Sequence record: KX130865
Strand: one strand, 5' to 3'
Source of the DNA: Shigella phage SHSML-52-1
DNA length: 64,000 bases
Both the position numbers and the translations under genes were made by a program. The notes under the pieces were generated by a model. It did not search any database, was not told the DNA's origin, and was given only the letters and a program-made list of their open reading frames with translations. Shown here one piece after another: positions 1 through 64,000 of this stretch. Positions within the stretch are counted from its first letter, which is position 1; every line of letters starts with the position of its first letter.

Positions 1-1009
<1,009 letters not shown>

Positions 1010-1831
1010 TTATTGTTTTCTAGGACCAGGAGGGGTTGGTGGAGTCGGGATTGGAATATCATGAGTATAAGTTTGTTCAACTTCACCATTCCAATCTTGT
1101 GCTTCAACGTCTCTCGGTTTAATTTCTGTATCAACTGATTCAAAAACGCTGGCGGCTGTTTGAAGGTCTCGTTCATTAGCATGAAAATCAAGATAAGTCG
1201 TTTTAATAAGGCCTTCAGCTGCGCCTACCGGAGGATACATCCATCCATTTACTTCAAATGTTAATGACCACTCTAAACGTCGACGAGATAAATTATCACC
1301 GTCTATTTGTTCATCCATTGCTGCTGCCATCCATACGACTTTAATATCCCTTTCAAATGGAATATCCTGCCCATATTGCTCAATCATAGTCGTATTAAAA
1401 TGCGGCTGAAAATATGGAATAATTTGCTCAACGATTTGGAACATATCATCTTCATAACGAGTAAAGATGCTCAGTTCAAAAATCATTTTAATTGGTGATG
1501 GGTTGTATTGGTCTACAATATCCTTAGTCGATTTACTCAAAAGAGAGTTATTCAATATATTCGTTTTAAACGTTGGGTTATAAACGAAATCTACCATTTG
1601 GAGATTTATACGTGGTAGAATAGTTTCGACTTTAGCCACATCTTCTTGTGAGTTTATAGAGGTCCATTTATTAAGTTTCATCATAAAGTGCTCTTTAGAT
1701 GCATACGTAATAGGAACTCTAATTAATTTATTGCCTGTAGACAATTGACGGTTAACTTGGATATTTGAAAACAAATCGCCCATCATTGTGATATATCGCC
1801 TGAACGACGAGTTGTAAAAATAGCCAAACAT
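1010..1831 (-). CDS. 15: tail sheath stabiliser / tail terminator gp15
   Basis: 273 aa beginning MFGYFYNSSFRRY, near-identical to the T4 gp15 sequence I recall; synteny. Confidence 0.9.
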   Translation of the reverse strand: MFGYFYNSSFRRYITMMGDLFSNIQVNRQLSTGNKLIRVPITYASKEHFMMKLNKWTSINSQEDVAKVETILPRINLQMVDFVYNPTFKTNILNNSLLSKSTKDIVDQYNPSPIKMIFELSIFTRYEDDMFQIVEQIIPYFQPHFNTTMIEQYGQDIPFERDIKVVWMAAAMDEQIDGDNLSRRRLEWSLTFEVNGWMYPPVGAAEGLIKTTYLDFHANERDLQTAASVFESVDTEIKPRDVEAQDWNGEVEQTYTHDIPIPTPPTPPGPRKQ

Positions 1832-1883
1832 TATTTCTCCTAACCGGTCTTTCGACCGGTGTTTGCTTTATCTTATCTATTTA

Positions 1884-2648
1884 TTAATTCATAAACCCGT
1901 CATCAAATGGTGAATTTTGTCTACCACGGTTGTTAACTACTACATATGGTTCAACGTATTCACTTGCCTCTGAATTGATTTGCTCAACTTCAGAATATTC
2001 ATCGATATTAATGTCATGGATACCGTCAAGATTTCTAACAGGGTTAAGTTCCAAGTCACTAAATTCAGGTATATTGATACCTTCATTTTTCTGAAGCACT
2101 GGATTGATTTCTTCGCCAGAGTAAATAAACTTGCCTGCAGTAATTTTACGAATCGCATTTTTACCTACTTGATAGAATGGGTCATATGGTTCAACCCAGT
2201 TAATCTCAAACAAACTGTTGTCCATTGGGAAGTATATTAAATCACCTTCCTTAGGCTCCTGATTGTTGACCTGGTGTTTGAAAAGACCTGGGTTAATAGA
2301 TAATGTAACTTCGTCTTGAACTTGCATTCCGAAGTTGCTGAAGAACGATTTCGCTCCTTCATAACCTTCAAAAGAGTTCAGATATGCAGCAAATTTCCAT
2401 GCTTTAGTAAATTTATTTTTAAGGTCCTCACCAAAGATAAGGTCCACAGCAACATATTCACGTGGAACATAAAAACATTCAATACCGCGCATCTGTATGC
2501 TTTCTGCCACTAGAACATCAGCTAGGGTTTGACTATTTTCGTATTTGTTGAAGTTCACGTATTTGTTTAAAATCTCGGTCTCATTTGTCTGAGAATACCC
2601 ATCACGATTTTCTAGCTTGGCGAAAAGATTTTTATCATAAGTTGCCAT
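1884..2648 (-). CDS. 14: neck protein gp14
   Basis: 254 aa; T4 order 13-14-15; size matches T4 gp14. Confidence 0.85.
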
Positions 2649-2649
2649 A

Positions 2650-3576
2650 TTAACCTACCAAAATACCTGCAGGAGGGTCTAGTAAATATAACTCTTCTCG
2701 TAAAGCTTCTTTCTCTAAACGAGCTTCTTCAATTAATCGAACACCGTCGACAGTGACACCACCCGGTAACATCATACCTTGATGTTTAGCAAGAATTTGT
2801 CCGTTAAGCTCTTTAGCTAATGCAGTTGCATAATCTTTAACCCAGCGGTTGTTATATGCGCCTTGTTTAGTTGCAGGATCTTCACCAACTCGACGTCCGA
2901 CCAAATTATGGTCTGGATTATCATAACGTTCAGAAAGAGACCATGAATCACGAGGACCGACCTGTCCGTACCCTACTGTATTTCCTACCATCTTATGGGT
3001 CTCGATATAAGAGCGAACATACGATTCAACGATAATGACGTCTTTTTGTCTAAAGTTACCCATTACTTTTAATTGCTCGTTTGCAGAGTTAAACCAAAAA
3101 TCTGGAAGAGGAGCAATCATATCTTGAAGCATACCCATATAAGATACTAATTGAGAATAATACCCGAGATCAGCGCCAAAAGCGTTCGGGCCGTAGAATT
3201 TACCACAATTACTACCCATACCACCTGAAACGCCAGCCATTCCTAAAAGGAAATCAGTGAACCATGGATAAGTTGCATTACCATCCATTGAAGTAATAGA
3301 GCCAACGTTTGTTCTTATAATTCTTGTTACAGCAAATACATTAGAACCACGCATATCAAATACGCCATGACGGTATTTTTCTTCGTCATCAACAAAAAAT
3401 ACATGGAAACCTTTATTCAACCCGTCAAAATGGTATTCGCCATAAAGTTCTAACGCTCGTGAAATACAATCATAAATTTGGTCTGTAGTTAATTCAACAT
3501 TTACAATAGGAGCGCCTAAACGACGTAATATTACATCCTTTAATTCTTTAGGGTTTTGTGCATTATAACCTGACAT
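2650..3576 (-). CDS. 13: neck protein gp13
   Basis: 308 aa; synteny between wac and 14; size matches T4 gp13. Confidence 0.85.
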
Positions 3577-3608
3577 ATAAATCCTTTAGGGCCCGAAGGC
3601 CCTTTTCA

Positions 3609-5057
3609 TTAAGCTGTAGGAAGTTCAACCCATGCGCCATCTTTGCGAACATAGAATTTACCGTCTGAAGGAGCATCTTCAATATATCCAGCGTCCTTAA
3701 GAGTTTGGATTTCAGCTTCTGCAGCGGCCAAATCAGTTTCAAGAGTAGCAATTCTAGAAGTTAAACCATTAATTGTCGTATCATGACTTTTAACTGTAGG
3801 CAATATACCGCGTTCTTCAACAGTCGAACCATTTGGGTTGGTGCCATTTATAAGAGTATTTAATGTGTTTACAGAACCCTTAATTCCTGTGGAATTAGTC
3901 CCAACATCAGTTTGAATGTTCTGAATGTCATTACTCATCCCACTGATAGTTCCTTCAAGCTCGCGAGTACGATAAAGCAGAGAGCCGTCTGGTTCCGGTT
4001 TCCCACCTGAAGCGTCAACACCAACTACGTTATTTAACCATGACACATTAAAACGCAGTCCTGACGAAGAATCAGAGCCGACAACAGTGTTCAATGCTCC
4101 GATAGCATCAGTATTGAGTTTAATACGTCCTTGGATTGTAGTAGGCAAATCATCAGCGCCAATGGCAGTTTCTACTGTAGTCAAACGAGGTTTAATACCA
4201 CCTGATTGATTGAGCTCAAGATTAATGTCGTTTATTGCTGAACTATTCGCATTAGTTGTAGTAATAATAGAAGTCGTATTAGGATACCCAATAGACTGTT
4301 TAATGCCATCCAAGTCAGCATTTTGACGCGACAAAGTTAAATCAATACCGGAAAGACGACTAAACACTGGAGTAGTGAAAGAAGTGCGAGGTCCCATTTC
4401 TTCGCGCAAGTGTTCGACTTCAGTAGTTAAAGAGCCGACGTCAGAATCAGCAAATTTAGTTTCTAGATCAGTTAATCGAACACCGTGGTCAACAATTACG
4501 GAGCTATTAGTCATAATACGGCGTTTCATACCAGTGCTATCATTTCCTGGAGTAGGAACCCCATTAATATCTTGACCAGTATATTGTCCTAATTCATTTT
4601 TAATCCAAAGCAGGTCGTTACGAACCGTTCTATAAACTGAATCTTTTTCCTGATTATAAACACCAATATCATCAGTATTCGCATCAATATGTTCATTCAA
4701 ATCATTCAATTCACTAGCATGGGTTTGAACTGTGACTTTAATGACATCAATATCTTGGGTGTTCTGGCCTATCTGTGCAAGAGCATCAACATCCCCAGAA
4801 ACATCTAAAATACCTTGAATAACTTTGATATCTTCATTGGCCGTATTCAAAGAAGATGCTATAGTTTTAATATTAACATCTAACGCTTCTACGTTACGTT
4901 GAACTTCAACAATAGGACGGTTCATTACACCTTCAGAACCGTATTTTGTGTCAGCACCTGTTATTTCTTCATCGTTTTTAATCCATTCAATACGACTCTG
5001 ACCCGCGTCTGGCGGGCCGTCAACATATGGTAAATCTACCAGAGTTATATCAGCCAT
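3609..5057 (-). CDS. wac: fibritin (whisker / neck fibre)
   Basis: 482 aa; coiled-coil body and C-terminal GYIEDAPSDGKFYVRKDGAWVELPTA foldon-like end as in T4 fibritin. Confidence 0.9.
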   Translation of the reverse strand: MADITLVDLPYVDGPPDAGQSRIEWIKNDEEITGADTKYGSEGVMNRPIVEVQRNVEALDVNIKTIASSLNTANEDIKVIQGILDVSGDVDALAQIGQNTQDIDVIKVTVQTHASELNDLNEHIDANTDDIGVYNQEKDSVYRTVRNDLLWIKNELGQYTGQDINGVPTPGNDSTGMKRRIMTNSSVIVDHGVRLTDLETKFADSDVGSLTTEVEHLREEMGPRTSFTTPVFSRLSGIDLTLSRQNADLDGIKQSIGYPNTTSIITTTNANSSAINDINLELNQSGGIKPRLTTVETAIGADDLPTTIQGRIKLNTDAIGALNTVVGSDSSSGLRFNVSWLNNVVGVDASGGKPEPDGSLLYRTRELEGTISGMSNDIQNIQTDVGTNSTGIKGSVNTLNTLINGTNPNGSTVEERGILPTVKSHDTTINGLTSRIATLETDLAAAEAEIQTLKDAGYIEDAPSDGKFYVRKDGAWVELPTA

Positions 5058-6640
5058 TATTTTACCTTAATGATATAGTTTAAAGAAATGTTCCATGGAC
5101 GTGTTTCATTTCCAATTAATTCAGGACGATTTAATGTATATTTGGAATTTCGTTGTGATGCCGGGTCAATTTCATATCCGTCATTGGTGAAGTATGAACG
5201 GTTATCCCAGTCGAGTCCTTTACGTGTACCAACAAAATTTGATCTACGGGTATTACCGAATGCTCCAGAATCATCATGTTCACCAAAACCGCCAGCATGC
5301 TTATGATATGACATCTGTTGTTTCTGTACTTCACCAACATATCCACCAGTACAACCTACACCTAATCTAGGCTTACCAAACTGGTCATTACCATTAACAT
5401 TTGGATTTGTTAAGTGAGAGCCACGACCTGAGCCACGAACAAATAATCCACGCATATCAGGCAAGCCTGGGTTAGAAGAACTACCACCATATCGTGTCCC
5501 AATTCTGGAAGCATATACCGGACATTCTGAAGCAGAAACGGTCCCACCGTGACAGAAGCGCCAGTCAGAACTCGGTAAACTATCTGCAGCCCACATTGTA
5601 ATAGCGCCAACTGGAAGAATTCGGTCTAATTCATTTTGAGTCACAATACGATTGCCTTGAATATAACCACCGGTCATATTGACATTACCCGTTATATTAG
5701 CACCACCAGAACCAACCGTCAACGTATTATTAATGCGAAGCGTGCCATTAATAGTTTGTCCGCCTCGTTGGTGGATAACATCAGCATTCCAAGCAAGGGC
5801 AGAAGAACCATCACCACCTGATTGGTTACCCGCTTGTGTAGTTAAACGAACAACCCCGCGTAAAGAAGTTGTAGCACCACGTCCGTTTAATGTTGCGCCG
5901 GTCACTACAACTGAAGAGTTGTTACTATTTACTTCAGTCTGTGTCCCTAGTTTAACGACACCTTTATTAGTTTCTGATGCTACTGAATTCATAAAGGTAT
6001 AAGGTGAAATTGCATAGCCTTCACGCAGGGTGCCTTGTTGTGCTTGTGCAACTGTAGCTAAACGAACAACACCTGTAATAGATTCGGTGGCGTCACTATT
6101 ATTTGGAGCAATTTGTGAAATAAGTTTAATTGCTAATTGTTGTGTTTTTAACGGGGTCATTGCCGTTGTATCGTCAGAACCAGCTAATGCCGCAGCAGAA
6201 GTTGAAATTTTAATTACACCATTTGTTGCTTCTGTTGATACTTTTGTCTGGAATACATTGTCTATTTTTTGATTCAATTTAAGCGGAGTAATTGATGCAT
6301 CGTCAATAGCTCCGGCTACTGCTTCATCTTCAGTAGCATAACGAGTTAAACCATATTGAGTTTCGGTTGCATTAGGATATTGTAGACGAGCATTCAGTGA
6401 TGCCGGAGTAACAGCTTTACTATTATCTAATCCATCAATAACTTCTTGTGGAGTGGCTATTTGAATAATTCCAGGTGTAGTAGTTGTTGCTTCCGGTACG
6501 CCATTAACACCTGAAGGAGAAATAGCAGCTAATGCGGCTTGGACATTAGTGACTGTATCTGGAAAATTCGACCCAGTAGGGTCGAATTCAACGTAAATAG
6601 ATTCATTTGAAACGTGTTGGTATGTATTGTTATTACTCAT
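5057..6640 (-). CDS. 12: short tail fibre protein gp12
   Basis: 527 aa, identical length to T4 gp12; synteny between 11 and wac. Confidence 0.9.
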
Positions 6641-7296
6641 GAGGCTCTCACAAAGTGGTAGAAAACGGTAGGAGTATCATGGTTATCAAGAGTAACCGTT
6701 TGGGCACCTAATAAATTCCATGTTCCGTATCCGGATTTTGCTTCAGACAAAATTTCTTGCGAAATTGTTACACCAAACGAAGCATATGTTGGCAACACAT
6801 GACGTTGGTTATCTAAATATGTCACCTGAAGTTTATTACCTTCGGATGGATGGTCTTTATAAGAAGAAATAGCGATTTGATTAGCAATGGCTTCTTGTAA
6901 AGCTATACGAACTTGTGCCGTTAATTCGTTATCAGTCATACCGATTGTTGCTTTAACAGCAAGTCCAAATACGTTAATAACGACTGGCGTTCCAGTGGTC
7001 AAAGTATCGTCGAGAACATCACCAGAAAAAGTCCAATAATCAACTTGTGCTGTACCTTCAGGCGATACGCCTGAAGTGTTTGTGACAACAGTACCAATAT
7101 CAGCTCGTGCCATATTATGGACATCATTTATTGCAGATTCTACGTTAGCATCATAAAAACCACGAGCTAACTGAGAAATAGTCACGGAACCTACAGCTTG
7201 GTTGTTTAAAACATCAATTTGAGCTGGATTTTTTCGGTAATTCAAAAAATCAGCATGACGGGAAATAACTCCCGCCTTTGTATTAAGTACAGTCAT
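6637..7296 (-). CDS. 11: baseplate wedge subunit / tail pin gp11
   Basis: Track ORF starts at a TTG at 7314; I place the start at the ATG at 7296 ([13 protein letters not shown], 219 aa, AAGGA 7 nt upstream), matching the T4 gp11 length; the ATG overlaps the gp10 stop. Confidence 0.85.
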
Positions 7297-9101
7297 TATG
7301 CAATCCTTACCCAACGGTATACAGTTATAGATGGCTGAATATTAGTTATAGAACGCGCTGGAACATGAGATCCATTAGTCTTTGCATGGTCTTCACGATA
7401 TTTAGTGTAAATAGGACCTTCTTCATCCGGGTCATATTGGCAACCGCCTATAATTACTGTACCATTATCATCAGAAATAAGAACCTTTTCATCGGTTTGT
7501 GTAGCTGGTAAATCAGCATTTTCTAATGTGATGGTTGTTACACCAACGGTACCACCTGCGGTATGAGTAGGGTTACCATTGATGTCAAGGTCATTATTAT
7601 TTAATGCAAAATTAGGATCCGATGCGTCATCATTCCAACCGGCTAATACTTTGCCTTGTCCCCAAATTTTCCACGAACCAAAACCTAAATAAGTGGCCGG
7701 ATTATTAGGGTTAACCGCATTTTCGTAAATAGTCCCGACAGGATAAATTGTATCAAATATTGCTGAGATAGTCGAGAATTCACGTTCATACTTAGGAACA
7801 GGTTCTACATTAGGCCATCCAATTTTATCGAAATCGGTTAATGCAACGTCACCAGTAATTTCAATGTTAGACCCTTGAGAAACATATTTCTCATCAGCGA
7901 CATCAAGAATTTCTTCCATTTCAAGAAGAGTTCCTAAATCGTTATTAAACCATGTGATGGTAATAATGTCTTGGTCTTCAAATTGACGGTCAAACAGAAT
8001 TGCGCTAGGGATATTATCAGTATATTCAATCGCATAATCTGTATACGATTGAGTCCATGTCCCACCGAGATTAGCGCATGACTCTTCAGAATCAGCATCC
8101 ACACCTTCACAACGGAAAATAGGAGTTCCAACAGTACCAGCTAATTCTTGGAGAATACCATTGAAGCGAACTTCTAATGAATTCGGGTTAGGTGGTTCTG
8201 TAGGATTAATACCAAATGCTGTAAATGGAATAGACCGGAACGTACTCAAATCAGTGACGTAAATACTTCCGTCAATAGACTTTTTAGCAGTCAATTTACT
8301 ATCTAAAATGCGAACTTGGCGACGAGTATATGAACTACGCCACTGAGAAACACCGTCTAGGAATGTCTCAATTTGTACAGTGTCCCCAACATTACATGGT
8401 TGGCGTAATCTAATATTAAATCCATCAAGTGCAACCAGTTCACCAGGATTAGCACCAGGAGAACCAAAATCACTATTATCACTGAACACATCACCATAAT
8501 ATAATTCGTTGCCACGATGTTTTACGCGAATGTTGTTAACGTTATAAGAGGTCCCGTTAAAAACATCCATGAAATCGGTCTGACCTTGGGTTTCAACCAG
8601 ATATTCTCTACGAGCAACATTACTAATGTCAGAGCTAACTATTTTATCAATTTGTTTGTTCTTGATGTATTCCCAACGTCCAGGAGCACAATAAACTAAT
8701 TCTAAATCAGAGAACTGAACGTTAATTTCTACTGGAGATGAAGAACCTTTAATCGTGTCTCCGTTTGCCGGAATTAAAGTAACAGGGTTAATGTTCCAAG
8801 TTGCAAATACATCACGAGCACGAATAACTTTATTATAGTCTGCAATTGTCCCTTTAGGAAGATTTACCGAAACTCGCCCAGAAGTAGTATTAATTGCATA
8901 AGATTTACCCCAAGCAGCCTTAAGATTAAGACCATCAGCCGCATCATAAGTCTTCCATGCGCCAGCGGCATAAGGAACTTCACCATCACCTAATTCATAA
9001 TAGATTTCGTCGAAGTTCTCATTTATTTTTTCGCCACCTCGACGAAGGTAATCGCCTTGTCCGTCATCAACGACGTTACCAATTTTAATATTTTGTTTCA
9101 T
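7296..9101 (-). CDS. 10: baseplate wedge subunit and tail pin gp10
   Basis: 601 aa (T4 gp10 about 602); synteny. Confidence 0.9.
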
Positions 9102-9973
9102 TATTGAGCGACCCCAATTTTCTGTGTTGAGATAATTTTAACTGCTGAACGTAATCCAATAATATCGGATGTAATCGTCATAGTAGCAAAGTTGTTAATA
9201 ATACTAAAGCTAATATTAGCAATCTCGTCGGTTTCATCTACGTTACCAACTCGCATTACTGCAAATTCGGTAGAAAGAACTTCTGAGTTAATTGTATCTA
9301 TTAGAATATTTATTTCGCATGTTTTTATTTTTCTACCGTCGGCGGATTGGCATGTAACAAGCAATTTAGCCATATTATAATCTGTGCGATAAAACAGAGG
9401 AATAGAAACTGTGTTTCCTGTAAGACTCCAAGTCCCATCGACAGGAGATTCTTTCTGCCCAAACATGCTATCAGTAGAATAATTCCATACTGAAGTTGGC
9501 CCATTAAGTTCAATACAACGAAGAACAACATGGGTATAAGGGGTGGAAATAACAAGATTATTAAGAACACCTTTAATTGAACCATCAGTTACTTGGATAC
9601 TTAAAGGATTGTTAACAGAAATAGACCCATTAGAGTTTATGAATTCTACAGAGTCACCTAATTCAGGACGGTCAATAATAACAATCACACCACCATCAGA
9701 AGCATCAATATCATGCATAGTGCCTGGTTTAATAGGAGTTTGATAATCGGCTGCCTTTCCTTTTTGATAATAACCTGTGGCATGAATAGTTTGACCTGTA
9801 GGTCCGGTTCCATCTGCTACGGCCATTTTACGTTGATCGCCAAATGCATTGTAAATAGCGTTGATATCGTCATTTATTTTATTACCACCGTCGAATAAGA
9901 TATCACCTGTTGAGGCATTACCAATTTCGCCGGTATCGATTAATTGTTTAGGAGTTTGCTTAAAAAATGCCAT
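9101..9973 (-). CDS. 9: baseplate wedge protein gp9 (long tail fibre socket)
   Basis: 290 aa; synteny between 8 and 10; late promoter immediately upstream. Confidence 0.85.
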   Translation of the reverse strand: MAFFKQTPKQLIDTGEIGNASTGDILFDGGNKINDDINAIYNAFGDQRKMAVADGTGPTGQTIHATGYYQKGKAADYQTPIKPGTMHDIDASDGGVIVIIDRPELGDSVEFINSNGSISVNNPLSIQVTDGSIKGVLNNLVISTPYTHVVLRCIELNGPTSVWNYSTDSMFGQKESPVDGTWSLTGNTVSIPLFYRTDYNMAKLLVTCQSADGRKIKTCEINILIDTINSEVLSTEFAVMRVGNVDETDEIANISFSIINNFATMTITSDIIGLRSAVKIISTQKIGVAQ

Positions 9974-10005
9974 AATTCTGCCTTTTGTTGTCCGATATTA
10001 TATTC

Positions 10006-10013
10006 TATTTATA
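10006..10013 (-). promoter_or_regulatory. T4-type late promoter TATAAATA (for gene 9)
   Basis: Plus strand TATTTATA at 10006-10013, between the gene 8 stop and the gene 9 start. Confidence 0.55.
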
Positions 10014-10017
10014 GATA

Positions 10018-10042
10018 CAAAAATGGGAGCCCGAAGGCTCCC
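10018..10042 (-). terminator. intrinsic terminator downstream of gene 8
   Basis: GGGAGCC-UUCG-GGCUCCC hairpin followed on the minus strand by AUUUUUGUA. Confidence 0.55.
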
Positions 10043-10045
10043 TAA

Positions 10046-11050
10046 TTAAAACATAAACAAAATGTTAATTTCTTCTGTTTGGTCCATTGCCATAATAACA
10101 GGTGGGCGGTTTTCCATATAAATCATTTCACCAGAATGACGTTGTAGGTCTCTAGGGTCGTAATAATCCTTTTCTGCTTTAACATTAGGGTCATTTGGAT
10201 TTTTCTTAGCTTCTAATGGGTTTGCGATAATTGATATCTGTCTAAACCCCTTGTTACCAGGCAAAGCTGCCTCAGGGAAATAAACCGAATCAAAATATGC
10301 TTTAAAGCGCATCGTATTAGCTTTAACACGGTAAATCAAGCCGTAGTCATCTTGTTGCCAAGTTAAGTTATTTTCATATCCCCAACGGGTGGGGTCTTCT
10401 TTAATTTCTTCCGGCCATGGAACTACAAGATATTCGTTAGTGCAACGGTTAATTGACACATCGGCAGGAATCTCATAAAGATATTCCCAAATATATCCAT
10501 CACCGGTTTCGATAACCCCATTAGCATCGCCTCTGCCTTCAGGAGGAGACATAGAACGAACAGACGGGGTCCATTTACCACCTAATTTAAGACATTCATC
10601 TTTATTATCTAAAGATTCTATTGAACAGAGCCCTACGTCAGGGACATCTAAACAACGGTAAATTAACCAACCGGCTCCAACTTCTGTCGCGTTGTACGGA
10701 GCAGTATTACATGCGACTATATCGTTAATTCTAAACGTGTAAGGGTCTGGATATCGCACATCTCCCCAATCACGTCTAGGAATAACAGAATCTAACATTG
10801 AAGGTAAAACTTTAACGGTACCCATCATATGGGTCCACATATCAGTAACACCAAGAACAGAATCTGTAGGATAAGGTGGGGCGAAGCCCACCTCATTTTC
10901 ATTTGACGCCCAAGGCTCTGAACGTCCAAACGTAATATAAATGGAGTTCTTATCATCTCCATCCCCAACTGAATTATAAAAATTCAGCATTTTCTCTGTT
11001 CTAAATTTTGATGTAACTATTGCACGATAGATAACACTTGAATCATTCAT
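10046..11050 (-). CDS. 8: baseplate wedge subunit gp8
   Basis: 334 aa, same length as T4 gp8; synteny. Confidence 0.9.
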   Translation of the reverse strand: MNDSSVIYRAIVTSKFRTEKMLNFYNSVGDGDDKNSIYITFGRSEPWASNENEVGFAPPYPTDSVLGVTDMWTHMMGTVKVLPSMLDSVIPRRDWGDVRYPDPYTFRINDIVACNTAPYNATEVGAGWLIYRCLDVPDVGLCSIESLDNKDECLKLGGKWTPSVRSMSPPEGRGDANGVIETGDGYIWEYLYEIPADVSINRCTNEYLVVPWPEEIKEDPTRWGYENNLTWQQDDYGLIYRVKANTMRFKAYFDSVYFPEAALPGNKGFRQISIIANPLEAKKNPNDPNVKAEKDYYDPRDLQRHSGEMIYMENRPPVIMAMDQTEEINILFMF

Positions 11051-14000
11051 CTAATTTAACCTGTGGTGGATTCACGGGGTCTCTTGGATTTCCTACATTA
11101 TCGATTAACCGTTGTTCAACCAAATCTCTAAATCTAGAGAATGTTGTTCCGGACGCATCAAATAATGGGCTCATCAGTTTACGTCGTTCCGATGGAAGTT
11201 GACCTTGAAATATGGAGTTATTGTTTTCAGCGTTATAATCTTCAGGCAATGGATAATCTTGACCAGCCATAGGGCCTATTTCATATATCGCTTTACCTGT
11301 AATAGGGTCAAACTCAACATTTCCTTGTGGGTCTAATTTAGCCACTCGGTCTGCATATTTAGTCGGTAATCCAGAATCCCACTTATAGTTTTTGTATTTA
11401 TTAATAATGGTTTCAACATGTTTAAGTGTTAATCCGGTGTTAATAAACATTGTGAGAAGGGTAATTGCGATAAATCCAAATCCAACCGGATGAACAAAAC
11501 GTAATACGTCTGATTTCCAACGAGATGATGGAAGTTTAGATTTAATCTTCATTACGTAGTATGCTCTACCACGATTTATGTAATCGATGTTGTTCTGAGA
11601 AAGCTCTTTACCTTTAATACCACGAACAATTTCACCTTCAAAACCCGGGAGTCTTTCAGCTTTAACTTCCTGTCCTTGGATTAAACGACCTAAGAGGTTG
11701 TGAATTGTTACAGTCCATTGTAATTTACCTTTAGAGTAACTTCTCTCGATATACGTCACATTACAACGTCCTGTAGCGGTGTATATGGTTTGTCCGACCA
11801 AATCTTCTGTCAACGAATCAGATTCAATGATGATATCATATTCGGTCCCGGAACTAGATTCAATTTCAATTTCAACATCTTCGTTATAAAGCACTTTAAA
11901 CAAGAATTTATATGACGCTTCAGTTCCTTTAGTTGAATAGAAGTCATAACTTCTTGATTCAAAGAAACGAGACACTAAATCGCGTTTTTCGGCGTTTAAG
12001 TAAATGTTTCGTTTATAAATCTCAGACCATAAATATTCCCACGCATGTTCTTCTCGCGGATATTGATTTTTAATAAGATTCAAAAGGTTGTTATAATGGG
12101 TCCCATAACCGTCAGAAAGATACTGAATATAAGCCTCGCAGAATGCTTCGAAGTTTGTATTATCTAAAAGATAAGACTCCGGCATCATTGTAGTGAGCAA
12201 TGGTCGTAAATCTGGGTCCGCAATGCCGTTCTCTTCTACAGGAGTCCATGTGGTATCTTTTTCTTGGTTTTGTAACGATGCTGTTAAGAATATATTAGTA
12301 GGCTTCCAAATTATAGAAACATTATCTCTAACACGATAACTAAAATCATAATAAGAAATAATCTCACCTGATGATTTATAGAAAATCATGCCGGATGCAT
12401 ATTTTTTAAATCCGGTGAAATCCACGTTAGGCATCACTATTGTACAGTCACCGTCCTTCCAATATTCATGAACTTCACGGTCTGAAGAACTAAGTGGATG
12501 ATTCTCAATAACCTTAGTGTAAAGTAAATCAGAATAAATTACAACGGCCTTGTCTGAGTTATTAATCCAACAACGAGTACCAGACTTTCTAGAATAACTA
12601 AAGAATGGCTCAGCATAGTATTCCATCGGTTGAGGAGTGAACGATTCCCATTGAGAGTCTTCAGTTGAAATAAATGCCATCATATGATAATGTTTATCAG
12701 CCAACCATTCGCGAGGATACTCATATTTAACAGCACCGATTAAACCGTACTTGATTTGTGTTTTTGGGTCATCAACAATATCCGATTCTAGAAATTTAAA
12801 ATTACTAGATGAAATAGATAACTCAACACCATCAGTAGACATACTGGTGTACCCAGGTTCAATACGACGGCGTTCTTCTTCAGTATTACCAAACACACGT
12901 TTAAATGTGCCAGCATCATGGTCTAGAACGTAAACGCCCTTATCAGCAGAATCAACAATAGGAGTGGTCCTCGGGTCGTCATTAAGATTAACAACTTCGC
13001 CGATAATCAGTGCAAATATTTTACCGCCAACAGAATCCATTTTATAGCAAACTGCCTTAGGGTTACCTGTGATGTTAAATGTTTCTTGTTCAAACAAACG
13101 TTCGGAATATGTCGGAGATAACGGGTCTGAATCAATAGGGGCATTACTAGTTTTAATAAAACGAACTTTATCTCGAGCAGCAACGTATACATAATCGTCG
13201 TTGCAAACGATAGCTTCTGCAATACGTGATACGTTAGCAGGTAATGATGCGTAGTTACCAAATATTTCTACATCAAATCCTAAATTTAACTGGTCACCAA
13301 TTTTAGCAAATGTTATATCTTGAGAACTAAATCTCACATCATCAGCAGACCAACGAACGTCAGTTGATTTACGGCCGTAAAATAATTTATCATACCCAAG
13401 AACATACGTGGTATAACCTGTTTGGTAATACACTGTTCTTGATACAGGGTACCCTACACGGTCATTAAACAATTTAACCGATTTCCAGGTTTGTCCCTTA
13501 TCATTAGAGACTTTAACCACAGGCTGATACCGTTCAAACAAATAAAGAATTCCTTCAGATTCCATCAAATAAACACGGTTTATATCATGACACACCTGTT
13601 GAATCGAACCTTGAATTTCATGATACTCATTTTCGCCAATAATGAAATTTTTAATAGATGAAATATCCGCATAAGCAGGGCTAAATTGGAACGATTCATT
13701 CATTAGAGCTGCCATTATAGTGTCGTTATTAAAATCGACATAAGCCATGTTGTTATTTGTAAATTTTTCTCTAATAAAAGTGTTAGCCAATTGCATTTCA
13801 ATCATATGTTGAAATGTATACGCGTTAGTCTGAAATGATTCAAATATTTCGGTGTATACCCAATCAGATCTCTCGAAGCCTTCAGCGGCAGTTGATACAC
13901 GAATAATATAAGAAGTTAATGGGTCTAAGCTACTTTCGAACCAGTTGCTATTAGGAGTATATCCTAAATTTATCCATCTGTAGCTGGCAGGAGGAATTAT

Positions 14001-14141
14001 TTCCCCGTCTGCCGTTTTAGTCTCAGCGATTTCTACGAAATAGTAGAAATTAGCACCAACGTCATCCCAGCGTATTTGAACTTGGTTAGCGGACAACTTG
14101 GATATTCTGAGACTTGTGACTGCTGGCGCTTTTACTGTCAT
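11043..14141 (-). CDS. 7: baseplate wedge subunit gp7
   Basis: 1032 aa, same length as T4 gp7; synteny. Confidence 0.9.
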   Translation of the reverse strand: MTVKAPAVTSLRISKLSANQVQIRWDDVGANFYYFVEIAETKTADGEIIPPASYRWINLGYTPNSNWFESSLDPLTSYIIRVSTAAEGFERSDWVYTEIFESFQTNAYTFQHMIEMQLANTFIREKFTNNNMAYVDFNNDTIMAALMNESFQFSPAYADISSIKNFIIGENEYHEIQGSIQQVCHDINRVYLMESEGILYLFERYQPVVKVSNDKGQTWKSVKLFNDRVGYPVSRTVYYQTGYTTYVLGYDKLFYGRKSTDVRWSADDVRFSSQDITFAKIGDQLNLGFDVEIFGNYASLPANVSRIAEAIVCNDDYVYVAARDKVRFIKTSNAPIDSDPLSPTYSERLFEQETFNITGNPKAVCYKMDSVGGKIFALIIGEVVNLNDDPRTTPIVDSADKGVYVLDHDAGTFKRVFGNTEEERRRIEPGYTSMSTDGVELSISSSNFKFLESDIVDDPKTQIKYGLIGAVKYEYPREWLADKHYHMMAFISTEDSQWESFTPQPMEYYAEPFFSYSRKSGTRCWINNSDKAVVIYSDLLYTKVIENHPLSSSDREVHEYWKDGDCTIVMPNVDFTGFKKYASGMIFYKSSGEIISYYDFSYRVRDNVSIIWKPTNIFLTASLQNQEKDTTWTPVEENGIADPDLRPLLTTMMPESYLLDNTNFEAFCEAYIQYLSDGYGTHYNNLLNLIKNQYPREEHAWEYLWSEIYKRNIYLNAEKRDLVSRFFESRSYDFYSTKGTEASYKFLFKVLYNEDVEIEIESSSGTEYDIIIESDSLTEDLVGQTIYTATGRCNVTYIERSYSKGKLQWTVTIHNLLGRLIQGQEVKAERLPGFEGEIVRGIKGKELSQNNIDYINRGRAYYVMKIKSKLPSSRWKSDVLRFVHPVGFGFIAITLLTMFINTGLTLKHVETIINKYKNYKWDSGLPTKYADRVAKLDPQGNVEFDPITGKAIYEIGPMAGQDYPLPEDYNAENNNSIFQGQLPSERRKLMSPLFDASGTTFSRFRDLVEQRLIDNVGNPRDPVNPPQVKLDE

Positions 14142-16111
14142 TGTGAAATAGGCTCCAAATCTATAGTTAAGTACTGAGGACGTAAGTCATTTTCGAATAC
14201 GATTAAAGAACCATCCTTTGTAAAAATAATATCATCTGCAGGGTCGGAATAAAGTTCAATTGTTTGAACTTCAAAACGGTCTGAAGTGAGGTCAATTTTA
14301 GCAATGTTCCAATAAATCGAATCGGCAGGATAATTCACTTCACCAATTGAATAGTATTTGTTTCGTCCGTCAGTAACAGCAAGTTTATTAAAATCATTAC
14401 CTGTATAAGGTTGTATATTTTCGTTTTCAACAACATCACCGTCGGCAAATGGACCGATAATAACTTGACCTATGCCACGGTCATTACGGTCAGAAGATAC
14501 TATGCGAACACCGTATTTAATAGTTTCGTTTGCATTTTCTGGATTAGGTCTGTGCGAATCAAACGAGAATATATTAGATTCCATCGATCTATCTTTAATC
14601 TGATTATTGTATTTAATACCGGCCTCAGGCGTTTTATAAAAGTTCTGTACTTCGCGAACCATTTGAATAGTAGCTGAAGAACCAATAATAGAAATATCTG
14701 CATCATCGACATAAGTTAGCATTTTAGATTTTGCAAACGATGAGTTAAAAATTTCTACATCTTCAATATAATATCGGTCAATTTTATTAATAATTTGCCC
14801 TTCAAGATATTGTTCTGATTCTTGGAGTTTATTCAACGCGTATGTAACTTTGATATTCATTTTGATAAACAAATAATCAGGCGAAATAACAACAGGTGTA
14901 ATAGTCCCTAAGTTATAATCATTTAAATAGTTTTTGATATCATCACGTTGAACAGAAGTCAAATACAATCCAGATTTAGGCTTAGCAGCAATATATGCGT
15001 ACCCTGGTTTAGATGAATCTGTGAATGTTTGAACCGCTTGAATAATAGAACCAAACCGCTCAGAAACGAATGTGTCATAGTCGGAAGCGGTTACACAACG
15101 TTGTTGAGTTTCGCGTTTAATTGTGCCTAATTCGCGGATACGTTCAATATCTTCAGGGTCACCACCGCCATCGGCCCCGACAAAGTCTGGGTTATTGCTA
15201 GGGTTCTCGTTAATATCGATTACCGTGATATTAGCTAATGTATCTGCATAAGAAAATCCTACAGCACCGTTAGCATCTGCGCCATTAGTAGAAATATACT
15301 CAATTACGATTTTAGAACCCTGAACAGGTTTAAGGCCACCAATATAGTTGGATGTTAACGCGCCTTCTGATGTGTTAATAGAGATTTCGCCTTCACCAAA
15401 ATAAAATTCGGTGTTCCCATCAACTGTTTCACGCATATAATAGATTGTTGACGTAGAACCAGCGTGAACCATCGACTTACGAGTCCAGTTAATCCATTCT
15501 GCTCCGTCAACATACAACTTAACCAAATTACGGTCAATATTCTTATCACGAATAATGATAGGTTTTAATCTATCAAATGTTAATTCAGTGCGAACAATAC
15601 GACCCTGAGCTAATCGAAGACGTGGGAAATATTGGTTATTTTTGTCTTTAACTACAATGACATCTTCAGTAGAAACAAAGTTATACGGGTTAACAGAAGT
15701 ATCTTTAGCGTATGCTAAGAAACGAGTGCCACGTGGAATGGTGATATAGTTTCTATTTAATGCATCTGTACATGTGAGCATAATTTCTGTTTGTGCTGCT
15801 GATTTAGATGAAGGCAGATATCCGTTATCTTGAGCCGCTTGTACAACAGAGCTACGCAAGTTTGCAGTGCGCATAAAACTTTCATACACTGCGCTATTAC
15901 TAAACTGTTGGATGTAAAGAGTGTTATATGCTAAAAGGTCGCACAATACGTTTAAGCGTGAACCTTCAAAATCATAATCAAGAAATTCATTCTGTCCATG
16001 GAGCCATTCGATAATGTTTTGTTTGATTTCGGCAAATGTGCCCCCGATAAAAATCTCGGGAATAGCATTCGCTGTTCGGGTTAATTGATAATTTACAGGA
16101 GTGTTTGCCAT
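14138..16111 (-). CDS. 6: baseplate wedge subunit gp6
   Basis: Start placed at ATG 16111 (MANTPVNYQLTRTANAIPEIF, matches T4 gp6 N-terminus; AGGA upstream) rather than the upstream track start; about 657 aa. Confidence 0.9.
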   Translation of the reverse strand: MANTPVNYQLTRTANAIPEIFIGGTFAEIKQNIIEWLHGQNEFLDYDFEGSRLNVLCDLLAYNTLYIQQFSNSAVYESFMRTANLRSSVVQAAQDNGYLPSSKSAAQTEIMLTCTDALNRNYITIPRGTRFLAYAKDTSVNPYNFVSTEDVIVVKDKNNQYFPRLRLAQGRIVRTELTFDRLKPIIIRDKNIDRNLVKLYVDGAEWINWTRKSMVHAGSTSTIYYMRETVDGNTEFYFGEGEISINTSEGALTSNYIGGLKPVQGSKIVIEYISTNGADANGAVGFSYADTLANITVIDINENPSNNPDFVGADGGGDPEDIERIRELGTIKRETQQRCVTASDYDTFVSERFGSIIQAVQTFTDSSKPGYAYIAAKPKSGLYLTSVQRDDIKNYLNDYNLGTITPVVISPDYLFIKMNIKVTYALNKLQESEQYLEGQIINKIDRYYIEDVEIFNSSFAKSKMLTYVDDADISIIGSSATIQMVREVQNFYKTPEAGIKYNNQIKDRSMESNIFSFDSHRPNPENANETIKYGVRIVSSDRNDRGIGQVIIGPFADGDVVENENIQPYTGNDFNKLAVTDGRNKYYSIGEVNYPADSIYWNIAKIDLTSDRFEVQTIELYSDPADDIIFTKDGSLIVFENDLRPQYLTIDLEPISQ

Positions 16112-16119
16112 TTTAATTC

Positions 16120-16413
16120 CTATTTTATAAAGACTTTTGACGAGGCCTGAGAAACAGTATCCCCGCATGAAATTGGGTCAGCCATTTGAACGGCCTTTTT
16201 ACCGGTGACGTATACTTTAGATGTACGAGGTTCAGTAACACCCCCATGAGTCTCGTATGGTTTTTTAATTTCTGTATGAGGTGTTATTTGGTCTCCTGCT
16301 ACAAGAACAGGAATACCACCGGTGAATACTTTAGATTGAGAAGCGTTAATTACCGTAGGAGGCCATGCTTCATGACCTGTTGTAACGCACTGGTCGTAAC
16401 TTAAGCCAGACAT
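16120..16413 (-). CDS. 5.4: PAAR-repeat spike tip protein gp5.4
   Basis: 97 aa from ATG 16413 ([21 protein letters not shown]...), matches T4 gp5.4 length and sequence. Confidence 0.85.
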
Positions 16414-16415
16414 TT

Positions 16416-16931
16416 TTATGGCCTCATATAAACATAGTTTCGTAATTGTTGTGCCCATTTGCTCCAATTTCCTACTATAGTTTTTGTATAAACCTTAGTA
16501 AGAGTTTTTTGTACTGGAGCCGGTGGAGGTTCTGTACCAGAGTCACTTCTTGTGCCGCCTGATGAACTTTCTTCTTGGTAGTTATAAATCATTTCAACCG
16601 TATAACTAAACACTTTACGAAGATTCTGAGGAGCTCTCCACAAATATAACTGTGTGGACTCATCTTTTGGTAAATCATCCCATGAAGATGCGGTTTCAAA
16701 ATCATCATTTAATCGGTATTTCAATGCGTCCGAAGAAAAGCTAAACACACTTTCATATGTTCCATATAAACGATTACCATCTACCGTAATGCCTTGTGTC
16801 GGTTCATAATCTGTTATATTTATTGACACTAAAGTTTCGGTTGTTTCTAACTGTGGAGTAAAAAGGACGTCAATAGACGCCCCTTCCATGTCTTCTCCTA
16901 AGTCGGTATTTAAAGGAAGTATTTGTGCCAT
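16416..16931 (-). CDS. 5.1: conserved hypothetical protein gp5.1
   Basis: 171 aa ORF between 5 and 5.4, as in T4. Confidence 0.65.
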
Positions 16932-16934
16932 ATA

Positions 16935-18668
16935 TTACCCAATATCAATACGAGATCCGTCAACAGTATATTGTCCTGAAGCTATTGAGCTCATTGTAGT
17001 CATTGTCTCAGACCAATTGCCAGCAACAGTCATATCAACATTACCATTGACGGTCCATTTAACATTACCATTGACAGTATAGTCATGATTCCCTTCAACT
17101 TGAGTCTTAGCATCACCTTTAACAAGAATATCTGCATTTCCGTCAACAACTATTTTGATATTGCCCTTAACGTAAAGAGTTCCATCGCCTTCAACAGTTT
17201 TAGATTGGTTACCACGAATAAAGATTGTGTCATTACCGTCTATTTGATGGAGGCGGTCTGCCATGTTATAATATATTTCATTAGCACCAACGTTAACAAG
17301 TTTATCACCAGAAATCAAGAAGTTCCCATCGCCATTAGTGATGTCAAAAAGGTCTTCTACAGTTTTACGAGTACGACGACCGGATGGAGAAACTTCCTCA
17401 TATGACCCTGTTGGATGAACTAAGCGATAACGCTCATTACCTGGAGTGTCGTCAAACTCTTGGATATGTCCGCTTTCTGTTTCCATAGCATGAACATACG
17501 GGTATTCACCGCGATAACTTGATTCCGGTTCTTTAAAAAGGATACGTGAATCTAACGGAACAGGAGGACTAGCCGGATCTTCTGGATCTGTATTTCTAGT
17601 AACTAAATCGGCACCAACACCAGGCGAAGGTGGTGTTTTAACAGGAACACCGTATGATTCCATGTTACCAGTTAAAATAATTGTTGTTACGCGTGAAGCA
17701 CGTCCTTTAGTCTGTTGGAACCATAACGAATCACGCCCAGATTTGTATGCAGTTTTCCAATCGCCTGCGGCCATTGCTTTAAGCATAGTATTGAATTTTG
17801 CTACACCGCCAACACCCATTTGGAAGCACATGTTTTCTAATGCCATTTGGCGAGACCTGTTCATTTTAGCATAAACAGGACCTACTTTAGAATTAGAACG
17901 AATGTCTTTCTGCATCTTAGCAAGGTCTTTCTCAAATAACGCTGTTGCTTCTTCTAATGTAATAGTTCCCGGATTTCCTGTTACTTCACGCCCTACTTGA
18001 TCGGATAACAATTTATTAATTCGAGACATATCTCGGGTCTTTTCCATTACGATAAGGTGTCCAATACCTACGGTAGGATACCCGAGATGGTCCCAATACA
18101 CTTTATCACGAAGTCCTTCGTCACGACGTAACATTTCTGTTATTGTAAAATTAGGGTCATCATCTTCTGGAATATTTGCTAAATCTGTATCATCTGGGTT
18201 TATACCATAATCCAAGTTGTTATCTTGAATTACGTTAGAGTTTGAATAATAACCAGCTTCACCACCTTGGTTTAATACGTTCGTATCATTACCTAAACGT
18301 CGCGGATATTGGCCAGTCGGGTCTGAAAAACCTTCAAGTCTATTAGGCTTTTCGCGTACAATTCCACCATATGTACCAAGTACAATCCCGTTTGTTTTCC
18401 ATTTGTCTAAGAAATGACCATATACTCGAGTTCCTTCAACAGGACCTGTAACAGAACCACCAATACCTGACATTGATGCAGACGTAATAGGTTGAATAAC
18501 AGTCATCCATGGAAGTTTTTCTGTAGGAATACCTTGTACGTCACCTTGTGCTCTCTGTGCTGGATGAAGACCAACGACTCGAACTCGAACTCGCCCTTGT
18601 TTTAATGGGTCCATTCTGTCCTCGACAACACCCACGAACCAATTAAGGCTACTGCTAATCATTTCCAT
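16935..18668 (-). CDS. 5: baseplate hub subunit and tail lysozyme gp5
   Basis: 577 aa; N-terminal OB domain, central lysozyme region (EGLRDKVYWDHLGYPTVGIGHLI), C-terminal VxGxxxxxx beta-helix repeats. Confidence 0.92.
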   Translation of the reverse strand: MEMISSSLNWFVGVVEDRMDPLKQGRVRVRVVGLHPAQRAQGDVQGIPTEKLPWMTVIQPITSASMSGIGGSVTGPVEGTRVYGHFLDKWKTNGIVLGTYGGIVREKPNRLEGFSDPTGQYPRRLGNDTNVLNQGGEAGYYSNSNVIQDNNLDYGINPDDTDLANIPEDDDPNFTITEMLRRDEGLRDKVYWDHLGYPTVGIGHLIVMEKTRDMSRINKLLSDQVGREVTGNPGTITLEEATALFEKDLAKMQKDIRSNSKVGPVYAKMNRSRQMALENMCFQMGVGGVAKFNTMLKAMAAGDWKTAYKSGRDSLWFQQTKGRASRVTTIILTGNMESYGVPVKTPPSPGVGADLVTRNTDPEDPASPPVPLDSRILFKEPESSYRGEYPYVHAMETESGHIQEFDDTPGNERYRLVHPTGSYEEVSPSGRRTRKTVEDLFDITNGDGNFLISGDKLVNVGANEIYYNMADRLHQIDGNDTIFIRGNQSKTVEGDGTLYVKGNIKIVVDGNADILVKGDAKTQVEGNHDYTVNGNVKWTVNGNVDMTVAGNWSETMTTMSSIASGQYTVDGSRIDIG

Positions 18669-19243
18669 TATGCAATCTCCATCTCACGAATCAAATCAGT
18701 AATAAACGAGTTTATATCTTCTTTTGCAACAATTTTTATTTTACGAAGTTTTTCATTATCTAATACTGCCGCTTCATAAGTATCTACTGCAGCTAAAGGA
18801 CCTTTATATTGCGGATACTTACGAGCTTCATCACCTTTATCATACCACACTAAAGGCTCATCCGGATATGAAACTAAATTGTAAAATTTCTCACGGTTCT
18901 CGTTAATATGGTAAAGAATTTGGTCTCCGCCAGCATTTGCATATTTCTGAATAGAAGCTTGATACGCTGCTTCCTGAGATGTAATCCAACCATAATACGG
19001 GTCATAGTTATCATTACACATCAAAAGGACCCAGTATAATTGTGGGTTGCCATAAATTATGTTTGCTAGTTCTTCAGGACGCGGAGAGCCTTTAATATAA
19101 TAAGAACGTAATCTATAATTGGCAGCCACACGCTTAAAGTACTCTTTATAGTTACGAAATATGTCTGTCATAGGAATAGTAGGTGCATTCTTATCAACTG
19201 TTTTAGCACTATATCCTATTGGGTCGAAGAATGTAAATAACAA
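18668..19243 (-). CDS. 53: baseplate wedge subunit gp53
   Basis: 191 aa beginning MLFTFFDP as in T4 gp53; the only available start is TTG at 19243 with AAGGAG 6 nt upstream. Confidence 0.85.
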   Translation of the reverse strand: MLFTFFDPIGYSAKTVDKNAPTIPMTDIFRNYKEYFKRVAANYRLRSYYIKGSPRPEELANIIYGNPQLYWVLLMCNDNYDPYYGWITSQEAAYQASIQKYANAGGDQILYHINENREKFYNLVSYPDEPLVWYDKGDEARKYPQYKGPLAAVDTYEAAVLDNEKLRKIKIVAKEDINSFITDLIREMEIA

Positions 19244-19270
19244 AATAGTCTCCTTCCAATATTAAATTGG

Positions 19271-19278
19271 TATAAATA
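19271..19278 (+). promoter_or_regulatory. T4-type late promoter TATAAATA (for genes 4-2)
   Basis: Exact TATAAATA 27 nt upstream of the gene 4 ATG; divergent partner of the gene 53 late promoter. Confidence 0.6.
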
Positions 19279-19285
19279 ATAATAC

Positions 19286-19293
19286 TATTTATA
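19286..19293 (-). promoter_or_regulatory. T4-type late promoter TATAAATA (for gene 53)
   Basis: Plus strand reads TATTTATA at 19286-19293, i.e. TATAAATA on the minus strand, about 43 nt upstream of the gene 53 start. Confidence 0.6.
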
Positions 19294-19304
19294 AGGAGGA
19301 CAAC

Positions 19305-19754
19305 ATGGCCTACTCTGGTAAATGGGTCCCGAAAAATTTAAAAAAATACCGTGGAGACCATACCAAAATAACGTATCGTTCAAACTGGGAAAAATTCTTT
19401 TTCGAATGGTTGGATAAAAATCCGGAAATTATTGCATGGGGTAGTGAAACAGCAGTAATTCCATATTTTTGTAATGCTGAAGGTAAGAAACGTCGATACT
19501 ATATGGACATATGGATGAAAGATGCATCAGGTCAAGAGTTCTTTGTAGAAATAAAACCAAAGAAAGAAACTCAGCCACCTATTAAACCGGTGAATCTTAC
19601 AACTGCGGCTAAGAAACGTTATATGAATGAAATCTACACATGGTCTGTGAACTGTGACAAATGGAAAGCTGCTTCAGCTGTTGCTGAAAAGAGAAATATA
19701 AAATTTCGAGTTCTAACCGAAGACGGACTTAGGAAACTCGGATACAAGGGGTAA
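19305..19754 (+). CDS. 4: head completion protein gp4
   Basis: 149 aa; divergent from 53 as in T4; size matches T4 gp4. Confidence 0.85.
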
Positions 19755-19756
19755 TT

Positions 19757-20578
19757 ATGAGCATATTCCAAATTATATCTGAAGGCGTACAAGCCCCTAA
19801 GATTGCTCAGTCTATGAATGAAAGAAAATGGATTGAGATAGGATTAGAATACAAGAAAGCTAAAGAGAAAGGAATCACTGCAAAAGCATTTGCAGAATCA
19901 AAAGGAATAAAATACTCGTCGTTTACATCTGCAATGTCTAGATATGCATCATCTATTAAGACTGCACAGAAAATTGAAACGCTTGAATCTAAACCTAAAA
20001 ATAAACTCAATAAGCAAGAACGTCAACTTCTGATGATAAACTCGTTTCGCAGTTCAATACGAGAAAAGATTAGAAATGAAGGCGCAGCAGTAAACAACAA
20101 ATCATCTAAGTGGTTTGTTGAAACAATTAAGAAAAGTGTAAAAGGTCATAAAGTAGTCAAGCCTACGCCAGGCAAAATTTATACTTACGTGTATGATGCT
20201 AAACATAAAGATACTCTGCCGTATTGGGACAGATATCCTTTGATTATTTATTTAGGATTAGGTAAACATAATTTGATGTATGGATTAAACTTGCACTATA
20301 TCCCACCTAAAGCACGTCAACAGTTTCTTGAAGAATTGCTGAAGCAATATGCTAGCACAACTACTATTACTAATAACACAAAGTTGAAGATAGACTGGAG
20401 CAAGGTGAAAGGATTTCAAGGTGCTGACAAAATGATTAAAGCATACCTGCCAGGCCACATTAGAGGAACAATAACAGAAATAGCTCCTAAAGACTGGGCT
20501 AACATAATCATGTTACCTACTCAGCAGTTTATGTCAAAAGGAAAACGTTTCTCTGCGAATACTGTTTGGAAATCTTAA
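19757..20578 (+). CDS. 2: DNA end protector protein gp2
   Basis: 273 aa (T4 gp2 274); synteny 4-2-3-1. Confidence 0.85.
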
Positions 20579-20680
20579 TTCTATTCTCTTCCGTTCTTCT
20601 GATATTCTGTTGAACCGGATTAATGGAAGAGACCTAAAACCATTATACTGCATTTTTATTAAAGCGTTTTTGAGGTGCTT

Positions 20681-21265
20681 ATGACTCGTCCAACGAGACA
20701 GATTTTTAACCAAACAAATATAACAAACTTTGTTGTGGATATCCCAGATAGTACACGAACTTCAGGTTTTGTGCTCAATGCCCAAACGGCTCCACTGCCA
20801 GGTGTGAGAATTCCTGTTGTTGAAACTGTGACAGGCACAATGGGGCTAGGTCGTGCAATGCGTGCAGGCACCACATTTGAATATGACCCTTTTGTTGTAC
20901 GATTTATAGTTGATGAAGACATGACGTCCTGGATGAACATGTATAAATGGATGCTCAGCACTAATAACTATATAACCGGGCATAATACGGCCCATGCTGA
21001 TGGTCCTGAGTTTGTTACTTTGCACATTTTAAACAACAATAAGACCGAAGTAGTTTTGACTGCGAATTTCTATAAACCATGGATTTCCGATCTGAGCGAA
21101 ATTGAATTTAGTTACACTGAAGATTCTGACCCTGCCGTTACGTGCGTAGCAACTATTCACTTCGCGTATATGACGATAGAAAAAGACGGCGAAGTCATTG
21201 TATCTCAACAACCACGTCAAGTGGTCGAATCTAAATCCATTTCTAGACACCCTTCTTTGCGTTAA
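20681..21265 (+). CDS. 3: tail completion / tail tube terminator gp3
   Basis: Start set to ATG 20681 (GAGGTG SD) rather than the GTG at 20675; identity from position between genes 2 and 1. Confidence 0.7.
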   Translation: MTRPTRQIFNQTNITNFVVDIPDSTRTSGFVLNAQTAPLPGVRIPVVETVTGTMGLGRAMRAGTTFEYDPFVVRFIVDEDMTSWMNMYKWMLSTNNYITGHNTAHADGPEFVTLHILNNNKTEVVLTANFYKPWISDLSEIEFSYTEDSDPAVTCVATIHFAYMTIEKDGEVIVSQQPRQVVESKSISRHPSLR

Positions 21266-21318
21266 TCGCTTCTAGCTCTGTATGTTATAATCATTCATAA
21301 ATTATATGAGGAAAACCT

Positions 21319-22053
21319 ATGGAGCTAATCTTTTTAAGTGGCATCAAACGTAGTGGTAAAGACACTACTGCTGATTACATCAATTCAAACTTTAAATCCG
21401 TAAAATACCAATTGGCATATCCGATTAAAGACGCTCTAGCAATAGCCTGGGAGCGTAAACATGCTGAAAACCCCGACGTATTCACCGAGTTGAAATACGA
21501 ATACTTTGAAGGCATTGGATACGACCGTGAAACACCATTAAATCTCAATAAGTTGGATGTTATTGAATTATTGGAAGAAGCGATAATTTATTTACAAAGT
21601 CAATATTTACCAATTAATAATGTTAAAGTATTATCATCATTAGAAGGTGGATATTCATATCTAGATATTAAACCATATGAAGCCCTGCGTGAAGCTATAA
21701 ATAATATCAACGACACATGGTCAATCCGCCGTCTTATGCAAGCCCTCGGTACGGATGTTGTCGTTAATTTATTTGATCGTATGTATTGGGTTAAACTTTT
21801 TGCATTAAACTATATGGATTATATTGGAAGTGATTTCGATTACTATGTTGTAACCGATACACGTCAAGTCCATGAAATGGAAACCGCTAGAGCGATGGGT
21901 GCTACAGTTATTCATGTGGTTCGCTCTGGTACGGAATCCACCGATAAACATATTACAGAAGCTGGGTTGCCTATTGAAGAAGGCGATTTAGTTATTACAA
22001 ACGACGGCTCTTTAGAAGAGCTTTATTCTAAAATTGAAACAATCTTAAGGTAA
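21319..22053 (+). CDS. 1: deoxynucleoside monophosphate kinase gp1
   Basis: 244 aa beginning MELIFLSGIKRSGKDTTADYI with P-loop GIKRSGKDT; close to the T4 gp1 sequence I recall. Confidence 0.9.
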   Translation: MELIFLSGIKRSGKDTTADYINSNFKSVKYQLAYPIKDALAIAWERKHAENPDVFTELKYEYFEGIGYDRETPLNLNKLDVIELLEEAIIYLQSQYLPINNVKVLSSLEGGYSYLDIKPYEALREAINNINDTWSIRRLMQALGTDVVVNLFDRMYWVKLFALNYMDYIGSDFDYYVVTDTRQVHEMETARAMGATVIHVVRSGTESTDKHITEAGLPIEEGDLVITNDGSLEELYSKIETILR

Positions 22054-22057
22054 TAAA

Positions 22058-22743
<686 letters not shown>

Positions 22744-22820
22744 TTTTCACAAAACAGTTTACATAAGGATGATGGCGTGATACTATCATCCTATCAAATA
22801 AACAACCTCAAGGAAATAAA

Positions 22821-23108
22821 ATGAAAACCTATAAAGAATTTATATCACCTGATGCTAACGTTTCTACTCTGACCGAAGCGACCCTTACTTCCGAAGTTAT
22901 TAAAGCAAATAAAGGACGTGAGGGTAAACCAATGATTAGTCTGGTTGACGGCGAAGAAGTAAAAGGTACTGTTTACTTAGGGGATGGATGGTCTGCTAAG
23001 AAAGATGGCGCTACTATTGTTATCTCTCCGGCCGAAGAGACCGCACTGTTTAAAGCTAAGCATATTTCTGTAGCTCAGCTTAAAATTATTGCAAAAACCC
23101 TTCTGTAA
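22821..23108 (+). CDS. ipI: internal protein I (IPI)-like, capsid-targeted
   Basis: 95 aa as T4 IPI; starts MKTYKEFI (capsid targeting sequence); L-T-E at residue 19 gives a 76-aa mature form like T4 IPI*. Confidence 0.7.
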   Translation: MKTYKEFISPDANVSTLTEATLTSEVIKANKGREGKPMISLVDGEEVKGTVYLGDGWSAKKDGATIVISPAEETALFKAKHISVAQLKIIAKTLL

Positions 23109-23112
23109 GTAG

Positions 23113-23149
23113 TTTACATGCTAATAGGACTATGGTATAGTAGTCCTAT
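23113..23149 (+). promoter_or_regulatory. early promoter cassette (-35 GTTTAC, -10 TATAGT inside inverted repeat)
   Basis: GTTTAC 23113-23118, 17-nt spacer, TATAGT 23136-23141; arms ATAGGACTA 23124-23132 and TAGTCCTAT 23141-23149. Confidence 0.6.
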
Positions 23150-23171
23150 CAAAATTAATTAGGAAAATAAA

Positions 23172-23480
23172 ATGAAAACCTACAAAGAATTTATCAATGA
23201 AGCGGCTGCACCAAAGACATTCGTTATTAATACTCAAGCGAGTCTTGATGATGAGTACGCGGAAGCAATTCTGAGGTCACTTGCTAAGAACGGCGTTGAA
23301 GTAACTGCATCAGACTTTAAGAAAGGGGCTCCCGAGATGTTTATTTCTATAGTTAAAGGATCTAAAGCTAAGATTAAATCATCATTCGGAGTTGCTCGTA
23401 CCGATCAAATCGACAGTCATGACTTTAAACAAACCGGCGTTAAACGGCAGAATACGATTGCATCACGCGGAATAAAATAG
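23172..23480 (+). CDS. capsid-targeted internal protein-like (CTS MKTYKEFINE)
   Basis: 102 aa; N-terminal MKTYKEFINE with I-N-E gp21-type cleavage context; body unrelated to the other CTS proteins. Confidence 0.6.
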   Translation: MKTYKEFINEAAAPKTFVINTQASLDDEYAEAILRSLAKNGVEVTASDFKKGAPEMFISIVKGSKAKIKSSFGVARTDQIDSHDFKQTGVKRQNTIASRGIK

Positions 23481-23492
23481 TTTATAAAACCG

Positions 23493-23530
23493 TTTACTTT
23501 TAGATAGGGTAGTGATACTATTACCCTATC
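23493..23530 (+). promoter_or_regulatory. early promoter cassette with 9-bp inverted repeat
   Basis: GTTTAC 23493-23498; TACTAT 23516-23521; arms GATAGGGTA 23503-23511 and TACCCTATC 23522-23530. Confidence 0.6.
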
Positions 23531-23549
23531 AACTACTGAGGAGAATAAA

Positions 23550-23735
23550 ATGAAACGCGCTGAACTGATTCGTAATGTTGCTGTAGTAATTGCTTCAATG
23601 GCTTTTAGTTTTTCGATGTTTGTAGGATTCATTTGTGGACTACTGACAACAACTGAAAATTCTATCTCATTGGTAGTAGCATTTCTAATCGGTTTAATCG
23701 CTATTGTTATGGATAAAATTGCAAAAGGTGAGTAA
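23550..23735 (+). CDS. small membrane protein (two predicted TM helices)
   Basis: 61 aa, hydrophobic stretches VAVVIASMAFSF and LVVAFLIGLIAIV; GAGGAG SD. Confidence 0.5.
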   Translation: MKRAELIRNVAVVIASMAFSFSMFVGFICGLLTTTENSISLVVAFLIGLIAIVMDKIAKGE

Positions 23736-23736
23736 A

Positions 23737-24099
23737 ATGAAATATCACGTATATGCGGATTTTGAAGCAAATCCTTCTAAAGACCCGGATTGTCGTTTAT
23801 TCCGTAATCCGTTTGATTCAGCAGCTCAAGCATGGGCCTGGATTAAAACTTGTACTCCTTCTTACACTTTCTTTGAAGTGGTAGATGATAATGGTGTTTT
23901 GCATCCAGAACCTACAGAAACTATTAATTTCCTTCTGTTTGCTGGTTATGACTGTTATCCTCTTGGTGGTATTGACGACCTTGTTGCTACAGGAAAAACT
24001 GTTGAAGCTCTTCGCGAAATTTATAAAAACGCAGAAGAAAATTTTGACTGGTATCATATTGTTGATGCTCATACCTTTGAAGTGGTGGAACATTCATGA
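23737..24099 (+). CDS. hypothetical protein
   Basis: 120 aa from ATG 23737 (MKYHVYADFEA) 2 nt after the upstream stop. Confidence 0.55.
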   Translation: MKYHVYADFEANPSKDPDCRLFRNPFDSAAQAWAWIKTCTPSYTFFEVVDDNGVLHPEPTETINFLLFAGYDCYPLGGIDDLVATGKTVEALREIYKNAEENFDWYHIVDAHTFEVVEHS

Positions 24100-24386
24100 T
24101 TCTTTATGCTAAGGTAAAATCCGTTGAGAATGGATATGAAAGCGATCAACGTGCAGCTAAAGCACTAGTCGATTACTATGGTATTTTGACCCACTTTGAA
24201 GTTGAAAAGGTTTACGTCGACCGTTCATCTTCACAGGTTAAATTACTTTGGGAAGACCGCAAATTTAATAGTGTGAACTTTGATTTCTTTATTGAAACAG
24301 AAAAAGGTCCTCTTGAATATGATATTTTCAAGAATCCTTTAAATCTTGAATGTATTGAGTATAATTACATTAATATGGTACGGTGA
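24096..24386 (+). CDS. hypothetical protein
   Basis: 96 aa; ATGA start-stop overlap with upstream gene. Confidence 0.5.
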   Translation: MILYAKVKSVENGYESDQRAAKALVDYYGILTHFEVEKVYVDRSSSQVKLLWEDRKFNSVNFDFFIETEKGPLEYDIFKNPLNLECIEYNYINMVR

Positions 24387-24390
24387 GTAA

Positions 24391-24906
24391 ATGAATATTT
24401 GTTTAGGCAGTACAATTCCTAAGGGTTATGTAATTGATGTCACTACCTATGAAAATGACGGGGACAACTATAAAACCAAAACATTGTTTGAAGTGGAAGA
24501 GCATGAGCTCCAACAGTTTAAATATCTCTTGAAGAAATTTAAGAGTCGTCATTCCAGCACTAAAGCTGAACGTTACTGTGGTAATACACCATTCAGTGAC
24601 TGCTCGCTTATTATCTACGAATATCTGGTTGAAGGGCTGTTCTCAGACCAACTCCGACCAGAATTTATTAAAAAGGTCTTTGGCATCGAAGTAGACCTTG
24701 GTGATAAATCTGAAGAAGACGAAGCCCGCGTATTCGACCTGTTCTTTGTGAAAGGCGATGAGATATCTCAAGGACTTATTGATATTCTTGGCTATGCTTC
24801 TGAATACTATGATTACGATTTCTTGCGTGTAGTTGAACGTGTCGAATTTGCTTATATTGAAGAAGAAATTGTTTTGCCAACTGTTAAAATGATTGATTTG
24901 CTTTAA
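24391..24906 (+). CDS. hypothetical protein
   Basis: 171 aa ORF tightly packed after upstream gene. Confidence 0.5.
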   Translation: MNICLGSTIPKGYVIDVTTYENDGDNYKTKTLFEVEEHELQQFKYLLKKFKSRHSSTKAERYCGNTPFSDCSLIIYEYLVEGLFSDQLRPEFIKKVFGIEVDLGDKSEEDEARVFDLFFVKGDEISQGLIDILGYASEYYDYDFLRVVERVEFAYIEEEIVLPTVKMIDLL

Positions 24907-24985
24907 GAATTATGTGTTATTATTAATTCATACCCTCTATTACCAAAGGTGCTCTAAAGTGCCTTTCATAATAGAAAGTTATTAA

Positions 24986-25060
24986 GGCCCTGTAGCTCAA
25001 TGGGAGAGCTGTCAGCTCATAACTGATAGGTAGCTGGATCGAAACCAGCCAGGGTCACCA
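24986..25060 (+). tRNA. tRNA, anticodon CAU (Met or lysidine-type Ile; cannot distinguish)
   Basis: Hand-folded cloverleaf: acceptor GGCCCTG/CAGGGTC, D stem GCTC/GAGC, anticodon stem GTCAG/CTGAT with loop CTCATAA, T stem GCTGG/CCAGC, encoded CCA. Confidence 0.8.
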
Positions 25061-25063
25061 ATT

Positions 25064-25140
<77 letters not shown>

Positions 25141-25158
25141 ACTTCAAGTGAGGAAAAT

Positions 25159-25503
25159 ATGAAAGGTAATATTTATCTGGTAGTTCATGATTTAACGTTT
25201 TATTTTAACGAACAGGATACAGTTATTTCCGACCGGTTGATTAATTCATTATATCAACACGCTGATTACGTTTATTTCCAAAATGAATTTGGCCATTGGA
25301 AGTTTCTTAAAAACCGTTCCGGGTTAACTAGTTTTGAATACTTTGACCGTAAAGACCTTTTAAACGAAATCCCATTGCAACATCGGTTCCAGAAACGCGA
25401 ATCACTATACTATTGTCGCCATATACCAAATGCTGAATGTGTTTATGAAGCGATTAATCTATGGCGTCGGCGTCGAGAGCAAATTGATGATATGCCAAAA
25501 TAA
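25159..25503 (+). CDS. hypothetical protein
   Basis: 114 aa from ATG 25159 (GAGGAA SD); the longer track ORF from 25111 would overlap tRNA-Arg. Confidence 0.5.
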   Translation: MKGNIYLVVHDLTFYFNEQDTVISDRLINSLYQHADYVYFQNEFGHWKFLKNRSGLTSFEYFDRKDLLNEIPLQHRFQKRESLYYCRHIPNAECVYEAINLWRRRREQIDDMPK

Positions 25504-25815
25504 GAAGCCGGGTCGCTACCGGCAAGTCGTCGGACTGATGTTCCCTGAGTAAGGACTGGTCTTAATAAATCTTTATGATTTGTTAATATCCCCTTACATC
25601 ACAGCAGAAACGGCGCACAAAATTATCGATTCGAGGAAATATCTTTGCCGTAATCCGAGTAGCGTTTTTGACGGAACGTTCGGATATGGTCGAGATATGG
25701 CCTTTTAAAAATATTGAGTAGCGTCAACTGCTTAATAACCAGGTTCAAATCCCGGCGTTTCGTACAAACACTTGCCTTAGCAGGTGGAACCCCGACAAGG
25801 TTGCCGCAAGGCTTA

Positions 25816-25841
25816 GCCCCTTCCGAAAGGTTGGGGCTTTT
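25816..25841 (+). terminator. intrinsic terminator (GCCCC...GGGGC + T-tract), copy 1 of 3
   Basis: AGCCCCTTCCGAAAGGTTGGGGCTTTT: GC stem with GAAA loop then U-tract. Confidence 0.65.
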
Positions 25842-25886
25842 GGCATAATAATAAATAGATAAGTTAATTAACTTAGGAAAAGCAAC

Positions 25887-26351
25887 ATGAAATCATACGC
25901 TGAATTTTTGACTGAACAATCTAGTTCAGATGTAAAAGCCGCTGCGATTGCAGCAATTCAAGCAGGTAAATATTCTTACAAAGACGCCTCTGATGAAGAA
26001 CGTTTCCGTTTTATTAGAGATTTTAAAGCCGAAGGTTTTACTAATGCTAATACTGTTAGCCGAGTTTTTAAAAGCCTAGCTGCATCAGGTGAATTGTTCC
26101 AGAAAGCTACAGGTAAAGCACCTGCGCCAAAAACAGACCCTAAAGCAGCTCAAGAAAAAAATATCGCCAAAGGAATTATTTCTAAGTATGAAGCAATTCT
26201 TAAAGAGCTTTTAGTAATCAAAACAGAAGGCCAGAAACTGGCACGAGCACATAGCTTCAAAGATAATCCTCACGCTCATAGCCTTGAGTATGTTGAAGAT
26301 ATCCAAAAACTTATTAAAGACCGTATCTGGTCTGCTAAACAAATTAAATAA
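25887..26351 (+). CDS. capsid-targeted internal protein-like (CTS MKSYAEFLTE)
   Basis: 154 aa; N-terminal MKSYAEFLTE with L-T-E cleavage context. Confidence 0.6.
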   Translation: MKSYAEFLTEQSSSDVKAAAIAAIQAGKYSYKDASDEERFRFIRDFKAEGFTNANTVSRVFKSLAASGELFQKATGKAPAPKTDPKAAQEKNIAKGIISKYEAILKELLVIKTEGQKLARAHSFKDNPHAHSLEYVEDIQKLIKDRIWSAKQIK

Positions 26352-26357
26352 TAGAAT

Positions 26358-26384
26358 GCCCCTTCCTTATGGTTGGGGCCTTTT
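26358..26384 (+). terminator. intrinsic terminator, copy 2 of 3
   Basis: GCCCCTTCCTTATGGTTGGGGCCTTTT immediately after the stop at 26351. Confidence 0.7.
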
Positions 26385-26417
26385 GGTATCTAGGGCATAA
26401 AAATATTTCATAAAGAT

Positions 26418-26446
26418 GTTTACTTCTTCCCTAGATGTGTTACTAT
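26418..26446 (+). promoter_or_regulatory. early promoter (-35 GTTTAC, -10 TACTAT)
   Basis: GTTTAC 26418-26423, 17-nt spacer, TACTAT 26441-26446. Confidence 0.55.
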
Positions 26447-26474
26447 AGACCTATCAAAACATGGGGAGAATATT

Positions 26475-26978
26475 ATGAGTCTTTACACTGAACTGAATAA
26501 AAAATCTGAAGAATCTGCTGAAACTATTTTTAAAAACGTGCAAAAGCGTATTTTGGAAAAGATGTACGATGCAGCATCTAAAGGTGAAAAATCTTGCCGG
26601 TTTCCGATGAGGTGTTCTTCTGATTTATGCGCAAATACTATTGAATGGCTGGAAAGTGAAGGTCTTACGGTAGAGAAAAACCCGGCGACTTCTATTGACA
26701 GTGAATCATATATTAGTATTTCTTGGGATAAATCAAGGGTAGAAGAGAAAGATGGTGATTGGGTTGTAGATGTTAAAACTTCTGATGGTGGACGTTCTGT
26801 TGAAGTTTCAGCTGTAGTTAAAGGTACCCACGAACAAAGGACTTGGGGTTGGGGTGGTGAAGAAAAAGAAATTGTTCTTAGTGTGATTGCCAGGTCAACT
26901 AGTAATAAAATTGCACAAAGCATCATCTATGCTGCATGTATCGAAGCTGGAAAAATTTGCAAAATTAAAAATAAATGA
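26475..26978 (+). CDS. hypothetical protein
   Basis: 167 aa; SD GGGGAG; downstream of early promoter. Confidence 0.55.
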   Translation: MSLYTELNKKSEESAETIFKNVQKRILEKMYDAASKGEKSCRFPMRCSSDLCANTIEWLESEGLTVEKNPATSIDSESYISISWDKSRVEEKDGDWVVDVKTSDGGRSVEVSAVVKGTHEQRTWGWGGEEKEIVLSVIARSTSNKIAQSIIYAACIEAGKICKIKNK

Positions 26979-27035
26979 TGTACAAACACCATGGACGGTG
27001 TTACTATAGACCTATCAAATCAAGAGGAAAACAAA

Positions 27036-27263
27036 ATGGCTACAGTTAGTATTGATGTCGTTGATTATGAATACACAGAAGAAGTTATTCGCAACCGTCA
27101 CCCTGAAGTTCGTATTGATTCAGTACAAGATTCCAAGTTCTGGACAACTGAGCTTAATCTGAGTGGTCCTTATGAAGCTGTTAAGAAGTTCATGGTTGAA
27201 GAATACTGCGAAGGCATGCACCCCGAAGACGCCAAGTTTTATGTCAATTTGATTAAAAAATAA
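27036..27263 (+). CDS. hypothetical protein
   Basis: 75 aa from ATG 27036 (AAGAGGAAA SD). Confidence 0.5.
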   Translation: MATVSIDVVDYEYTEEVIRNRHPEVRIDSVQDSKFWTTELNLSGPYEAVKKFMVEEYCEGMHPEDAKFYVNLIKK

Positions 27264-27298
27264 TTTACAAACTCTTGAGAGCAGAGTATAATGCTCTC
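27263..27298 (+). promoter_or_regulatory. early promoter cassette (-10 TATAAT flanked by GAGAGC/GCTCTC)
   Basis: ATTTAC 27263-27268; TATAAT 27287-27292; arms 27277-27282 and 27293-27298; near-duplicate of the cassette at 57854. Confidence 0.55.
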
Positions 27299-27334
27299 AT
27301 GGATAATAAACCCACTAATTGAAAAGGTAATAAT

Positions 27335-27928
27335 ATGAACACTCTGAAGAAACTTGTTGAATTCATTCGCACTAAACTGGGTACTGCCATGGCTAAAAAT
27401 CTGACTGTCGAAGAACAGTATAACGCAGCTGCAGATAAGTTGATTACCCAAATCAAAGAACTAAAAACGGCTTCTGTTAAATCTATTAATGAAGAAAAAC
27501 GTATTCGCGAACTTGTTAATGAAAAGAACAAGCAAGCCGCTTCTAAGGAACGTGAAATTCGTAAACTCCTGGCTGAAGGACAAGATGTTACCATGCATGC
27601 TAAGCTTGGTCTTCTGTATCGTCGAACTGCCGAACAACTTAATACAAAAGCTGACGGGTATGCCGCTATGCGAATTGAAATTGCTCGTAAGGTGGTTGAA
27701 CTTGACGATGCTCGTCAGAACCTGGCAATCAAACTCGAATACATTCGTGAAACTCGAGCAGCCAATGCCCTTGGTATCTCTACCGCTGACGATGTAATTG
27801 AAATCGCTGCACTGACTAAGGTTGATATCGAAGACACTCTGACTCGTGTTGAAACGTTCAATGGCACTCCAGCTGGTGTCGAAACCACTTCTGCTGATGT
27901 ACAAGAATATATTAACTCTTTGAAATAA
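27335..27928 (+). CDS. coiled-coil protein, possibly PspA/IM30-like
   Basis: 197 aa, almost entirely heptad-like helical sequence with an amphipathic N-terminus; family assignment is a guess. Confidence 0.5.
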
Positions 27929-27936
27929 AATAATAC

Positions 27937-27958
27937 GGAGGACTCCGGTCCTCCTTTT
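27937..27958 (+). terminator. intrinsic terminator
   Basis: GGAGGAC-TCCG-GTCCTCC followed by TTTT, right after the stop at 27928. Confidence 0.7.
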
Positions 27959-27977
27959 GGATAATAAAGGAGTTAAC

Positions 27978-28580
27978 ATGCGAAACCAAAATAATGATAT
28001 TGACTCAATGTTCGAAGAGTTCCGAGATAAGGTAAATCCACCTACGTCTTTAGTTGATTCATTACGATATGTTGCAACCGGACGTAAATGGTACTGGTCG
28101 TCTTCTTATGAGACCACCGAGAAAACGGCTAGCCATAGCAGAAAATCTTTATTAGCCCCAGGTATTATGATTCATGATATCGGAGCTATTGCTAAACTAG
28201 TTGCAGACCATGATATTAGATTCACTGATTTCGTTGCTCCTACGTGGTCTGTTTGTTGTTTAAACACTGAATGGGAATATATCAGCGAACGCTCTGAAGA
28301 TTATTATGGTTTTAGAGATAAGCTTCTGAGGTCTAATATGTTTTATATCGATACAGAAGTTCTAGTCGATAATAAAAAATATTACTTTACGTTAATCATC
28401 GATTCTGAAACTATGTATGAAGGCAAGCCTTTGCTTAAAAGAGTTGATGCTTTAAGTGCTATTGATGCGCTTTATGAAACTATGGTTGTTAGTCCTAATT
28501 TCACTAACAATTTAATCCTTGAGCAATTTATTATGGAATGTAGAGAATATGTCAAAGCCAACCCTATACATGCCAAGTAA
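27978..28580 (+). CDS. hypothetical protein (C-terminal FIMECRE tail)
   Basis: 200 aa from ATG 27978 (AAGGAG SD); C-terminus overlaps the start of the next gene. Confidence 0.55.
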   Translation: MRNQNNDIDSMFEEFRDKVNPPTSLVDSLRYVATGRKWYWSSSYETTEKTASHSRKSLLAPGIMIHDIGAIAKLVADHDIRFTDFVAPTWSVCCLNTEWEYISERSEDYYGFRDKLLRSNMFYIDTEVLVDNKKYYFTLIIDSETMYEGKPLLKRVDALSAIDALYETMVVSPNFTNNLILEQFIMECREYVKANPIHAK

Positions 28581-28944
28581 GCCTTGGGCCTACGAATACA
28601 AACGTAAATTAATCCCGTATGAAGTATTATTTGGTCCTATTTTAGCTTTAGCATTTTTAATCTTTATGATTATAGGAGCTATTTTAGATTCTAGTGAAGT
28701 TATATCGTCTGATGCAGCGTTTTCATTAATGTTCGTCGCACCATTTATTGTACCGTTTTTATTAATGCCTATTAATTGGGTAGGATATTGGCACCAAGGC
28801 CGTCATCACAGAGCCCGATTAAGAGAATGGAAAGTTCAGTGCGCAAAAGCCCAAGCTCAGTATGATGAAGCTGTTAAAAAGTATGAATATGAAGAAGCTA
28901 TGGAATTCGTTAAGGAAATAAGATGCAAAAGCCTCAACTCTTAA
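28549..28944 (+). CDS. small membrane protein, FxKExR-tail family member A
   Basis: 131 aa; two hydrophobic helices; C-terminus EFVKEIRCK overlaps the next start. Confidence 0.5.
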   Translation: MSKPTLYMPSKPWAYEYKRKLIPYEVLFGPILALAFLIFMIIGAILDSSEVISSDAAFSLMFVAPFIVPFLLMPINWVGYWHQGRHHRARLREWKVQCAKAQAQYDEAVKKYEYEEAMEFVKEIRCKSLNS

Positions 28945-29282
28945 CCGTATGGCCTTCTCTTGGTGAGAACATTCTAATTTTTATTATGAGTATTGGCATG
29001 GGATTTGCCTTTGGATTAGTTGGATTTCTTATTGACGGCGTTGTGTTAGGATTTATAGGGAACACTGGTGGATTCACAGACCAATGGCAGGACTTACGGT
29101 ATACCCAAGCCTTTGCATCCATCGCATCATTTTGTACTGTAGTCTATTTTTACTACGATTTTATAAACCACAACAAGAAAAATAAAAAGGTTTACGCTTC
29201 TCAAATGATTAGTTATAATGAACTCCTAGCTAGACGTGAAAATGAAACAATCGAAAACTTTATTAAGGAATGTAGAAAATGA
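28923..29282 (+). CDS. small membrane protein, FIKECR-tail family member B
   Basis: 119 aa; hydrophobic N-terminal half; ends ...ENFIKECRK with ATGA overlap to next gene. Confidence 0.55.
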   Translation: MQKPQLLTVWPSLGENILIFIMSIGMGFAFGLVGFLIDGVVLGFIGNTGGFTDQWQDLRYTQAFASIASFCTVVYFYYDFINHNKKNKKVYASQMISYNELLARRENETIENFIKECRK

Positions 29283-29584
29283 GTAAGATTATTGAAATTA
29301 AAGTACCAGAGTTTAATGATGCCAAATCCGCTTCAGATGCAATTTATAAACTTCTGAATCAAGCTGAACGTATCGAAGAAGAAGCAACAAAGATCGCAGA
29401 CCAATATGCCGTATCATTTTCTGTAGGTGATTATGGTAGCGGTCGTACTTATTATCCTAAGGGTGAAATCGTATCCCAGTGGATGAAAGATGAAATTGAA
29501 AATAATGGCGGCGATGTTAAGCGTGAAGGTAATGGATACGTTATTACTGAAGGTGCTTGGGTTTCGTCTTCTGCGTTGTGCTAA
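29279..29584 (+). CDS. hypothetical protein, WVSSS-x-x-C tail family (1 of 3 tandem paralogs)
   Basis: 101 aa ending GAWVSSSALC. Confidence 0.55.
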   Translation: MSKIIEIKVPEFNDAKSASDAIYKLLNQAERIEEEATKIADQYAVSFSVGDYGSGRTYYPKGEIVSQWMKDEIENNGGDVKREGNGYVITEGAWVSSSALC

Positions 29585-29593
29585 GGAATCATT

Positions 29594-29866
29594 ATGTCTA
29601 AAGAACAAACCGAACTGGCTGAAGCTGTAGCAAAAATCTATGCCGCTATTGAGGCTGCCAAAGAAATTGCTGATAAACAAAACACAACATTCAACTTGTA
29701 CCCAGCTTATGGTATGGGTGGAACCTATCATTCACCCGGACATCTTAAAGCCGATCTTGAACGTTGTACAAAAAACGGTTATGCCGAATGGGCTGACGTT
29801 TACCAATACGACTACAACCTGAGCCTCGAAACTGGTGGTTGGGTCGCATCTTCTCACACTTGCTAA
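29594..29866 (+). CDS. hypothetical protein, WVSSS-x-x-C tail family (2 of 3)
   Basis: 90 aa ending GGWVASSHTC; 9-nt intergenic spacer with AAGGAA SD. Confidence 0.55.
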   Translation: MSKEQTELAEAVAKIYAAIEAAKEIADKQNTTFNLYPAYGMGGTYHSPGHLKADLERCTKNGYAEWADVYQYDYNLSLETGGWVASSHTC

Positions 29867-29875
29867 GGAAACAAT

Positions 29876-30073
29876 ATGTCTCGTGAATTAGATTGTGCTG
29901 TACGTACGGCAGTAGCTGCTCTGGAAAACCTGTTCCAAATTGCAACAGAAGAACGCGAAGAAGTTACATTATGGATTGAAGATAACGCAGGTCTGAATCT
30001 CCAGGACGCGATCTCATTATCCCACAATAGTATCACTTTTCAAGGCTGGGTATCATCTAGTTATTCTTGCTAA
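29876..30073 (+). CDS. hypothetical protein, WVSSS-x-x-C tail family (3 of 3)
   Basis: 65 aa ending QGWVSSSYSC. Confidence 0.5.
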   Translation: MSRELDCAVRTAVAALENLFQIATEEREEVTLWIEDNAGLNLQDAISLSHNSITFQGWVSSSYSC

Positions 30074-30077
30074 AACA

Positions 30078-30116
30078 GTTTACAACAAGATAGGGCTATG
30101 TTATAGTAGTCCTATC
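30078..30116 (+). promoter_or_regulatory. early promoter cassette (ATAGGACTATGTTATAGTAGTCCTAT family)
   Basis: GTTTAC 30078-30083; TATAGT 30102-30107 within an imperfect inverted repeat. Confidence 0.55.
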
Positions 30117-30135
30117 AAAACAAATGGAGTCCACA

Positions 30136-30375
30136 ATGATTTATTACGAAAGTATCGGAACCAAAGTGGTTGGTAAAACCATTACTCGTGAAAAGTTTGC
30201 AAAGATATTCGATATGCGTTATAAAAAATCTGAACACAAAGGCATCCGATTCGAAGATGCGCACTGTACAATTTGCCCTTATAATGAAGACATAAACGGT
30301 ACAATCGTTCCATTGGTAGAGGCTTCACATGATGACCTCTGGGATGAATATAATATCGCATGTCGTGAAATTTAA
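30136..30375 (+). CDS. hypothetical protein
   Basis: 79 aa from ATG 30136. Confidence 0.45.
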   Translation: MIYYESIGTKVVGKTITREKFAKIFDMRYKKSEHKGIRFEDAHCTICPYNEDINGTIVPLVEASHDDLWDEYNIACREI

Positions 30376-30403
30376 GTTAATGAATTAATCCGAGGAAAAT
30401 ATT

Positions 30404-31360
30404 ATGATGTTAGTTATTGGTTCTCGTGCACTTCACTATCACGGTCTTATTGATTCTAGCGCTATTAAAAATAGTGATTGGGACTTTATTGCGGACCAAG
30501 GTTCTTGGAATGCATTCAAAAATCAAATGATGGGTGTATATGTTCACCAAGATAACCCTGATGTCCAAGTTTTCAAATGCTTCCATAATGGACGCGAAAC
30601 TCATTTTGAAGCATACATCGTTCCGGCTATCACTAACGTTCGCGAACTAGTCGGTGAACTCACTCCTGAAGATTTCACGTCTTCTTATGACCTTTTAAAA
30701 TACGCCAAGAAAAATTTGACTAAAGACCGTTTGAACGGGTTTTACTGGGCAACTCCTGAGATATGTCTTGCAATTAAGATGTCTCATCGTTTCAAGAAAA
30801 ATAATCCATTCTTTTTAAAGACTATGAACCATATTCAGTATCTTCGTGGTAAAGGTGTTACACTGAACGATGAACTTACTGAAATTATGCTGAAGCGCCA
30901 GAAAGAAACCTTGAATTATGCTCACCCAGTTCTTGACACTTCTAAAAGTGCGTTCTTTAAAGATGACATCTATACATATGACCATGATACTATTCATGAA
31001 GCCATTGCACTAACAGACCGTCCAGCGTATACATTTTATATGAAAGATGGTTCTGAAGTCATGACCTCACGCGAGAAGTTCGAATCATTACCAGAAATGG
31101 TCAAATTGGCCGGCGTATACGAAGAATCATGTGTACTAGCGTTAGAACGTTCTCAGATTCCTAATAATTTTGAAATCCATCCACGTGATAGTTTTATGAT
31201 GGCCCTTGAAAAGGTCTGTACATCAATCACATCAGGATGGTTCCGTGAGTTCGCTTGGGAAAATTATAGCAAAGTAGTAAGTATGTACCAAAGCTTAGGA
31301 CACGACGATTACGTCAAGCGTTTCAAACAAAACTTTCATATGGTAAAACCTTTCAAATAA
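30404..31360 (+). CDS. hypothetical protein (318 aa)
   Basis: Long ORF with AGGAAAA SD; N-terminal GS...SDWDF loosely resembles a nucleotidyltransferase motif but the spacing is atypical. Confidence 0.6.
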   Translation: MMLVIGSRALHYHGLIDSSAIKNSDWDFIADQGSWNAFKNQMMGVYVHQDNPDVQVFKCFHNGRETHFEAYIVPAITNVRELVGELTPEDFTSSYDLLKYAKKNLTKDRLNGFYWATPEICLAIKMSHRFKKNNPFFLKTMNHIQYLRGKGVTLNDELTEIMLKRQKETLNYAHPVLDTSKSAFFKDDIYTYDHDTIHEAIALTDRPAYTFYMKDGSEVMTSREKFESLPEMVKLAGVYEESCVLALERSQIPNNFEIHPRDSFMMALEKVCTSITSGWFREFAWENYSKVVSMYQSLGHDDYVKRFKQNFHMVKPFK

Positions 31361-31372
31361 TTTCACAAAACA

Positions 31373-31402
31373 GTTTACAAGGTCTGTAGTTGTTGATACT
31401 AT
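31373..31402 (+). promoter_or_regulatory. early promoter (-35 GTTTAC, -10 TACTAT)
   Basis: GTTTAC 31373-31378, 18-nt spacer, TACTAT 31397-31402. Confidence 0.55.
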
Positions 31403-31440
31403 AGACCTATCAAAACAAATGAGTGAATGGAGATATAAAA

Positions 31441-31641
31441 ATGACTACTTTGAATAAACGTTTCGGTAAAGCTAAACCTGGTTGTGCAGCAGAACGTCGT
31501 TATGTTTTCGCTCAGTTAGAAGATGTAGAGTATCAGATTAATCAAGTTCACATTACTGGTATCGAGCCTATGTGTGGCCTTGAAGCTCTTCGTGAAGTTC
31601 GTGATGGGTATCGTCGTGACATCGAAGAAATGTCAAAATAA
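31441..31641 (+). CDS. hypothetical protein
   Basis: 66 aa from ATG 31441 (GGAG SD). Confidence 0.45.
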   Translation: MTTLNKRFGKAKPGCAAERRYVFAQLEDVEYQINQVHITGIEPMCGLEALREVRDGYRRDIEEMSK

Positions 31642-31642
31642 G

Positions 31643-31679
31643 TGTACAAACTGATAGGACTATGTTATAGTAGTCCTAT
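31643..31679 (+). promoter_or_regulatory. early promoter cassette (ATAGGACTATGTTATAGTAGTCCTAT family)
   Basis: GTGTAC 31643-31648; TATAGT 31666-31671; arms 31654-31662 and 31671-31679. Confidence 0.55.
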
Positions 31680-31699
31680 TAAAACATGAGGAGAATATT

Positions 31700-32005
31700 A
31701 TGAAATTAGGCGAAACCAACCGAATTGGTCTTTTAACAATATTTGTATCACTTTTTTACGCAGCTCTTTCTGTTGCAGTATTACAAAAGGCTTACAGTAT
31801 GGATGGTGTTCCTGGTTTTGTATTCTTATCGCCGTTTTTGCTATTCGTTGGAGCATTGTTATTATATGCCACGACTAGTTTCGACCATAACGTCTGGGTC
31901 AATTATAAATGTAAATTGTCTGAAGAAGAACACGCAGAAGCTCGTAAAAAAGCTATTGAATCTACCAATCTAGAAAATTTCATTAAAGAATGTCGAGGAA
32001 AATAA
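31700..32005 (+). CDS. small membrane protein, FIKECR-tail family member C
   Basis: 101 aa; two hydrophobic helices; ends ...ENFIKECRGK two nt before the next ATG. Confidence 0.55.
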   Translation: MKLGETNRIGLLTIFVSLFYAALSVAVLQKAYSMDGVPGFVFLSPFLLFVGALLLYATTSFDHNVWVNYKCKLSEEEHAEARKKAIESTNLENFIKECRGK

Positions 32006-32006
32006 T

Positions 32007-32693
32007 ATGAATAGTTCTAAAGTGTTTAATAGTCAAGCTCGTGCAGTAGGTGGTTTTGCTCATGCGATTAAAAATGACCAGATTAAAAACGAGCCTATGT
32101 TCTTTAACTGCGATTTGAATTTTGCTTTTGATAATGGCGGTCCAATTACTCGTAGCTTCATTATGAACTTGCCGGATGATTGGAACACCGACCAGGGTGT
32201 ATTTGATTCACGAGTCCACATGCTGATGCCTGGTTGGTACCCTGCTATCCCAGGTTATCACCATGACGATGTACCACGTCCGGATATTCCGGTTGGTCAA
32301 CATTTTATTACTGCAGGACAACCTGACTATGACAATCCTCGTTACCATTCTGAACATATTCTTGGTCTTGTTAACGCTGATGTGTGTCCTACTCATTTTG
32401 CAACAGGAACTGCAGAGTTCAGTCAGATTCCTGATGGCGAACTTATCTATCGCCAGTGGCACAAAGAAGTCCTCGAAAAAATTGAAAAAGGTGAACTAGA
32501 GAAATGGGAAGCTCCAGACCGTACTCTTCTTCAGTTTGATTGGCAAACATGGCACACTGGTTCTCGTGCAATTAGTAATGGATGGCGTTGGTTCGGACGT
32601 GTATCTCGTAATACAGACCGAGTTAAAAAGATTACCAATGAAATTCGTGTCAATGCTCAAGTTTATCTGGAATTCCCTATGGAAGGCTGGTAA
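32007..32693 (+). CDS. hypothetical protein (His-rich; possible metal-dependent enzyme)
   Basis: 228 aa; HHDD near residue 85 and WHTGSR near residue 185 could be an HxD...H metal site; speculative. Confidence 0.55.
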   Translation: MNSSKVFNSQARAVGGFAHAIKNDQIKNEPMFFNCDLNFAFDNGGPITRSFIMNLPDDWNTDQGVFDSRVHMLMPGWYPAIPGYHHDDVPRPDIPVGQHFITAGQPDYDNPRYHSEHILGLVNADVCPTHFATGTAEFSQIPDGELIYRQWHKEVLEKIEKGELEKWEAPDRTLLQFDWQTWHTGSRAISNGWRWFGRVSRNTDRVKKITNEIRVNAQVYLEFPMEGW

Positions 32694-33184
32694 TGATTAA
32701 CAAAACATATTGGTCTAATATAGACGATGGCAACGAAGGTATTTCGTACTATTCAGTGGATTGGACAGGATGTCCATCCTACTTAGTGAAACGTATTTGC
32801 CAAGAATTTAAAATCGACCAGCCAGCAGGTATTATCGTGAACAGATACATTAATGGATATCAACCTATCGATGAAGTAATACGAACAACTCAAGCTGAGC
32901 TTGAAAAGTTTTTCAATAAGTGCCAATGGATAACAGGATGGATTATATTTGTACCGTCGGTATGGTTTTTCAGTACTAAGGTGAGTTCTTTCGGTTTTGT
33001 TGATATTATTGCTATCTTATTAGCATCTAGTATCGTAAGTGTTGTTGGTGGCATCATTGGCGGCGGTACCGCCGCCATCATTATTAATCTTATTAAAAGT
33101 AGTTTACAAGAACATAAAGACAAGATAAAAGCCAAGAATAATGAAGTTGAACGTTTTATTACCGAATGCAGGAATTTGAGATGA
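32693..33184 (+). CDS. membrane protein, FIKECR-tail family member D
   Basis: 163 aa; hydrophobic central region with G-rich helix; ends ...ERFITECRNLR overlapping the next start. Confidence 0.55.
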   Translation: MINKTYWSNIDDGNEGISYYSVDWTGCPSYLVKRICQEFKIDQPAGIIVNRYINGYQPIDEVIRTTQAELEKFFNKCQWITGWIIFVPSVWFFSTKVSSFGFVDIIAILLASSIVSVVGGIIGGGTAAIIINLIKSSLQEHKDKIKAKNNEVERFITECRNLR

Positions 33185-33417
33185 GTATAGCAATTTACAT
33201 TAAATCAGAATCATGTGATAGTTATCTGTACACATATGATAAAGATGTGTCAGAAGAAAAAATCAAAGACGACCTTAATACGGACCTTGATATGTTCTGT
33301 CCTATTGCAGATTACAAACTTGCGGTCTCTAATAGTGAAAGTCCATCTAAAGAAACGCGCATTGAAGAATTTATGTCTGAATTAATGGCCAAATCATGGG
33401 ACCGAGATGATGAGTAA
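33181..33417 (+). CDS. hypothetical protein
   Basis: 78 aa from ATG 33181 (ATGA overlap with upstream stop). Confidence 0.45.
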   Translation: MSIAIYIKSESCDSYLYTYDKDVSEEKIKDDLNTDLDMFCPIADYKLAVSNSESPSKETRIEEFMSELMAKSWDRDDE

Positions 33418-33865
33418 GAAAAATAAAGTGAAAGAGCTATCAGCCGGTATTATTTTCCTTACCGAAGATAAAGAGTTATTCATGGGGCGTGTAACTGGTT
33501 CTCGTCCTAAAGGTGCATTAACTCATCGGTGGGATATTCCTAAAGGCCGTGTCGAACCTGGCGAATCTCCTATTGAAGCCGCTATTCGTGAATGCGAAGA
33601 AGAAACTGGGTTTACACAATATGACCCTGCCTTCCTGAAAGACCTAGGTGAACATCATTACTCAGACAATAAGAATATTCATCTGTTCCTATATACCATC
33701 CCTGTAGAGCACGAGCAATTCAGAAACAGTGTTTGTAATTCCTATCATACATTCCAAGGCGGACGACAGATTCCTGAATTTGATGCATTCGCTTTAATTA
33801 AACCTTCTCAATGGGAATATGTAATGGGCAAATCGTTATATAAGGTGCTCACTACCCTCCTATAA
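33407..33865 (+). CDS. nudE: Nudix hydrolase NudE (e.1)
   Basis: 152 aa; Nudix box GRVEPGESPIEAAIRECEEETG; adjacent to lysozyme e as in T4. Confidence 0.85.
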   Translation: MMSKKNKVKELSAGIIFLTEDKELFMGRVTGSRPKGALTHRWDIPKGRVEPGESPIEAAIRECEEETGFTQYDPAFLKDLGEHHYSDNKNIHLFLYTIPVEHEQFRNSVCNSYHTFQGGRQIPEFDAFALIKPSQWEYVMGKSLYKVLTTLL

Positions 33866-33867
33866 GT

Positions 33868-33897
33868 AATAAATACCTCCTATAAACGTGGGAGGTA
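33868..33897 (+). promoter_or_regulatory. late promoter-like AATAAATA plus SD-sequestering hairpin of gene e
   Basis: AATAAATA 33868-33875; arms TACCTCC 33874-33880 and GGAGGTA 33891-33897, the right arm being the SD of e; same layout as the classic T4 e control region. Confidence 0.6.
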
Positions 33898-33899
33898 TT

Positions 33900-34388
33900 A
33901 TGAATATATTTGAAATGCTTCGTAATGACGAAGGTCTTAGACTGACTTTATACAAAGACACTGAAGGCTTTTGGACGATTGGCATAGGCCATTTAGTAAC
34001 AAAGAACCCGTCTTTAGCCGTAGCTAAAGCTGAACTTGACAGAATGATCGGCCGTAAATGCAACGGTACAATTACCCTTGATGAGGCTGAAAAGCTATTT
34101 AATGAAGACGTTGATAAAGCTGTCCGCGGAATCTTGGGTAATGCTAAACTTAAACCGGTATATGATTCTTTAGATGCAGTTCGTCGGTGTGCATTGGTCA
34201 ATATGGTCTTCCAAATGGGTGTAGCAGGAGTCGCCGGTTTTACTAATTCTCTTCGTATGCTTAAACAGAAACGTTGGGATGAAGCGGCAGTAAATCTAGC
34301 TCAATCTAAATGGTATCGTCAGACACCTAATCGCGCGAAACGCGTAATCTCAACATTTAAAACAGGAACTTGGAAAGCGTATATATGA
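33900..34388 (+). CDS. e: endolysin (T4 lysozyme e)
   Basis: Begins [32 protein letters not shown], near-identical to T4 lysozyme; start at ATG 33900 not the upstream GTG. Confidence 0.95.
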
Positions 34389-34666
34389 AAACATATAGTG
34401 AATTTTTATCAGAATCTATTCTTAACGAAGCTACTGACACATTTGCAACTAAGCTAGGTGCAGCTTTGGTTGAAGCTGAAAGTCTATTAGCACGTATTTC
34501 TGAACTTGCTAGTAAGATAGATACTCGCAAATTTGAACGTACCAGCGATATCGCTAAGCTTGAAGCCTTGTTGCGTATGTGCGATAAACCAGAAGAAATC
34601 GCTAAGAACGGCTCGCTGATGAAACAACGTCTTGAAAAATATATTTCAGGCGCTTCAGAAAAATAG
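34385..34666 (+). CDS. capsid-targeted internal protein-like ([13 protein letters not shown])
   Basis: 93 aa from ATG 34385 (ATGA overlap with the e stop); L-S-E cleavage context. Confidence 0.6.
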
Positions 34667-34667
34667 T

Positions 34668-34697
34668 GTTTACTTCCTCTAAGGGTTTTGATACTAT
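34668..34697 (+). promoter_or_regulatory. early promoter (-35 GTTTAC, -10 TACTAT)
   Basis: GTTTAC 34668-34673, 18-nt spacer, TACTAT 34692-34697; upstream of denV. Confidence 0.55.
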
Positions 34698-34724
34698 ACA
34701 TTCATCAACTACTTGGAGGAAATT

Positions 34725-35138
34725 ATGACTCGTATCAATTTAACACTTGTTTCTGAACTGACCGATCAACATCTTATGGCTGAGTATCGTGAATTACCAC
34801 GCGTATTTAGTGCAGTCCGTAAACATGTCCAAAACGGTAAACGTGTAAAGGATTTTAAAATCTCTCCAACATTTATCTTAGGCACAGGTCACGTAACATT
34901 CTTTTACGACAAACTCGAATTTTTACGTTTACGTCAAATCGAGCTAATTGCCGAATGCTTGAAACGTGGTTTCAAAATCAAGGACACGACAGTCCAGGAT
35001 ATTTCCGACATCCCTGCCGAATTTCGTAATAATTATGTCCCGTCCGAAGCGTCCGTTGCGATAAGTCAAGCACGCTTAGATGAAAAAATTGCTCAACGTC
35101 CTACTTGGTACAAATACTATGGTAAATCAATTTACTAA
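34725..35138 (+). CDS. denV: endonuclease V (pyrimidine dimer DNA glycosylase)
   Basis: 137 aa beginning [28 protein letters not shown], near-identical to T4 DenV; GGAGG SD. Confidence 0.95.
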
Positions 35139-35144
35139 GGAAAA

Positions 35145-35405
35145 ATGAAAATGTATCAAGAATTTATCATTGAAGCAGATGCCAAAGGTCCTAAATTTAA
35201 AGTTAAAGCTTTCATTGGTGATGCCGAAGACTTTGGCTCATTAAAACGTAATGGGTATTCTTTCTTAGGTGGCGATGGTAAAGAAATCAACACCTATGCA
35301 AAACGTAGTGAAATTGCTTATGTTGTAGTAAATCCTAAAGTAGATGTTGACGATATTGGATACGATTTTAACAACTTCGGAATTATTTCTGGCGGTAAAG
35401 CTTAA
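35145..35405 (+). CDS. capsid-targeted internal protein-like (CTS MKMYQEFIIE)
   Basis: 86 aa; I-I-E cleavage context at residue 10. Confidence 0.55.
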   Translation: MKMYQEFIIEADAKGPKFKVKAFIGDAEDFGSLKRNGYSFLGGDGKEINTYAKRSEIAYVVVNPKVDVDDIGYDFNNFGIISGGKA

Positions 35406-35408
35406 ATT

Positions 35409-35438
35409 GTTTACGCTTAAGTATTAATATGGTATAAT
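35409..35438 (+). promoter_or_regulatory. early promoter (-35 GTTTAC, -10 TATAAT)
   Basis: GTTTAC 35409-35414, 18-nt spacer, TATAAT 35433-35438. Confidence 0.6.
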
Positions 35439-35469
35439 TACTCTATCAAAACAAACAAGGAAACAAAAA

Positions 35470-35772
35470 ATGAAAACATATCAAGAATTTATTACTGAAG
35501 CGCGAGTGAGTGCAGGTAAATTAGAAGCCGCTATAAATAAAAAGGCCCATTCATTTCATGATTTGTCCGATAAAGACCGTAAGAAACTTGTAAGCCTTTA
35601 TATTGACAAAGAGCGTATTCTCGCTCTTCCTGGCGCTAATGAAGGTAAACAGGCCAAGCCTTTGAATGCTGTCGAAAAGAAAATTGATAACTTTGCTTCT
35701 AAATTCGGTATGTCTATGGATGACCTTCAGCAAGCGGCTATCGAAGCAGCTAAAGTAATTAAAGGTAAATAA
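35470..35772 (+). CDS. capsid-targeted internal protein-like (CTS MKTYQEFITE; IPII-sized)
   Basis: 100 aa, same length as T4 IPII; I-T-E cleavage context. Confidence 0.6.
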   Translation: MKTYQEFITEARVSAGKLEAAINKKAHSFHDLSDKDRKKLVSLYIDKERILALPGANEGKQAKPLNAVEKKIDNFASKFGMSMDDLQQAAIEAAKVIKGK

Positions 35773-35885
35773 CAGTTTACTTTCTCCTAGAATTGTGATA
35801 GTATATTCATAATTACTTAGAGGGGTAAATACAGAAATGGACAATTCATGCGCCACGGAATGGCCCAACCTAAAAGAGAAACTAA

Positions 35886-36425
35886 ATGAGAACATTTTTA
35901 ACTGGTCCTTATCTATCCCTGATGAATGCTTTTACACACCATTCTGATGCTAGAGTAGAAGAAATTTGTAAGAACGGTTATGCCCCACCATTTGAAGACG
36001 TACTCAAGCAGTACTGTACACTTCGTTTAGACGGCGGCAGACAATCAGGTAAATCAATTGCTGTGACTAACTTTGCTGCTAATTGGCTGTATGATGGTGG
36101 AACAGTTATTGTTCTTTCTAATACTTCAGCTTATGCTAAAATTTCTGCTGGCAACATTGAAAAAGAATTTTCTCGTTATTCTAGCGATGATATTCGATTC
36201 CGTTTATTTACTGATTCTGTCCGTAGTTTTATTGGCAATGAAGGTTCTAAATTCCGTGGATTAACGCTTTCTCGTATTCTGTACATAATTGACGAGCCTA
36301 TTAAAGCTCCTGATATGGATAAGATTTACAATGTCCATATTAAAACAGTCCAACACTGTTGCAAAAGCAAATATTGCATCGGCGGTATTGCTCGTCCTCA
36401 ATTTTTTGTGATTGGAATGCAATGA
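35886..36425 (+). CDS. small P-loop NTPase-like protein
   Basis: 179 aa; Walker A-like GGRQSGKS and Walker B-like ILYIIDE. Confidence 0.5.
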   Translation: MRTFLTGPYLSLMNAFTHHSDARVEEICKNGYAPPFEDVLKQYCTLRLDGGRQSGKSIAVTNFAANWLYDGGTVIVLSNTSAYAKISAGNIEKEFSRYSSDDIRFRLFTDSVRSFIGNEGSKFRGLTLSRILYIIDEPIKAPDMDKIYNVHIKTVQHCCKSKYCIGGIARPQFFVIGMQ

Positions 36426-36730
36426 TGACCGCTATTGAAGTTTTTGAATATTGTTATAACAGCCCAGTATGCAATAAAAGGGCTCTTGTAGAAAATTACG
36501 AGATTTACCATTTTAAACCTAAACGATACCGTTTGACTAAAGGTCCGTTCGCAGGGCAGCAGGTTCTTTGTACTGCTCCTAATGCACGGTTGATGACTAG
36601 TATTCCGCATTTCAAAATGGAATTTATTGATGGGCCGTTTAAGGGATTAATCACTCAAAGTTTAATGGCGTTTAATTCTGACCCATTTTTGATTAAAGAA
36701 AAAACTTGGATAAATTTATTTTCTAATTGA
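36422..36730 (+). CDS. hypothetical protein
   Basis: 102 aa from ATG 36422 (ATGATGA overlap with upstream stop). Confidence 0.5.
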   Translation: MMTAIEVFEYCYNSPVCNKRALVENYEIYHFKPKRYRLTKGPFAGQQVLCTAPNARLMTSIPHFKMEFIDGPFKGLITQSLMAFNSDPFLIKEKTWINLFSN

Positions 36731-36736
36731 GGTTAT

Positions 36737-37099
36737 ATGAAAGCATATCAAATTCTTGAAGGCACACACAAAGGCACTATTTATTTTGAAGACGGTACTC
36801 AAGCCCGGATTATTGTCTCTAAGACTTTTAAAGAAGACGCTATTGTAGACCCGGAAATTTTCTACGGTTTACATGCCCGCGAAATTGAAATTGAACATCA
36901 ACCTAAAGTTAAAATTGAAGGTGGTCAACACCTGAACGTTAATGTTCTGCGTCGTGAAACTCTGGAAGATGCAGTTAAGCATCCAGAAAAATATCCGCAG
37001 TTGACCATCCGTGTATCCGGTTATGCAGTTCGCTTTAACTCTCTGACTCCGGAACAGCAGCGTGACGTTATCGCTCGTACCTTTACTGAGAGTCTATAA
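36737..37099 (+). CDS. autonomous glycyl radical cofactor (GrcA/YfiD-like)
   Basis: 120 aa; C-terminal half [60 protein letters not shown] matches the E. coli GrcA glycyl-radical domain as I recall it. Confidence 0.85.
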
Positions 37100-37323
37100 T
37101 GGCTAAATTGATTATAGAAGGGTCTGAAGATGTTTTAAAATGTTTTGCCGCCTGGTTTAGTTGCTCAGGCGAGCAATCATTCATTGAAGCATTTAGAATG
37201 GGTGATATTACTGGAAACTATCCGGCAACTGATATCACTGTACGTGGATATGGTATTAATGAGCCTATCCAATTGGTCGAATATGACCTTGCCACCGATG
37301 AGGAAATTCCTTATGTCGATTGA
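37099..37323 (+). CDS. hypothetical protein
   Basis: 74 aa; TAATG overlap with upstream gene. Confidence 0.5.
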   Translation: MAKLIIEGSEDVLKCFAAWFSCSGEQSFIEAFRMGDITGNYPATDITVRGYGINEPIQLVEYDLATDEEIPYVD

Positions 37324-37579
37324 AGATATTAAAGGCTACAAGCCACATACCGACGATAAAATCGGTAAAGTGAACGCTATTAAAGATGCAGAAGTCCGTC
37401 TTGGATTGTTGTTTGATGCTCTGATTGAAGAAGCATATATCTTGAAAGAAAATGAAACAGAGCAACAAACCAAAGAAGATATGGATGCAGTACAGGCTCT
37501 TAAGTATGCTAAGCAACATCTAAAAGAAGCCAGCATGTGGGCCTGTCGTGCAGTATTTCGACCTGAGGAAAAATACTAA
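37313..37579 (+). CDS. hypothetical protein
   Basis: 88 aa from ATG 37313; chosen over the 144-aa overlapping track ORF from 37145. Confidence 0.45.
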
Positions 37580-37878
37580 TGGCTCAAATCCTATCGGGCT
37601 TTGGAACTCATTATGAAGCATCTCGACGCATAACTGAAAGCAATCCTTTTGGCCTTGTTCCGAAGCACAAGAAAATTCAAAGCCTTGATGACTTTGAGAA
37701 CCGCCTATGGGCCCTCTTTAATGAGTACAAGGCATATCTGAAAGAAGACGCTGACGATTGTCTTGAAGAAGATGAGATTGCGTATTACGAACAACGCCTT
37801 GAACAGCTCAAGAACTTCCATCAGGTTCGTGACGAAGTATCTAAAGCAGTTAAAAAGTTAATTCCTTTCAAAGAGTAG
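37579..37878 (+). CDS. hypothetical protein
   Basis: 99 aa; ATG overlaps upstream stop. Confidence 0.5.
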
Positions 37879-37926
37879 TTTACTTCTCCTCTAGTTGTGT
37901 TACTATAGACTTGTCAACTAGAGGAG
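37878..37926 (+). promoter_or_regulatory. regB early promoter cassette with 12-bp perfect inverted repeat containing the SD
   Basis: GTTTAC 37878-37883; TACTAT 37901-37906; arms CTCCTCTAGTTG 37886-37897 and CAACTAGAGGAG 37915-37926. Confidence 0.65.
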
Positions 37927-37934
37927 AAATCAAA

Positions 37935-38393
37935 ATGACTATCAATTCGGAAGTTTTTATCCGCCGTAATAAACTCCGTCGAATCTTTGAAACGGAGTTC
38001 CGCAAAATAAATGCCGGTATAAAAGATGCTGCAAAGTCTCTTGGACTACCAGGCTTTCATATCAAGTATTCTCAACATCTCTTAGATCGTGCCATCCAGA
38101 GAGAAATAGATGAGAATTACGTTTTTGAATTATTTCATAAAGTAAAAAATCATGTTAAAGAAGTTGCAGAATTTTTATCAATGCCGGCACGTCCAGATGT
38201 TGATGAAGATTTTGTCGAAGGTGTCGAATATCGCCCAGGCCGTTTAGAAATAACTGACGGAAATCTTTGGTTAGGACTTACAGTTTGTCGCGAAAATCCA
38301 GCATTCAAAATGAAGACTCTTCAATGCAGAATGGCTATTATTAACAGTAAACGACTACCAGGAAAAGCTTCTAAAGCAGTGATTAAAATCTAG
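37935..38393 (+). CDS. regB: RegB site-specific endoribonuclease
   Basis: 152 aa beginning MTINSEVFIRRNKLRR and ending RLPGKASKAVIKI, near-identical to T4 RegB. Confidence 0.92.
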   Translation: MTINSEVFIRRNKLRRIFETEFRKINAGIKDAAKSLGLPGFHIKYSQHLLDRAIQREIDENYVFELFHKVKNHVKEVAEFLSMPARPDVDEDFVEGVEYRPGRLEITDGNLWLGLTVCRENPAFKMKTLQCRMAIINSKRLPGKASKAVIKI

Positions 38394-38401
38394 AGGTAAA
38401 C

Positions 38402-38944
38402 ATGAGAAAAGCACTACTCGCTGGTCTATTTGCTCTTTCGTTATCAGCACATAGCTCCGAGCATACTTTTAGTAATGTCCAACTCGATAACTTGAATTAT
38501 GCTTATCAGTTTGGGGAACAGTTTTCTAAGGATGGAAAATTTAAAACGCATGAAAATATGCATAAGAAAGGACTTGGATACATAATGGCCGCAATACTAT
38601 GGCAGGAATCATCTGCCGGTATTAATCTTAAAGATAAGAAAGGTCACCATGCGTATGGAATGTTCCAAAACTATCTACCAACAATGAGGGCAAGAATTAA
38701 CCAGCTTGGTTATAATATGACTGATGCCCAAATTAAGAAAATGCTATCTAAGCGGTCTAATTCAGCAAGATGGGCTTATATCGAATTTTCTTATTGGTTA
38801 AATATACATAACGGGGATATAAGAAAAGCTATATCCTCATATAATGCGGGATGGAAGACAAGTGCTGGAAGTAAATATGCTTCTGAAGTCCTAGAAAAGG
38901 CTAATTACCTTAAATCAAATAAACTACTGGAAATAAAAGAATGA
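38402..38944 (+). CDS. secreted lytic transglycosylase-like protein (SLT/lysozyme-like fold)
   Basis: 180 aa; signal peptide MRKALLAGLFALSLSAHS; catalytic-like ILWQESSAG and MFQNY, YNAGW motifs. Confidence 0.6.
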   Translation: MRKALLAGLFALSLSAHSSEHTFSNVQLDNLNYAYQFGEQFSKDGKFKTHENMHKKGLGYIMAAILWQESSAGINLKDKKGHHAYGMFQNYLPTMRARINQLGYNMTDAQIKKMLSKRSNSARWAYIEFSYWLNIHNGDIRKAISSYNAGWKTSAGSKYASEVLEKANYLKSNKLLEIKE

Positions 38945-39288
38945 CCAAAATGTTGGCTTTAATAGTTGGCTTGGTTTCATTTAACGCTCTTGCTAATACT
39001 ACATATACTGATGTAACGGAGTATACAAACAGAACGGCGTCTGATTATTGTGGTAAAAGTCAAGAGTGTAAAGTAGATTTTTCACAAAAATTGTTATATG
39101 CGTATAAAGACGGAGAAAAAGATGGGGCGTCTAGTAGGTTCAAGGCGTCTACCTTAATTAAAAGATACTATAAAAAATGGCAAATATTAGAATGCTCGGT
39201 GGCGGAACCTAAAGATAAGGCAGCATGCAATTCTATGGTGGACCGTCTAGTTGACTCTTATACTAGAGGACTTGCAGCAAGTGATTAA
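38941..39288 (+). CDS. secreted cysteine-containing small protein
   Basis: 115 aa; signal peptide MTKMLALIVGLVSFNALA; 5 Cys. Confidence 0.5.
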   Translation: MTKMLALIVGLVSFNALANTTYTDVTEYTNRTASDYCGKSQECKVDFSQKLLYAYKDGEKDGASSRFKASTLIKRYYKKWQILECSVAEPKDKAACNSMVDRLVDSYTRGLAASD

Positions 39289-39748
39289 AAACTATATCAA
39301 GGGCGATATTGTCGCCCTGTTTTCTAAAGGTAATAATATTGCTCATGGGTGCAATTGTTTTCATACAATGGGCGCTGGTGTAGCAGGTCAATTAGCAAAG
39401 GCTTATCCAAAAATTTTAGAAGCCGATAAACTTCAAACCGAATTCGGAGACGAGTCTAAACTCGGTTCCTATTCGGTTTATGAAAAATATTTTAAGACCC
39501 ATAAAGCTTATTGCTTTAATCTTTATACACAGTTTGAGCCGGGACCTAATTTTGAGTACTATGCTTTAATGAATTGTATAATAGAATTAAATGAATTCGG
39601 AAAAAATAAGATAACAAAGCCTGTAATTTATATGCCAAGAATTGGTGCAGGTATAGGTGGTGGAAACTGGGATATCATTGAAGAAATTCTTGATACATAT
39701 TCCACTAAACTAGAAATTGTGATTGTTGATTGGGAACCATTATTATGA
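39281..39748 (+). CDS. macro-domain-like protein (possible ADP-ribose binding/hydrolase); start codon uncertain
   Basis: No in-frame ATG near the 5' end; GTG 39281 is preceded by AGAGGA; motifs GNNIAHGCNCFHTMGAGVAG and PRIGAGIGGGNW resemble macro-domain ligand-binding loops. Confidence 0.45.
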   Translation: MIKNYIKGDIVALFSKGNNIAHGCNCFHTMGAGVAGQLAKAYPKILEADKLQTEFGDESKLGSYSVYEKYFKTHKAYCFNLYTQFEPGPNFEYYALMNCIIELNEFGKNKITKPVIYMPRIGAGIGGGNWDIIEEILDTYSTKLEIVIVDWEPLL

Positions 39749-39957
39749 ATGTGCATTACCCACATCCGTTTGATCCTAAAAATAAAGCAGTAATTATTCG
39801 TCAATGGGAACGCATTTGTCGTACTAAATGTCCAATTAATAGTCCACATGATGTCGATAAAGACTACATTGGAACATTCGTTGAATATACCTTTATTGAT
39901 AAGAAAGGTCGTAAACAGCATGTAGAAGAATACTGCTTAAAGGTGACATGGTTATGA
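39745..39957 (+). CDS. hypothetical protein
   Basis: 70 aa from ATG 39745 (ATGA overlap). Confidence 0.45.
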   Translation: MNVHYPHPFDPKNKAVIIRQWERICRTKCPINSPHDVDKDYIGTFVEYTFIDKKGRKQHVEEYCLKVTWL

Positions 39958-40139
39958 GTTTAAGTAAAGAACAAAAAGACAAACTCTTTTCTCTTATCCA
40001 CGAAGTTATGGATAAAAATAGCGAATTGGAAAAAGTTTGTAATGAATGCGGTCCTTTTAATACTGACGAATACGAAGAACTGTGTAAAGATTTTGACGAT
40101 AAAGAGCAAGAACTTATTGATTATATAAATTCATTATGA
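39948..40139 (+). CDS. hypothetical small acidic protein (paralog of next gene)
   Basis: 63 aa; LSKEQKDKLFSLIHEV aligns with ITREQKNEILFLVGEI of the next ORF. Confidence 0.45.
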   Translation: MVMSLSKEQKDKLFSLIHEVMDKNSELEKVCNECGPFNTDEYEELCKDFDDKEQELIDYINSL

Positions 40140-40333
40140 TTACTCGCGAACAAAAGAACGAAATATTATTTTTAGTTGGTGAAATTATTAGTTTAGAAAA
40201 GGATTTGTCTTTTGAAATATCTTCTGAATATGGAGATGCCGAAACATATTACGAATTAGTAAAATCTATCAATAAAGCTGAAAATGATTTAGAAACATAT
40301 TTAGAAAATTTAACTAAGGACTCTTATGGCTAG
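40136..40333 (+). CDS. hypothetical small acidic protein (paralog of previous gene)
   Basis: 65 aa; overlaps both neighbours by a few nt. Confidence 0.45.
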   Translation: MITREQKNEILFLVGEIISLEKDLSFEISSEYGDAETYYELVKSINKAENDLETYLENLTKDSYG

Positions 40334-40907
40334 TTTAATTTTTACCTATGCCGCTATGAACGCTGGTAAGTCTGCTTCATTACTTACTGCCGCACATAAC
40401 TATAAAGAACGTGGCATGGGTGTATTAGTTCTTAAACCGGCTATTGATACTCGTGATTCAAAAGGTGAAATAGTCTCTCGTATTGGTATTCGTCAGGATG
40501 CCAATATAATTACAAAAGACATGGATATCTTTGAATTCTATAAATGGGCTGCAGCACAAAAGGATATTCACTGCGTATTTGTTGACGAAGCTCAGTTCTT
40601 AACTACTGAAAAGGTGTATCAACTTAGTCGTATTGTTGACGTATACAATGTGCCGGTAATGGCATATGGACTACGAACAGATTTTAAAGGTAATCTATTT
40701 GAAGGTTCTCAAGCATTAATGGCTATTGCCGATAAGCTTGTTGAACTTAAAGGTGTCTGTCATTGTGGTAAAAAGGCCACAATGGTAGCTAGAGTCACGG
40801 AAGACGGTCTTCCAATTACAGATGGCAGTCAAATTGAAATTGGTGATACCGATAGATATGTGTCATTATGCCGGAAGCATTGGAATGATTTGACAGGGTT
40901 GTTATAA
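40326..40907 (+). CDS. tk: thymidine kinase
   Basis: 193 aa as in T4; P-loop AMNAGKS, VDEAQF, zinc ribbon CHCGKKAT...C. Confidence 0.92.
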   Translation: MASLIFTYAAMNAGKSASLLTAAHNYKERGMGVLVLKPAIDTRDSKGEIVSRIGIRQDANIITKDMDIFEFYKWAAAQKDIHCVFVDEAQFLTTEKVYQLSRIVDVYNVPVMAYGLRTDFKGNLFEGSQALMAIADKLVELKGVCHCGKKATMVARVTEDGLPITDGSQIEIGDTDRYVSLCRKHWNDLTGLL

Positions 40908-40934
40908 ATACTAATATCTAACCAAGAGGTATAT

Positions 40935-41147
40935 ATGCAGCAATTAAACGAAAGACAACTTCGTAATCTTACTGTAACCCAATTGGATGAAATCCGAAGA
41001 GAATTAGGACATTCTATTTCTCATTTAAACGAGGATATCCGTCAAACTGGTTCTAAAGCTGATTATACACGCAAGCGAAAGCTGGAAAAATACCTCGCAG
41101 ATGTTAAGGCCGTCCAAAGGCGAAAAATAAATACTGGCCAAAATTAA
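40935..41147 (+). CDS. hypothetical protein
   Basis: 70 aa basic helical protein; AAGAGG SD. Confidence 0.5.
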
Positions 41148-41159
41148 CAGGAGGCCTAT

Positions 41160-41462
41160 ATGGCCTTAAGAGCGATAGCCATTGTGGCGATGCTGGGGTT
41201 TTTTGCAGCAACGACTCCTATTGTTGGCACTGCATATGTTGACCCATACTTTGATAACTTTATGGAATCAGGGATTAAAAACGTATATACTTTGTTCGAA
41301 ATTCAAAATGTTGAGAATTCTGAAAAATTTTATAAGTATATGGCAAAGCATTACAAAAATAGCCCCTGTGATGATGCATTTGAATGCCAGGAACAAGGCA
41401 TAAAAACTGCCAGACAATTTGCTGAGTTCATGAAAATAAAATTAGAGCCTACATCTATCTAA
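41160..41462 (+). CDS. rI: lysis inhibition regulator rI (antiholin-binding periplasmic protein)
   Basis: 100 aa; signal-anchor MALRAIAIVAMLGFFAA; VDPYFDNFMESGIKNVY...KNSPCDDAFEC close to T4 RI; adjacent to tk as in T4. Confidence 0.85.
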   Translation: MALRAIAIVAMLGFFAATTPIVGTAYVDPYFDNFMESGIKNVYTLFEIQNVENSEKFYKYMAKHYKNSPCDDAFECQEQGIKTARQFAEFMKIKLEPTSI

Positions 41463-41469
41463 TTTACTA

Positions 41470-41496
41470 GCCCCTTCCTTATGGTTGGGGCTTTTT
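41470..41496 (+). terminator. intrinsic terminator, copy 3 of 3
   Basis: GCCCCTTCCTTATGGTTGGGGCTTTTT right after the rI stop; identical stem-loop to 26358. Confidence 0.7.
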
Positions 41497-41507
41497 GGCG
41501 TCTATCA

Positions 41508-41557
41508 GTTTACTTCTCCTCAGGTTGTGTTATAGTAGTCTTTACTTACTAGAGGAG
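41508..41557 (+). promoter_or_regulatory. early promoter cassette (-10 TATAGT; CTCCTC/GAGGAG arms)
   Basis: GTTTAC 41508-41513; TATAGT 41531-41536; right arm GAGGAG 41552-41557 is the SD of the next ORF. Confidence 0.55.
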
Positions 41558-41563
41558 AACGTT

Positions 41564-41743
41564 ATGACACGTAAAGAAAAGATTTCTAAGTTGATGTTTT
41601 TGATTGAAGAGTACGCTAATGCGGTATCTGATTGGGAAAATGCTCATGGTTGCGAAGATGGAGACATCGACATTAACAGAGCTATGAAAAAGATGGCCGA
41701 CGCCCACACTGAATTGCAAATGTATGTTAACGAGATTATGTGA
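41564..41743 (+). CDS. hypothetical protein
   Basis: 59 aa from ATG 41564 (GAGGAG SD). Confidence 0.45.
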   Translation: MTRKEKISKLMFLIEEYANAVSDWENAHGCEDGDIDINRAMKKMADAHTELQMYVNEIM

Positions 41744-41750
41744 GGATATT

Positions 41751-41957
41751 ATGCTTTACGATTATACTGGAAAATCTGAAGACGGTGTGGTTGAACTTTT
41801 ACCTGAAAGCGCTGAAGATGATGATATGGTGGCAATGTTTTGTAAAAATGGTCCTGGGGATAAGGGATGGATTTATCTTCGTCAAGAAAATGACCTAATT
41901 GTTTTAGACCCAAAACAAGTTGAAGAACTTTATCAACATTTAAAACACAATCGGTAG
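41751..41957 (+). CDS. hypothetical protein
   Basis: 68 aa from ATG 41751 (GAGGA SD). Confidence 0.45.
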   Translation: MLYDYTGKSEDGVVELLPESAEDDDMVAMFCKNGPGDKGWIYLRQENDLIVLDPKQVEELYQHLKHNR

Positions 41958-41994
41958 TTTACATCTTGATAGGACTATGTTATAGTAGTCCTAC
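41957..41994 (+). promoter_or_regulatory. early promoter cassette (ATAGGACTATGTTATAGTAGTCCTA family)
   Basis: GTTTAC 41957-41962; TATAGT 41981-41986; arms 41969-41977 and 41986-41994. Confidence 0.55.
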
Positions 41995-42014
41995 CAAAAC
42001 AAACGGAGAACAAA

Positions 42015-42125
42015 ATGAAACTTTTGCTTATCGCTTATGTTGTAGTACAATACAATTATCCGATGTTTACTTATAACATGGTAAACGGCATAGTGAATCT
42101 TATTGAAACGAGTATGGTAAAATGA
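42015..42125 (+). CDS. possible small hydrophobic peptide (36 aa)
   Basis: ATG 42015 preceded by GGAGAA; MKLLLIAYVVVQY...; below the ORF track threshold. Confidence 0.3.
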   Translation: MKLLLIAYVVVQYNYPMFTYNMVNGIVNLIETSMVK

Positions 42126-42301
42126 CCCGTGAACAAGCTAATAAATTGATGGACCTTATCCGTGACCTACGTGAAGCCGATTCAGATTTGAATGATGTAG
42201 CTTATCACGCGGTAAATGATAACGGAGACTTTTATGAAAATCAGGTTGATGCGTGCCAGAATGCTTTGGTGAATTTTGTTGAAACTTTAATTGGTGAATA
42301 A
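42122..42301 (+). CDS. hypothetical small protein (59 aa)
   Basis: ATGA overlap with previous ORF; fills the gap before 42303. Confidence 0.4.
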   Translation: MTREQANKLMDLIRDLREADSDLNDVAYHAVNDNGDFYENQVDACQNALVNFVETLIGE

Positions 42302-42302
42302 T

Positions 42303-42833
42303 ATGAAAATTGTAATTGAAACAACCGAGTTGTTTGGTGATTTATGTATCGAAAAACGTGGTTATGCTTACGTTCTGACACAAGAAGATGATTCTGTTAC
42401 TATTCTTCCTATGGAACTAGACAAGATTTTGAAACTCAATCCGCCAGGCCATGCAGCTGTAATTAACATCGATGAAGACCTCCAAGTTCGTTTTTATCCT
42501 GGACTTTACAACGCGGCCAATATCGAAACTGAAGACGAATGTTTTTCTATTAATAATTGGAAAACATTCGTCACTAAGGTGAAAGAATTAATGGAATCTG
42601 AAATAGCCAAAAAGGCCAAACTTCAATGGGCTAAATGCCGTAATGCTTTTATTACAAATCAGGACCGCCCTGACTATACAACAGTCCTAGGCGTTAATCC
42701 TTCTTATGAAGATGGCGATGTTGTAGTTATTCGTCAAATTGATGACCTTCGTCAACATATCGTTACATTAGACAAAGATGAAGCAGTTGCTCTTAAAGCT
42801 TATCTCGATTCTATTATCCCGACTTTGAAATAA
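42303..42833 (+). CDS. hypothetical protein
   Basis: 176 aa from ATG 42303. Confidence 0.55.
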   Translation: MKIVIETTELFGDLCIEKRGYAYVLTQEDDSVTILPMELDKILKLNPPGHAAVINIDEDLQVRFYPGLYNAANIETEDECFSINNWKTFVTKVKELMESEIAKKAKLQWAKCRNAFITNQDRPDYTTVLGVNPSYEDGDVVVIRQIDDLRQHIVTLDKDEAVALKAYLDSIIPTLK

Positions 42834-42842
42834 GGAATTATT

Positions 42843-43316
42843 ATGATTATCAATGAAAACTCTTGGCACTTTAAAATTTATGCCGCGTTCAATAGTACAT
42901 GGAATCGCCCGAAAACGTTGTGTGCTTATTTTTGGAAAACGTTAATCCCGGTGCTGGCTGCTTCAATTATTGGATTTGCGATTTTAGCAGCAGTCACAAT
43001 CATTGGCCAGGAAATTTTAACTAAATTCTTTGTTTTTAGCAGTCTATGGACATTAGTTCCAGCTTCAATTGGTGTAGGCATTTTAATTGTAGCAGTCATG
43101 GCTTTTATTGCTACAGGGTTGATAATTGGTCCGTCTTGGTTGTTAGACAAATATAACGACAGAAAATATTATAAAGAAATTGAGCTCATTGCACAAAACC
43201 AAGAACGAATTAAAAATGGACTTGAGCCTATTGAACGTAAGAAATCATTAATAGGTGAATACCTTAAAGCTCGTAAAGAAAAAGTCTGTCCTACTCTTGA
43301 ATATAAGGCTAAATAA
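42843..43316 (+). CDS. membrane protein (2-3 TM helices)
   Basis: 157 aa; long hydrophobic segments; Lys-rich C-terminus. Confidence 0.55.
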   Translation: MIINENSWHFKIYAAFNSTWNRPKTLCAYFWKTLIPVLAASIIGFAILAAVTIIGQEILTKFFVFSSLWTLVPASIGVGILIVAVMAFIATGLIIGPSWLLDKYNDRKYYKEIELIAQNQERIKNGLEPIERKKSLIGEYLKARKEKVCPTLEYKAK

Positions 43317-44302
43317 TGAAAACGATTGTTAAGGCTTACTTTGGTAGCCACCTTTATGGAACGTCTACTCCTGAATCTGACGTTGATTTTAAAGAAATTT
43401 ATGTCCCTCATGCTCGTGATATTTTGACCGGTAACGTTAAAGAACATATGAGCAAGAACACGAATAACACATCTTCTAAGAACACAAAAGACGACGTAGA
43501 CCATGAGTTGTATAGTCTCAAATATTTCTTTAAACTAGCTGCAGATGGTGAAACCGTCGCATTAGATATGCTTCACACTCCACCGAGTCTAGTAGTTAAA
43601 TCTGATTTGCCTGATGTATGGAAGTATATTCAAGATAACAGATCTCGTTTCTATACCACTAACATGAAATCTTATTTAGGGTATGTCCGTAAGCAAGCTT
43701 CTAAATATGGCGTCAAGGGTTCTCGTCTGGCTGTTCTCCGACAAGCCCTTAAACGTTCTAATGAATGGGGACAATACTTTGATAACGGTGCAGTAATTCG
43801 TTTATCACATATGAAGAATGTTCTGCCTATAGGTGAATTTGCTTCGTGGATTGAAACCGAAAACGAGAAAACAGGTAAGCAAACATTCTATAATCTGTTA
43901 GACCGTAAATTCCAAGACACGTTAACCAATAAAGAGTTCAATGCCATCCTGGTTAAACTGGAAGAGAACTATGGTGAACGTGCTCGTAAGGCAGAAGCTA
44001 ACGAAGGTATTGATTGGAAAGCATTGAGTCATGCATGCCGTGGTGGACTTCAGCTCTTAGAAATTTACAAAACCGGCGACCTGGTTTACCCGCTTCAGGA
44101 TGCTCCATTTATTCTCGATGTTAAGCTTGGTAAACATACGTTTAAAACCGTACAGGAATTCTTAGAAGATATCGTTGACCAAGTTGAACATGCCGCAGAA
44201 CAAGCCGCTAAGAACGGTATGCAGCAAAAAGTAGATATGAGTTTCTGGGATGACTTCCTTGAGCAAGTCTACTTAGAAAACCACAATTCATACTATAAAT
44301 GA
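43316..44302 (+). CDS. Pol-beta-superfamily nucleotidyltransferase-like protein
   Basis: 328 aa; N-terminal FGSHLYGTSTPESDVDF fits the hG[GS]x(9-13)DhD nucleotidyltransferase signature. Confidence 0.6.
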   Translation: MKTIVKAYFGSHLYGTSTPESDVDFKEIYVPHARDILTGNVKEHMSKNTNNTSSKNTKDDVDHELYSLKYFFKLAADGETVALDMLHTPPSLVVKSDLPDVWKYIQDNRSRFYTTNMKSYLGYVRKQASKYGVKGSRLAVLRQALKRSNEWGQYFDNGAVIRLSHMKNVLPIGEFASWIETENEKTGKQTFYNLLDRKFQDTLTNKEFNAILVKLEENYGERARKAEANEGIDWKALSHACRGGLQLLEIYKTGDLVYPLQDAPFILDVKLGKHTFKTVQEFLEDIVDQVEHAAEQAAKNGMQQKVDMSFWDDFLEQVYLENHNSYYK

Positions 44303-44304
44303 TA

Positions 44305-44320
44305 AGGGCCTTCGGGCCCT
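44305..44320 (+). terminator. UUCG-loop hairpin (weak terminator or RNA stability element)
   Basis: AGGGCC-TTCG-GGCCCT directly after the stop at 44302; only a short T-run follows. Confidence 0.4.
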
Positions 44321-44349
44321 TTAGGGGGTCAAAATATTTTTAAAAAGTA

Positions 44350-44378
44350 GTGTACATGCTTTTAGGATATGTTATTAT
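44350..44378 (+). promoter_or_regulatory. early promoter (-35 GTGTAC, -10 TATTAT)
   Basis: GTGTAC 44350-44355, 17-nt spacer, TATTAT 44373-44378. Confidence 0.5.
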
Positions 44379-44409
44379 AGGACCTATCAAAACAAGAGGA
44401 GAAAACAAA

Positions 44410-44628
44410 ATGAAAACCAAAATGTTAGAAATGATTCGTGAAGCTGGTGATAAAGGTCTTATGGTTAACACTCGTAATGCAGACCAACGTCAAGCATTCG
44501 GTAAACTGAAATCTAAAGGTCTGGTTAAAGCATCCTTGGGAATCGGTAATGCATTACGAGTCACTTTGACTCCTGCCGGTAAAGCAGTGTTCTTTCAACC
44601 TCTTACCAAAAAATCTCGTCGCAAATAA
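44410..44628 (+). CDS. small basic protein (possible DNA/RNA binding)
   Basis: 72 aa from ATG 44410 (AAGAGGAGAAAA SD). Confidence 0.5.
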   Translation: MKTKMLEMIREAGDKGLMVNTRNADQRQAFGKLKSKGLVKASLGIGNALRVTLTPAGKAVFFQPLTKKSRRK

Positions 44629-44630
44629 TT

Positions 44631-44659
44631 GTTTACTTTTGCTTTAAACATGTTATTAT
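44631..44659 (+). promoter_or_regulatory. early promoter (-35 GTTTAC, -10 TATTAT)
   Basis: GTTTAC 44631-44636, 17-nt spacer, TATTAT 44654-44659. Confidence 0.55.
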
Positions 44660-44698
44660 AGACCTATCGAAACGAAATGAGTAAATTTGGAGAATAAA

Positions 44699-45679
44699 AT
44701 GTTCAACGTTCAAATCAAAAAAGGTATCTATCGTAATAACGAAATCTCTGGTTCTTATGTTGCCACAAAGACATGGTTCCCGGCAAAGCTTAATCCTGAA
44801 TGTTCCCACTTAGGTGACGGTAAAATTTTCGTTATGATTGATGGTTCTGAACGTGGAGTATGGGTCTTCAAATCAGACATCGTAATGGAAGGAGTTGAGA
44901 CATCACCAGTTGCAGTTGTTGAAAGCACTGAAGATATGAAAACTCGTATCAACAAACGCTTTAAAGTAATGAACATGATGACGAATGGTATTATCGATGG
45001 CAAAATTTGTTCACTCATTATTTCAGGTGCAGCCGGTATTGGTAAGACGTATTCTCTGGATAAAGCACTTAATAATGCTAATGATAACGGTTTCATCAAA
45101 TACAAAAGCATTAATGGTAAAATCTCTGGTATTGGCCTTTACGAACAACTTTGGCTCAACCGTGATGCAGACAGCGTTCTCTTAATCGACGACGTTGACG
45201 TATTCTCGGATATGGACATCTTGAACCTTCTTAAAGCAGCATTAGATACTGGTGATAAACGCAAAGTTTGCTGGAGCACTGCGTCATCTTATCTCGATGA
45301 TAAGGGTATCGATAAAGAATTTGAGTTTGAAGGTACTATCGTTTTCATTACAAACGTTGATATTGATAAAGAGTTAGAACGCGGTTCGAAACTTGCTCCA
45401 CACCTTCAAGCTTTAGTATCTCGTTCAGTGTATTTGGACCTTGGAGTACACTCTAATGAAGAGATTATGGTTCGAGTTGAAGATGTAATATTATCTACTG
45501 ACATGATGCAGAAACGTGGCTTGACTGATGCTGAAACGTACAAAGCATTGTCCTGGATGAAGGCTAACGTATCTCGTCTTCGCAATGTATCATTACGTAC
45601 GGCTCTTTATGTAGCAGATTTTATTTCAACTGATAAAGATGGTTGGGAGGAAATCTCTGAAGTAACTTTATTGAAATAA
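44699..45679 (+). CDS. AAA+ ATPase-like protein
   Basis: 326 aa from ATG 44699; Walker A GAAGIGKT, Walker B VLLIDDVD. Confidence 0.65.
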   Translation: MFNVQIKKGIYRNNEISGSYVATKTWFPAKLNPECSHLGDGKIFVMIDGSERGVWVFKSDIVMEGVETSPVAVVESTEDMKTRINKRFKVMNMMTNGIIDGKICSLIISGAAGIGKTYSLDKALNNANDNGFIKYKSINGKISGIGLYEQLWLNRDADSVLLIDDVDVFSDMDILNLLKAALDTGDKRKVCWSTASSYLDDKGIDKEFEFEGTIVFITNVDIDKELERGSKLAPHLQALVSRSVYLDLGVHSNEEIMVRVEDVILSTDMMQKRGLTDAETYKALSWMKANVSRLRNVSLRTALYVADFISTDKDGWEEISEVTLLK

Positions 45680-45817
45680 GCTTACAGGAAGTCCTGAGGT
45701 AACAAAAGCCACAAAGATTAATAACCATATGGCTTACCTCAAAGAAGGACACCAGGAACCTACTGAGGGCATAGAAATATTTAAAAATAATGATGTACAA
45801 ATCAAAGAGGATATGTT

Positions 45818-46105
45818 ATGGATTTTATGCAAAAAATCAAAGCCGCAGTCGAACTGTATGCACATCGTATGGTTAGTTCTACGATGCAATATAGCGAGGA
45901 AGTTCGCCAGGACTCTTCCTTGAAAGGAAAAACTAAAGCCTTAATTACCTTAGATCGTTTGCAAAAGAATGCCCTAGAGATGCTCCAGTACGACAAGGGA
46001 GTATATAAGAAAGAACAGGAAGAGAAACTTAAGTCTGAAAAATTACAAAAAATCCCGAAGTCTGTTTGGTTCAGTGGAAAAAATACTGAAAAAAGTTTCT
46101 TTTAG
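45818..46105 (+). CDS. hypothetical protein
   Basis: 95 aa; AAGAGG SD 7 nt upstream of ATG. Confidence 0.5.
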   Translation: MDFMQKIKAAVELYAHRMVSSTMQYSEEVRQDSSLKGKTKALITLDRLQKNALEMLQYDKGVYKKEQEEKLKSEKLQKIPKSVWFSGKNTEKSFF

Positions 46106-46107
46106 TT

Positions 46108-46136
46108 GTTTACAAGGTCTATGGTTATGTTATTAT
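46108..46136 (+). promoter_or_regulatory. early promoter (-35 GTTTAC, -10 TATTAT)
   Basis: GTTTAC 46108-46113, 17-nt spacer, TATTAT 46131-46136; AGGTCTAT/ATAGACCT arms. Confidence 0.55.
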
Positions 46137-46163
46137 AGACCTATCAACTACTGGAGGTAAAAC

Positions 46164-46691
46164 ATGAACGCTAAAGATATTTTCAACCTGGTAAATTATA
46201 ACGACGGTAAATTTAAATCTGAAGCACAAAGCAAGTTCTTTAATGACGTTGCTTATGATAACGAGATTACCGTGGACGGAGGTCAGATTTTCAAATCTCG
46301 CTGGAATTGGATTGTTATCATCGATTCAGTTGGAATTGTGGAAGTCTACAAAAACACTAACAAAAAACGTACATTATTCTGGTCTCGTGAAACTAACGAG
46401 CAGTACAAAAAGGATAAAGCGTCTCGTTTATCCAAAGTAACCCAGGAAGATATCGAGTTTATCAAGAAAGATATCGAGATGTACGAAAATTTAATCGCTG
46501 AAGACCAGGCAGTACTCGACAAGTTTGATGAAATTAAAGCTTCTCGTGAAATCCCTGACTTCATGAAAGAAACAGTAAACGAACGATACGCTCTCACTTC
46601 AGAACGTATTGCAAACTATACAAAACAGAAAGCAGAACGTATTAGTACTCTTCGGAAATTTGAAGAACGTTTAAAGACGGTTCACGCATAA
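46164..46691 (+). CDS. hypothetical protein
   Basis: 175 aa; GGAGG SD. Confidence 0.55.
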   Translation: MNAKDIFNLVNYNDGKFKSEAQSKFFNDVAYDNEITVDGGQIFKSRWNWIVIIDSVGIVEVYKNTNKKRTLFWSRETNEQYKKDKASRLSKVTQEDIEFIKKDIEMYENLIAEDQAVLDKFDEIKASREIPDFMKETVNERYALTSERIANYTKQKAERISTLRKFEERLKTVHA

Positions 46692-46753
46692 ACGCTTTAC
46701 CCAAGGACGGGTTATAATGGTTTTGAGTTCCAATTCAATCTGAGGAAATAGTT

Positions 46754-47749
46754 ATGAGTATTACATCTGATGCGGTAAAACATGAAATTAACGGTTTATG
46801 TGCTTCACAGATTAAAGTGTGGTTTAAAGACCATAATGATCGCAGAGCACTTAATTACGAGCAAATTGCTATCCAAGTTCATCAATTACTGACTAGTAAA
46901 TTTGATTTTCATATGCCGTCTGAAATCTATACTAATCTGCCGCTAGCACTTATTAAAGCGTGTAAAGGTTATGGAAAATCAATGGCTGATGGAATCTTCA
47001 GCGCGCTGAATAAACTTAACGTTCTGTCGATGATTAACTCTAACAACATCCTGCGTAATCTAGGATGTACTGATTTGTTCGGTCGTGAACAGGGTAAAAT
47101 GCCTTTGAAATGGATTGTTGCTCATCTTAACGAGAACCAAACACGTTTTATGGCCGTAACAGCACGTTTACAAATGGGCCTAGATCGTCAGATGAACTTT
47201 AAAACTCATCCACGTTATTCAGGTTCAACAGACTTTTATAAATGTGAGCTTCAAAAGGTCGGTGGCAAAACTGTCTTAGTAGTTCGTGTAACGTTTGAAG
47301 GACGACGTCAAGGATATTTTGACCTAATCGGCTCTGGTCTTAAACATTGCGGATTTATCGACGAAGTTGATATCAAGCGAGACGGTATCCAATACCGTAT
47401 TGGGTATGTTTGTACTCTTAAAGAAGAGATTTCAGGACCGGCACCAGGACTAAAAGATGTTAGATATAAAAACGAGTTCGTTGAAGAAATAAAAGAAGTT
47501 GAATATGATATCAACCAAGAAGATGCTCTTAAAGACCTTATTGATGAACTGAACCAAGACGTTATTCCGGTTCAGAAATTTGAATCAAAACATGCTGAGC
47601 AAATCAAATACTTTGAAGCTTTGATTAACGAACTTAATGTAACTATTCAACAGACTGACGATGAAATCTCACGATTAGCAGGCTTAAATGGTAAAAATAA
47701 AACAGAACGAGCTAATCTTATTCAAGTAGTAAAACTTCTTAAGGAATGA
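46754..47749 (+). CDS. hypothetical protein with C-terminal coiled coil (331 aa)
   Basis: Long ORF; last ~70 aa heptad-rich. Confidence 0.6.
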   Translation: MSITSDAVKHEINGLCASQIKVWFKDHNDRRALNYEQIAIQVHQLLTSKFDFHMPSEIYTNLPLALIKACKGYGKSMADGIFSALNKLNVLSMINSNNILRNLGCTDLFGREQGKMPLKWIVAHLNENQTRFMAVTARLQMGLDRQMNFKTHPRYSGSTDFYKCELQKVGGKTVLVVRVTFEGRRQGYFDLIGSGLKHCGFIDEVDIKRDGIQYRIGYVCTLKEEISGPAPGLKDVRYKNEFVEEIKEVEYDINQEDALKDLIDELNQDVIPVQKFESKHAEQIKYFEALINELNVTIQQTDDEISRLAGLNGKNKTERANLIQVVKLLKE

Positions 47750-47779
47750 TGTACAACCAAGGATGGTTGGAGTATAATA
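47749..47779 (+). promoter_or_regulatory. early promoter cassette, duplicate A (TACAACCAAGGATGGTTGGAGTATAAT)
   Basis: 27 nt at 47752-47778 identical to 48772-48798; -10 TATAAT 47774-47779; AACCA/TGGTT hairpin between -35 and -10. Confidence 0.6.
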
Positions 47780-47804
47780 AATTTTTCAACATGAGGAATA
47801 TAAA

Positions 47805-48764
47805 ATGGCTTTTATTACACGTAGAGAACTTATCAAAGAATTTACCTCGAACGCATATACTCCAGGACCTAATCCTATCCGTATGCCTGTAAAAACTCCT
47901 GAAGAGATTGAGGAAATCTGTTCATATTATGGGATTACTTCTCGTATGTTTACTCAATTTGAATGTGTTACTAACACGCCCGTTAAAGAGTTCATTAAAA
48001 ATGGTGAGTTCAGCCGTTTATTAGCCAAACAGAAACTTCGTAATTTTTGTATTGGCGGTGAAGGTCAATATTTCGCTAAGCAGTTCCGGAATAACCTTAA
48101 CAATCTGATGGCCATTGCTTCTCGTATTCGTCCTCAAGCAATTAACATGAAACATTTAAAATATACTTACGATAAGTTAGAAATCATGGTTATCAGCGAG
48201 AACGAGTTCACTCTTACGTATAAACCTAAGAATGATAACGTTGCTCGTGTATTCCACCAAGCGTTGGAAGTTTTAGGTGATAATATCCACCAGATTAAAG
48301 CAATTTATTCTCGTGAGCTTAATATTATCGACCCTATCAAGAATAAGGGCCATATCGCTATCCAGGCTCGTGTATCTATTGGTAAAAAGGTTCCTGCGCC
48401 GTGGTGGCACAAAGACTCTGAATACTATCAAAATCTTAAAAAGGAAAATGCAACATTTGAAGCGTCAATTACTGCAACCCCAATTGGTAATGCTGAAGTT
48501 CTAGGTTCATATTCTACTTCGGGTAAATCAATGTTTAAAGGTTTGCCAAATGTGTGCAAACTGTCTGCAGTAAAACTAAATGTTTCTAATGACCTTCTTC
48601 CGGTCGAAGATTACCATTACAATCAAATCAAGGCCACTATGGACCAACTGTCTGTTGAACTTGACAAAGCACAAGCTAAGCTTCGTGATGCTCAAAGTGT
48701 TGTAACGAATCTCCAGTTGCAGTACTCTAAACTTTTTAACGCAATGAATGCATTAAAATCATAA
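47805..48764 (+). CDS. hypothetical protein with C-terminal coiled coil (319 aa)
   Basis: Downstream of duplicated promoter cassette A. Confidence 0.6.
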   Translation: MAFITRRELIKEFTSNAYTPGPNPIRMPVKTPEEIEEICSYYGITSRMFTQFECVTNTPVKEFIKNGEFSRLLAKQKLRNFCIGGEGQYFAKQFRNNLNNLMAIASRIRPQAINMKHLKYTYDKLEIMVISENEFTLTYKPKNDNVARVFHQALEVLGDNIHQIKAIYSRELNIIDPIKNKGHIAIQARVSIGKKVPAPWWHKDSEYYQNLKKENATFEASITATPIGNAEVLGSYSTSGKSMFKGLPNVCKLSAVKLNVSNDLLPVEDYHYNQIKATMDQLSVELDKAQAKLRDAQSVVTNLQLQYSKLFNAMNALKS

Positions 48765-48768
48765 AATA

Positions 48769-48799
48769 GTTTACAACCAAGGATGGTTGGAGTATAATG
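48769..48799 (+). promoter_or_regulatory. early promoter cassette, duplicate B
   Basis: GTTTAC 48769-48774; TATAAT 48794-48799; same 27-nt core as duplicate A. Confidence 0.6.
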
Positions 48800-48826
48800 A
48801 ATCTATCTTAACTAGAGGAAAATATT

Positions 48827-49777
48827 ATGACACGTTCACATTACATTGAATACTTTGCCGGTCTTATCGCTAACGTTCATGCTCAGCGCGCTTCTGGTGC
48901 ACTAGGATTTGATGTTCCACACCGAGATGTAGTAAGTGGTATTCTTCGCGATTTTGGTACATACACAGGCCAAGAAAATCATATCTGTAAAGATACTCAG
49001 AATGCATATTCTCATTCATTAGGGACACTGCTTCAATGGTTCAAACGTTCTCGTTTATTATCTTCTACTGTAGCTCGCGATAACATTAAAAACTTTATGA
49101 AACCGAGCTTTATTAAATCTGTGACATCTAAAACCGATTTGGTTGAATTCACTATTGTTAATGATGTTAAAAAGACTCATTTAGCTGATTGGTTATCTAC
49201 CATTCCTGAAACTAAATTTGCTGATAAATTTGCTTGTGAATTCAATAACCAAGTGAATATGCTTTTTAAACATTCTTGTAAATTATTCACGGGCGGTGAT
49301 GGTCGTACAAATAAAGTTCATGTTAAAGATTGGGTTACTGCAGTATTCAAACCAACAGGTAATGGTAACGCATCATTATCAATTGATATCCAGGTTCCTT
49401 ATTACTACTCACGTAATCTCGGTACCATGAAAGCTGAAGAAATTAATAAGCATAACAAAACCGTTCGTTCATTGTCTTATAAACTTATTACATTGTTAGA
49501 GACTATGGATGTTGTTGAAACGTTCGACGAATCCGAAGATAACGGTTCAATGTTATACAGTTCTCGTACCCGAATTAAGCTGAAGAACCCTAATACGTAT
49601 AAACCTAAGCTTATTAAAGAACCTAAAGCAGAAAAGGTTGATATCATGGCTGAAGAACGTGAGTACCTCAAATCTCGTCTGAAAGAAGTCGAAGCCCAGA
49701 TTGCAGAACAAACTAAATCGTTAAAAGCTCTGAATGCGAAAGCGGACGGTTTACGAAATGCCATTGAGGTGTTATAA
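48827..49777 (+). CDS. hypothetical protein with C-terminal coiled coil (316 aa)
   Basis: Downstream of duplicated promoter cassette B. Confidence 0.6.
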   Translation: MTRSHYIEYFAGLIANVHAQRASGALGFDVPHRDVVSGILRDFGTYTGQENHICKDTQNAYSHSLGTLLQWFKRSRLLSSTVARDNIKNFMKPSFIKSVTSKTDLVEFTIVNDVKKTHLADWLSTIPETKFADKFACEFNNQVNMLFKHSCKLFTGGDGRTNKVHVKDWVTAVFKPTGNGNASLSIDIQVPYYYSRNLGTMKAEEINKHNKTVRSLSYKLITLLETMDVVETFDESEDNGSMLYSSRTRIKLKNPNTYKPKLIKEPKAEKVDIMAEEREYLKSRLKEVEAQIAEQTKSLKALNAKADGLRNAIEVL

Positions 49778-50082
49778 TGAACCTACGTCTTCTAGAGGAT
49801 ATTGATATGAGCACTAATCATGGCTTAGTTAAGTTTATTGATGATAGTTCAAAGATTGAATTTGTTCAGCGAGATAAAATTCATGGTGAAGAAGAGTTCG
49901 TTCCTCCAGCATGGAACGAAATAATGAAAATGGTTGAACGACGTGAAAATGCTGCCAAATCGGCAGCAAAACATCCATGTCCGGAATGTGGAACTATCCA
50001 AGTCCAATTGGTTAACTGGACCAGTGATAACTTGAAATTGAAATGCCGTAAATGCTTCCACAAATTTGAGAGAACATTATAA
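49777..50082 (+). CDS. zinc-ribbon protein
   Basis: 101 aa; CPECG...CRKC four-Cys motif. Confidence 0.5.
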   Translation: MNLRLLEDIDMSTNHGLVKFIDDSSKIEFVQRDKIHGEEEFVPPAWNEIMKMVERRENAAKSAAKHPCPECGTIQVQLVNWTSDNLKLKCRKCFHKFERTL

Positions 50083-50495
50083 TGAGATATAGCCTTCGTT
50101 GTTTTATCGCAGCTTTAGTTTTTGCTATTATTCCATTCATTTGGAACAGCCAGAATACTTACATGGAAACTAAAGTAATTCCTGTGGAGGTAGTGGAATT
50201 AATTTCGGGTCAATCTACAGGAAAATATTCTAAATTAGAATTTATTGCAGTCTATAAAGACGAGCAAGGACGAGTTTTTGACAGGCGTGTATCACCGTCG
50301 TTTTATACGCTTCTGAATAAAGGTGATACGATAGCTATAGAAATTCGTGAGATGGATATCAAACAAACTACTAAAGATAACTTGATTTGGTTCTTTGGTA
50401 CAGTGTTGTTGGTTTCTATCTGTATCACAGGTTTTATTACATGTATTGTATTTGGCATTGCATATTTAATCGATGAAAGGAAAAATAATGTTTAA
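50082..50495 (+). CDS. membrane protein (N- and C-terminal TM helices)
   Basis: 137 aa; hydrophobic segments at both ends. Confidence 0.5.
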   Translation: MRYSLRCFIAALVFAIIPFIWNSQNTYMETKVIPVEVVELISGQSTGKYSKLEFIAVYKDEQGRVFDRRVSPSFYTLLNKGDTIAIEIREMDIKQTTKDNLIWFFGTVLLVSICITGFITCIVFGIAYLIDERKNNV

Positions 50496-50751
50496 AGTGT
50501 ACGGGTATGACTCTACTATTCATAAATGCATTTATTGTGATAATGCGAAACGATTGCTGACTGTTAAGAAACAGCCATTCGAATTCATTAATGTTATGCC
50601 AGAGAAAGGTGTATTTGATGAAGAAAAAATTGACGAGCTTCTGAATAAACTAGGACGTGAATCACAAGTTGGATTGACTATGCCTCAAGTGTTTGCTCCT
50701 GACGGAAGTCACATTGGTGGATTTGACCAACTGCGAGAATATTTTAAATGA
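50488..50751 (+). CDS. nrdC: thioredoxin/glutaredoxin NrdC
   Basis: 87 aa beginning MFKVYGYDSTIHKCIYCDNAKRLL (CxxC), near-identical to T4 NrdC. Confidence 0.92.
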   Translation: MFKVYGYDSTIHKCIYCDNAKRLLTVKKQPFEFINVMPEKGVFDEEKIDELLNKLGRESQVGLTMPQVFAPDGSHIGGFDQLREYFK

Positions 50752-51044
50752 GTATTGATTTAACTTTCCCGGGCCCTTATGATCAGGGCGAATTAGAAGC
50801 TTTGTTATATCAAGAAATGTGTTCTCGTGCTAAGAACGATATCCAATATGCTATCGATAATCCATGGGGTGAATTTCGTATATTAATGGGTAATCGAATC
50901 ATAGGTGTTCAATGGCGATTCGTTGGTCTTGAACCTGAAGACTACGAAGAAAACGAGCACGGTGACTGGATTCCTGTTGGTGAATATCACTGGAAATACG
51001 GTGGTCCTGATTTCGAAGTTTCCTATGCCTGGGTAGAACAATAA
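50748..51044 (+). CDS. hypothetical protein
   Basis: 98 aa; ATGA overlap with nrdC. Confidence 0.5.
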   Translation: MSIDLTFPGPYDQGELEALLYQEMCSRAKNDIQYAIDNPWGEFRILMGNRIIGVQWRFVGLEPEDYEENEHGDWIPVGEYHWKYGGPDFEVSYAWVEQ

Positions 51045-51062
51045 ACTGCGAGAATATTTTAA

Positions 51063-51419
51063 ATGACATATTCATTAAATCTTAAAGATTTCCAAGATGC
51101 ATACGAAGTTTGTGTATCAGAGCTTGGTCCTGATGCTCCAACTATTATTGAAGTTTTAAATGTGCTTCCTTCATCATTAGCTTACGAAGCCAAATCATGG
51201 GGTTGGAACGACACTGTCGTTCGTGATGACCTTTACGTCCTGATGAACGATATGATGGTTAAAAAGGCAGAACCGGTTGCACCAATGGTTACCATTACCG
51301 TTGAAGAATATAATCGCCTGCAAGCCATTGAAGAGCTTCTGTGGAACATTGAATGTGACCTGCCGTCAGGGCTAGAATCCTGGATTGATTATGAAGAGCT
51401 CAATAAACTCCGGGGTTAA
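51063..51419 (+). CDS. hypothetical protein
   Basis: 118 aa ORF. Confidence 0.5.
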   Translation: MTYSLNLKDFQDAYEVCVSELGPDAPTIIEVLNVLPSSLAYEAKSWGWNDTVVRDDLYVLMNDMMVKKAEPVAPMVTITVEEYNRLQAIEELLWNIECDLPSGLESWIDYEELNKLRG

Positions 51420-51547
51420 ACCGTGGTATTCTGCTCGATGGGAGACTGTCGAGCCAGACGTCGAAACAGTTTACAACGACGAAGAACCATGTTATGATGA
51501 ACCTTCAATAAATGAATTAATCGATATGGAAATGGGAAGAGATTATT

Positions 51548-51718
51548 ATGCAAGTTAAATTATTGTACCGTTTATTAAAAAATGGCAAGCGTGATTGGTA
51601 TTTGCTTATTAAAACCGATCCGAATTTTTTCTCTGGACAACCATTTACAGTTCGTCCTACTAAACGTCAGCTTCGCAAATCTAAACGTTCTCATCGTAAC
51701 TTTTATAACATTTACTAA
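51548..51718 (+). CDS. hypothetical small basic protein (56 aa)
   Basis: ATG 51548 preceded by GGGAAGAG; below the ORF track threshold. Confidence 0.35.
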   Translation: MQVKLLYRLLKNGKRDWYLLIKTDPNFFSGQPFTVRPTKRQLRKSKRSHRNFYNIY

Positions 51719-51720
51719 AT

Positions 51721-51728
51721 TATAAATA
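51721..51728 (+). promoter_or_regulatory. T4-type late promoter TATAAATA (gene 49)
   Basis: Exact TATAAATA 30 nt upstream of the gene 49 ATG; ACCCTTA/TAAGGGT hairpin arms follow. Confidence 0.6.
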
Positions 51729-51757
51729 CCCTTATCTATTTAAGGTAAGGGTTTATC

Positions 51758-52232
51758 ATGTTATTATCAGGCGCAAAATATAAAGAAGAAAAAACAAAAA
51801 TTTTATGATGCACAGAACGGTAAGTGTCCTATTTGCCACCGTGAATTAGACCCTGATGTTCAAGGTAACCATCTTGACCACGACCATGAATTAAACGGGC
51901 CAAAAGCTGGTAAGGTTCGTGGTTTACTATGTAACCTGTGCAATGCAGCAGAAGGTCAAATGAAGCATAAGTTCAACCGTTCTGGTCTTAAAGGTCAAAA
52001 TGTTGATTACCTCGAATGGCTTGAAGCTCTTCTTGCTTATTTGAAACAAGATTATTCTGATAATAATATCCATCCTAATTTTGTTCCAGACAAAACTAAA
52101 GAGTTCTCAAGACTAGGTAAAGAGGAAATGATGACCGAGATGCTTCAAAGAGGATTTGAATATAATGAATCTGATACTAAAACACAATTAATAGCTTCAT
52201 TCAAAAAGCAGCTTAGAAAGAGTTTAAAATGA
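51758..52232 (+). CDS. 49: endonuclease VII (gene 49), interrupted by a frameshift in an A6 run
   Basis: ATG 51758 gives MLLSGAKYKEEKTKIL then TGA at 51806; the other frame continues ...QKFYDAQNGKCPICHRELDPDVQGNHLDHDHELNGPKAGKVRGLLCNLCNAAEG... to 52232, matching T4 gp49; removing one A from 51789-51794 restores a 157-aa ORF. Confidence 0.6.
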
Positions 52233-52766
52233 AAATTGAAAAAGAAATTGAAGGATTAATTCATAAAACTAATAAAGACCTTTTAAACGAGAATGCTAAT
52301 AAAGATTCTCGTGTTTTTCCAACTCAACGGGACCTTATGGCTGGTATTGTGTCTAAGCACATTGCCAAAAATATGGTCCCGTCTTTTATTATGAATGCGC
52401 ATGAAAGTGGAATTATCCACATGCATGATATTGATTATTCTCCTGCTCTTCCGTTTACTAATTGTTGTTTAGTCGATTTAAAGGGGATGCTTGAGAATGG
52501 ATTTAAATTAGGCAATGCTCAAATTGAAACGCCTAAATCTATTGGCGTTGCTACTGCAATTATGGCACAAATTACTGCACAAGTTGCTTCGCATCAATAC
52601 GGCGGAACGACTTTTGCTAATGTAGATAAAGTACTTTCTCCTTATGTTAAACGCACCTATGCAAAACATATTGAGGATGCAGAAAAATGGCAAATCGCTG
52701 ATGCGTTGAATTATGCTCAATCTAAAACAGAAAAAGATGTCTATGACGCATTCCAGGCGTATGAGT
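52229..52766 (+). CDS. nrdD: anaerobic ribonucleotide reductase NrdD, exon 1
   Basis: Begins MKIEKEIEGLIHKTNKDLLNENANKD, near-identical to T4 NrdD; reading frame breaks after ...DAFQAYE. Confidence 0.9.
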
Positions 52767-52977
52767 TAATTTAATTCAGGCTCATGTAAAACCGGTCTAA
52801 ACGGGGAACCTCTCTAGTAGACAATCCCGTGCTAAATGTTCTTTTGAACTAAATGCCTAACGACTAACCGTGATGAATGTAGCGGTGTAGAATAGAAGCT
52901 AATGCTATTCGAAACGGCCGGCATCGAAAGATGAAGATATAGTCTAATCTGCATGGCGACATGCAGCAGTCATCTTG

Positions 52978-52985
52978 TATAAATA
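52978..52985 (+). promoter_or_regulatory. T4-type late promoter TATAAATA upstream of I-TevII
   Basis: Exact TATAAATA 30 nt upstream of the I-TevII ATG, inside the intron. Confidence 0.55.
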
Positions 52986-53014
52986 AGATTATCTTATGAA
53001 TACGAGGTGAAACA

Positions 53015-53785
53015 ATGAAATGGATAAAAAGACGTTGTACTAAAATAAAAGATAAAGACGCATTTACATACTTAGTTAAGTTTTCTAATGGTGACATTTA
53101 TATCGGTTATAAAAAATTTAGAACAATTAAAAACAAGCCCACAAACTGGAAAACTTACACAACGTCATCTAAGTATATAAATGAACGCTTAAAAACTGAT
53201 ACACCTACTAAATGGATAATTTTAAAAACATTTGATAGTTATAAAGATGCATTAAAACATGAAGAAGAGGTCATACGTAAATATTTTTATAGCAAAAAAT
53301 GTTTAAATAAATCCATAGGCGGTAAAAAGTTTTATAAGCATCCGGATACTGAAGAACATATTCAAAAATTAAGAGATGCTCATAAGGGTAAAGTGTTATC
53401 CGAATCTCATAAAAACAGTATAAAATCTTCTGTAGCTGAATATTATGCTAAAAACGGAAGATCTAAGGAACATGTGCAAAATAATATCAATAGTCGAAAA
53501 AGTAAAAAACAAGTATCGATAAAGCTTAAAAATAAAACTTTTAGAAGTTTTAAAAAAGCAGCGGAATATTTAAATTGCACTGAAAGTGAAGTCGAAACTC
53601 ATCCTCTTGTTTTGAGTATTAAGACTACTATTCATAAAGTTCCTGAATATGTGGTTGTTGACGGTATTAAGTATACGTCTTATATAGAAGCAGCTAAAGC
53701 GCTAAATTTTCATCCTAGCACTATAAAAGAACGTTGCATATCTATGGACTATCCAAATTTTGTTGTTTCATATAAACGGGCATGA
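53015..53785 (+). CDS. I-TevII: intron-encoded GIY-YIG homing endonuclease I-TevII
   Basis: 256 aa inside the nrdD intron; N-terminal GDIYIGYKKF...KHEEEVIRKY is GIY-YIG-like; size and position as T4 I-TevII. Confidence 0.85.
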   Translation: MKWIKRRCTKIKDKDAFTYLVKFSNGDIYIGYKKFRTIKNKPTNWKTYTTSSKYINERLKTDTPTKWIILKTFDSYKDALKHEEEVIRKYFYSKKCLNKSIGGKKFYKHPDTEEHIQKLRDAHKGKVLSESHKNSIKSSVAEYYAKNGRSKEHVQNNINSRKSKKQVSIKLKNKTFRSFKKAAEYLNCTESEVETHPLVLSIKTTIHKVPEYVVVDGIKYTSYIEAAKALNFHPSTIKERCISMDYPNFVVSYKRA

Positions 53786-53811
53786 ATTTGCGACTCATGC
53801 TGAATATAATG

Positions 53812-55091
53812 ATGAAGTAAATACACTTTTCAGCTCTAATGGACAAACGCCTTTTGTAACAATTACATTTGGTACAGGAACTGACTGGACTGAACGAATG
53901 ATTCAGAAAGCAATTCTGAAAAATCGTATTAAAGGTCTTGGTCGTGATGGGATAACTCCTATTTTCCCTAAGCTTGTTATGTTCGTTGAAGAAGGTGTTA
54001 ATCTTTATAAAGACGATCCGAACTATGATATTAAACAGCTTGCTTTAGAGTGCGCAAGCAAAAGAATGTATCCTGATATTATTTCAGCTAAGAACAATAA
54101 AGCTATCACCGGTTCATCTGTTCCTGTTTCTCCAATGGGTTGCCGTAGTTTCTTGAGCGTATGGAAAGATTCGACTGGTAATGAAATTCTTGATGGACGT
54201 AATAATCTTGGTGTTGTAACACTGAATCTTCCTCGCATCGCGTTAGATTCTTATATTGGAACACAGTTCAATGAACAGAAATTTGTTGAGCTATTTAATG
54301 AACGAATGGATTTATGTTTTGAAGCTTTGATGTGTAGAATTAGTTCCTTAAAAGGAGTTAAAGCGACTGTTGCTCCTATTCTTTACCAAGAAGGTGCATT
54401 CGGGGTTCGTCTTAAACCTGATGACGACGTAATTGAGTTATTTAAAAACGGTAGAAGTTCAGTGTCTTTAGGATACATTGGTATTCATGAATTGAATATT
54501 CTTGTCGGTCGTGATATTGGACAAGAAATTTTAACTAAAATGAATGCTCATCTTAAACAGTGGACTGAAAGAACTGGATTTGCTTTTAGTTTATATTCTA
54601 CTCCTGCTGAAAACCTTTGTTATCGCTTCTGTAAACTTGATACAGAAAAATATGGAAGTGTAAAAGATGTTACCGATAAAGGCTGGTACACTAACAGTTT
54701 CCATGTTTCAGTAGAAGAAAATATTACTCCATTTGAAAAGATTTCTCGTGAAGCGCCATATCATTTCATTGCGACAGGTGGTCACATTTCTTATGTTGAA
54801 CTTCCAGATATGAAAAACAATTTAAAGGGACTTGAGGCTGTCTGGGATTATGCTGCACAACATTTAGATTATTTTGGTGTTAATATGCCAGTAGATAAAT
54901 GTTTTACATGCGGAAGTACTCATGAAATGACTCCTACTGAAAATGGATTTGTTTGTTCTATTTGTGGAGAAACTGATCCTAAAAAGATGAACACAATAAG
55001 AAGAACGTGCGGTTATTTGGGAAACCCGAACGAACGCGGATTTAATCTCGGTAAAAATAAAGAAATCATGCATAGGGTTAAACACCAATGA
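53812..55091 (+). CDS. nrdD: anaerobic ribonucleotide reductase NrdD, exon 2
   Basis: Continues YEVNTLFSSNGQTPFV... to the Cys-cluster/glycyl-radical C-terminus (CFTCGSTHEMTPTENGFVCSICG...RTCGYLG); exons sum to 605 codons. Confidence 0.9.
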
Positions 55092-55558
55092 ATTATGATA
55101 GATTTTATCCTTGCGATTTTGTGAATGGCCCTGGTTGCAGGGTCGTTCTTTTCGTTACGGGTTGTTTGCATAAATGCGAAGGGTGTTATAATAAATCAAC
55201 ATGGAATGCTAGAAATGGTGCTCCATTCACTGGAGAGACACTAGAACAATTAATTGAATGCTTGAATAATGATTATATAGAAGGATTGACTATAACCGGA
55301 GGTGACCCTCTCTATCCTGATAACAGAGATGTGATTCACTCTGTGGTTCAAACTATTAAAAATCTTTATCCCAATAAAAGCATTTGGTTGTGGACAGGAT
55401 ATAATTTTGAAGATATTAAACAACTAGAAATGCTTAAATATGTTGACGTTATTATTGATGGGAAGTATGAGAAAAATCTTCCGACCAAAAAACTGTGGCG
55501 AGGATCAGACAATCAGCGACTTTGGACAAATACCGATGGGGTGTGGAAACATGATTAA
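55088..55558 (+). CDS. nrdG: anaerobic RNR activating enzyme NrdG (radical SAM)
   Basis: 156 aa beginning MNYDRFYPCDFVNGPGCRVVLFVTGCLHKCEGCYN; ATGA overlap with nrdD. Confidence 0.92.
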   Translation: MNYDRFYPCDFVNGPGCRVVLFVTGCLHKCEGCYNKSTWNARNGAPFTGETLEQLIECLNNDYIEGLTITGGDPLYPDNRDVIHSVVQTIKNLYPNKSIWLWTGYNFEDIKQLEMLKYVDVIIDGKYEKNLPTKKLWRGSDNQRLWTNTDGVWKHD

Positions 55559-55672
55559 ATTGAATTATATTATGGATACTATAAATGATATGATTTTTCA
55601 TTTTGGTCCAGAATTTTATTCCCAATATAGTTTAGTGCTTATCAATGCTTGGTTAATCAATTAAGGGTAAAT

Positions 55673-55888
55673 ATGTATAAATTTCGTAAAGGTTTAGCTG
55701 ATTTTCTTACAACTGTAACATTCTTTCTGTTTATGGCAGTTGGAGCTATTTTTCTTATTCCTTTTACTGGTGTATTTTTCGTGATTAGTTTAATTTCTCC
55801 GGAAAAGGGTTTATCTTCCAGCGAATTCAACGAACGTTTGGACAAAATTACTAATAAACTGAATTCTGTTCTTGATAAAAAGGCTTAA
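55673..55888 (+). CDS. small membrane protein
   Basis: 71 aa from ATG 55673; hydrophobic core FLTTVTFFLFMAVGAIFLIPFTGVFFVISLI. Confidence 0.5.
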   Translation: MYKFRKGLADFLTTVTFFLFMAVGAIFLIPFTGVFFVISLISPEKGLSSSEFNERLDKITNKLNSVLDKKA

Positions 55889-55890
55889 TT

Positions 55891-56208
55891 ATGATTAGTT
55901 TTGAGCGGTATGTGGTAGAGAGTTGGAACGGTTTTGATATGTTCGGTAATGACTATTATTTTTACGAATGTAGTCTAAATCCTAGTTTTTGGGCCGGGCG
56001 TGAACGAGATCTCGAAGAAATTAATGCTCGTGCCGAATTGTTAGGTGAACTACCTACAGTTTATTTTACCTTTGATGAGTCTGGATTTGTTATCCAGGTT
56101 TATTTTCCTGAAGAAAACTCTGGCGAGGATTCTGTTAATCCTCCTTATTGGGCTTACCAAGGAATTATTTCTCGTGGAACAAAACTCGAACTTAAAGAAC
56201 AAGATTGA
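55891..56208 (+). CDS. hypothetical protein
   Basis: 105 aa ORF. Confidence 0.5.
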   Translation: MISFERYVVESWNGFDMFGNDYYFYECSLNPSFWAGRERDLEEINARAELLGELPTVYFTFDESGFVIQVYFPEENSGEDSVNPPYWAYQGIISRGTKLELKEQD

Positions 56209-56497
56209 AATTTATGGCATCCCTGAAGAAGTAGGACGTTGTCCAGGATGTTATACTGTTACAAAACTTTTAAAGGAGCTCAATGCTCCTTATACATTTT
56301 ATAAAGTCCTCACTAATAATGGTAAGATTGAATATGACCGTCCTTTAATCGTATCTCTTGCTAAACGTGCAGGATTCACTTCACTTAATATTCGTTATCC
56401 TGTCATATTTTTAAATGATAAGAAACAAAAGAATATTGCAGAGTTTAAAAAGTCCTTGATTTCATTAGGATACGACTCTGATATCATAGAAGATTGA
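56174..56497 (+). CDS. glutaredoxin/NrdH-like redoxin; start uncertain
   Basis: C-terminal ~90 aa KIEIYGIPEEVGRCPGCYTVTKLL... has a CPGC redox motif; no ATG available, GTG 56174 proposed; overlaps upstream ORF by 35 nt. Confidence 0.45.
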   Translation: MEQNSNLKNKIEIYGIPEEVGRCPGCYTVTKLLKELNAPYTFYKVLTNNGKIEYDRPLIVSLAKRAGFTSLNIRYPVIFLNDKKQKNIAEFKKSLISLGYDSDIIED

Positions 56498-56520
56498 CCA
56501 GGTGCCGCCTGGTCTTCTTT
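56496..56520 (+). terminator. intrinsic terminator
   Basis: GACCAGG-TGCCG-CCTGGTC followed by TTCTTT, starting at the stop codon. Confidence 0.6.
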
Positions 56521-56605
56521 ATCCCATTTCTAATATAATCTATTGGAATCCTCACTTCACTATCTCCTTGTGCCCCTCTCAAATCAAAAATATTTTCATA
56601 AAACA

Positions 56606-56634
56606 GTTTACATCCTCAATAGTTGTGTTAAGAT
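56606..56634 (+). promoter_or_regulatory. early promoter (-35 GTTTAC, -10 TAAGAT)
   Basis: GTTTAC 56606-56611, 17-nt spacer, TAAGAT 56629-56634. Confidence 0.45.
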
Positions 56635-56662
56635 TAAACCATCTACTATAGAGGAAAATAAA

Positions 56663-56911
56663 ATGATTAGTTTAGATTCAAAGAAAGTTGTTCTAACCCT
56701 TAAAGTTAATGACGAGCGTCCGGTATTCGTTACCATTTCCGATTTGCATGTTGAAATTGCTAATGGTGTTCGTACTTATCAAGCAAATAAAACTCATTGG
56801 GACTATATCCCAATGTTGACGCTTACTCAGCGTTTAGAATCAATCGGTCTTAAAGACCTTTCAGTAAGTGAAGTGAATTTTATCAAACGCATTGTATCAA
56901 TCAACCTCTGA
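56663..56911 (+). CDS. hypothetical protein
   Basis: 82 aa from ATG 56663 (GAGGAAAA SD). Confidence 0.5.
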   Translation: MISLDSKKVVLTLKVNDERPVFVTISDLHVEIANGVRTYQANKTHWDYIPMLTLTQRLESIGLKDLSVSEVNFIKRIVSINL

Positions 56912-56918
56912 GGTACTT

Positions 56919-57212
56919 ATGGGTAAAACGTATCGTCGTAAAGATTTGAAAGTTCGTGATTACGACTATTTTGGTAAACGTAAAGCTCCTGACGGTGTTA
57001 GCCACAAAGACATGGTTGAAAACATTTTCCGCTCAGATAAATGGAAACGTATGAAAGGCGTTGATTCTGAAGTCAAGAATGAAATGAATCGACAACTCCG
57101 CAAAGAAGTTCGTAAGTTGAAAAAAGATGTTTACAGTAAAGAAGAGTATGATTATAATACTTCTCATACTGAAGCCAAACGTAAAGCTAACGAATGTTAC
57201 CGTTACAGTTGA
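56919..57212 (+). CDS. highly basic small protein (possible nucleic acid binding)
   Basis: 97 aa from ATG 56919; Lys/Arg-rich. Confidence 0.5.
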   Translation: MGKTYRRKDLKVRDYDYFGKRKAPDGVSHKDMVENIFRSDKWKRMKGVDSEVKNEMNRQLRKEVRKLKKDVYSKEEYDYNTSHTEAKRKANECYRYS

Positions 57213-57219
57213 GGAAATT

Positions 57220-57354
57220 ATGAATATCAAACGAATGCTTTTTAAGCAGGGATTATATACTTTAAATGTTAATCCAAAGGGTGATACAACTAAATGGTCT
57301 GTAAATGACTGGATTAAGTTCATCGATGAAAATGGGGCGTGGAACACAAAATGA
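57220..57354 (+). CDS. hypothetical small protein (44 aa)
   Basis: ATG 57220 with GAGGAA SD. Confidence 0.35.
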   Translation: MNIKRMLFKQGLYTLNVNPKGDTTKWSVNDWIKFIDENGAWNTK

Positions 57355-57551
57355 ATCCTGAAAATATTGTGTCATGGCAACTTCGTGAAGAACGAGCCGA
57401 ATTCTTTGCCAACATGAAACTCAATGGTGTTGAGGACGAAGACTTCTTACGCTGGTTCTGGATTTACAAATACAAAGAATGCCAGCACGCTGTACTACTG
57501 ACTTGTGCAGTTATGTACGAAGGCTGGAAAGGCGCTAAAAAGTTCGGTTAA
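57351..57551 (+). CDS. hypothetical protein
   Basis: 66 aa; ATGA overlap. Confidence 0.45.
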   Translation: MNPENIVSWQLREERAEFFANMKLNGVEDEDFLRWFWIYKYKECQHAVLLTCAVMYEGWKGAKKFG

Positions 57552-57614
57552 TAATGTACAACGATAGGAAGACATGTTATTATCTTCCTATCGTCTTAAA
57601 ATTAGGAAAATATC

Positions 57615-57854
57615 ATGGCCCAAGAATTAGATTTTATCAAATTCAAAAAACACCTCGACGTTAAAATTGGGGATTCAAATGTTAGGATTGAGTATGACAT
57701 TTTAACAGATGCTATTACTGTTAGTTGTGATGGAAATAGTTTCAGCTTCGATACAACCGAAAACAAATACCCAATCTATAAAGGCATCTTTGATATGGGT
57801 GTTGATATTACTCCACGTGATACAAATTACTTACTTTTCATGCTTAAAAAATAA
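57615..57854 (+). CDS. hypothetical protein
   Basis: 79 aa; AGGAAAA SD. Confidence 0.5.
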   Translation: MAQELDFIKFKKHLDVKIGDSNVRIEYDILTDAITVSCDGNSFSFDTTENKYPIYKGIFDMGVDITPRDTNYLLFMLKK

Positions 57855-57890
57855 TATACAAACTCTTGAGAGATGAGTATAATTCTCTCG
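57854..57890 (+). promoter_or_regulatory. early promoter cassette (near-duplicate of 27263 cassette)
   Basis: ACAAACTCTTGAGAG...GAGTATAAT...CTCTC shared with 27266-27298; -10 TATAAT 57878-57883. Confidence 0.55.
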
Positions 57891-57920
57891 TTGGATAATA
57901 AAATAACCGAGGAAAATAAT

Positions 57921-58253
57921 ATGTCTACTAAAATCAAAAACGTAGTTAATTCTTTCGCTTTCGATAAAGTTGTTGCTCTTCTGGAATCTGGCAATATTGT
58001 TACTCCTCAAGTTCTTGACGCATGGGAATTCCGTCTTTATGAAATCATGCAAAAACACGACCAGAAAATTGGACGTAATTCTATTCGTGAAATTCTAGTA
58101 CAATATATTCTTTCTGAATTTGACGTTGCTGCGTTTGGCGTTGAATCTAAAGCTTATCAGAAACATGAAATCTCTGAAAAGACTATCCGTCGTATGAAAA
58201 ATCAACGTAAGAAAAAATTCGTTGACCTGAAAATTGTTAAGGCGGTAAAATGA
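57921..58253 (+). CDS. hypothetical protein
   Basis: 110 aa from ATG 57921 (GAGGAAAA SD). Confidence 0.5.
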   Translation: MSTKIKNVVNSFAFDKVVALLESGNIVTPQVLDAWEFRLYEIMQKHDQKIGRNSIREILVQYILSEFDVAAFGVESKAYQKHEISEKTIRRMKNQRKKKFVDLKIVKAVK

Positions 58254-58477
58254 GCGTATTAACAGAAACTTTGATTAATGACCTGCGTCTAGCTGGTTAC
58301 GAAGTTGGTACAAATAGCCTAGGTCTTCCTCAGATTGAAGGTCCTGGATTTATTCTTGAATACGAATTCAAACGATGGTGGTTATATGCTACGGTTGACG
58401 ATGCGTTGAATATTGATTTTGTTGACCAATTTGATTCGTTGGATGCTGCCTTATTTGCAGCAAAGGAAATAGAATGA
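58250..58477 (+). CDS. hypothetical protein
   Basis: 75 aa; ATGA overlap. Confidence 0.5.
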   Translation: MSVLTETLINDLRLAGYEVGTNSLGLPQIEGPGFILEYEFKRWWLYATVDDALNIDFVDQFDSLDAALFAAKEIE

Positions 58478-58573
58478 AACTATCTCAAATCGCTATAACC
58501 GAAGAAAAGTTTGGTGAATTTTAAGTCGACGACTTTATAAAAGTTATGTATCTTTGATATTGATAGTATCTCG

Positions 58574-58597
58574 TGCTTTAAGATAGGTCTCTAAATA
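58574..58597 (+). promoter_or_regulatory. middle-promoter-like element (MotA box TGCTTTA + TAAATA) upstream of gene 55
   Basis: TGCTTTA 58574-58580, 11-nt spacer, TAAATA 58592-58597; a TATAAT at 58604-58609 sits inside the ATAGGTCT/AGACCTAT inverted repeat. Confidence 0.45.
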
Positions 58598-58638
58598 TTA
58601 TGATATAATAGACCTATGAATTGAGCCAAGAGGTACTT

Positions 58639-59196
58639 ATGACTGAACAAAAACCTAAAAATAACTATGTGAATAATAAAGAGCTTCTCGCCGCTATAAT
58701 CGAGTGGAAAAAGGAGCTCTTAAATAATAAAGACCCAAACAAAATTATTCGTCAGAATGATACCATCGGTTTAGCAATTATGCTTATCGCCGAAGGCCTG
58801 TCCAAACGTTTCAACTTTTCAGGATATACCCAGTCTTGGAAGCAGGAGATGATTGCAGATGGGATTGAAGCCTCTATTAAGGGACTTCATAATTTCGACG
58901 AAACTAAGTACAATAACCCACATGCATACATAACTCGAGCTTGTTTTAATGCTTTTGTCCAACGTATCAAAAAAGAACGTAAGGAAGTTGCAAAGAAATA
59001 TAGTTACTTCGTTCATAACGTCTACGACAGTCATGACGATGATATGGTAGCGTTGGTAGATGAAACGTTTATTCAAGACATCTACGATAAAATGACGCAT
59101 TATGAAGAATCCGCTTATAAAGCTCCTGGGGCTGAAAAGAAGGAAGTTGTTAGCGATTCGCCTAGTTTGGATTTTTTATATGAGGATGACAATTGA
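58639..59196 (+). CDS. 55: late sigma factor gp55
   Basis: 185 aa beginning [35 protein letters not shown], near-identical to T4 gp55. Confidence 0.92.
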
Positions 59197-59395
59197 CATC
59201 TCTAACTACTTAGAAGAACCTTTTGACGAAGCAATCCCTTATTTGGTAAAACTGTTGGGTCGAGAATTTAAAATTAATTTTGACATCGACCCTTTGAACC
59301 CACATGACGTGTCATTTTCGATAAATGGGACTCCGGTTGAGTATGAGTTCTGTGTTGAAGAGGACGGACGTTTTTATTTTAATTTAATGAGATAA
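59186..59395 (+). CDS. hypothetical protein; start uncertain
   Basis: ORF overlapping the gp55 3' end; ATGs at 59180 and 59186. Confidence 0.4.
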
Positions 59396-59396
59396 T

Positions 59397-59720
59397 ATGA
59401 CTACCGAGATTATTGAAAATAAAGAAGCAGAAGATGCAGTAGCTAAAATGCTACAAGAAATCCAAAAGAAAAATGAAGCTGAAGCACGTAAAAAATCCGA
59501 AAAGATTCTTAAAAAGAATCGTTTTGAACTAAACCGTCTTTATGCTCATGCTCAAGAAGCAGCAATTCAAAACAACTTCGAAGCTTATGAATATGCTATT
59601 AAGAAATCTCGGGATATTCTACGACAACCATATAATGACAAGTTAATTAAAATCCAGTGGGTTACTACTCGTCAGGCTATTGAGGACATCATTAATGGCG
59701 CTAGTTCAAACAAAGTTTAA
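59397..59720 (+). CDS. hypothetical protein
   Basis: 107 aa helical, Lys/Glu-rich. Confidence 0.5.
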   Translation: MTTEIIENKEAEDAVAKMLQEIQKKNEAEARKKSEKILKKNRFELNRLYAHAQEAAIQNNFEAYEYAIKKSRDILRQPYNDKLIKIQWVTTRQAIEDIINGASSNKV

Positions 59721-59901
59721 ACGTCTGAAGCTGAACGCAGGGTTCACCCTTAAATTGGGAGGTCCTCTTTGTGTTAAAATTTCTGAAAAGGAATATCACG
59801 ACGGTTCTATTACAGAAATTTGTCCGCCTATTGTAAAGGCAGACCCAAAACAACTCGTGTGGGTTGATTCATTTCAAGTTAAGAAATGGTGGAAACGATG
59901 A
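59695..59901 (+). CDS. hypothetical protein
   Basis: 68 aa from ATG 59695. Confidence 0.4.
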   Translation: MALVQTKFKRLKLNAGFTLKLGGPLCVKISEKEYHDGSITEICPPIVKADPKQLVWVDSFQVKKWWKR

Positions 59902-59914
59902 GAGATGATTATGC

Positions 59915-60088
59915 ATGACGAACATCCCGACTTCTGAAAATTTCGATAAAATCCGTAAAGGCAAAGCAGAAAGAATGAGACGTTTTAAAGAGTCTTATGA
60001 TAAAGCTAAAGCCGAAGGAACTATTACATACAAGCCCATTCGATTTAAAAGTTCAAATGAGCCTCTGTACGGTGTACTATGTGGATAG
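59915..60088 (+). CDS. hypothetical small protein (57 aa)
   Basis: ATG 59915; stop is the first base of the terminator hairpin. Confidence 0.4.
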   Translation: MTNIPTSENFDKIRKGKAERMRRFKESYDKAKAEGTITYKPIRFKSSNEPLYGVLCG

Positions 60089-60113
60089 GAACTCTTCGGA
60101 GTTCCTTTTTTTT
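60088..60113 (+). terminator. intrinsic terminator
   Basis: GGAACTC-TTCG-GAGTTCC followed by eight T. Confidence 0.75.
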
Positions 60114-60159
60114 GCTTTATAAACGGATGATAGAATGAATTAACTAATGAGGAAATAAT

Positions 60160-61179
60160 ATGAAAATTTTGCACTTAGGCGACTTCCATATCGGAGTCAA
60201 ACAAGATGACCCATGGGTTCAAGATATTCAACGTGATGGTATTCGTCAAGCAATTGAATACTCTAAGAAACACGGGATTAAAACTTGGATTCAGTACGGT
60301 GATTGGTTTGACGTCCGTAAAGCAATAACACATCGTACGATGGAATTCAATCGTGAAATCGTTGATATGATTTCTAAAGCAGGCATTCACGTTCATGTCA
60401 CGATAGGAAACCATGACATGGCGTTTAAGAATACAATAACACCTAACACTGTTTCTGAATTGTTAACTCAATTTGAAAACTTTACTATTTACGAGCATCC
60501 AACTACCGTAGATTTTGACGGATGTTTGATTGATATCGTTCCGTGGATGTGTGAAGAAAATACAGGTGAAATCTTAGAGCACATCAAGACTTCTTCTGCG
60601 GCGTATTGTGTCGGGCACTGGGAACTGAATGGCTTCTATTTCTATAAAGGAATGAAGTCTCATGGGCTTGAACCTGATTTCTTAAAGACCTATAAACAAG
60701 TCTGGTCTGGCCACTTCCACACAATCTCTGAAGCTGCTAACGTCAAATATATTGGGACACCATGGACCCTTACTGCAGGCGATGAGAACGACCCACGCGG
60801 ATTCTGGGTATTTGACACTGATGTTGAACGTATGGAATTTATTCCTAATGAAACAACATGGCATCGACGAATCACTTATCCGTTTAAAGGCAAAATCAAT
60901 TATTCTGATTATACTAATCTAGCCGTACGTGTTATAGTATCAGAAATTGATTCAGAGTTGACTAAGTTTGAATCTGAACTTGAAAAAGTAGTTCACTCTC
61001 TTCGTATGGTTTCTAAAGTTGATAACAGTGTTGAATCTGATGACGACCAGGAAATCGAGATTAAATCACTTCAAGATATCATTAAAGAATATATTGACGC
61101 GATTCCAGATATCTCAGACGAAGACAGAGAAGCGCTGGTCAAATATTCCAACGAACTTTATATTGAGGCAACACAATGA
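60160..61179 (+). CDS. 47: recombination endonuclease subunit gp47 (Mre11-like)
   Basis: 339 aa as T4 gp47; phosphoesterase motifs LHLGDFH, GDWFD, GNHD. Confidence 0.92.
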   Translation: MKILHLGDFHIGVKQDDPWVQDIQRDGIRQAIEYSKKHGIKTWIQYGDWFDVRKAITHRTMEFNREIVDMISKAGIHVHVTIGNHDMAFKNTITPNTVSELLTQFENFTIYEHPTTVDFDGCLIDIVPWMCEENTGEILEHIKTSSAAYCVGHWELNGFYFYKGMKSHGLEPDFLKTYKQVWSGHFHTISEAANVKYIGTPWTLTAGDENDPRGFWVFDTDVERMEFIPNETTWHRRITYPFKGKINYSDYTNLAVRVIVSEIDSELTKFESELEKVVHSLRMVSKVDNSVESDDDQEIEIKSLQDIIKEYIDAIPDISDEDREALVKYSNELYIEATQ

Positions 61180-61433
61180 CTTTAGATGAATTTAACAATG
61201 CTGGGCTCGGGCTTGAAGTTGAAATAGACGTTAAAGATGATGATGGGTTCGAGAACACTATCAAGTATTGGATTGAGCCGTTACGCGTTGAAGGCAATGA
61301 AGTTAAAGCAGTTCATGTCTGCACCGACTGGGCTATTGAATTTAGCTTTAATATAATGGACAACGATACTCCTGGCTCTATTCTGAAAATGGCTGAAGCG
61401 TGTATTGAGGATGCGTATAATGACGAAGACTGA
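61176..61433 (+). CDS. hypothetical protein
   Basis: 85 aa acidic; ATGA overlap with gene 47. Confidence 0.5.
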   Translation: MTLDEFNNAGLGLEVEIDVKDDDGFENTIKYWIEPLRVEGNEVKAVHVCTDWAIEFSFNIMDNDTPGSILKMAEACIEDAYNDED

Positions 61434-61659
61434 CTATGAAATCCATCGTCATGAATTTAGTATTGGTGACGGTTATATTGGTATCGTTGAATGGACTGAG
61501 AATTACGAGGAATCAACTCCTCGTTTCTTTGGAACAATGTATGTTACCTGTGAGTACGCACCAGGTGTTGTTATGTATGCAGAACTAGATGAATATTTTG
61601 CTGATAGGGATGACATGTTAAAATATGTAGAGGACTTCATTCGAAGAGAATACATATGA
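61420..61659 (+). CDS. hypothetical protein
   Basis: 79 aa from ATG 61420 (GAGG 9 nt upstream). Confidence 0.45.
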   Translation: MTKTDYEIHRHEFSIGDGYIGIVEWTENYEESTPRFFGTMYVTCEYAPGVVMYAELDEYFADRDDMLKYVEDFIRREYI

Positions 61660-63344
61660 AATCATTTAAATTAAATCGTGTTCGTTATCAAAACATCATG
61701 TCGGTAGGTGGGAATCCTATCGATATCCAATTAGATAAAGTCCAAAAGACATTAATCACTGGTAAAAATGGTGGTGGTAAATCTACGATGTTAGAAGCCA
61801 TTACTTTCGGACTTTTCGGTAAACCATTTCGTGATGTTAAGAAAGGACAAATCATTAATAGCACGAACAAGAAAGAGCTCTTAGTTGAGCTTTGGATGGA
61901 ATTCGATGATAAAAAATACTTCATTAAACGCGGCCAAAAGCCCAATATTTTCGAAATCTCCGTTGACGGTGTTCGTCTTGATGAATCTGCCAGCAGTCGC
62001 GACTTCCAAGAAGAATTTGAACGTAGCATCGGAATGTCATACGCGTCTTTTAAACAAATCGTTGTGCTTGGGACGGCAGGGTATACCCCTTTCATGGCTC
62101 TTAGCACCCCTGCTCGTAGAAAACTTGTCGAAGACCTTTTAGAAGTCGGCACACTCGCTGAAATGGATAAAATCAATAAGTCTCAAGTTCGAGAACTTAA
62201 TTCCCAGGGGCAAGTTCTCGATGCCAAGAAAGATGGTATTATCCAACAAATTAAGATTTATAACGAGAATATCGAACGTCAAAAGAAATTATCTGGTGAT
62301 AATGTAGCGCGTCTACAGAATATGTATGACGACCTAGCCAAAGAAGCTCGTTCATTAAAAGCAGAAATTGAAGAAGCTAACGAGCGTCTACTTAATATCG
62401 TTCTTGACGAAGACCCTACTGAGGCATTCAACAAGATAGGACAAGAAGCATTCTTGATTAAATCTAAAATCGACTCATATAACAAAGTTATTAAGATGTA
62501 TCATGATGGTGGCACATGTCCTACTTGTGCATCACAGTTGCACCAGGGTGACCCTATTGTCTCTAAGATTACCGATAAGCTTCATGAATGTAATCACTCA
62601 TTCGAGCAACTTACCTGTCACAGAGATAATCTGAGTGTCCTAGTGGACGAATATCGAGCTAATGTTAAGACTAAACAGGACCTTGCATCTGATATTCGTA
62701 CCAAGAAACAAGCAATGATTGCCACTATCGATAAAGCTAAGAAAGTTAAAGCTGCAATAGAACAAGCCTCAGCAGAATTTATCGACCATGCTGATGAGAT
62801 AGCTTTGCTTCAAAAAGAACTTGATAAAATCATTAAAACAAAATCGGATATCGTTCTTGAAAAATACCATCGTGGTATTATCACAGATATGTTAAAAGAT
62901 TCTGGTATTAAAGGTGCTATCATTAAAAAATATGTGCCTCTGTTCAACAAACAGATTAACCATTATCTTAAAATCATGGAAGCTGATTACGTGTTTTCTA
63001 TTGACGAAGAATTCAATGAATCTATAAAATCACGCGGTCGTGAAGATTTTAGCTATGCTTCATTTAGTCAAGGTGAAAAAGCACGTATCGATATCGCGTT
63101 GTTGTTTACATGGCGAGATATTGCTGAAAAGGTCTCTGGTGTTAAAATCAACACTCTTATTCTTGACGAAGTTTTTGATGGTGCTGTTGATTCTGAGGCT
63201 GTTAAGGCTATAGATACCATCCTTGGTAGTTTACAAAATACTAACGTGTTCATTATCTCTCATAGAGACCACGATCCTCAACGTTACGGACAACATCTTC
63301 AGATGAGCAAAGTTGGACGATTTACTGTGATGACTGTTTCATAA
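61656..63344 (+). CDS. 46: recombination endonuclease subunit gp46 (Rad50-like ATPase)
   Basis: 562 aa; Walker A GKNGGGKST, central coiled coil with CPTC zinc hook, signature SQGEKAR, Walker B LILDEVFD. Confidence 0.92.
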   Translation: MKSFKLNRVRYQNIMSVGGNPIDIQLDKVQKTLITGKNGGGKSTMLEAITFGLFGKPFRDVKKGQIINSTNKKELLVELWMEFDDKKYFIKRGQKPNIFEISVDGVRLDESASSRDFQEEFERSIGMSYASFKQIVVLGTAGYTPFMALSTPARRKLVEDLLEVGTLAEMDKINKSQVRELNSQGQVLDAKKDGIIQQIKIYNENIERQKKLSGDNVARLQNMYDDLAKEARSLKAEIEEANERLLNIVLDEDPTEAFNKIGQEAFLIKSKIDSYNKVIKMYHDGGTCPTCASQLHQGDPIVSKITDKLHECNHSFEQLTCHRDNLSVLVDEYRANVKTKQDLASDIRTKKQAMIATIDKAKKVKAAIEQASAEFIDHADEIALLQKELDKIIKTKSDIVLEKYHRGIITDMLKDSGIKGAIIKKYVPLFNKQINHYLKIMEADYVFSIDEEFNESIKSRGREDFSYASFSQGEKARIDIALLFTWRDIAEKVSGVKINTLILDEVFDGAVDSEAVKAIDTILGSLQNTNVFIISHRDHDPQRYGQHLQMSKVGRFTVMTVS

Positions 63345-63398
63345 ACGCTTTAACACGATGTGGTTATAATGACCACATCAAATTAAATGGAGAACAAC

Positions 63399-63587
63399 AT
63401 GGAGTATTCAACTGGACAACATCTTCTTGTTGTCCCTGAAATTAAAAAATATGTTTTGACCAATACGTTTTCAGGTGAAGAACATATTGTTACTGAACAA
63501 ATGCTCAAATCTGCTTTTAAAGATGAGTATAATAAAATAATGTCTAATCGCAATTCCGCATGGACAGTTACCGACTTCTACGAATAA
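63399..63587 (+). CDS. hypothetical protein
   Basis: 62 aa from ATG 63399 (GGAGAA SD). Confidence 0.45.
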   Translation: MEYSTGQHLLVVPEIKKYVLTNTFSGEEHIVTEQMLKSAFKDEYNKIMSNRNSAWTVTDFYE

Positions 63588-63599
63588 GAGAGAAATAAT

Positions 63600-64000
63600 A
63601 TGTTTACTACTGCTAAAGGTTTCACTGCTGCTGATCTGAAAGTTACTTCTATCCGTACTGACGCTAACCCGCATAACCATAATCGTGTTCGTAAAGCATG
63701 GGTCCTGCATTGTGATGACGCAAGTGCTAAAAAGCTTCAATCTTTGCCACAAGAAACTCGTTTTATGATTTATGGTTTTATTGATAACGATGTATCTGAT
63801 ATGTGGATTCATCTGATGCGTAAGCACTATAAAGATTCTATCGAAGCAGGTGCTAAAATTGTTCTTGATAAAGATGGTTCTGAGCGTCTGGAAGATTTCT
63901 ATTGTGTTGATGCCGACGAACAACTAATTGCAGCTGGCGAAATTGTTGCTTCTAAAATTCCAGAATATATTGAATCACTGCCTGAAGCTATTAAAAAGCA
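63600..64000 (+). CDS. hypothetical protein, 5' part (runs off window end)
   Basis: ATG 63600 after AGAGAAATAATA; open to 64000 (MFTTAKGFTAADLKVTSIRTDANPH...); absent from ORF track because no stop. Confidence 0.55.
   Translation, partial: MFTTAKGFTAADLKVTSIRTDANPHNHNRVRKAWVLHCDDASAKKLQSLPQETRFMIYGFIDNDVSDMWIHLMRKHYKDSIEAGAKIVLDKDGSERLEDFYCVDADEQLIAAGEIVASKIPEYIESLPEAIKK

Follow-up and report, generated by a model that had tools for sequence, protein, structure and literature searches.

The question raised by this locus is why three consecutive small open reading frames (ORFs) of Shigella phage SHSML-52-1 (sequence record KX130865) end in nearly the same short peptide, each closing on a cysteine. 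The window, that is, the whole analysed stretch of 64,000 nucleotides, is in this region 98–99% identical to Mosigvirus genomes (the RB69-like, T4-type phages FP43, ATK47, and APCEc01). The trio is located between an e.3-like membrane-protein gene, whose TGA stop overlaps the ATG of the first ORF, and a block ending at e.2 and nudE. In phage T4, e.3 abuts e.2, so that the whole block, trio genes included, is absent, in agreement with the original prediction that the tail was unfamiliar from T4 protein families. The features of the region are as follows:

29191..29219, plus strand: promoter-like site TTTACG-N17-TATAAT (consensus scan), inside the 3' end of the e.3-like gene and about 60 nt 5' of ORF1
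29279..29584, plus strand: ORF1, 101 aa, acidic (pI 4.6), GDYGSGRTYYP subtype of the Cys-tail family; the RB69 ortholog is split over two ORFs (RB69ORF139c+138c)
29558..29581, plus strand: ORF1 tail, W94-V-S-S-S-A-L-C101, stop codon directly after
29594..29866, plus strand: ORF2, 90 aa, pI 5.0, YGMGGTY subtype of the same family as ORF1; ortholog RB69ORF137c
29840..29863, plus strand: ORF2 tail, W83-V-A-S-S-H-T-C90 (six-frame scan, translation, and junction comparison)
29876..30073, plus strand: ORF3, 65 aa, pI 4.2, with the tail and without the YGxGxTY motif; ortholog RB69ORF136c
30047..30070, plus strand: ORF3 tail, W58-V-S-S-S-Y-S-C65 (six-frame scan, translation, and junction comparison)
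30078..30107, plus strand: putative T4-early-like promoter GTTTACA-N17-TATAGT with a TG (consensus scan), between ORF3 and the next ORF
30124..30375, plus strand: 83-aa ORF, phrog_3723, probable real start at 30136
30404..31360, plus strand: 318-aa DUF7277+DUF7275 protein, predicted Pol-beta-fold nucleotidyltransferase of MenT/AbiEii-like shape

The coordinates, strand, lengths, and terminal cysteines of the three ORFs were all verified as originally described. Their C-termini read GAWVSSSALC (ORF1), GGWVASSHTC (ORF2), and QGWVSSSYSC (ORF3), with the Cys codon followed by TAA in each case, and an AAGGAA Shine-Dalgarno sequence lies 5–6 nt upstream of the ATG of all three. A six-frame scan of the 64-kb window for W..SS..C followed by a stop found no instance besides these three, while the amino-acid composition predicts about 1e-5 chance occurrences of the pattern per ORF; the tail is real and highly non-random. 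The annotation of phage SA79RD has a T4 middle promoter at the position equivalent to 29191..29219 and a terminator at the place of the 30078..30107 site. The 83-aa ORF is not a Cys-tail protein, and its conservation with the module is limited to close relatives. A part of the context missed by the original prediction is the nucleotidyltransferase gene, which starts 330 nt past the stop of ORF3 on the same strand.

One conceivable answer is that the tail could be a functionless by-product of the stop and ribosome-binding-site junction or of recent tandem duplication; the original prediction had described the junctions as conserved at the DNA level. The first two junctions are indeed alike, both reading TGC TAA GGAA N5 ATG (in full, TGCTAAGGAA-N5-ATG), with 75% identity over 48 nt between 29552-29599 and 29834-29881, but the third retains TGCTAA only. 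What is conserved at the junctions is the Cys codon, the stop, the Shine-Dalgarno sequence, and the start, and nothing else. However, the Shine-Dalgarno sequence lies 3' of the stop codon and therefore places no constraint on the codons of the tail. Furthermore, among 127 non-identical tails from many phages, all six Ser codons, TCN as well as AGY, occur at the invariant Ser positions, the terminal Cys is encoded by TGC in 81 and TGT in 46, TAA, TGA, and TAG are all found as stops, and GGAA is missing from many junctions. The use of all synonymous codons for invariant residues, next to variable stops, argues for selection on the peptide, and the tail is also retained in 714 protein clusters from distant phages. 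The by-product explanation is thus excluded for practical purposes. A motif neighbouring the tail does resemble a junction artefact.

Profile comparisons modify the view of the trio as three tandem paralogs. In the case of ORF1 and ORF2, both match the phrog_899 HMM (E 1.3e-22 and 5e-19, respectively), and the N-terminal helix and Gly/Tyr-rich middle (GDYGSGRTYYP versus AYGMGGTYHSP) that the original prediction had seen in both were recovered in the alignment and the AF2 model. Pairwise BLASTP among the three ORFs is weak (E 2e-4 to 2e-3) and its alignments are dominated by the tail. After removal of the last 12 aa, and with subtype HMMs built from homologs, ORF2 still matched the ORF1-type HMM (22.9 bits, E 3.6e-9) and ORF1 the ORF2-type HMM (30.7 bits, E 1.5e-11), showing similarity that extends far past the C-terminal 10 residues. 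The two ORFs are genuine paralogs, old and diverged, with one common fold. ORF3, on the other hand, matches phrog_4882 (E 1.2e-36) and not phrog_899, and when trimmed shows no detectable similarity to the ORF1-type and ORF2-type HMMs (1.7–3.6 bits). In hhalign comparisons of the ORF3 type with all other subtypes, the probability was below 1% with tails trimmed and 80% with tails kept, whereas several other subtypes reached 73–97% with tails trimmed. Single-linkage BLAST clustering of trimmed sequences (E 1e-4) did join the ORF3 type to the rest, but the profile tests did not confirm it. The likeness of ORF3 to its neighbours is confined to the last ~15 residues, and the sequence comparisons accordingly indicate that only the tail ties it to ORF1 and ORF2, together with a similar layout in which the helix comes first; it may be a divergent minimal member or may have acquired its tail separately. 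Paralogy is therefore upheld for the first pair and not for the third protein.

The arrangement is also not recent. ORF2 was found by tblastn in 281 phage records, and ORF3 is present in 250; orthologs of each of the three ORFs are found in the same order in Gaprivervirus and Marfavirus, ORF1- and ORF3-type orthologs occur in Mosugukvirus, and the unrelated phage phAPEC8 carries ORF1/ORF2-type relatives. The presence of separate orthologs of each ORF across other genera indicates that the split between them is old, and the junction DNA, originally read as the mark of tandem duplication, does not record a recent event: the duplication is ancient.

Beyond the trio, a word-indexed search with alignment returned 57 proteins, and an exhaustive profile search extended this to 714 clusters (E up to 1e-3), with matches that extend to the end of the profile and nearly always to the C-terminal residue of the matched protein. 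In an alignment of 36 diverse homologs, Y52, G55, W94, S97, S98, and C101 (ORF1 numbering) are invariant, and A36, D41, G53, T57, Y58, and G92 nearly so. Among 194 representatives with a median pI of 4.5, the C-terminal residue is Cys in 182, seven have one residue beyond the Cys, and three are fragments; the terminal Cys is the sole Cys in 108. The C-terminal eight residues are the most conserved part, while the bodies vary, and the spacing from Ser to Cys ranges from 0 to 3, SSC included. Additional W..SS.C units lie within six members, one of which has as many as three. The trio therefore belongs to a large phage-restricted group of small (~50–150 aa) acidic proteins that end in W-x-x-S-S-x(0-3)-Cys-COOH. 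This end motif hardly varies, and its chemistry is suggestive.

The AF2 model of ORF1 (pLDDT 91.8) predicts a long helix (residues 15–43) followed by a beta-sheet; past the long helix come a hairpin with GDYGSGRTYY, a short helix, and three further strands, the last with W94. The tail is modelled as a strand (93–96) and a helical turn (97–100) with pLDDT of ~90, within the fold and not as a free peptide. In ORF1 and ORF2, the predicted fold opens with an amphipathic helix at the N-terminus, continues with a YGxGxTY hairpin, and has the Trp on its last strand, while ORF3 is minimal, with a helix-like N-terminus and the tail only. This confidently predicted small-protein fold had no PDB match, and no meaningful hit came from scanning the three ORFs against Pfam, NCBIfam, and PADLOC; the matches to Peptidase_S78_2, E217_Gp32, PDC-S49, and Cas8b were all far below cut-off. 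A profile search of PDB sequences aligned residues 647–704 of lacto-N-biose phosphorylase (DYGKGRGVY...AAWSSSNPEC) at a non-significant E of 0.028 (domain E 0.28), which we read as a common beta-hairpin motif and not as homology. In PHROGs, phrog_899 and phrog_4882 are both of "unknown function", with ORF3 filed apart from ORF1 and ORF2. The fold and the tail have no characterised relative.

The genomic surroundings of the family change the picture. In phage VR26, five consecutive ORFs end in GAWVSSSAMC, GGWVSSSSEC, TSWVSSSYEC, GFWFNSSMSC, and KIWYPSSC, and arrays of tailed ORFs were also found in Klebsiella phage AmPh_EK29 (five), Pectobacterium phage PM2 (three), and Xanthomonas jumbo phage XbC2 (two), all just 5' of a homolog of the window ORF at 30404-31360. 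Such arrays consist of one to six different subtypes, co-oriented and directly upstream of one DUF7277/DUF7275 gene. Across 80 viral contigs anchored on the enzyme (protein identity 40–98%), at least one same-strand upstream tailed ORF was present at 73 loci; tailed ORFs lying upstream and in the same orientation numbered 197, as compared with 3 among the 6083 other ORFs, and the median distance to the enzyme gene was 821 nt (Fisher p ~1e-117, a value inflated by relatedness among the loci). When the enzymes were dereplicated at 80% identity into 45 groups, a scripted filter found tailed ORFs in 42 of the group representatives, and inspection added two more groups, namely the group-mates of L027 (L028, L030, and L035) and L033, so that the only enzyme lineage wholly without tailed ORFs comprises L048, L051, L054, and L076. 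In the reverse direction, with 34 loci anchored on a small-family gene, the enzyme gene follows just downstream at 32, and the other two are cut by contig ends.

The pairing is kept in phAPEC8 (Stephanstirmvirinae) and in the jumbo phage XbC2. Bacterial homes of the module were sought in 185,579 species genomes of bacteria and archaea, and the sole hits were five phage-like MAG contigs, four of which carry the pairing. Distant proteins of Gordonia and Streptomyces phages that share only the C-domain of the enzyme have no tailed ORFs nearby. Across the 45 dereplicated loci there is no third conserved gene family, the next best occurring in 11, which leaves the tailed proteins and the nucleotidyltransferase as the only two components conserved across loci. 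Altogether, 732 phage records carry the enzyme and about 250–280 carry close relatives of the trio; the phage hosts include Escherichia, Klebsiella, Enterobacter, Acinetobacter, Aeromonas, Pseudomonas, and Stenotrophomonas, and several of the phages are jumbo phages. No paper on DUF7275, DUF7277, PF23940, PF23942, phrog_899, or the RB69 ORFs turned up in literature searches, nor any description of the common tail, the arrays, or the linkage to the enzyme. These observations point to a widespread, phage-only, two-part system that was previously undescribed. As one half of such a module, the trio is more interesting than first noted.

With regard to the enzyme, a Pfam scan (E up to 1) matched DUF7275 and DUF7277 only. 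Thirty diverse homologs retain G6-S7, D25-x-D27, and E69, the Pol-beta nucleotidyltransferase signature, so that the hG[GS] motif, the DxD motif, and a third acidic residue are all present on a predicted fold of that type. The C-domain DUF7275, a very conserved helical domain of ~200 residues, shows striking conservation in the same 30 homologs (GVYEExCVLALERS, KVCTSITSGWFRE). The protein is a predicted Pol-beta-fold nucleotidyltransferase whose model is structurally closest to MenT toxins and O-nucleotidylyltransferases. Sequence searches of the PDB found nothing, and within the same Pfam limit neither DUF1814/AbiEii nor any characterised family of protein-modifying enzymes was matched. RlaP (PF10127), a family of RNA-ligase-associated nucleotidyltransferases (PMC7824862, PMC12776372), was rejected as an identity as PF10127 did not appear in that scan. 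The label "prohead assembly scaffold protein" carried by some homologs is contradicted by the fold, and the label "sulfurtransferase" in phage JK42 sits on the e.4-like membrane protein and is unsupported.

At the module level, the closest known systems are those of the MenAT/AbiE type (MenT1 with the 68-aa MenA1, and AbiEii with AbiEi). MenA1 is a helical protein of 68 aa encoded upstream of MenT1, whose active site it blocks (PMC10435456). However, MenAT1 and AbiE are located on bacterial chromosomes, whereas the present module is carried by lytic phages, with one to six divergent small proteins per enzyme, and its enzyme lacks a DUF1814 Pfam match and has its own ~200-residue helical domain. 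The constant tail also sets the small proteins apart, and they showed no relatedness to the known antitoxins compared (MenA1 and COG5340 AbiEi/MenA3).

Another parallel is MdcG, which modifies the invariant Ser25 of MdcC, a ~10-kDa acidic alpha/beta protein without a close structural homolog, and which reference 14 of the same paper, as cited there, relates to an ancient nucleotidyltransferase class (PMC5534430). MdcC resembles the tailed proteins in size, acidity, and an invariant Ser, but neither partner shows sequence, Pfam, or NCBIfam similarity to MdcG/CitX or MdcC/CitD, which makes this a functional analogy only. In addition, no MdcB/CitG-like precursor synthase is conserved near the present loci, the Ser-Ser pair lies at the extreme C-terminus beside the terminal Cys and not on a loop, and there are several paralogous "carriers" per enzyme. 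The module also shares with MNT-HEPN systems the pairing of a nucleotidyltransferase with a small protein, in reversed gene order; HEPN identity of the small proteins was rejected, since ORF1 has no His at all and hence no RxxxxH motif. The acceptor residue of HepT is a Tyr. MntA, a minimal nucleotidyltransferase, reportedly AMPylates its paired small protein HepT, in work attributed to Yao et al. and Songailiene et al. in 2020.

Taken together, the reading that we favour, at a probability of roughly 45%, is that the tailed proteins act as partners of the enzyme through their tail, most plausibly as its substrates. They would probably be substrates of the enzyme, or else its regulators, and the constant tail would be the common handle that the enzyme recognises. 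The linkage is tight in both directions and holds in unrelated phages, the predicted fold of the enzyme has its catalytic motifs intact, and small proteins paired with nucleotidyltransferases have precedents in MdcC/MdcG and MenA1/MenT1. The idea of a substrate or carrier is favoured because the residues that stay invariant, namely a pair of Ser and the terminal Cys beside a Trp, are nucleophiles rather than typical interface residues, because the W..SS.C unit can recur internally, and because a single tail and a single enzyme are common to several paralogs with stable ortholog groups. On this view, the tail is most likely a site of covalent modification, to which the enzyme would transfer an NMP or a nucleotide-derived group, as MdcG/CitX do on the Ser of MdcC. 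With the tail modified, the variable bodies would equip every paralog for a separate task in host takeover or counter-defence, at the early or middle stage of infection. In its most specific form, which is rather doubtful, the Cys-tail proteins would be a new class of ribosomally made substrates or carriers, and covalent modification of their W-x-x-S-S-x-x-C end by the enzyme would yield an O- or S-nucleotidylylated residue or a prosthetic group derived from a nucleotide, perhaps with later elimination and closure of a thioether. A single enzyme would in this way arm up to six differently shaped phage effectors.

Several observations weigh against the partnership. For instance, MenT-type enzymes are known to act on tRNA 3' ends and not on proteins (PMC10435456), and the enzyme has no Pfam match to a characterised protein-modifying family. 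In an unlikely alternative, the tailed proteins are antitoxin-like and bind, block, or time a MenT-like enzyme acting on host tRNA 3' ends or other nucleic acid, with the tail as an unmodified docking epitope or pseudo-substrate. A small gene upstream on the same strand with a long N-terminal helix resembles the arrangement of MenA1/MenT1, the linkage is tight both ways, and some loci are near tRNA genes or polynucleotide kinase. However, up to six divergent paralogs per enzyme, each with its own ortholog group, are unexpected for a one-to-one inhibitor, the invariant Ser, Ser, and Cys are not typical of an interface, and no similarity in sequence or fold to MenA1 or other antitoxins was found. 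The lineage that retains the enzyme without a tailed protein (L048, L051, L054, and L076) counts against this explanation and, along with the C-domain homologs of the Gordonia and Streptomyces phages, against partnership as such.

The tail lying within the modelled fold fits a structural or ligand-binding role equally well, which would be expected if the proteins acted alone on host targets, in takeover or anti-defence, and were linked to the enzyme only by shared regulation or by hitch-hiking in one mobile cassette. The tail could then be, for instance, a metal or small-molecule site made of the Cys thiolate or carboxylate with Ser, Tyr, and Asp, or an oligomerisation clasp. The acidity of the proteins, their position between e.3 and e.2, within a hyperplastic early region that is missing in T4, and the separate promoter-like site 5' of the enzyme gene agree with such independent effectors; the promoter-/terminator-like site and the unrelated 83-aa ORF between trio and enzyme in the window also speak against the partner reading. 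Nevertheless, independent action is unlikely. Hitch-hiking does not explain why, with all other neighbours changing, the linkage is kept in Straboviridae, Stephanstirmvirinae, jumbo phages, and metagenomic lineages, a single Cys (the case in 108 of 194 proteins) cannot alone make a metal site, and ORF3-type proteins retain the tail without the other conserved motif. A free C-terminus with the spacing Ser(-3)...Cys(0) is also found in AviCys-forming peptides such as epidermin. With invariant tail residues that are exactly Ser and Cys, and W..SS.C repeated in some members, S-x-x-C-COOH could conceivably be turned into a lanthionine or aminovinyl-cysteine thioether after activation of the Ser, possibly by nucleotidylylation, and elimination. 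Such a RiPP-like route is improbable, as gene-family conservation across the 45 loci revealed no dehydratase, cyclase, or LanD-like flavoprotein nearby, the Ser-to-Cys spacing is not fixed, and the proteins are predicted folded domains and not leader-core peptides. The leader/core pattern of lanthipeptide and AviCys precursors is, moreover, reversed here, with a constant C-terminal "core" and variable bodies.

Pairing with a MenT-like enzyme gives an anonymous block of the T4-type hyperplastic region a concrete two-component hypothesis, and either outcome would add a new mechanism to the biology of phage-host conflict. If covalent modification of the tail were true, the system would be categorically new, as protein modification of this sort is undescribed in any virus. 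Hundreds of sequenced phages carry the module, so that many orphan genes could gain an annotation. At present, both of its components are annotated merely as hypothetical proteins or DUFs.

In phage T4 (NC_000866; locus L129, 3653-4320), e.3 directly adjoins e.2, and the block that holds the Cys-tail trio together with the 83-aa ORF and the predicted nucleotidyltransferase (DUF7277/DUF7275) is absent from this position. In the Mosigvirus relatives this block is located between the e.3-like gene and the e.2-like gene; in the window it spans 29279 to at least 31360. The DUF7277/DUF7275 gene is retained, apparently intact, in one lineage of phage contigs of about 140-150 kb (L048, L051, L054, and L076), in which no Cys-tail ORF was found within 2.6 kb upstream of this gene. 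This lineage could provide a natural test of whether or not the enzyme is able to work alone.

Two promoter-like sites were predicted around the trio in SHSML-52-1:

Window 30078-30107: T4-early-like promoter, GTTTACA-N17-TATAGT, between ORF3 and the 83-aa ORF
Window 29191-29219: promoter-like site, TTTACG-N17-TATAAT, within the e.3-like gene, upstream of ORF1

Given the location of these predicted sites, the trio and the nucleotidyltransferase may be transcribed separately. In the RB69 reference genome (NC_004928; L130 1485-1791), the ORF1 ortholog is found in two pieces, ORF139c (71 aa) and ORF138c (33 aa), with the body parted from the Cys tail by a frameshift or a sequencing error. If real, this natural variant suggests that the phage can do without ORF1 under laboratory conditions.

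The e.3/e.4-like membrane ORFs on either side of the trio have another C-terminal motif in common, F-[IV]-K-E-[CI]-R-(G/C)-K, with tails such as NFIKECRK, NFIKECRGK, and EFVKEIRCK. It was detected in the window and in two compared phage loci (L004 and L005):

Window 28519-28944, 28923-29282, 31700-32005: e.3/e.4-like membrane ORFs
L004 763-1128, 2203-2511: e.3/e.4-like membrane ORFs
L005 914-1276, 1276-1653, 2278-2499: e.3/e.4-like membrane ORFs

The AAG-GAA... codons of the motif itself constitute the Shine-Dalgarno sequence, followed by the ATG of the overlapping next gene, as at window 29264-29282 (AAGGAATGTAGAAAATGA). The tail of these membrane ORFs may be a by-product of translational coupling, the artefact feared in the original prediction for the Cys tails, namely that they merely reflect a conserved RBS-containing junction.

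The Cys-tail family profile weakly matched lacto-N-biose phosphorylase (PDB 2zus/3wfz, residues 647-704; E 0.028, not significant); the matched segment, ADGGQVQLATNDYGKGRGVY...AAWSSSNPEC, carries both motifs in the same order as the family. Within the family, one subgroup has Cys as the penultimate residue (e.g., WVSSTQECN, WISSTQACR):

L116 (compared phage locus) 6280-6540: penultimate-Cys tail variant
P0086, P0088, P0150, P0152 (family proteins): penultimate-Cys tail variants

In these same proteins Thr replaces the third Ser, and the tail appears to vary at the two positions in a coordinated way.

Follow-up and report, generated by a model that had tools for sequence, protein, structure and literature searches.

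Why does a gene of a T-even phage encode a protein in which one half is identical, residue for residue, to a protein of the host? T4 and its relatives, the textbook examples of virulent phages, destroy the DNA of the host, and exchange of sequence with the chromosome is not usually expected of them. The question is raised by a gene of Shigella phage SHSML-52-1 (sequence record KX130865), of which we analysed a stretch of 64,000 nucleotides, referred to here as the window. The gene is an open reading frame of 120 codons on the plus strand (36737-37099), and all features of it described below are on that strand. A first-pass annotation of the sequence had likened the last ~60 residues of its product to the E. 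coli "spare part" glycyl-radical protein GrcA (YfiD), had described the N-terminal half as different, and had suggested that the C-terminal half was derived from the host. Our analysis indicates that the gene is very probably a mosaic, in which an old phage N-terminal half is joined to 171 nt recently replaced by E. coli grcA, and that replacements of this kind have recurred in phages of Klebsiella.

Identity and position of the gene

The gene belongs to a Mosigvirus and is orthologous to T4 vs.6, which encodes the small, stand-alone glycyl-radical protein Y06I, an autonomous glycyl-radical cofactor. The SHSML-52-1 and T4 proteins are identical at 114 of 120 residues (95%). In both phages the gene lies between denV and regB, as it does in phages PECP20 and MM02, and the order of genes in the denV-vs-regB cluster is the same in T4, PECP20, MM02, fPS-2 and Jiaodavirus. 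The surrounding 15 kb are 96-97% identical to Mosigvirus genomes (e.g., vB_EcoM_MM02). Thus, the DNA is from an RB69-like T-even phage and not from T4 itself.

Profile and structure comparisons agree on the type of protein. The phrog_1209 profile matches residues 1-120, the full length of the protein, with 211.6 bits, and it matches the N-terminal half alone with 60.2 bits. The Pfam Gly_radical domain (PF01228) covers residues 60-101 (67.2 bits; cut-off 22.2). Residues 18-120 match the TIGR04365 spare_glycyl model with 158.6 bits and so miss its equivalog cut-off of 170 bits, a shortfall that is due to the divergent N-terminal half; E. coli GrcA scores 233.9 bits. Among solved structures, the top match is E. 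coli YfiD/GrcA (6owr, E=2e-42) and the second is the C terminus of pyruvate formate-lyase (PFL), residues 696-759 of which align with residues 57-120 of the phage protein (E=3e-26; PDB 1h16). The codon alignment and the alignments to 6owr and the PFL C terminus identify Gly95 (codon GGT, 37019-37021), in the motif RVSGYAV, as the radical glycine. Its counterpart in E. coli GrcA is the radical glycine Gly102, and the sequence RVSGYAVRF around Gly95 is identical to E. coli GrcA residues 99-107.

The gene starts with ATG, and a GAGG Shine-Dalgarno sequence (36729-36732), 4 nt 5' of the start codon, overlaps the TGA stop codon of the upstream open reading frame (36728-36730). Downstream, the ATG of the next open reading frame (phrog_1986, 37099-37323, plus strand) shares its A with the stop codon of the vs.6 homologue. 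A scan for promoters and terminators near the gene found nothing above shuffled expectation, and no sigma-70-like promoter above chance. Therefore, the gene is probably part of a polycistronic unit.

The N terminus of the protein, MKAYQILEG (36737-36763), loosely resembles the MK(T/M)YQEFI.EA leaders of neighbouring open reading frames (35145-35177 and 35470-35502), which we take to be similar to the capsid-targeting sequences of T4 internal proteins. The resemblance of the vs.6 product to these leaders is probably coincidental, since the corresponding residues of bacterial GrcA are G-IQI.

A tract of host sequence within a phage gene

Both parts of the first description of the protein were borne out by the codon alignment. 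Residues 61-120 are identical to E. coli GrcA at all 60 positions, and the corresponding 183 nt contain seven differences, all of them synonymous. Residues 1-60 (36737-36916) are only ~25-32% identical to E. coli GrcA, in an alignment that requires four gaps, and the DNA that encodes them is also largely different. The similarity is highest in codons 61-117 (36917-37087; gene nt 181-351), which correspond to GrcA residues 68-124. Only 4 changes in 171 nt, again all synonymous, separate this tract from E. coli grcA. T4 has the same mosaic structure, and its tract differs from E. coli grcA at 1 of 171 nt. The tract of PECP20 differs at 2 of 171, and in phages OES_C-2 and Ec_MI-02 there is no difference in the 162 nt of codons 61-114.

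The boundaries of the host-like segment are sharp. Searches of 5,426 complete E. coli genomes with blastn found the grcA match in all of them (E=2e-79), and the match covered gene nt 141-363 only. The block from nt 181 on is 96.2% identical to E. coli grcA, and similarity ends a few bases beyond the stop codon. The tract is the only megablast match to any E. coli genome in the 64-kb window. When SHSML-52-1 was compared with the Karamvirus homologue and with E. coli, the informative sites favored the phage by 63 to 9 left of the breakpoint and E. coli by 39 to 2 right of it. The maximum chi2 was 73 (permutation p<0.0005), which places the breakpoint at codon 60/61 (alignment codon 66-70). The last phage-type site is gene nt 178 and the first host-diagnostic site is nt 186, and this interval (36915-36922) rests on the per-site comparisons, the maximum chi2 and the junction in Jiaodavirus described below.

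The 3' breakpoint is between gene nt 351 and 354 (37088-37090). Here the gene returns to a phage-type tail, GAG AGT CTA TAA (37088-37099), where the host has GAA AGC CTG TAA. The three sense codons of this tail are identical to those of Slopekvirus and not to those of the host. Among phages, codons 118-120 are a patchwork of host and phage states. The patchwork is suggestive of different conversion end-points, in a segment with too few sites to decide.

The nucleotide alignment to host grcA, which had been proposed as the way to look for a recombination junction, thus gives a sharp one. Divergence is uneven, not uniform, along the gene, and a neighbor-joining tree of the 3' half puts T4 and SHSML-52-1 inside the Escherichia grcA clade. 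In the same tree, the homologues from Winkler-, Karam-, Slopek- and Pseudotevenvirus, from T5-like phages and from an Aeromonas phage are outside the enterobacterial clade. The expectation of a host-identical 3' half has to be modified: the half is host-derived, but it is 96-98% and not 100% identical, and its last three codons are of phage type.

Distribution among phages and age of the tract

The tract is widespread. The last 183 nt of E. coli grcA match 637 phage records at 95-99.5% identity, from phages whose names refer not only to Escherichia and Shigella but also to Yersinia, Salmonella, Hafnia and Citrobacter. The 5' half splits two groups by 17-20 differences in 180 nt, one Mosigvirus-like (SHSML-52-1, PECP20, L097 and L098) and one Tequatrovirus (T4, fPS-2 and L099-L102). 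SHSML-52-1 and T4, for example, differ at 19 positions in the 180-nt 5' half, and their last codons are CTA and TTG, respectively. There are ~17 fixed differences between the two groups in the 5' half and none in gene nt 181-350. Similarly, third positions differ between SHSML-52-1 and T4 at 14 of 60 codons in the 5' half and at 3 of 57 in the tract (p=0.008), and the tract, at 96-98% identity, stands out from its flanks, at 60-90%. These contrasts indicate that the tract is younger than the split between Mosigvirus and Tequatrovirus, or that it was homogenised afterwards. The low divergence of the tract between the two genera could have come from phage-to-phage spread of one acquired tract and not from separate conversions by the host.

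A second island with 96-98% identity to T4 is located at 35510-35780, amid a region of 60-90% identity, and covers an open reading frame of 100 codons (35470-35772). No E. coli genome matches this island, which therefore reflects conservation or phage-phage exchange, and not host DNA.

Individual phages vary in other ways. The gene of the Tequatrovirus OES_C-2 (L258, 227-583) has a 6-nt deletion in the N-terminal half that changes EIEIE to EIE and leaves a protein of 118 residues. Over codons 61-117 it does not differ from E. coli grcA, and host-type codons (AGC CTG) occupy two of the last three positions as well, which suggests a different 3' end-point of conversion. Tequatrovirus ES19 (L090, MN508616.2) was considered as a possible pre-insertion state, since of the two halves it retains only the 5' one, and rejected. 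It has a 158-nt out-of-frame deletion in the tract, with the last 22 nt left in place, and thus represents a secondary loss. The function of its vs.6 (601-800) has apparently been lost, unless the deletion is an assembly error. A Salmonella-type tract was not found in the phage collection, in which the best match to Salmonella grcA is 83.6%.

Recurrence in phages of Klebsiella

Phages of the genus Jiaodavirus have the same 5' junction with a different donor. In BovinicusUrsus, gene nt 181-342 (162 sites) have 2 differences from a metagenomic grcA (L180), compared with 21 from E. coli grcA and 40 from the Karamvirus homologue. The protein encoded by L180 is exactly that of K. pneumoniae GrcA (GRCA_KLEP7), and this allele is matched at 95% identity or more by 105 Klebsiella phage records. 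A second Klebsiella allele, L177, differs from L180 at six sites in the tract. BovinicusUrsus has the L180 state at all six of these diagnostic sites, KPV15 (L122) has the L177 state at five of the six, and Nispero has two L177 states followed by four L180 states. There were therefore at least two donors within one phage genus.

An alternative is that each phage group, that of Escherichia and that of Klebsiella, underwent one ancient conversion, and that all later changes came from reshuffling between phages without further input from the host. We consider this possible, if rather unlikely. It would account for the shared junctions of Mosigvirus and Tequatrovirus, and for the retention of the E. 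coli allele in phages isolated on Yersinia, Salmonella, Hafnia and Citrobacter, although the latter also indicates that conversion is too infrequent to track every host of isolation. In addition, the differences of the tract from E. coli grcA range from 0 to ~6 in a few E. coli phages, which by eye is compatible with Poisson scatter after a single event; we therefore rejected this spread as proof of repeated events. However, one conversion in the Klebsiella group is difficult to reconcile with tracts that match two host alleles at 5-6 of 6 sites and with a phage that is recombinant between them. The use of the same 5' junction with an independent donor means that shared junctions are no proof of one event, and the lack of fixed differences between the two genera in nt 181-350, compared to the number in the 5' half, also counts against this alternative. 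We thus favor recurrent conversion by host DNA.

Several of the records that we compared have peculiarities of their own. L122 is an IMG/VR copy of a Jiaodavirus of 167,034 bp that is probably KPV15. Compared to other Jiaodaviruses, its vs.6 is out of frame in the 5' half and only an open reading frame of 80 codons remains, owing either to a frameshift mutation or to a sequencing error. A 253-kb contig labelled 'Vagococcus sp. WN89Y' (L033, NZ_JBQPOM010000029.1) contains an enterobacterial grcA, the product of which is 91% identical to that of E. coli and falls in the Klebsiella GrcA cluster though the genome is labelled as a Firmicute. This assembly is probably mislabelled or contaminated. 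In Klebsiella sp. WOUb02, grcA is annotated on a plasmid record ('plasmid unnamed4', 275 kb; L024, NZ_CP170105.1), and the replicon could be a chromid, carry a second copy or be mis-assigned.

Conservation without transfer, an improbable alternative

Could the similarity have arisen with no transfer at all? Extreme purifying selection on the C-terminal 60 residues, together with codon preferences shared by phage and host, would have to produce it. The C-terminal half is in fact almost invariant as a protein across very different phages, and highly expressed E. coli genes are rich in A/T-ending codons, which a phage would also favor. In other T4-like genera, the C-terminal half is nearly identical as a protein and synonymous sites are saturated (dS 1.2-1.8). 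For example, the C-terminal halves of Pseudotevenvirus (from Enterobacter) and Slopekvirus (from Klebsiella) are 1-3 residues away from E. coli GrcA, with dN of 0.011 and 0.023, respectively, and dS of 1.3-1.5. Therefore, identity over 60 residues is by itself no proof of transfer, and the proof lies in the nucleotide data only.

Those data make conservation without transfer highly improbable. Third-position identity to E. coli is about 0.55-0.65 in Pseudotevenvirus and Slopekvirus, with a baseline near 0.55, and it is 0.98 in T4 and 0.90 in SHSML-52-1. In the 3' half, dS to E. coli is 0.05 for T4 and 0.17 for SHSML-52-1; values between enterobacterial genera are 0.36-1.0 (0.36 for E. coli and Citrobacter, 1.0 for E. 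coli and Salmonella). The phage tract is nearer to E. coli than Citrobacter is: over the same 171 nt, E. coli grcA differs from that of Citrobacter at 13 sites, from that of K. pneumoniae at 20 and from that of Salmonella at 29. In Winkler-, Karam-, Pseudoteven-, Slopek- and Krischvirus and in T5-like phages, the protein of the C-terminal half is kept and the DNA is 72-86% identical to any grcA, a baseline obtained by comparison with 160 bacterial grcA sequences. Lastly, host-type codon usage and higher GC3 are confined to the tract. Its codons include CCG and are of host type for Leu (CTG, 4/6), Ile (ATC, 2/2) and Gln (CAG, 3/4), whereas the 5' half uses ATT for Ile (9/9) and CAA for Gln (3/3). 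GC3 is 0.37 in the tract and 0.27 in the 5' half.

The N-terminal half and the improbable capture of a whole gene

The N-terminal half is shared with other T4-like phages. Its amino acid sequence is 50-92% identical to those of six other genera (including Jiaoda-, Winkler-, Karam-, Slopek- and Pseudotevenvirus), and 24 of its 60 positions are invariant among nine homologues from six T4-like genera. An hhalign comparison of the nine phage N-terminal halves with 12 from bacteria gave a probability of 93.5% (E=2.3e-7) over 47 columns with 32% identity, and the motifs ARxIVxK..F.ED and RE..E..P.V align between the two sets. Between SHSML-52-1 and T4, dN/dS of this half is 0.04/0.49 (about 0.08), and the half is thus maintained by purifying selection. 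Bacterial GrcA N-terminal halves are 69-90% conserved among themselves, from Escherichia to the Pasteurellaceae. The phage N-terminal half is therefore an old, separate lineage and not a fast-drifting disordered tail. As judged by these alignments, it is remotely homologous to the N-terminal half of GrcA, phage-specific and selectively maintained, and not a foreign domain.

These properties bear on a second way to explain the gene, namely that all of it was captured recently from E. coli and that a disordered, unconstrained N-terminal half then diverged rapidly. The homology of the two N-terminal halves would fit such a capture, as would the disorder of YfiD residues 1-60 in solution (PMC8683613). 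We nevertheless give it very little credence. The N-terminal half is conserved in bacteria across the Enterobacterales and Pasteurellaceae, and in phages it is common to other T4-like genera and subject to purifying selection. At 63 of 72 informative sites, the 5' half agrees with the phage relatives, and it could not have become saturated in the time that the tract gained 0-4 substitutions. Moreover, an intermediate allele with E. coli-like DNA in the N-terminal half was not seen among ~1,500 phage records.

Direction and possible mechanism of exchange

That E. coli and Klebsiella instead received the 3' halves of grcA from phages is extremely improbable: identity alone gives no direction, but the 3' and 5' halves of the host gene diverge concordantly (dS 0.36/0.57 between E. 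coli and Citrobacter, 0.045/0.067 between E. coli and Escherichia sp.), the allele is present in all of the E. coli genomes searched, the composition of the tract is host-like and unlike that of the phage genome, and the unconverted phage versions are outside the enterobacterial clade. From the first three of these observations, we read the direction as host to phage.

We suspect that a grcA homologue of their own has long been present in T4-like phages, and that constraint on the protein would keep the DNA of its C-terminal half, at ~75-85% identity, similar enough to host grcA to allow occasional homeologous recombination. The mechanism that we infer is homologous (homeologous) recombination during infection, that is, gene conversion. 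The exchange would start where similarity between phage and host DNA starts, at a 10-residue motif, and would stop where that similarity gives out, a few codons short of the stop codon. Junctions would then be identical with different donors because the tract is bounded by the extent of nucleotide similarity. Once converted, the tract would be 97-100% identical to the chromosome, and further conversion or exchange between phages would become easier. T4 degrades host DNA early in infection, which counts against such exchange.

The amino acid effects of the exchanges are nil or nearly nil, and the exchanges may be neutral by-products of recombination. It is also possible that there is selection for compatibility with the host PFL and its activating enzyme, PflA. 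Taking these points together, we speculate that the vs.6 tract might be a standing hot spot for host-to-phage conversion in virulent T-even phages, in which ~170 bp of near-perfect homology to the chromosome would let host alleles be copied in repeatedly. In that case the tract might record the recent host genus or allele of each phage lineage, and it may be selected for fit to PFL and PflA, with the N-terminal half giving the phage its own control over use of the spare part. We offer this combined proposal tentatively and regard it as somewhat doubtful.

Comparison to known systems

The phage protein and E. coli GrcA have in common the last 60 residues with the RVSGYAV motif, a small stand-alone form and remotely homologous N-terminal halves. 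They differ in that the phage protein is seven residues shorter, has a divergent N-terminal half and is below the TIGR04365 cut-off. The phage gene also lacks the promoter context of the host gene and is in a cluster of phage early/middle genes. The C-terminal glycyl-radical domain of PflB (1h16) is the piece that is lost upon cleavage by oxygen and replaced by GrcA. However, the vs.6 tract is of grcA type and not pflB type, and it is not part of a catalytic enzyme.

Intragenic recombination between host and phage is known for psbA and psbD of cyanophages (Zeidner 2005, Sullivan 2006, PMC1484495). As in vs.6, a phage copy of a host metabolic gene has exchanged segments with host alleles, and the exchanges were detected from patchy GC content, breakpoints and conflicting phylogenies (PMC1484495). 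In contrast to psbA, vs.6 involves enterobacterial hosts and phages that count the model phage T4 among them, exchange in vs.6 affects a single, precisely delimited structural domain and uses the same junction in every case, and the remainder of the gene has diverged much further from the host.

Neither the gene nor its function is new, and recurrent conversion from host to phage appears to be undescribed. We found no description of the mosaic origin of vs.6 in the searchable literature, coverage of which is partial, and an earlier report is possible. What is demonstrated here is the mosaic, the lineage of the donor, the direction and the recurrence. We consider this a clean, domain-precise and statistically strong case of host DNA written into a T-even gene. 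The host-overwritten form of vs.6 is present in hundreds of genomes, including that of T4 itself, and the overwriting was repeated with other donors in Klebsiella phages. The tract provides a natural marker of host-phage recombination that could be followed in experiments. It also calls for caution when grcA-like sequence is used to sort reads into host or phage. We considered whether a published qPCR assay for Straboviridae grcA might amplify host DNA and dismissed the concern, as its forward primer is in the phage-specific 5' half.

Function and the nrd genes

The mosaic does not change what is believed about the role of the gene. That a T4 homologue had already been described, as the first-pass annotation stated, is confirmed in the literature (PMC8683613): the two "spare part" proteins that have been validated are Y06I of T4 and YfiD of E. 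coli, according to the work of Wagner 2001 as described there. In the same account, PFL-activating enzyme activates Y06I and YfiD, and the activity of oxygen-cleaved PFL is then restored (Wagner 2001, in PMC8683613). The structured C-terminal half of YfiD (residues 61-127) enters the PFL active site, and its N-terminal half, which is disordered (residues 1-60), aids both the binding to cleaved PFL and the efficient installation of the radical (PMC8683613). By analogy with the T4 protein that was tested, host PflA would install the radical on Gly95 of the SHSML-52-1 protein, and, as in the in vitro work on T4, the C-terminal domain would slot into oxygen-cleaved host PFL and restore its activity. 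Of the oxygen-damaged enzymes that had been suggested as targets of rescue, PFL is thus the one reported for T4 Y06I in that account. Rescue of NrdD is unsupported, the domain being of the PFL/GrcA type.

The converted tract is wholly within the structured half. Nature has thus performed a domain swap, in which the part that enters PFL is interchangeable with that of the host, and the N-terminal half is phage-specific and under selection. Because the N-terminal half governs recognition and is phage-specific, it is where we would expect the phage spare part to differ in function from that of the host, and the swap points to the same half. A plausible benefit to the phage would be that PFL continues to supply acetyl-CoA and formate when infection takes place under micro-oxic conditions. 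Class III ribonucleotide reductase uses formate as its reductant.

Genes for this reductase, nrdD and nrdG, had been placed in the same 64 kb, and they are there: nrdG is at 55088-55558 and the C-terminal part of nrdD is at 53760-55091. The nrdD gene looks interrupted (52229-55558), and the open reading frame at 53760-55091 matches positions 145-562 only of the NRDD profile. It is preceded by an open reading frame resembling GIY-YIG/NUMOD1 homing endonucleases (53015-53785), a layout similar to the intron arrangement of T4 nrdD. A search of 52000-54300 against Rfam at the gathering threshold found no group I intron.

In some more distant phages, the vs.6 homologue itself is a neighbor of nrd genes, a positional link to anaerobic nucleotide reduction that is absent in T4 and Mosigvirus. 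In Aeromonas phage Ah1 (L094, 497-880), the homologue is directly between nrdG and nrdC, and in Krischvirus (L092 and L093, 467-883) it is immediately upstream of nrdC.

Follow-up and report, generated by a model that had tools for sequence, protein, structure and literature searches.

The regB gene of Shigella phage SHSML-52-1 was analysed within a stretch of 64,000 nucleotides (sequence record KX130865; hereafter the window). Positions 37500-38500 are 99.7% identical to Escherichia phage LF82-41, a member of Mosigvirus, the genus of which RB69 is the type member, whereas identity to T4 over the same interval is only about 75%. The gene order (denV ... vs.3, regB, vs.1, vs) is the same in the window and in T4. 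The regB coding sequence (37935-38393, + strand) encodes a protein of 152 amino acids that matches Pfam REGB_T4 (E = 4e-69) and shares 78% identity with T4 RegB. The upstream gene (37579-37878, +; 99 amino acids, taken from the ORF list) falls into the same PHROG family (phrog_2037) that is assigned to the T4 coding sequence at the vs.3 position, and is referred to here as the Vs.3 homologue; its TAG stop codon (37876-37878, +) lies 5 nt 5' of the left arm of the inverted repeat described below. Further upstream, an ORF of 120 amino acids (36737-37099, +) carries a glycine-radical domain (Pfam Gly_radical, E = 2e-18); its homologue in Klebsiella phage Boboto is annotated as 'putative autonomous glycyl radical cofactor', and its positional counterpart in T4 is vs.6.

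The regB promoter and its inverted repeat

The regB gene is preceded by a promoter of the T4 early type, GTTTAC-17-TACTAT with an upstream TG. The -35 element GTTTAC (37878-37883, +), assigned from sequence, aligns with the -35 element of the T4 regB promoter, and motifs of this type were found again at 23 early-type promoters in the window. The extended -10 element TGtTACTAT (37898-37906, +; TG at 37898-37899, TACTAT at 37901-37906) aligns with TGgTATAAT of T4. The spacer between the two elements is filled by the left arm of a perfect inverted repeat of 14 bp, TTCTCCTCTAGTTG (37884-37897, +), which constitutes an anti-Shine-Dalgarno sequence, and the -10 element is located within the 17-nt loop (37898-37914). 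The right arm, CAACTAGAGGAGAA (37915-37928, +), holds the Shine-Dalgarno (SD) sequence GAGGAG (37921-37926), including a RegB-type GGAG (37923-37926), at a distance of 8 nt from the regB ATG (37935). The first-pass annotation had described a 12-bp perfect repeat with the arms CTCCTCTAGTTG (37886-37897) and CAACTAGAGGAG (37915-37926), which occur in the sequence exactly at these positions, although the length of the repeat was understated; its placement of TACTAT between the arms and of GAGGAG in the right arm, 8 nt 5' of the ATG, was likewise borne out. From promoter geometry, transcription is predicted to start at G37913 (+), the 7th nucleotide past the -10 element, 2 nt 5' of the right arm and 16 nt past the left arm, and this position aligns with the A of the conserved start region CCTATCAA of other early promoters.

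The perfect repeat, which can be lengthened to arms of 19 nt at 89% complementarity, exceeds in length every other perfect inverted repeat of the hairpin type (loop of 3-40 nt) in the 64-kb window. The window contains 5 perfect 12-mer repeat matches, 3 of them in the regB element, compared with a mean of 0.275 expected per window from 200 dinucleotide-preserving shuffles. No late promoter (TATAAATA) was found near the hairpin, and Rfam 15 covariance models run over the regB element produced no match at E <= 1. An intrinsic (Rho-independent) terminator was considered and rejected because the hairpin has no U-tract, being followed by AAATCAAAATG, and because the terminator scan made no call there. 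The promoter-hairpin feature at regB is real, strong and, as detailed below, conserved.

Predicted accessibility of the regB ribosome-binding site

RNA spanning the 65-nt regB element folds with a minimum energy of -21.6 kcal/mol (z = -3.6), and none of 200 shuffled sequences was as stable. The helix was kept in a 221-nt context, in the minimum-energy as well as the centroid structure, and GAGGAG was fully paired in both kinds of fold for both RNA lengths. For an RNA begun about 7 nt past the -10 element (near G37913), the SD was predicted to be free of structure. When accessibility was expressed as the ensemble cost of unpairing the 17 nt from the SD to the AUG, opening the site required 17.3 kcal/mol in the read-through RNA versus 2.9 kcal/mol in the RNA from the embedded promoter (own-promoter RNA); the corresponding values for T4 regB were 17.9 and 5.0 kcal/mol. 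These predictions support the earlier proposal that read-through transcripts would sequester the SD and that transcripts from the embedded promoter, lacking the left arm, would leave it open, and they supply the comparison of leaders by folding that had been suggested as a check. The likeness to gene e drawn in the same annotation is also apt, as regB and gene e share the highest opening cost (17.3 kcal/mol each) among the 96 SD-bearing gene starts of the window, for which the median is 5.1 kcal/mol. The third-highest cost in the window (14.2 kcal/mol) belongs to a minus-strand gene start at 16458 (112 amino acids), where the SD lies within a long hairpin (16456-16540). Pairing of the regB spacer with its own SD region (-23.1 kcal/mol) was stronger than with the SD regions of other promoters (mean -11.3 kcal/mol), and the regB combination ranked first of 23 in both directions among the early promoters of the window.

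The occurrence of read-through RNA across the hairpin in this phage is plausible from the arrangement of the region. Upstream of regB, its strand carries early-type promoters at 34669, 35410 and 35775, the genes between 35886 and 37878 are closely packed, and no convincing gene-strand terminator was found upstream of regB within the latter stretch. The equivalent T4 region, from the denV promoter to regB, gave no gene-strand terminator calls either.

To assess conservation, regB loci were taken from 47 IMG/VR contigs and from 11 genera with annotation; among them, 48 upstream variants were distinct. The layout is kept in most of the enterobacterial Tevenvirinae sampled, including T4, while the arm sequences differ and covary. 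In T4, the arms UUUUCCUCUUGACUG and CAGUUAAGAGGAGAA form 15 pairs (2 of them G-U; -23.1 kcal/mol, z = -4.7), giving the same layout with another sequence. The spacer-type left arm was found in five named genera, Gelderlandvirus, Dhakavirus and Kanagawavirus among them, as well as in several lineages without a name, and the upstream stop codon was always situated 5-12 nt before the left arm in hairpin-bearing genera. The anti-SD and SD change together (CUCCUC/GAGGAG, CUCCUG/CAGGAG, CUCCUU/AAGGAG, AUCCUC/GAGGAU and CCUCCU/AGGAGG). A two-tier hairpin, in which an inner G+C-rich stem surrounds the -10 element and an outer stem includes the SD, is present in Jiaodavirus and a related group. In Gaprivervirus TH44 (L006, 559-600), the -10 box TATGAT and the bases following it pair with the SD, the AUG and two codons, forming a hairpin of -16.9 kcal/mol (z = -6.2); the classification of Gaprivervirus as unmasked was consequently rejected, its regB being masked through a left arm that differs from the spacer type. 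In Tegunavirus the isolated hairpin is weak (z = -1.3, not significant), and in context the opening cost is 11.9 versus 2.3 kcal/mol. Using opening costs, which require no alignment, the site was predicted to be closed in read-through RNA (6-21 kcal/mol) and open in own-promoter RNA (1-5 kcal/mol) throughout the enterobacterial Tevenvirinae lineages except Marfavirus, where a stem surrounds the -10 element and the SD is left free. Krischvirus regB showed no masking, and a promoter directly upstream was absent. In the Aeromonas phages Tulanevirus and Biquartavirus (L011 and L012), SD masking is weak, and an intrinsic terminator (GGGCTCTTCGGAGCCC followed by a T-run) precedes the regB promoter, about 90-60 nt upstream of regB.

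The covariation test covered a 15-pair helix in an anchored alignment in which 25 distinct variants were represented, 7 of them without a spacer-type left arm. Double-sided changes were observed in 56 cells, against 26 in shuffles, and the covariation score of 0.282 (0.125 in shuffles) was reached by none of 500 shuffles, with slid-register controls at 0.065-0.115. When MAFFT was applied to the natural upstream regions as they stand, the arms fell out of register; the alignment used instead takes the SD and anti-SD as anchors and has a constant linker. This biases the four core pairs towards pairing, and most weight was therefore given to the flanking pairs and to the opening costs, for which no alignment is needed. 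The sense fold was the more stable one in 10 of 24 variants (T4 and L041 favouring sense, L044 and L023 antisense), so that the G-U pairs provide no proof of action as sense RNA over action at the DNA level. In addition, part of the covariation does not represent independent compensatory mutation at regB, since cassettes have been exchanged between genes, as described in the following section.

Related cassettes and known hairpins

An inverted repeat around the -10 element is general among the 23 early-type promoters on the + strand of the window. Pairing of the spacer with the 16 nt following the -10 element amounted to -7.16 kcal/mol for cognate and -4.71 kcal/mol for non-cognate combinations, and no permutation was as low. 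In most of these promoters the right arm consists of the conserved start region AGNCCTATCAA and not of the SD, which suggests that the stem has been selected for some reason besides SD masking. Promoters of this kind with a -10 repeat span 22758-57615 (+; for example, 23113-23172, 23493-23550, 46109-46164 and 57555-57615), the last of these including a perfect 12-bp repeat, ACGATAGGAAGA/TCTTCCTATCGT (57561-57594), with a AGNCCTATCAA-type start region as its right arm. Another perfect 12-bp inverted repeat, GACGAATGTTTT/AAAACATTCGTC (42534-42572, +; loop of 15 nt), is not associated with a recognised promoter.

The SD lies inside the right arm at five promoters, 26419, 34669 (denV), 37879 (regB), 41509 and 56607, and spacer-to-SD pairing was stronger for cognate than for non-cognate combinations (permutation p = 0.0005). 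The denV cassette (34666-34727, +) consists of GTTTAC, an anti-SD UUCCUCUAAG in the spacer, the -10 element in the loop and CUUGGAGGAA at the SD, and precedes the denV ATG at 34725 (PHROG endonuclease V). The remaining three are the cassettes at 26416-26477 (+; UUCUUCCC/GGGGAGAA, preceding an ORF of 167 amino acids), 41506-41566 (+; UUCUCCUC/GAGGAGAA, 59 amino acids) and 56604-56665 (+; CCUCAAUAGU/ACUAUAGAGG, 82 amino acids). The view of the module as specific to regB thus did not hold, given a nearly identical cassette before denV and at least three further genes sharing the layout. Within the one 6-kb stretch of T4 that was inspected, denV likewise has an SD-type cassette (L060, 4853-4916, -; arms UCUCCUGUAG/CUACAGGAGA, -18 kcal/mol), which is nearly identical to the regB cassette of Dhakavirus (L037, 1140-1203, +), indicating that whole promoter-hairpin-SD modules have been swapped between unrelated genes.

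The -10 repeats of the window resemble the promoter-early stem-loop (PeSL) elements described by Arbiol et al. 2010 and Comeau et al. 2014, which are early promoters with stem-loops, mostly between the -35 and -10 elements or over the -10, that are repeated and exchanged (PMC2839356, PMC4122927). Stem-loops over the -10 have been described in RB49/phi1, and other positions in T4/PST and nt-1/KVP40; one PeSL lowered reporter expression as much as a strong terminator, and the stems have been interpreted both as recombination sites and as elements that terminate or attenuate transcription, with no mention of translation or regB (PMC2839356, PMC4122927). The regB cassette shares with PeSLs a strong early promoter placed straight after an upstream stop codon, a stem enclosing the -10 element, an SD and ATG at the 3' end, and presence in many copies per genome that are shared between unrelated genes. 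In contrast to PeSLs, among whose five described positions none has the SD as the 3' arm, the regB stem uses the SD in this way; it also differs from the G/C-tract-type PeSL stem that was tested (PMC2839356) in not being rich in G/C tracts and in having no U-tract.

The second known class comprises the hairpins of e, soc, 49 and I-TevI, in which the SD is buried on RNA started upstream, while RNA from an internal promoter lacks the 5' arm and is translated (PMC3014915). For T4 gene e the block has been established experimentally, with about 100-fold inhibition, and regB is absent from the list of genes with such hairpins in the same review (PMC3014915). The gene e hairpin of the window, AAUACCUCCUAU/GUGGGAGGUAUU (33872-33899, +; -18.3 kcal/mol), lies directly 5' of the ATG at 33900; a late promoter close to the consensus, AATAAATA, is situated partly within its 5' arm and partly ahead of it, as is known for T4. 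A hairpin at 52970-53017 (+), whose 5' arm contains TATAAATA and whose 3' arm contains the SD GAGGUGA, precedes an ORF of 256 amino acids at 53015, requires 12.8 kcal/mol to open and resembles another late-promoter mask of the e/49 type. As in e, soc, 49 and I-TevI, the regB SD is predicted to be paired in read-through RNA, and the promoter is placed such that its own RNA would lack the 5' arm. Unlike in those genes, where a late promoter (TATAAATA) goes with delayed translation, the regB promoter is of the sigma-70 early type, and the predicted effect is the opposite of that in e and 49, with translation being limited to the first minutes and not delayed. In the literature searched, neither a regB nor a denV hairpin was found to be described, and an earlier mention in the primary regB papers or the T4 genome review (PMC150520) is possible.

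RegB cleavage, alternative explanations and proposed function

T4 regB has a typical early promoter, which becomes inactive 2-3 min after infection (PMC3014915). According to the summary given in that review, RegB cuts within the SD of its own mRNA, a cleavage that T4-related phages, RB69 among them, have conserved (PMC3014915, citing Sanson & Uzan 1993 and Piesiniene et al. 2004). The locus in the window agrees with this autogenous control, as summarized there, in having GGAG in the SD and an early promoter immediately upstream. The RegB target is an 11-nt single-stranded sequence, GGAGRAYARAA, at which secondary structure is inhibitory (PMC1702504). The suggestion in the first-pass annotation that GGAG within the hairpin forms an autoregulatory node is accordingly correct as regards cleavage by RegB of its own SD, which had already been published, but not as regards the role of the structure: as RegB needs single-stranded RNA, the hairpin would hide GGAG on read-through RNA and not present it, and in the predicted folds GGAG is single-stranded only in the own-promoter transcript. 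Whereas the published control operates on single-stranded RNA, the hairpin would thus constitute an added layer that keeps the ribosome as well as RegB off read-through RNA. The RegB-type site of the window, GGAGAAAUCAA (37923-37933, +), agrees with the consensus at 8 of 11 positions and departs from it at positions 7-9. None of the well-cut T4 RegB sites has a C at position 9, as GGAGAAAUCAA does (PMC1702504), and efficient self-cleavage should for this reason not be assumed in this phage. Other Mosigvirus contigs (L013-L015) have an A at position 9 of the site.

The hairpin is probably an early-promoter variant of the translational mask known from genes e and 49, built as a PeSL-type cassette. 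The main rival, unlikely and further weakened by two of the observations below, holds that the stem acts on transcription, as a PeSL attenuator or insulator that halts or weakens what arrives from upstream before the promoter starts it anew, with the position of the SD in the 3' arm being incidental to compactness. This follows the proposal of Arbiol et al. 2010, and PeSLs over the -10, as well as one as strong as a terminator, are known (PMC2839356, PMC4122927); it would also fit the generality of -10 repeats in the window, from most of which the SD is excluded, and the -10 stem with a free SD that is retained at Marfavirus regB. However, a U-tract follows the stem in no genus and no terminator was called, the PeSL stem that was tested is of a G/C-tract type unlike the regB stem (PMC2839356), and the SD is paired through at least three geometries (a spacer arm, a -10-box arm and a two-tier stem), with the anti-SD following changes in the SD, including GGAU/AUCC. 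It is the absent U-tract and the three SD-pairing geometries that weaken this explanation. The spacer, being C/T-rich, might be complementary to the purine-rich SD by chance, as TTCTCC-type spacers are common to several early promoters and pair at about -11 kcal/mol with any GGAG-type SD; this explanation is effectively refuted by the shuffles (a perfect repeat of 14 bp where 0.275 twelve-mer matches are expected per shuffled window), by the cognate duplex being 12 kcal/mol better than the non-cognate mean, and by pairing that is conserved with covariation between genera.

Alternatively, the palindrome might act in DNA and not in RNA, either in single-stranded or cruciform form, for example as a recombination site moving PeSL cassettes, or as a site for a promoter protein. 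The lack of a sense-strand bias in fold stability among the variants is compatible with this, as are the mutual recombination shown for PeSLs (PMC2839356) and the visible sharing of denV and regB cassettes; the explanation is nonetheless improbable, in that the right arm is bound to the SD, which is meaningful only in RNA, the G-U pairs of T4 and L041 correspond to A-C mismatches on the opposite strand, and the arms vary freely while their complementarity is kept, which speaks against a sequence-specific protein site. Coupling by hairpin melting is established in other phage systems, and translation of regB on polycistronic RNA could depend on ribosomes that finish vs.3 and melt the base of the helix, as the stop codon precedes the left arm by 5-12 nt in all hairpin-bearing genera. 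A ribosome ending at the vs.3 stop in this phage, 5 nt before the left arm, could by our reasoning briefly open the first few pairs. From the size of the ribosomal footprint, however, no more than about 4-5 of the 14 pairs would be within reach of such a ribosome, leaving the first G of GGAG paired, and the same cassette occurs behind unrelated upstream genes, making coupling very improbable.

Under the favoured reading as a translational mask, regB would be expressed from a compact PeSL-type early cassette in which the promoter spacer doubles as an anti-Shine-Dalgarno sequence. Polymerase arriving from upstream early or middle promoters would copy both arms, and the 14-bp helix in the resulting read-through RNA would bury the regB SD, prevent binding of the 30S subunit and conceal the GGAG target from RegB. 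RNA from the embedded promoter, starting about 2 nt before the right arm, would carry an open leader of 22 nt and would be both translated and exposed to RegB. RegB would then be produced from own-promoter RNA only, and later read-through towards vs.1 and vs would yield no further RegB and no cut at the regB site. The repeat, the fold energies, the conservation and covariation and the reuse of the cassette at other genes are results of the analysis, whereas the start site, the occurrence of read-through RNA and the effects on translation and on RegB cleavage in this phage are inferred. More tentatively, the PeSL sub-class with an anti-SD in the spacer (regB, denV and others) could possibly serve as a general 'promoter-of-origin' switch, by which own-promoter RNA alone would be translatable and read-through RNA would be silent and shielded from RegB.

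If this is true, such PeSL stems would be translational gates and not terminators, and they would provide a cis-encoded reason why early-protein synthesis ends at early-promoter shut-off though transcription goes on. To the known limits on RegB, namely early-promoter shut-off and self-cleavage of its mRNA, the hairpin would add a third, purely cis-acting layer. As the device is also present before T4 denV and several genes of the window, it may represent a general design rule of T4-type early cassettes, and it points to another role for certain stem-loops that have so far been called terminators.

Follow-up and report, generated by a model that had tools for sequence, protein, structure and literature searches.

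Predicted export signals in the vs.1 and vs proteins of a T4-like Shigella phage and their conflict with the annotation of Vs

Two consecutive genes of a T4-like Shigella phage, vs.1 and vs, are predicted to encode exported proteins. As judged from its sequence, the vs.1 product is very probably a soluble lytic transglycosylase of one domain that is exported by the Sec route, and the vs product (Vs) has a predicted topology at odds with the function for which its gene is named. Neither gene is new. What deserves attention is the conflict between the predicted topology of Vs and its annotation, and this mismatch of name and sequence is more consequential than the vs.1 enzyme itself. Working in silico from gene identity, fold, catalytic motifs, signal-peptide architecture, cysteine conservation and gene pairing, we infer export and cleavage, disulfides, enzymatic activity, an interaction between vs.1 and Vs, and a physiological role. 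We hold the biochemical class and compartment of the two proteins with fair confidence, and their partnership and physiological role with low confidence.

The window analysed here is a stretch of 64,000 nucleotides from Shigella phage SHSML-52-1 (KX130865), and all features given below lie on its + strand. It belongs to a Tequatrovirus: positions 37900-39800 are 99.3% identical in nucleotide sequence to Escherichia phage Mizar, and most of this stretch is present in 467 phage records. Gene order on the + strand is that of T4, gene for gene (vs.6, vs.5, vs.4, vs.3, regB, vs.1, vs, tk.4, tk.3, tk.2, tk.1, tk, rI.1, rI), and the order regB-vs.1-vs-tk.4 is common to T4, VR26 and F48. The upstream gene regB (37935..38393) encodes an endoribonuclease (Pfam REGB_T4, E 4.3e-69; phrog_1323), and its stop codon overlaps a GAGG Shine-Dalgarno sequence of vs.1 that can be read directly at 38393..38396. 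The original prediction of two open reading frames directly after regB was borne out, at 38402-38944 (180 aa) and 38941-39288 (115 aa), which share an ATGA overlap. A scan of positions 36300-41600 for sigma-70 promoters returned 17 hits against 19.1 in shuffled sequence, with none of the listed sites upstream of regB.

These two open reading frames are the known, named T4 genes vs.1 and vs, ordinary conserved genes of T4-like phages. The first matched phrog_600 (E 3.7e-67) and the second matched phrog_1256, 'valyl tRNA synthetase modifier' (E 5e-35). P0121, which is 98% identical to the Vs of the window, carries PF26829 (ValRS_modifier). Neither vs.1 nor Vs had a match in NCBIfam. The second gene is annotated everywhere as a valyl-tRNA synthetase (ValRS) modifier, and its identity as vs had been missed in the original prediction. 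Given this annotation, the predicted signal peptide of Vs is a conflict and not a curiosity.

The vs.1 ortholog (38402..38944) is predicted to yield a mature protein of about 162 aa, with a mass of 18.7 kDa and a pI of 9.6. Compared with the Pfam SLT profile (PF01464), the protein of the window scored 18.8 bits (E 0.0013), which is under the gathering score of 21.3. We collected 128 homologs of 160-200 aa and aligned 31 diverse ones, 29 of which matched SLT at E <= 0.01 (best E 1.3e-7). Residues E69, S71, G86, Q89, N90, Y147, N148, G150 and Y159 were invariant in this alignment, as was the E69-S70 motif. The E-S-S and YNAGW motifs that had been reported for this gene hold up: E69-S70-S71 is encoded at 38606-38614, with the codon of the predicted catalytic Glu69 (in W-Q-E-S-S) at 38606..38608, and Y147-N-A-G-W151, corresponding to SLT motif III, at 38840-38854. 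Both motifs expected of a glycan-binding groove are present, namely Y-G86-M-F-Q89-N90 of the G-L-M-Q type and S-Y147-N148-A-G150-W of the A-Y-N-x-G type. The predicted fold of vs.1 is lysozyme-like and alpha-helical, as in SLT / GH23 proteins.

Two alignments bear on the position of the catalytic residue. With hhalign, W-Q-E69-S of vs.1 fell on R-Q-E505-S of the Slt70 precursor and Y-G-M-F-Q fell on S-G-L-M-Q; we equate precursor E505 with Glu478, the catalytic residue in the mature enzyme. Searching PDB sequences with a vs.1 family profile returned insignificant matches only (g-type lysozyme, E 0.55) and served for the position of the Glu alone, with E69 aligned to the Glu of the RES motif in that lysozyme. 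No Asp was invariant among the 31 homologs, which would favour lytic-transglycosylase chemistry over hydrolysis. Relative to the GH23 family-1 lytic transglycosylases (the catalytic domain of E. coli Slt70, MltE/EmtA, MltC, MltF and the specialised EtgA), vs.1 is only 12-18% identical. It differs from them in consisting of one small domain that includes an N-terminal helix and hairpin peculiar to its own family (residues 23-58), in being predicted to be soluble and not a lipoprotein, and in being encoded by a phage, within the + strand run that follows regB.

The SLT resemblance of vs.1 is already known and is not new. Nolan et al. 2006 reported that the SLT match of vs.1, though marginal, is conserved in six T4-like genomes, and gave credit to their own reference 15 for earlier PSI-BLAST matches of vs.1 to lysozyme (PMC1524935). 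Several sources already label vs.1 orthologs 'Transglycosylase SLT domain-containing protein'. The lytic-transglycosylase-like core proposed in the original prediction is supported by its motifs and by the family matches to SLT, but it had been published for vs.1, a gene name that the prediction did not recognise. In the literature we found no assay of any vs.1-type transglycosylase, and nothing on vs.1 as a periplasmic protein or together with regB. T4 lacking e fails to lyse despite carrying vs.1, so vs.1 cannot be bulk-lytic. If the prediction is correct, vs.1 would be a third peptidoglycan enzyme of T4 besides e and gp5. Among large lytic phages (Straboviridae, Ackermannviridae and Felixounavirus), about 2,000 deposited genomes encode a predicted secreted transglycosylase of the vs.1 type.

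Export was assessed with a heuristic of our own that looks for a positive n-region, an uncharged h-region of 7-15 residues, small residues at -3/-1, and no further membrane span. The positive control was the antiholin RI, which was recovered and for which a cleavable signal peptide and periplasmic location have been shown experimentally (PMC8385771). In the window, 8 of 162 ATG-initiated open reading frames passed, and only vs.1, Vs and RI did so in the absence of a second hydrophobic segment. Both proteins displayed the n(+)/h/c architecture of a Sec signal peptide, in agreement with what had been claimed for them. In vs.1 the predicted signal peptide covers residues 1-18 (38402..38455), with cleavage expected between MRKALLAGLFALSLSAHS and SE, and in Vs it likewise covers residues 1-18 (38941..38994), with cleavage expected between MTKMLALIVGLVSFNALA and NT. 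The description of the vs.1 signal peptide as cleavable stands as to architecture, and cleavage is a prediction. By this heuristic both gene products look like Sec-exported, soluble periplasmic proteins. RI (41160-41462 in the window) lies about 2 kb downstream on the same strand and is likewise small, soluble and periplasmic with a cleavable Sec signal peptide, but it is unrelated in sequence to vs.1 and Vs and binds the holin.

The same architecture was found in 30 of 31 vs.1 relatives and 36 of 38 Vs relatives. Those that failed the heuristic are truncated or mis-started open reading frames. Across the relatives of both proteins, the sequence of the N-terminal 18-20 residues drifts freely while the architecture is kept. 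The N-termini of vs.1 (residues 1-20, low pLDDT) and Vs (residues 1-19, pLDDT <55) were modelled at low confidence, unlike the remainder of each protein. One Vs clade has a lipobox, L-S-G-C (MKKLFVLLVVFALSGC), in place of the signal-peptidase-I site, and a vs.1 relative from a Vibrio phage is a predicted lipoprotein. Such variants appear hard to square with a cytoplasmic life. In silico, the signal-peptide architecture, the lipobox clade and the invariant cysteine pairs described below argue against the cytoplasmic residence that would be expected of a ValRS modifier.

The vs ortholog (38941..39288) is predicted to give a mature protein of about 97 aa and 11.0 kDa. It is an ortholog of T4 Vs (PF26829, phrog_1256), with 67% identity and the same length and position. 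The PF26829 family name implies the cytoplasm, whereas the signal peptide, cysteine pairs and lipobox variants point to the periplasm. An AF2 model of Vs had a pLDDT of 86.5, exceeding 90 across residues 25-112, with helices at residues 20-37, 41-64, 69-85 and 90-113. The confident prediction for Vs is thus a typical signal peptide followed by a four-helix bundle. The protein had been credited with five cysteines, which we correct to four (C37, C43, C85 and C96); T4's own Vs has a fifth, located inside the signal peptide. All four are invariant in the 38 relatives and also in divergent versions from Acinetobacter phages. In the model, C37...C43 (39049..39069) flanks the turn between helices 1 and 2, and C85...C96 (39193..39228) flanks the turn between helices 3 and 4, where each pair would be placed to form a hairpin-stapling disulfide. 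A Zn(Cys)4 site in place of two disulfides is less likely, both because Vs has a predicted signal peptide and because C96 lies two turns inside helix 4.

Conservation in Vs peaks in the C-terminal helix, S98-L111 (SMVDRLVDSYTRGL, 39232..39273), which is nearly invariant among enterobacterial-phage members as SMVDRLVDSYxRGL. In Acinetobacter-phage Vs it is replaced by a YKNQLMLKYMTGLLDR-type sequence. The protein as a whole evolves faster than its neighbours, with a mean p-distance of 0.58 vs 0.27-0.41. An exhaustive HMMER search with Vs returned only 7 representatives, and we widened the family with a profile and by inspection of the genes downstream of vs.1; at the level of sequence, the Vs family is narrow. 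Its fold gave no functional lead, and neither fold nor sequence resembled the known lysozyme and transglycosylase inhibitors that we considered (Ivy, MliC/PliC, PliG and Spackle). For T4 Vs, the predicted masses are 13.06 kDa for the precursor and 11.0-11.2 kDa for the mature protein. An internal start that would give a signal-less Vs was considered and rejected, as T4 Vs and the allele of the window both lack a Met between residues 5 and 98.

The start of vs lies on the ATGA that ends vs.1 (38941..38944), and we could recognise no Shine-Dalgarno sequence belonging to vs, an arrangement suggestive of translational coupling. We examined the pairing of the two genes in 70 IMG/VR loci with vs.1 relatives and four GenBank loci, using one profile iteration. 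A vs-family gene began -8 to +7 nucleotides from the vs.1 stop codon in 59 of these 74 loci and lay 0.5-1.2 kb downstream of vs.1 in another 8, and none was found within the 2.5-kb flank of vs.1 in the other 7. The pairing spans phages of Escherichia to those of Acinetobacter, including Acinetobacter phage Acj9, where the pair is kept and the gene downstream of vs.1 carries PF26829. Overall, vs.1 is commoner than vs (2,059 vs 794 phage records). In Aeromonas phages, Ackermannviridae and Felixounavirus, vs.1 occurs with no vs next to it, which implies that it can do without Vs; predicted signal peptides are present in the Ackermannviridae and Felixounavirus relatives too. A mirror-tree analysis of vs.1 and Vs over 38 loci gave a partial r of 0.23, against 0.24-0.25 for controls with tk.4, and we weigh this result neither way.

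Fitness data for both genes in T4 come from the work of others. In the 2025 HIDEN-SEQ preprint, vs and vs.1 were non-essential on LB, vs was the most depleted T4 gene in M9 glucose, a result confirmed with a knockout, and the authors interpreted the need for vs in this medium as translation-related (doi 10.1101/2025.11.20.689424). We took per-gene values, expressed as mean reads per site, from the authors' Data S8 table (doi 10.1101/2025.11.20.689424). Values for vs fell from 26.6 in LB to 5.0 in M9 (log2FC -2.19, adjusted p 0), and those for vs.1 from 22.6 to 11.9 (log2FC -0.87, p 0.0055, adjusted p 0.155). For regB they rose from 178.6 to 403.0 (log2FC +1.17, p 0.049, adjusted p 0.80). Changes were not significant for vs.3 (652.1 to 626.2, log2FC -0.06), tk.4 (289.6 to 275.0, log2FC -0.07) and tk.3 (767.3 to 753.7, log2FC -0.03). 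Across several HIDEN-SEQ libraries, reads per site in vs and vs.1 were about 6-40x below those in regB, vs.3, tk.3 and tk.4, and the deficit was roughly ten-fold already in LB and likewise in two other libraries. The two genes appear to share a mild fitness cost, of which the vs.1 part could be polarity on vs. These are the only functional data that we found for vs.1, and they speak neither for nor against the roles suggested in the original prediction, namely periplasmic remodelling, superinfection exclusion or lysis timing.

We lean slightly towards the view that vs.1 and Vs form a translationally coupled periplasmic module. The vs.1 protein would carry a Sec signal peptide at synthesis and, once exported, would be free, soluble and basic, about 18.7 kDa in mass, with the fold of a GH23 / family-1 lytic transglycosylase and Glu69 as its single acid/base catalyst. 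Its YGMFQN and SYNAG motifs would line a glycan groove in which the MurNAc-GlcNAc bonds of the sacculus are cut, and the enzyme would act on the sacculus of the infected cell without lysing that cell. Vs would be translated from the ATGA at the end of vs.1 and exported as an 11-kDa four-helix bundle with two hairpin disulfides. In the same compartment it may act with or modulate vs.1, or do so with a conserved envelope target. The role of the module would probably be a non-essential adjustment of the infected cell's wall that carries more weight in minimal medium.

Speaking against the module is the uniform annotation of Vs, across records and families, as a modifier of host ValRS, which is a cytoplasmic enzyme. 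T4 does modify host ValRS in vivo, and PF26829 is itself named for this activity. According to the textbook account, only vs.1 would be an envelope enzyme, Vs would be a cytoplasmic tau-type factor binding host ValRS with an N-terminus that is not used, or is used inefficiently, for export, and the adjacency of the two genes would be an accident of tight packing. It would fit the specific defect of a T4 vs knockout in M9 glucose, a medium in which amino acids have to be made, and a host target under strong conservation would suit a C-terminal helix that does not vary among enterobacterial phages. Nevertheless, we consider this account somewhat unlikely because the signal-peptide architecture of Vs persists while its sequence drifts and becomes a lipobox in one clade, its four invariant cysteines are placed as hairpin staples, the T4 and window proteins have no internal Met from which a signal-less form could start, and adjacency to vs.1 is held across genera. 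The purified ValRS-modifying factor had a mass of roughly 10-11 kDa, nearer to that predicted for mature Vs than to that of the precursor; if this mass is right, it implies that Vs is processed and hence exported. The textbook account accommodates the minimal-medium phenotype, but the topology signals contradict it.

Other explanations accept export and differ in what the proteins would do. Vs might be a dedicated periplasmic inhibitor that holds vs.1 off the wall until needed, by analogy with Spackle and gp5 lysozyme or with Tsi3 and Tse3. T4 Spackle (sp) is a small periplasmic inhibitor of gp5 lysozyme; like Vs it is small, has a signal peptide and is encoded by the same phage as a peptidoglycan glycosidase, making it a possible functional analog. 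Residence in the same compartment and coupled translation, which would fix the stoichiometry, suit an inhibitor, as does the absence of lysis when T4 lacks e. In M9, insertions were worse in vs than in vs.1 (-2.19 vs -0.87), the pattern expected if loss of the inhibitor alone does more harm than loss of the enzyme or, through polarity, of both. However, vs.1 has relatives with no vs nearby and vs.1 insertions are themselves under-represented, and we judge a dedicated inhibitor to be improbable. We regard it as very improbable that vs.1 is a SAR-type or auxiliary endolysin, tethered inactive in the inner membrane by an uncleaved N-terminus, freed when the holin depolarises the membrane, and aiding lysis. 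Its h-region is rich in Ala/Gly/Ser/Leu, and a Felixounavirus relative, encoded close to spanin genes, bears the annotation 'lysin', yet the uncharged stretch of 13 residues is too short to span a membrane (about 18-20 in SAR proteins) and is followed by an A-H-S|S site of a kind kept in relatives. Furthermore, some vs.1 relatives use lipoprotein signals, and T4 possesses a canonical holin together with a cytoplasmic endolysin, whereas vs.1 is dispensable.

Returning to the periplasmic module, a stronger claim can be made that we entertain only tentatively, as possible rather than probable. The 'valyl-tRNA synthetase modifier' open reading frame of T4-like records may in truth encode an exported periplasmic protein that is stapled by disulfides and cooperates with the vs.1 transglycosylase. 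The classical vs function would then reside in another open reading frame of the rI-e interval, or ValRS modification would arise from mixing of periplasm and cytoplasm on breakage, and the defect in M9 would be an envelope phenotype and not one of translation. For decades the vs product has figured in the literature as a modifier of a host aminoacyl-tRNA synthetase, and vs has lately been reported as the strongest minimal-medium fitness gene of T4. Should Vs prove periplasmic, these publications and the name of the family would have to be read anew.

Relative to T4, amino-acid identity is 82% for vs.1, 67% for Vs, 78% for regB and 53% for RI, and the vs.1-vs locus is among the more divergent ones in its part of the genome. 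The vs.1 gene is 99-100% identical to genes of many deposited Tequatroviruses. T4 vs.1 (NP_049725; phrog_600) is its ortholog, of the same length and in the same place between regB and vs, and nothing of substance separates the two. The locus of the window belongs to a minority allele group, with about 150 records at nucleotide identities of at least 95% vs about 500 at 60-80%.

Secreted SLT proteins resembling vs.1 were also found outside the T4 family, in Salmonella phage GEC_vB_NS7, a Felixounavirus (L078, 1408-1956), and in Kuttervirus PLL1 (L077, 1408-2025). The Felixounavirus gene is annotated as 'lysin' and is flanked by rIIB and polynucleotide kinase, with an i-spanin gene close by. 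No vs-like gene was found adjoining it.

In one clade of Vs proteins, drawn from IMG/VR contigs of ~102-173 kb (L036-L038, L040 and L061) in which the Vs ORF lies immediately 3' of vs.1, the N-terminus (MKKLFVLLVVFALSGC) is a lipoprotein signal, with a lipobox (L-S-G-C) in place of a signal-peptidase-I site. In Aeromonas phage 31 (L005), vs is absent after vs.1, and the second gene downstream of vs.1 (3868-4308) has a product of 146 aa whose N-terminus (MKKSIATLIAIGMYGC) resembles that of a lipoprotein. This protein might be a candidate non-homologous replacement for Vs.

A GC-rich hairpin of 8 bp followed by GTTTTCT (AGGGCGATATTGTCGCCCT) is present at 39300-39318 (+ strand), 12 nt past the vs stop, with a folding energy of -13 kcal/mol (z -3.3). 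The hairpin could serve as a terminator or attenuator, or it could form the mRNA-stabilising end of a regB-vs.1-vs unit. Its sequence is the same in T4, VR26 and the window, and differs in Klebsiella phage F48. It falls within the 5' end of tk.4, and the stretch could instead be solely conserved coding sequence (K-G-D-I-V-A-L).

The macrodomain protein encoded by the tk.4 ortholog (39281-39748, + strand) matches Pfam Macro at E 4e-6, and its T4 counterpart has been named AdfM, an anti-DarT2 factor (HIDEN-SEQ preprint, doi 10.1101/2025.11.20.689424). The start codon is probably GTG 39281, giving an 8-nt overlap with vs, and not TTG 39251, the ORF finder's choice. The ORF finder's TTG 37911 is probably the wrong start for regB, whose start codon, ATG 37935, is preceded by GAGGAG (37921-37937, + strand). 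This stretch includes GGAG, the motif cut by RegB, and its presence there fits regB autoregulation. Farther upstream, the vs.6 ortholog (36737-37099, + strand) carries the glycyl-radical motif RVSGYAV and is 95% identical to T4 vs.6, annotated as autonomous glycyl radical cofactor GrcA.

The sequence of the rI ortholog (antiholin; 41160-41462, + strand) has a clear signal peptide (…IVGTA/YVD), and the protein shares only 53% identity with T4 RI. RI and Vs, exported proteins of the region, are among the most diverged between the window phage and T4. Two small + strand ORFs of 61 aa (23550-23735) and 101 aa (31700-32005) each have a strongly hydrophobic N-terminus and a second hydrophobic segment, and probably encode small membrane proteins.

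Follow-up and report, generated by a model that had tools for sequence, protein, structure and literature searches.

The closest described counterpart of the gene considered here is tk.4 of phage T4, which was the sole significant hit when a T4 transposon library was screened on a DarTG2-expressing host (bioRxiv 10.1101/2025.11.20.689424, November 2025). A clean tk.4 knockout rendered T4 DarTG2-sensitive, the predicted structure of the T4 product resembles the macrodomain of M. tuberculosis DarG, and the gene was renamed adfM; in the wording of that preprint, it 'seems likely' that the protein removes ADP-ribose from DNA enzymatically (bioRxiv 10.1101/2025.11.20.689424). Such removal, from thymidine in DNA, has been experimentally shown for DarG, TARG1 and SCO6735 (PMC12879935; PMC9411070). 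A second phage protein named AdfM, gp104 of PhiKZ, removes DarT2-made ADP-ribose in vitro and is impaired by the N23A substitution (Cell Rep 2026, PMC13309987). Two different macrodomain clades have thereby received the name AdfM independently, that of PhiKZ gp104 (DarG-type, with the catalytic Lys) and that of T4 Tk.4 (Gln-type).

Among the cellular macrodomains, SCO6735 of Streptomyces coelicolor (PDB 5e3b) is a stand-alone, ALC1-like protein encoded by a DNA-damage-induced bacterial gene. It is a TARG1-like dT-ADPr hydrolase and protects against DarT toxicity. Its Gln85 is described as 'equivalent to Lys84 in TARG1 and Lys80 in DarG', its replacement (Q85A, Q85E) inactivates the enzyme, N27S leaves hardly any activity, His24 is found at the site, and a water-mediated mechanism has been proposed (PMC9411070). 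Human TARG1/OARD1 (PDB 4j5r, 4j5s), which carries a K84/D125 catalytic dyad, also cleaves dT-ADPr (PMC12879935). Yeast Poa1p (PDB 6lfq-6lfu) is an ADP-ribose-1''-phosphate phosphatase acting on a small metabolite, and is the source of the 'phosphatase' annotation of the phage family.

The DNA that we analysed, hereafter the window, is a stretch of 64,000 nucleotides from Shigella phage SHSML-52-1 (sequence record KX130865). The gene at 39281-39748 is the Mosigvirus (RB69-group) orthologue of T4 tk.4, renamed adfM for anti-DarT factor, macrodomain. It is a real and already known gene, long annotated in T4-like phages and with an anti-defence role published in 2025 for the T4 orthologue. The 1.5-kb stretch around it is 99.5% identical to Escherichia phage Mizar, which is RB69-like, and shows 96–99% identity to many RB69-like (Mosigvirus) phages; the product is 96.1% identical to RB69 Tk.4 and 85.2% identical to T4 Tk.4 (NP_049723, over 155 aa). 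T4 and window proteins are both 155 aa long, are encoded between vs and tk.3, and share the invariant H22, N25 and Q84. They are separated by 23 substitutions and by the start codon, which is ATG in T4 and GTG here, and the anti-DarTG2 phenotype was measured for the T4 allele only.

Gene order in the window is vs.1 (encoding an SLT-like protein), vs, tk.4, the tk.3 homologue, two DUF7438 paralogues and tk, which is the order found in T4 (vs.1-vs-tk.4-tk.3-tk.2-tk.1-tk); the region is also syntenic with RB69 and Mizar. The genes around tk.4 lie on the same strand, tightly packed and overlapping (Table 1). The tk.4 GTG overlaps the end of vs by 8 nt, with the vs stop codon (TAA) at 39286-39288, and the ATG of the tk.3 homologue overlaps the tk.4 stop (ATGA). 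A preliminary description of this DNA, made from the letters and open reading frames, had placed a 155-aa macro-domain-like protein between a secreted protein and tk, without identifying the gene as tk.4. The ORF, its length and both of the motifs quoted for it are present, whereas the neighbourhood needed correcting: the upstream product does have a signal-peptide-like N-terminus, but its gene is vs, the valyl-tRNA synthetase modifier, and tk is not an immediate neighbour, with three small ORFs (the DUF7202 tk.3 homologue and the two DUF7438 paralogues) intervening.

Table 1. Features of the tk.4 region, in positions of the window
Feature	Position	Strand	Basis
vs (valyl-tRNA synthetase modifier), upstream gene	38941..39288	+	phrog_1256 E 5e-35; Mizar annotation
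Shine-Dalgarno-like GAGGA, 10 nt before the GTG	39266..39270	+	read from sequence
tk.4/adfM orthologue, stand-alone macrodomain of 155 aa, GTG start, TGA stop	39281..39748	+	ORF, translation, Pfam Macro, same CDS in Mizar annotation
GTG start codon, position-homologous to the T4 tk.4 ATG	39281..39283	+	DNA alignment, 9 orthologues
8-bp GC-rich hairpin in codons 7-13 of tk.4, then GUUUUCU; tail to 39328	39300..39318	+	terminator-like scan match; conservation; folds
H22-G23-C24-N25 of the HGCNC motif	39344..39355	+	alignment; literature mutants (PMC9411070, PMC13309987)
Glycine-rich loop 1, HTMGAGVAG (residues 28-36)	39362..39388	+	aligns with the M-G-x-G loop of TARG1 and DarG
Q84, which aligns with the catalytic Lys residues K84 of TARG1 and K80 of DarG	39530..39532	+	profile alignment; hhalign
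Glycine-rich loop 2 (diphosphate-binding loop), PRIGAGIGGGNW (residues 119-130)	39635..39670	+	alignments
tk.3 homologue (DUF7202), downstream gene	39745..39957	+	Pfam DUF7202 E 7e-39; T4 gene order
Two tandem DUF7438 paralogues (tk.2/tk.1-like, 63 and 65 aa), between tk.3 and tk	39948-40139, 40136-40333	+	Pfam

Several further features of the neighbourhood were recorded. The N-terminus of the vs product is of the classic signal-peptide-like form (MTKMLALIVGLVSFNALA followed by NT), which is unexpected if its target is, as described, a cytoplasmic synthetase; in T4, vs is the most depleted gene in minimal medium (HIDEN-SEQ preprint, bioRxiv 10.1101/2025.11.20.689424). RB69 has a single DUF7438 copy here and is without tk.3, and the C-terminal residues of its Tk.4 are altered (..WEPK in RB69 versus ..WEPLL). 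Approximately 1.7 kb upstream of tk.4, at about 37313-37579 (+), lies a homologue of T4 vs.4, the anti-CBASS protein Acb2, so that two anti-defence genes share one run of genes on the same strand. The ORF at 36737-37099 (+) encodes a GrcA-like autonomous glycyl-radical cofactor with the RVSGY motif. Scanning for local sigma-70 promoters gave 16 sites, against 18.0 ± 3.9 in shuffled sequence, hence no excess.

The start codon had been proposed as GTG, overlapping the upstream stop and with no ATG at the start, and this was upheld by comparison with orthologues. All 53 aligned homologues, down to 36% identity, begin no more than two residues from the GTG-encoded residue, most of them with 'MI..', and the annotations of RB69 and Mizar use the identical GTG. 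Among nine aligned orthologues, GTG-ATT is found at the start in the window and RB69 only, whereas T4, EP01 (Tequatrovirus), UP19 (Dhakavirus), Phi1 (Krischvirus) and the Proteus, Erwinia and Klebsiella phages have ATG-ATT at the homologous codons. As T4 and six other orthologues have ATG where the window and RB69 have GTG, the GTG looks, from this alignment, like a change specific to the RB69-like lineage. The GAGGA is kept among the closer T-even orthologues in the DNA alignment, and is positioned 11 nt upstream of the ATG in T4. Two other candidate starts were rejected. The TTG at 39251, which was the first candidate of the ORF finder, adds 10 residues found in none of the 53 homologues, and the ATG at 39368 (codon 30), the first in-frame ATG and the sole one in the first third of the ORF, removes beta-strand 1, which is the active-site strand, together with the HGCNC motif.

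The beginning of tk.4 also contains a hairpin, AGGGCGAU-AUU-GUCGCCCU, which together with its tail falls within the first 16 codons and includes the GC-rich codons GGC, GTC and GCC. It is identical in T4, RB69 and EP01, and UP19 differs in the loop only. In the distant Phi1 the stem is kept, a GTC-to-ATC change turning a U.G pair into U-A. The hairpin is missing in the Proteus, Erwinia and Klebsiella phage orthologues, where the protein sequence differs. Base pairing between the U-rich tail and the Shine-Dalgarno region is possible in the window (MFE -19.3 kcal/mol, z -2.27) but is not seen in T4. This strong hairpin might attenuate transcription, mark the 3' end of the vs transcript or control translation.

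The macro-domain-like character given to the protein in the preliminary description was borne out by profile search, structure prediction and fold search. Pfam Macro (PF01661) gives the product 27.3 bits, above its gathering cut-off of 22, in a match that spans positions 2-117 of the 118 in the profile, and phrog_335 matches the 155-aa sequence with an E-value of 3.5e-66. From the PDB, a profile of the family retrieved the macrodomains BT1257 (7e-17), TARG1 (1e-15), Poa1p (5e-14) and SCO6735 (9e-14), and also the DarG structures (2e-12 and 3e-10). The AlphaFold2 model, for which the input was an alignment of 54 sequences (the window protein and 53 homologues), reached a pLDDT of 94.3 and a pTM of 0.89, and the fold is the three-layer alpha/beta/alpha one of macrodomains. 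Foldseek returned 125 PDB matches with E ≤ 0.001, and all of the 50 listed were macrodomains or scaffolds derived from macrodomains, with TARG1, Poa1p, BT1257, DarG and SCO6735 as top matches (E 3e-10 to 1e-6, TM 0.69–0.80). The two glycine-rich ligand loops are present as MGAG (30-33) and GAGIGGG (122-128), in which G33, G122 and G124 are invariant; the motifs quoted for them were GDIVALFSKGNNIAHGCNCFHTMGAGVAG (residues 8-36) and PRIGAGIGGGNW. Because of the Pfam, phrog_335 and PDB profile matches and the AlphaFold2 model, the resemblance of these motifs is far beyond chance, and the product of 39281-39748 is a macrodomain of the ALC1/TARG1-like class.

Residues H22, G23, N25, C26, G33, A35, D49, G62, N80, Y82, T83, Q84, P119, I121, G122 and G124 are invariant in the 54-sequence set, in which identity falls as low as 36%. 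In the profile-to-TARG1 alignment, Q84 stands opposite the catalytic K84 and G126 opposite D125, and a profile-profile comparison with a DarG-type alignment (hhalign) likewise places Q84 opposite the catalytic Lys of FPTK; N25 is paired with N23 of PhiKZ gp104 by BLASTP. As Q84 and G126 replace Lys and Asp, the Tk.4-type family is without the residues of DarG/TARG1 catalysis. The Lys84/Asp125 dyad of a TARG1-type hydrolase is thus absent in the profile alignment.

The H22/N25/Q84/G124 pattern fits His24/Asn27/Gln85/Gly128 of SCO6735, an equivalence obtained by transitivity through TARG1 and DarG; a 48-aa peptide query of the PDB, meant to align the two proteins directly, gave noise only (MYST1, E about 1). 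From this pattern we infer SCO6735-like chemistry for the Tk.4-type protein, in which Gln84 would play the role of SCO6735 Gln85. Both are stand-alone ALC1-like macrodomains and, on this equivalence, both would have Gln at the key position, a His/Asn pair and the loop glycines. They differ in that identity is about 23%, the mobile loop following the Gln is longer and Lys-rich in SCO6735, Lys34 of SCO6735 has A32 in its place in the phage protein, and one is a bacterial gene and the other a phage gene. The SCO6735-like Gln active site is the only modestly new point of this analysis, the rest being already known.

The DarG macrodomain (PDB 5m3e, 5m3i) and PhiKZ gp104 have the fold, the presumed substrate (dT-ADPr made by DarT2) and the first-motif Asn in common with the window protein, whereas DarG and PhiKZ AdfM carry the catalytic Lys of FPTK where the Tk.4 family has YTQ. 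The PADLOC DarG model scores PhiKZ gp104 at 133 bits and the window protein at 31 bits, in a match limited to model positions 4-145 of 329, which is the macrodomain part. The NCBIfam DarG equivalog (NF048014) gives 29.5 bits against a cut-off of 250, and the BLAST match between PhiKZ gp104 and the window protein covers 23 residues only, around the first glycine loop. By the PADLOC and NCBIfam scores, both confined to the macrodomain part, the relation to the DarG models is weak but specific, which speaks for the anti-DarT2 reading given below. Membership of the DarG antitoxin family was rejected, with a score below the cut-off, no C-terminal DarT-binding domain and no catalytic Lys. TARG1 is of similar size and is the best Foldseek match (E 3e-10, TM 0.70–0.77), although its K84/D125 dyad corresponds to Q84/G126. 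Poa1p shares H-x-C-N-C and gives the highest TM-score (0.79–0.80), although it has Ser at the Q84 position and Phe152 at that of Gly126.

The preliminary description had allowed that a phage macrodomain might counter a host defence acting through ADP-ribosylation, and the T4 tk.4 screen and knockout on DarTG2 hosts lend support to this from the literature (bioRxiv 10.1101/2025.11.20.689424). We consider it probable that the Tk.4 orthologue here is an anti-DarT2 macrodomain that removes ADP-ribose from thymidine by means of an SCO6735-type site; that the window allele shares the T4 role and acts catalytically on dT-ADPr is what we infer from its relatives. In such a mechanism, tk.4 would be expressed early, as assumed from T4, and translated from the GTG overlapping the end of vs. 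DarT2 would attach ADP-ribose to thymidine at TNTC motifs in single-stranded phage DNA, and the Tk.4 product would bind that ADP-ribose and hydrolyse the ribose-base bond. The invariant Gln84, held by Asn25, would position the distal ribose while a water-mediated reaction does the chemistry, and the site would hence not be of the Lys-dependent type of DarG, TARG1 and PhiKZ AdfM. Replicable DNA would be restored, allowing phage growth on DarTG2 hosts. Several points count against this reading. The window allele carries 23 substitutions relative to T4, with G127 in loop 2 where T4 has Lys; neither the Lys essential to DarG and TARG1 nor the TARG1 Asp is present; databases label the family 'phosphatase' (Poa1p-like); and inactive SCO6735, DarG and TARG1 mutants still inhibit DarT (PMC9411070), so that the mode of action may be partly non-catalytic.

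The absence of the catalytic Lys of DarG/TARG1 also favours a non-catalytic neutralisation of DarT2, in which the protein would act by binding to the toxin, or by capping either free ADP-ribose or the ADP-ribosylated DNA, and be an inhibitor or reader, not an eraser. Inactive SCO6735 Q85A, DarG K80A and TARG1 K84A still inhibit DarT in vitro, by interaction (PMC9411070), and neither biochemistry of the T4-type protein nor enzymology of T4 Tk.4 was found in the literature searched. We regard this reading as unlikely, however, as the 155-aa protein lacks the C-terminal DarT-binding domain of DarG, and even very divergent homologues, from phages and bacteria alike, all keep the Asn, Gln and loop Gly on which SCO6735 catalysis depends, as expected of an enzyme. 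The database label would be explained if the protein were a Poa1p-like metabolite phosphatase or deacetylase, hydrolysing ADP-ribose-1''-phosphate or O-acetyl-ADP-ribose and so clearing NAD-derived by-products during infection, with the DarTG2 phenotype being secondary or T4-specific. Poa1p is indeed among the best sequence and fold matches, the H-x-C-N-C motif is common to it (H23-S-C-N-C), its H23 and S30 (mutated in PDB 6lfs and 6lft) correspond to H22 and T29, and the RefSeq name of T4 Tk.4 is 'phosphatase; contains A1pp phosphatase motif'. This label is homology-derived for the phage protein, however, while F152 of Poa1p corresponds to G126 and the sole experimental phenotype, that of T4 tk.4, is DarTG2-specific and is left unexplained by the label. 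To our knowledge there is also no known source of ADP-ribose-1''-phosphate in T4-like phages, and taken together we find a metabolite phosphatase quite improbable.

T4-like phages encode ADP-ribosyltransferases, and the preliminary description had pointed to Alt, ModA and ModB as a source of marks that the macrodomain could reverse or sense. A protein that erases or reads Alt, ModA and ModB ADP-ribosylation, or that reverses other host defence marks such as RNA ADP-ribosylation by CmdT-like toxins, seems to us very improbable. Alt, ModA and ModB modify arginine, and the arginine linkage is removed by ARH-type hydrolases; we know of no macrodomains that cleave arginine-linked ADP-ribose. Erasure of the phage's own marks is unlikely because these are arginine-linked, and this part of the earlier proposal found no support. 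For CmdT-like toxins, the homologue in Vibrio aestuarianus adjoins a toxin-antitoxin-chaperone operon, although this association was seen at one of 80 bacterial loci. SCO6735 is inactive on 2'-OH RNA ADP-ribosylation, and the SCO6735 paper is inconsistent on phosphate-linked RNA ADP-ribosylation. The T4 DarTG2 screen phenotype is moreover clean and specific, which argues against either version.

Relatives of the protein are numerous. A tblastn search found 2,789 phage records, from T4-like and many other phage groups, variously labelled 'phosphatase', 'macro domain protein', 'Poa1p-like' or 'hypothetical', and matches to the family motifs were confirmed at 347 places in a collection of species-representative bacterial genomes. 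At eight inspected chromosomal loci the macro gene stands alone beside unrelated genes (by ORF inspection, with Pfam on nine selected neighbours). The homologues from a Nitrospirae MAG (P0105) and a Bacilli MAG (P0116) are on phage-like contigs, the latter contig encoding a T4-type Rnl1, Pnkp, a Dda-like helicase, a spanin and dCMP deaminase.

The neighbours of two bacterial homologues were noted. In Vibrio aestuarianus LMG 7909 (L042, 1762-4885), the Tk.4-type macro gene is flanked on one side by a phage-type integrase and on the other by a convergent operon of three genes. The first gene of the operon encodes 189 aa with a PARP-like pattern recognised by eye (HGT ... GTGIYF), and the last encodes a SecB-like chaperone matching PADLOC PD-T4-9_C. 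This may be a CmdTAC-like ADP-ribosylating toxin-antitoxin-chaperone system. With one of 80 bacterial loci showing it, a link of the Tk.4 family to CmdTAC-like systems was rejected and treated as defence-island coincidence. In Stieleria magnilauensis (L081, 4010-6343), the bacterial homologue adjoins a 777-aa fusion of HIT, PLD-like and ResIII/helicase domains that matches PADLOC models of type IV methyl-directed restriction enzymes, which suggests a defence-island setting.

A broader reading, which we put forward tentatively and consider rather doubtful, is that Tk.4-type macrodomains are a lineage of DNA ADP-ribosylglycohydrolases in their own right, Lys-independent and of the SCO6735-like Gln type, not captured from DarG and shared with free-standing bacterial genes, whose substrates may extend beyond dT-ADPr (e.g. 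protein Glu/Asp-ADPr or other nucleic-acid linkages). If true, T4 Tk.4 and PhiKZ gp104 would represent a case of convergence, each with a chemistry of its own.

The finding adds little to published knowledge, and its practical value is correct annotation: databases give 'phosphatase' or 'hypothetical protein' where the best-supported name is anti-DarT2 macrodomain (AdfM/Tk.4). With an invariant Gln in place of the catalytic Lys, the Tk.4 family allows no equivalent of the DarG K80 mutants, and the rational catalytic-dead alleles would be Q84A and N25A. From the same invariant Gln, a water-mediated reaction like that of SCO6735 is predicted for this phage protein, which is very widespread.
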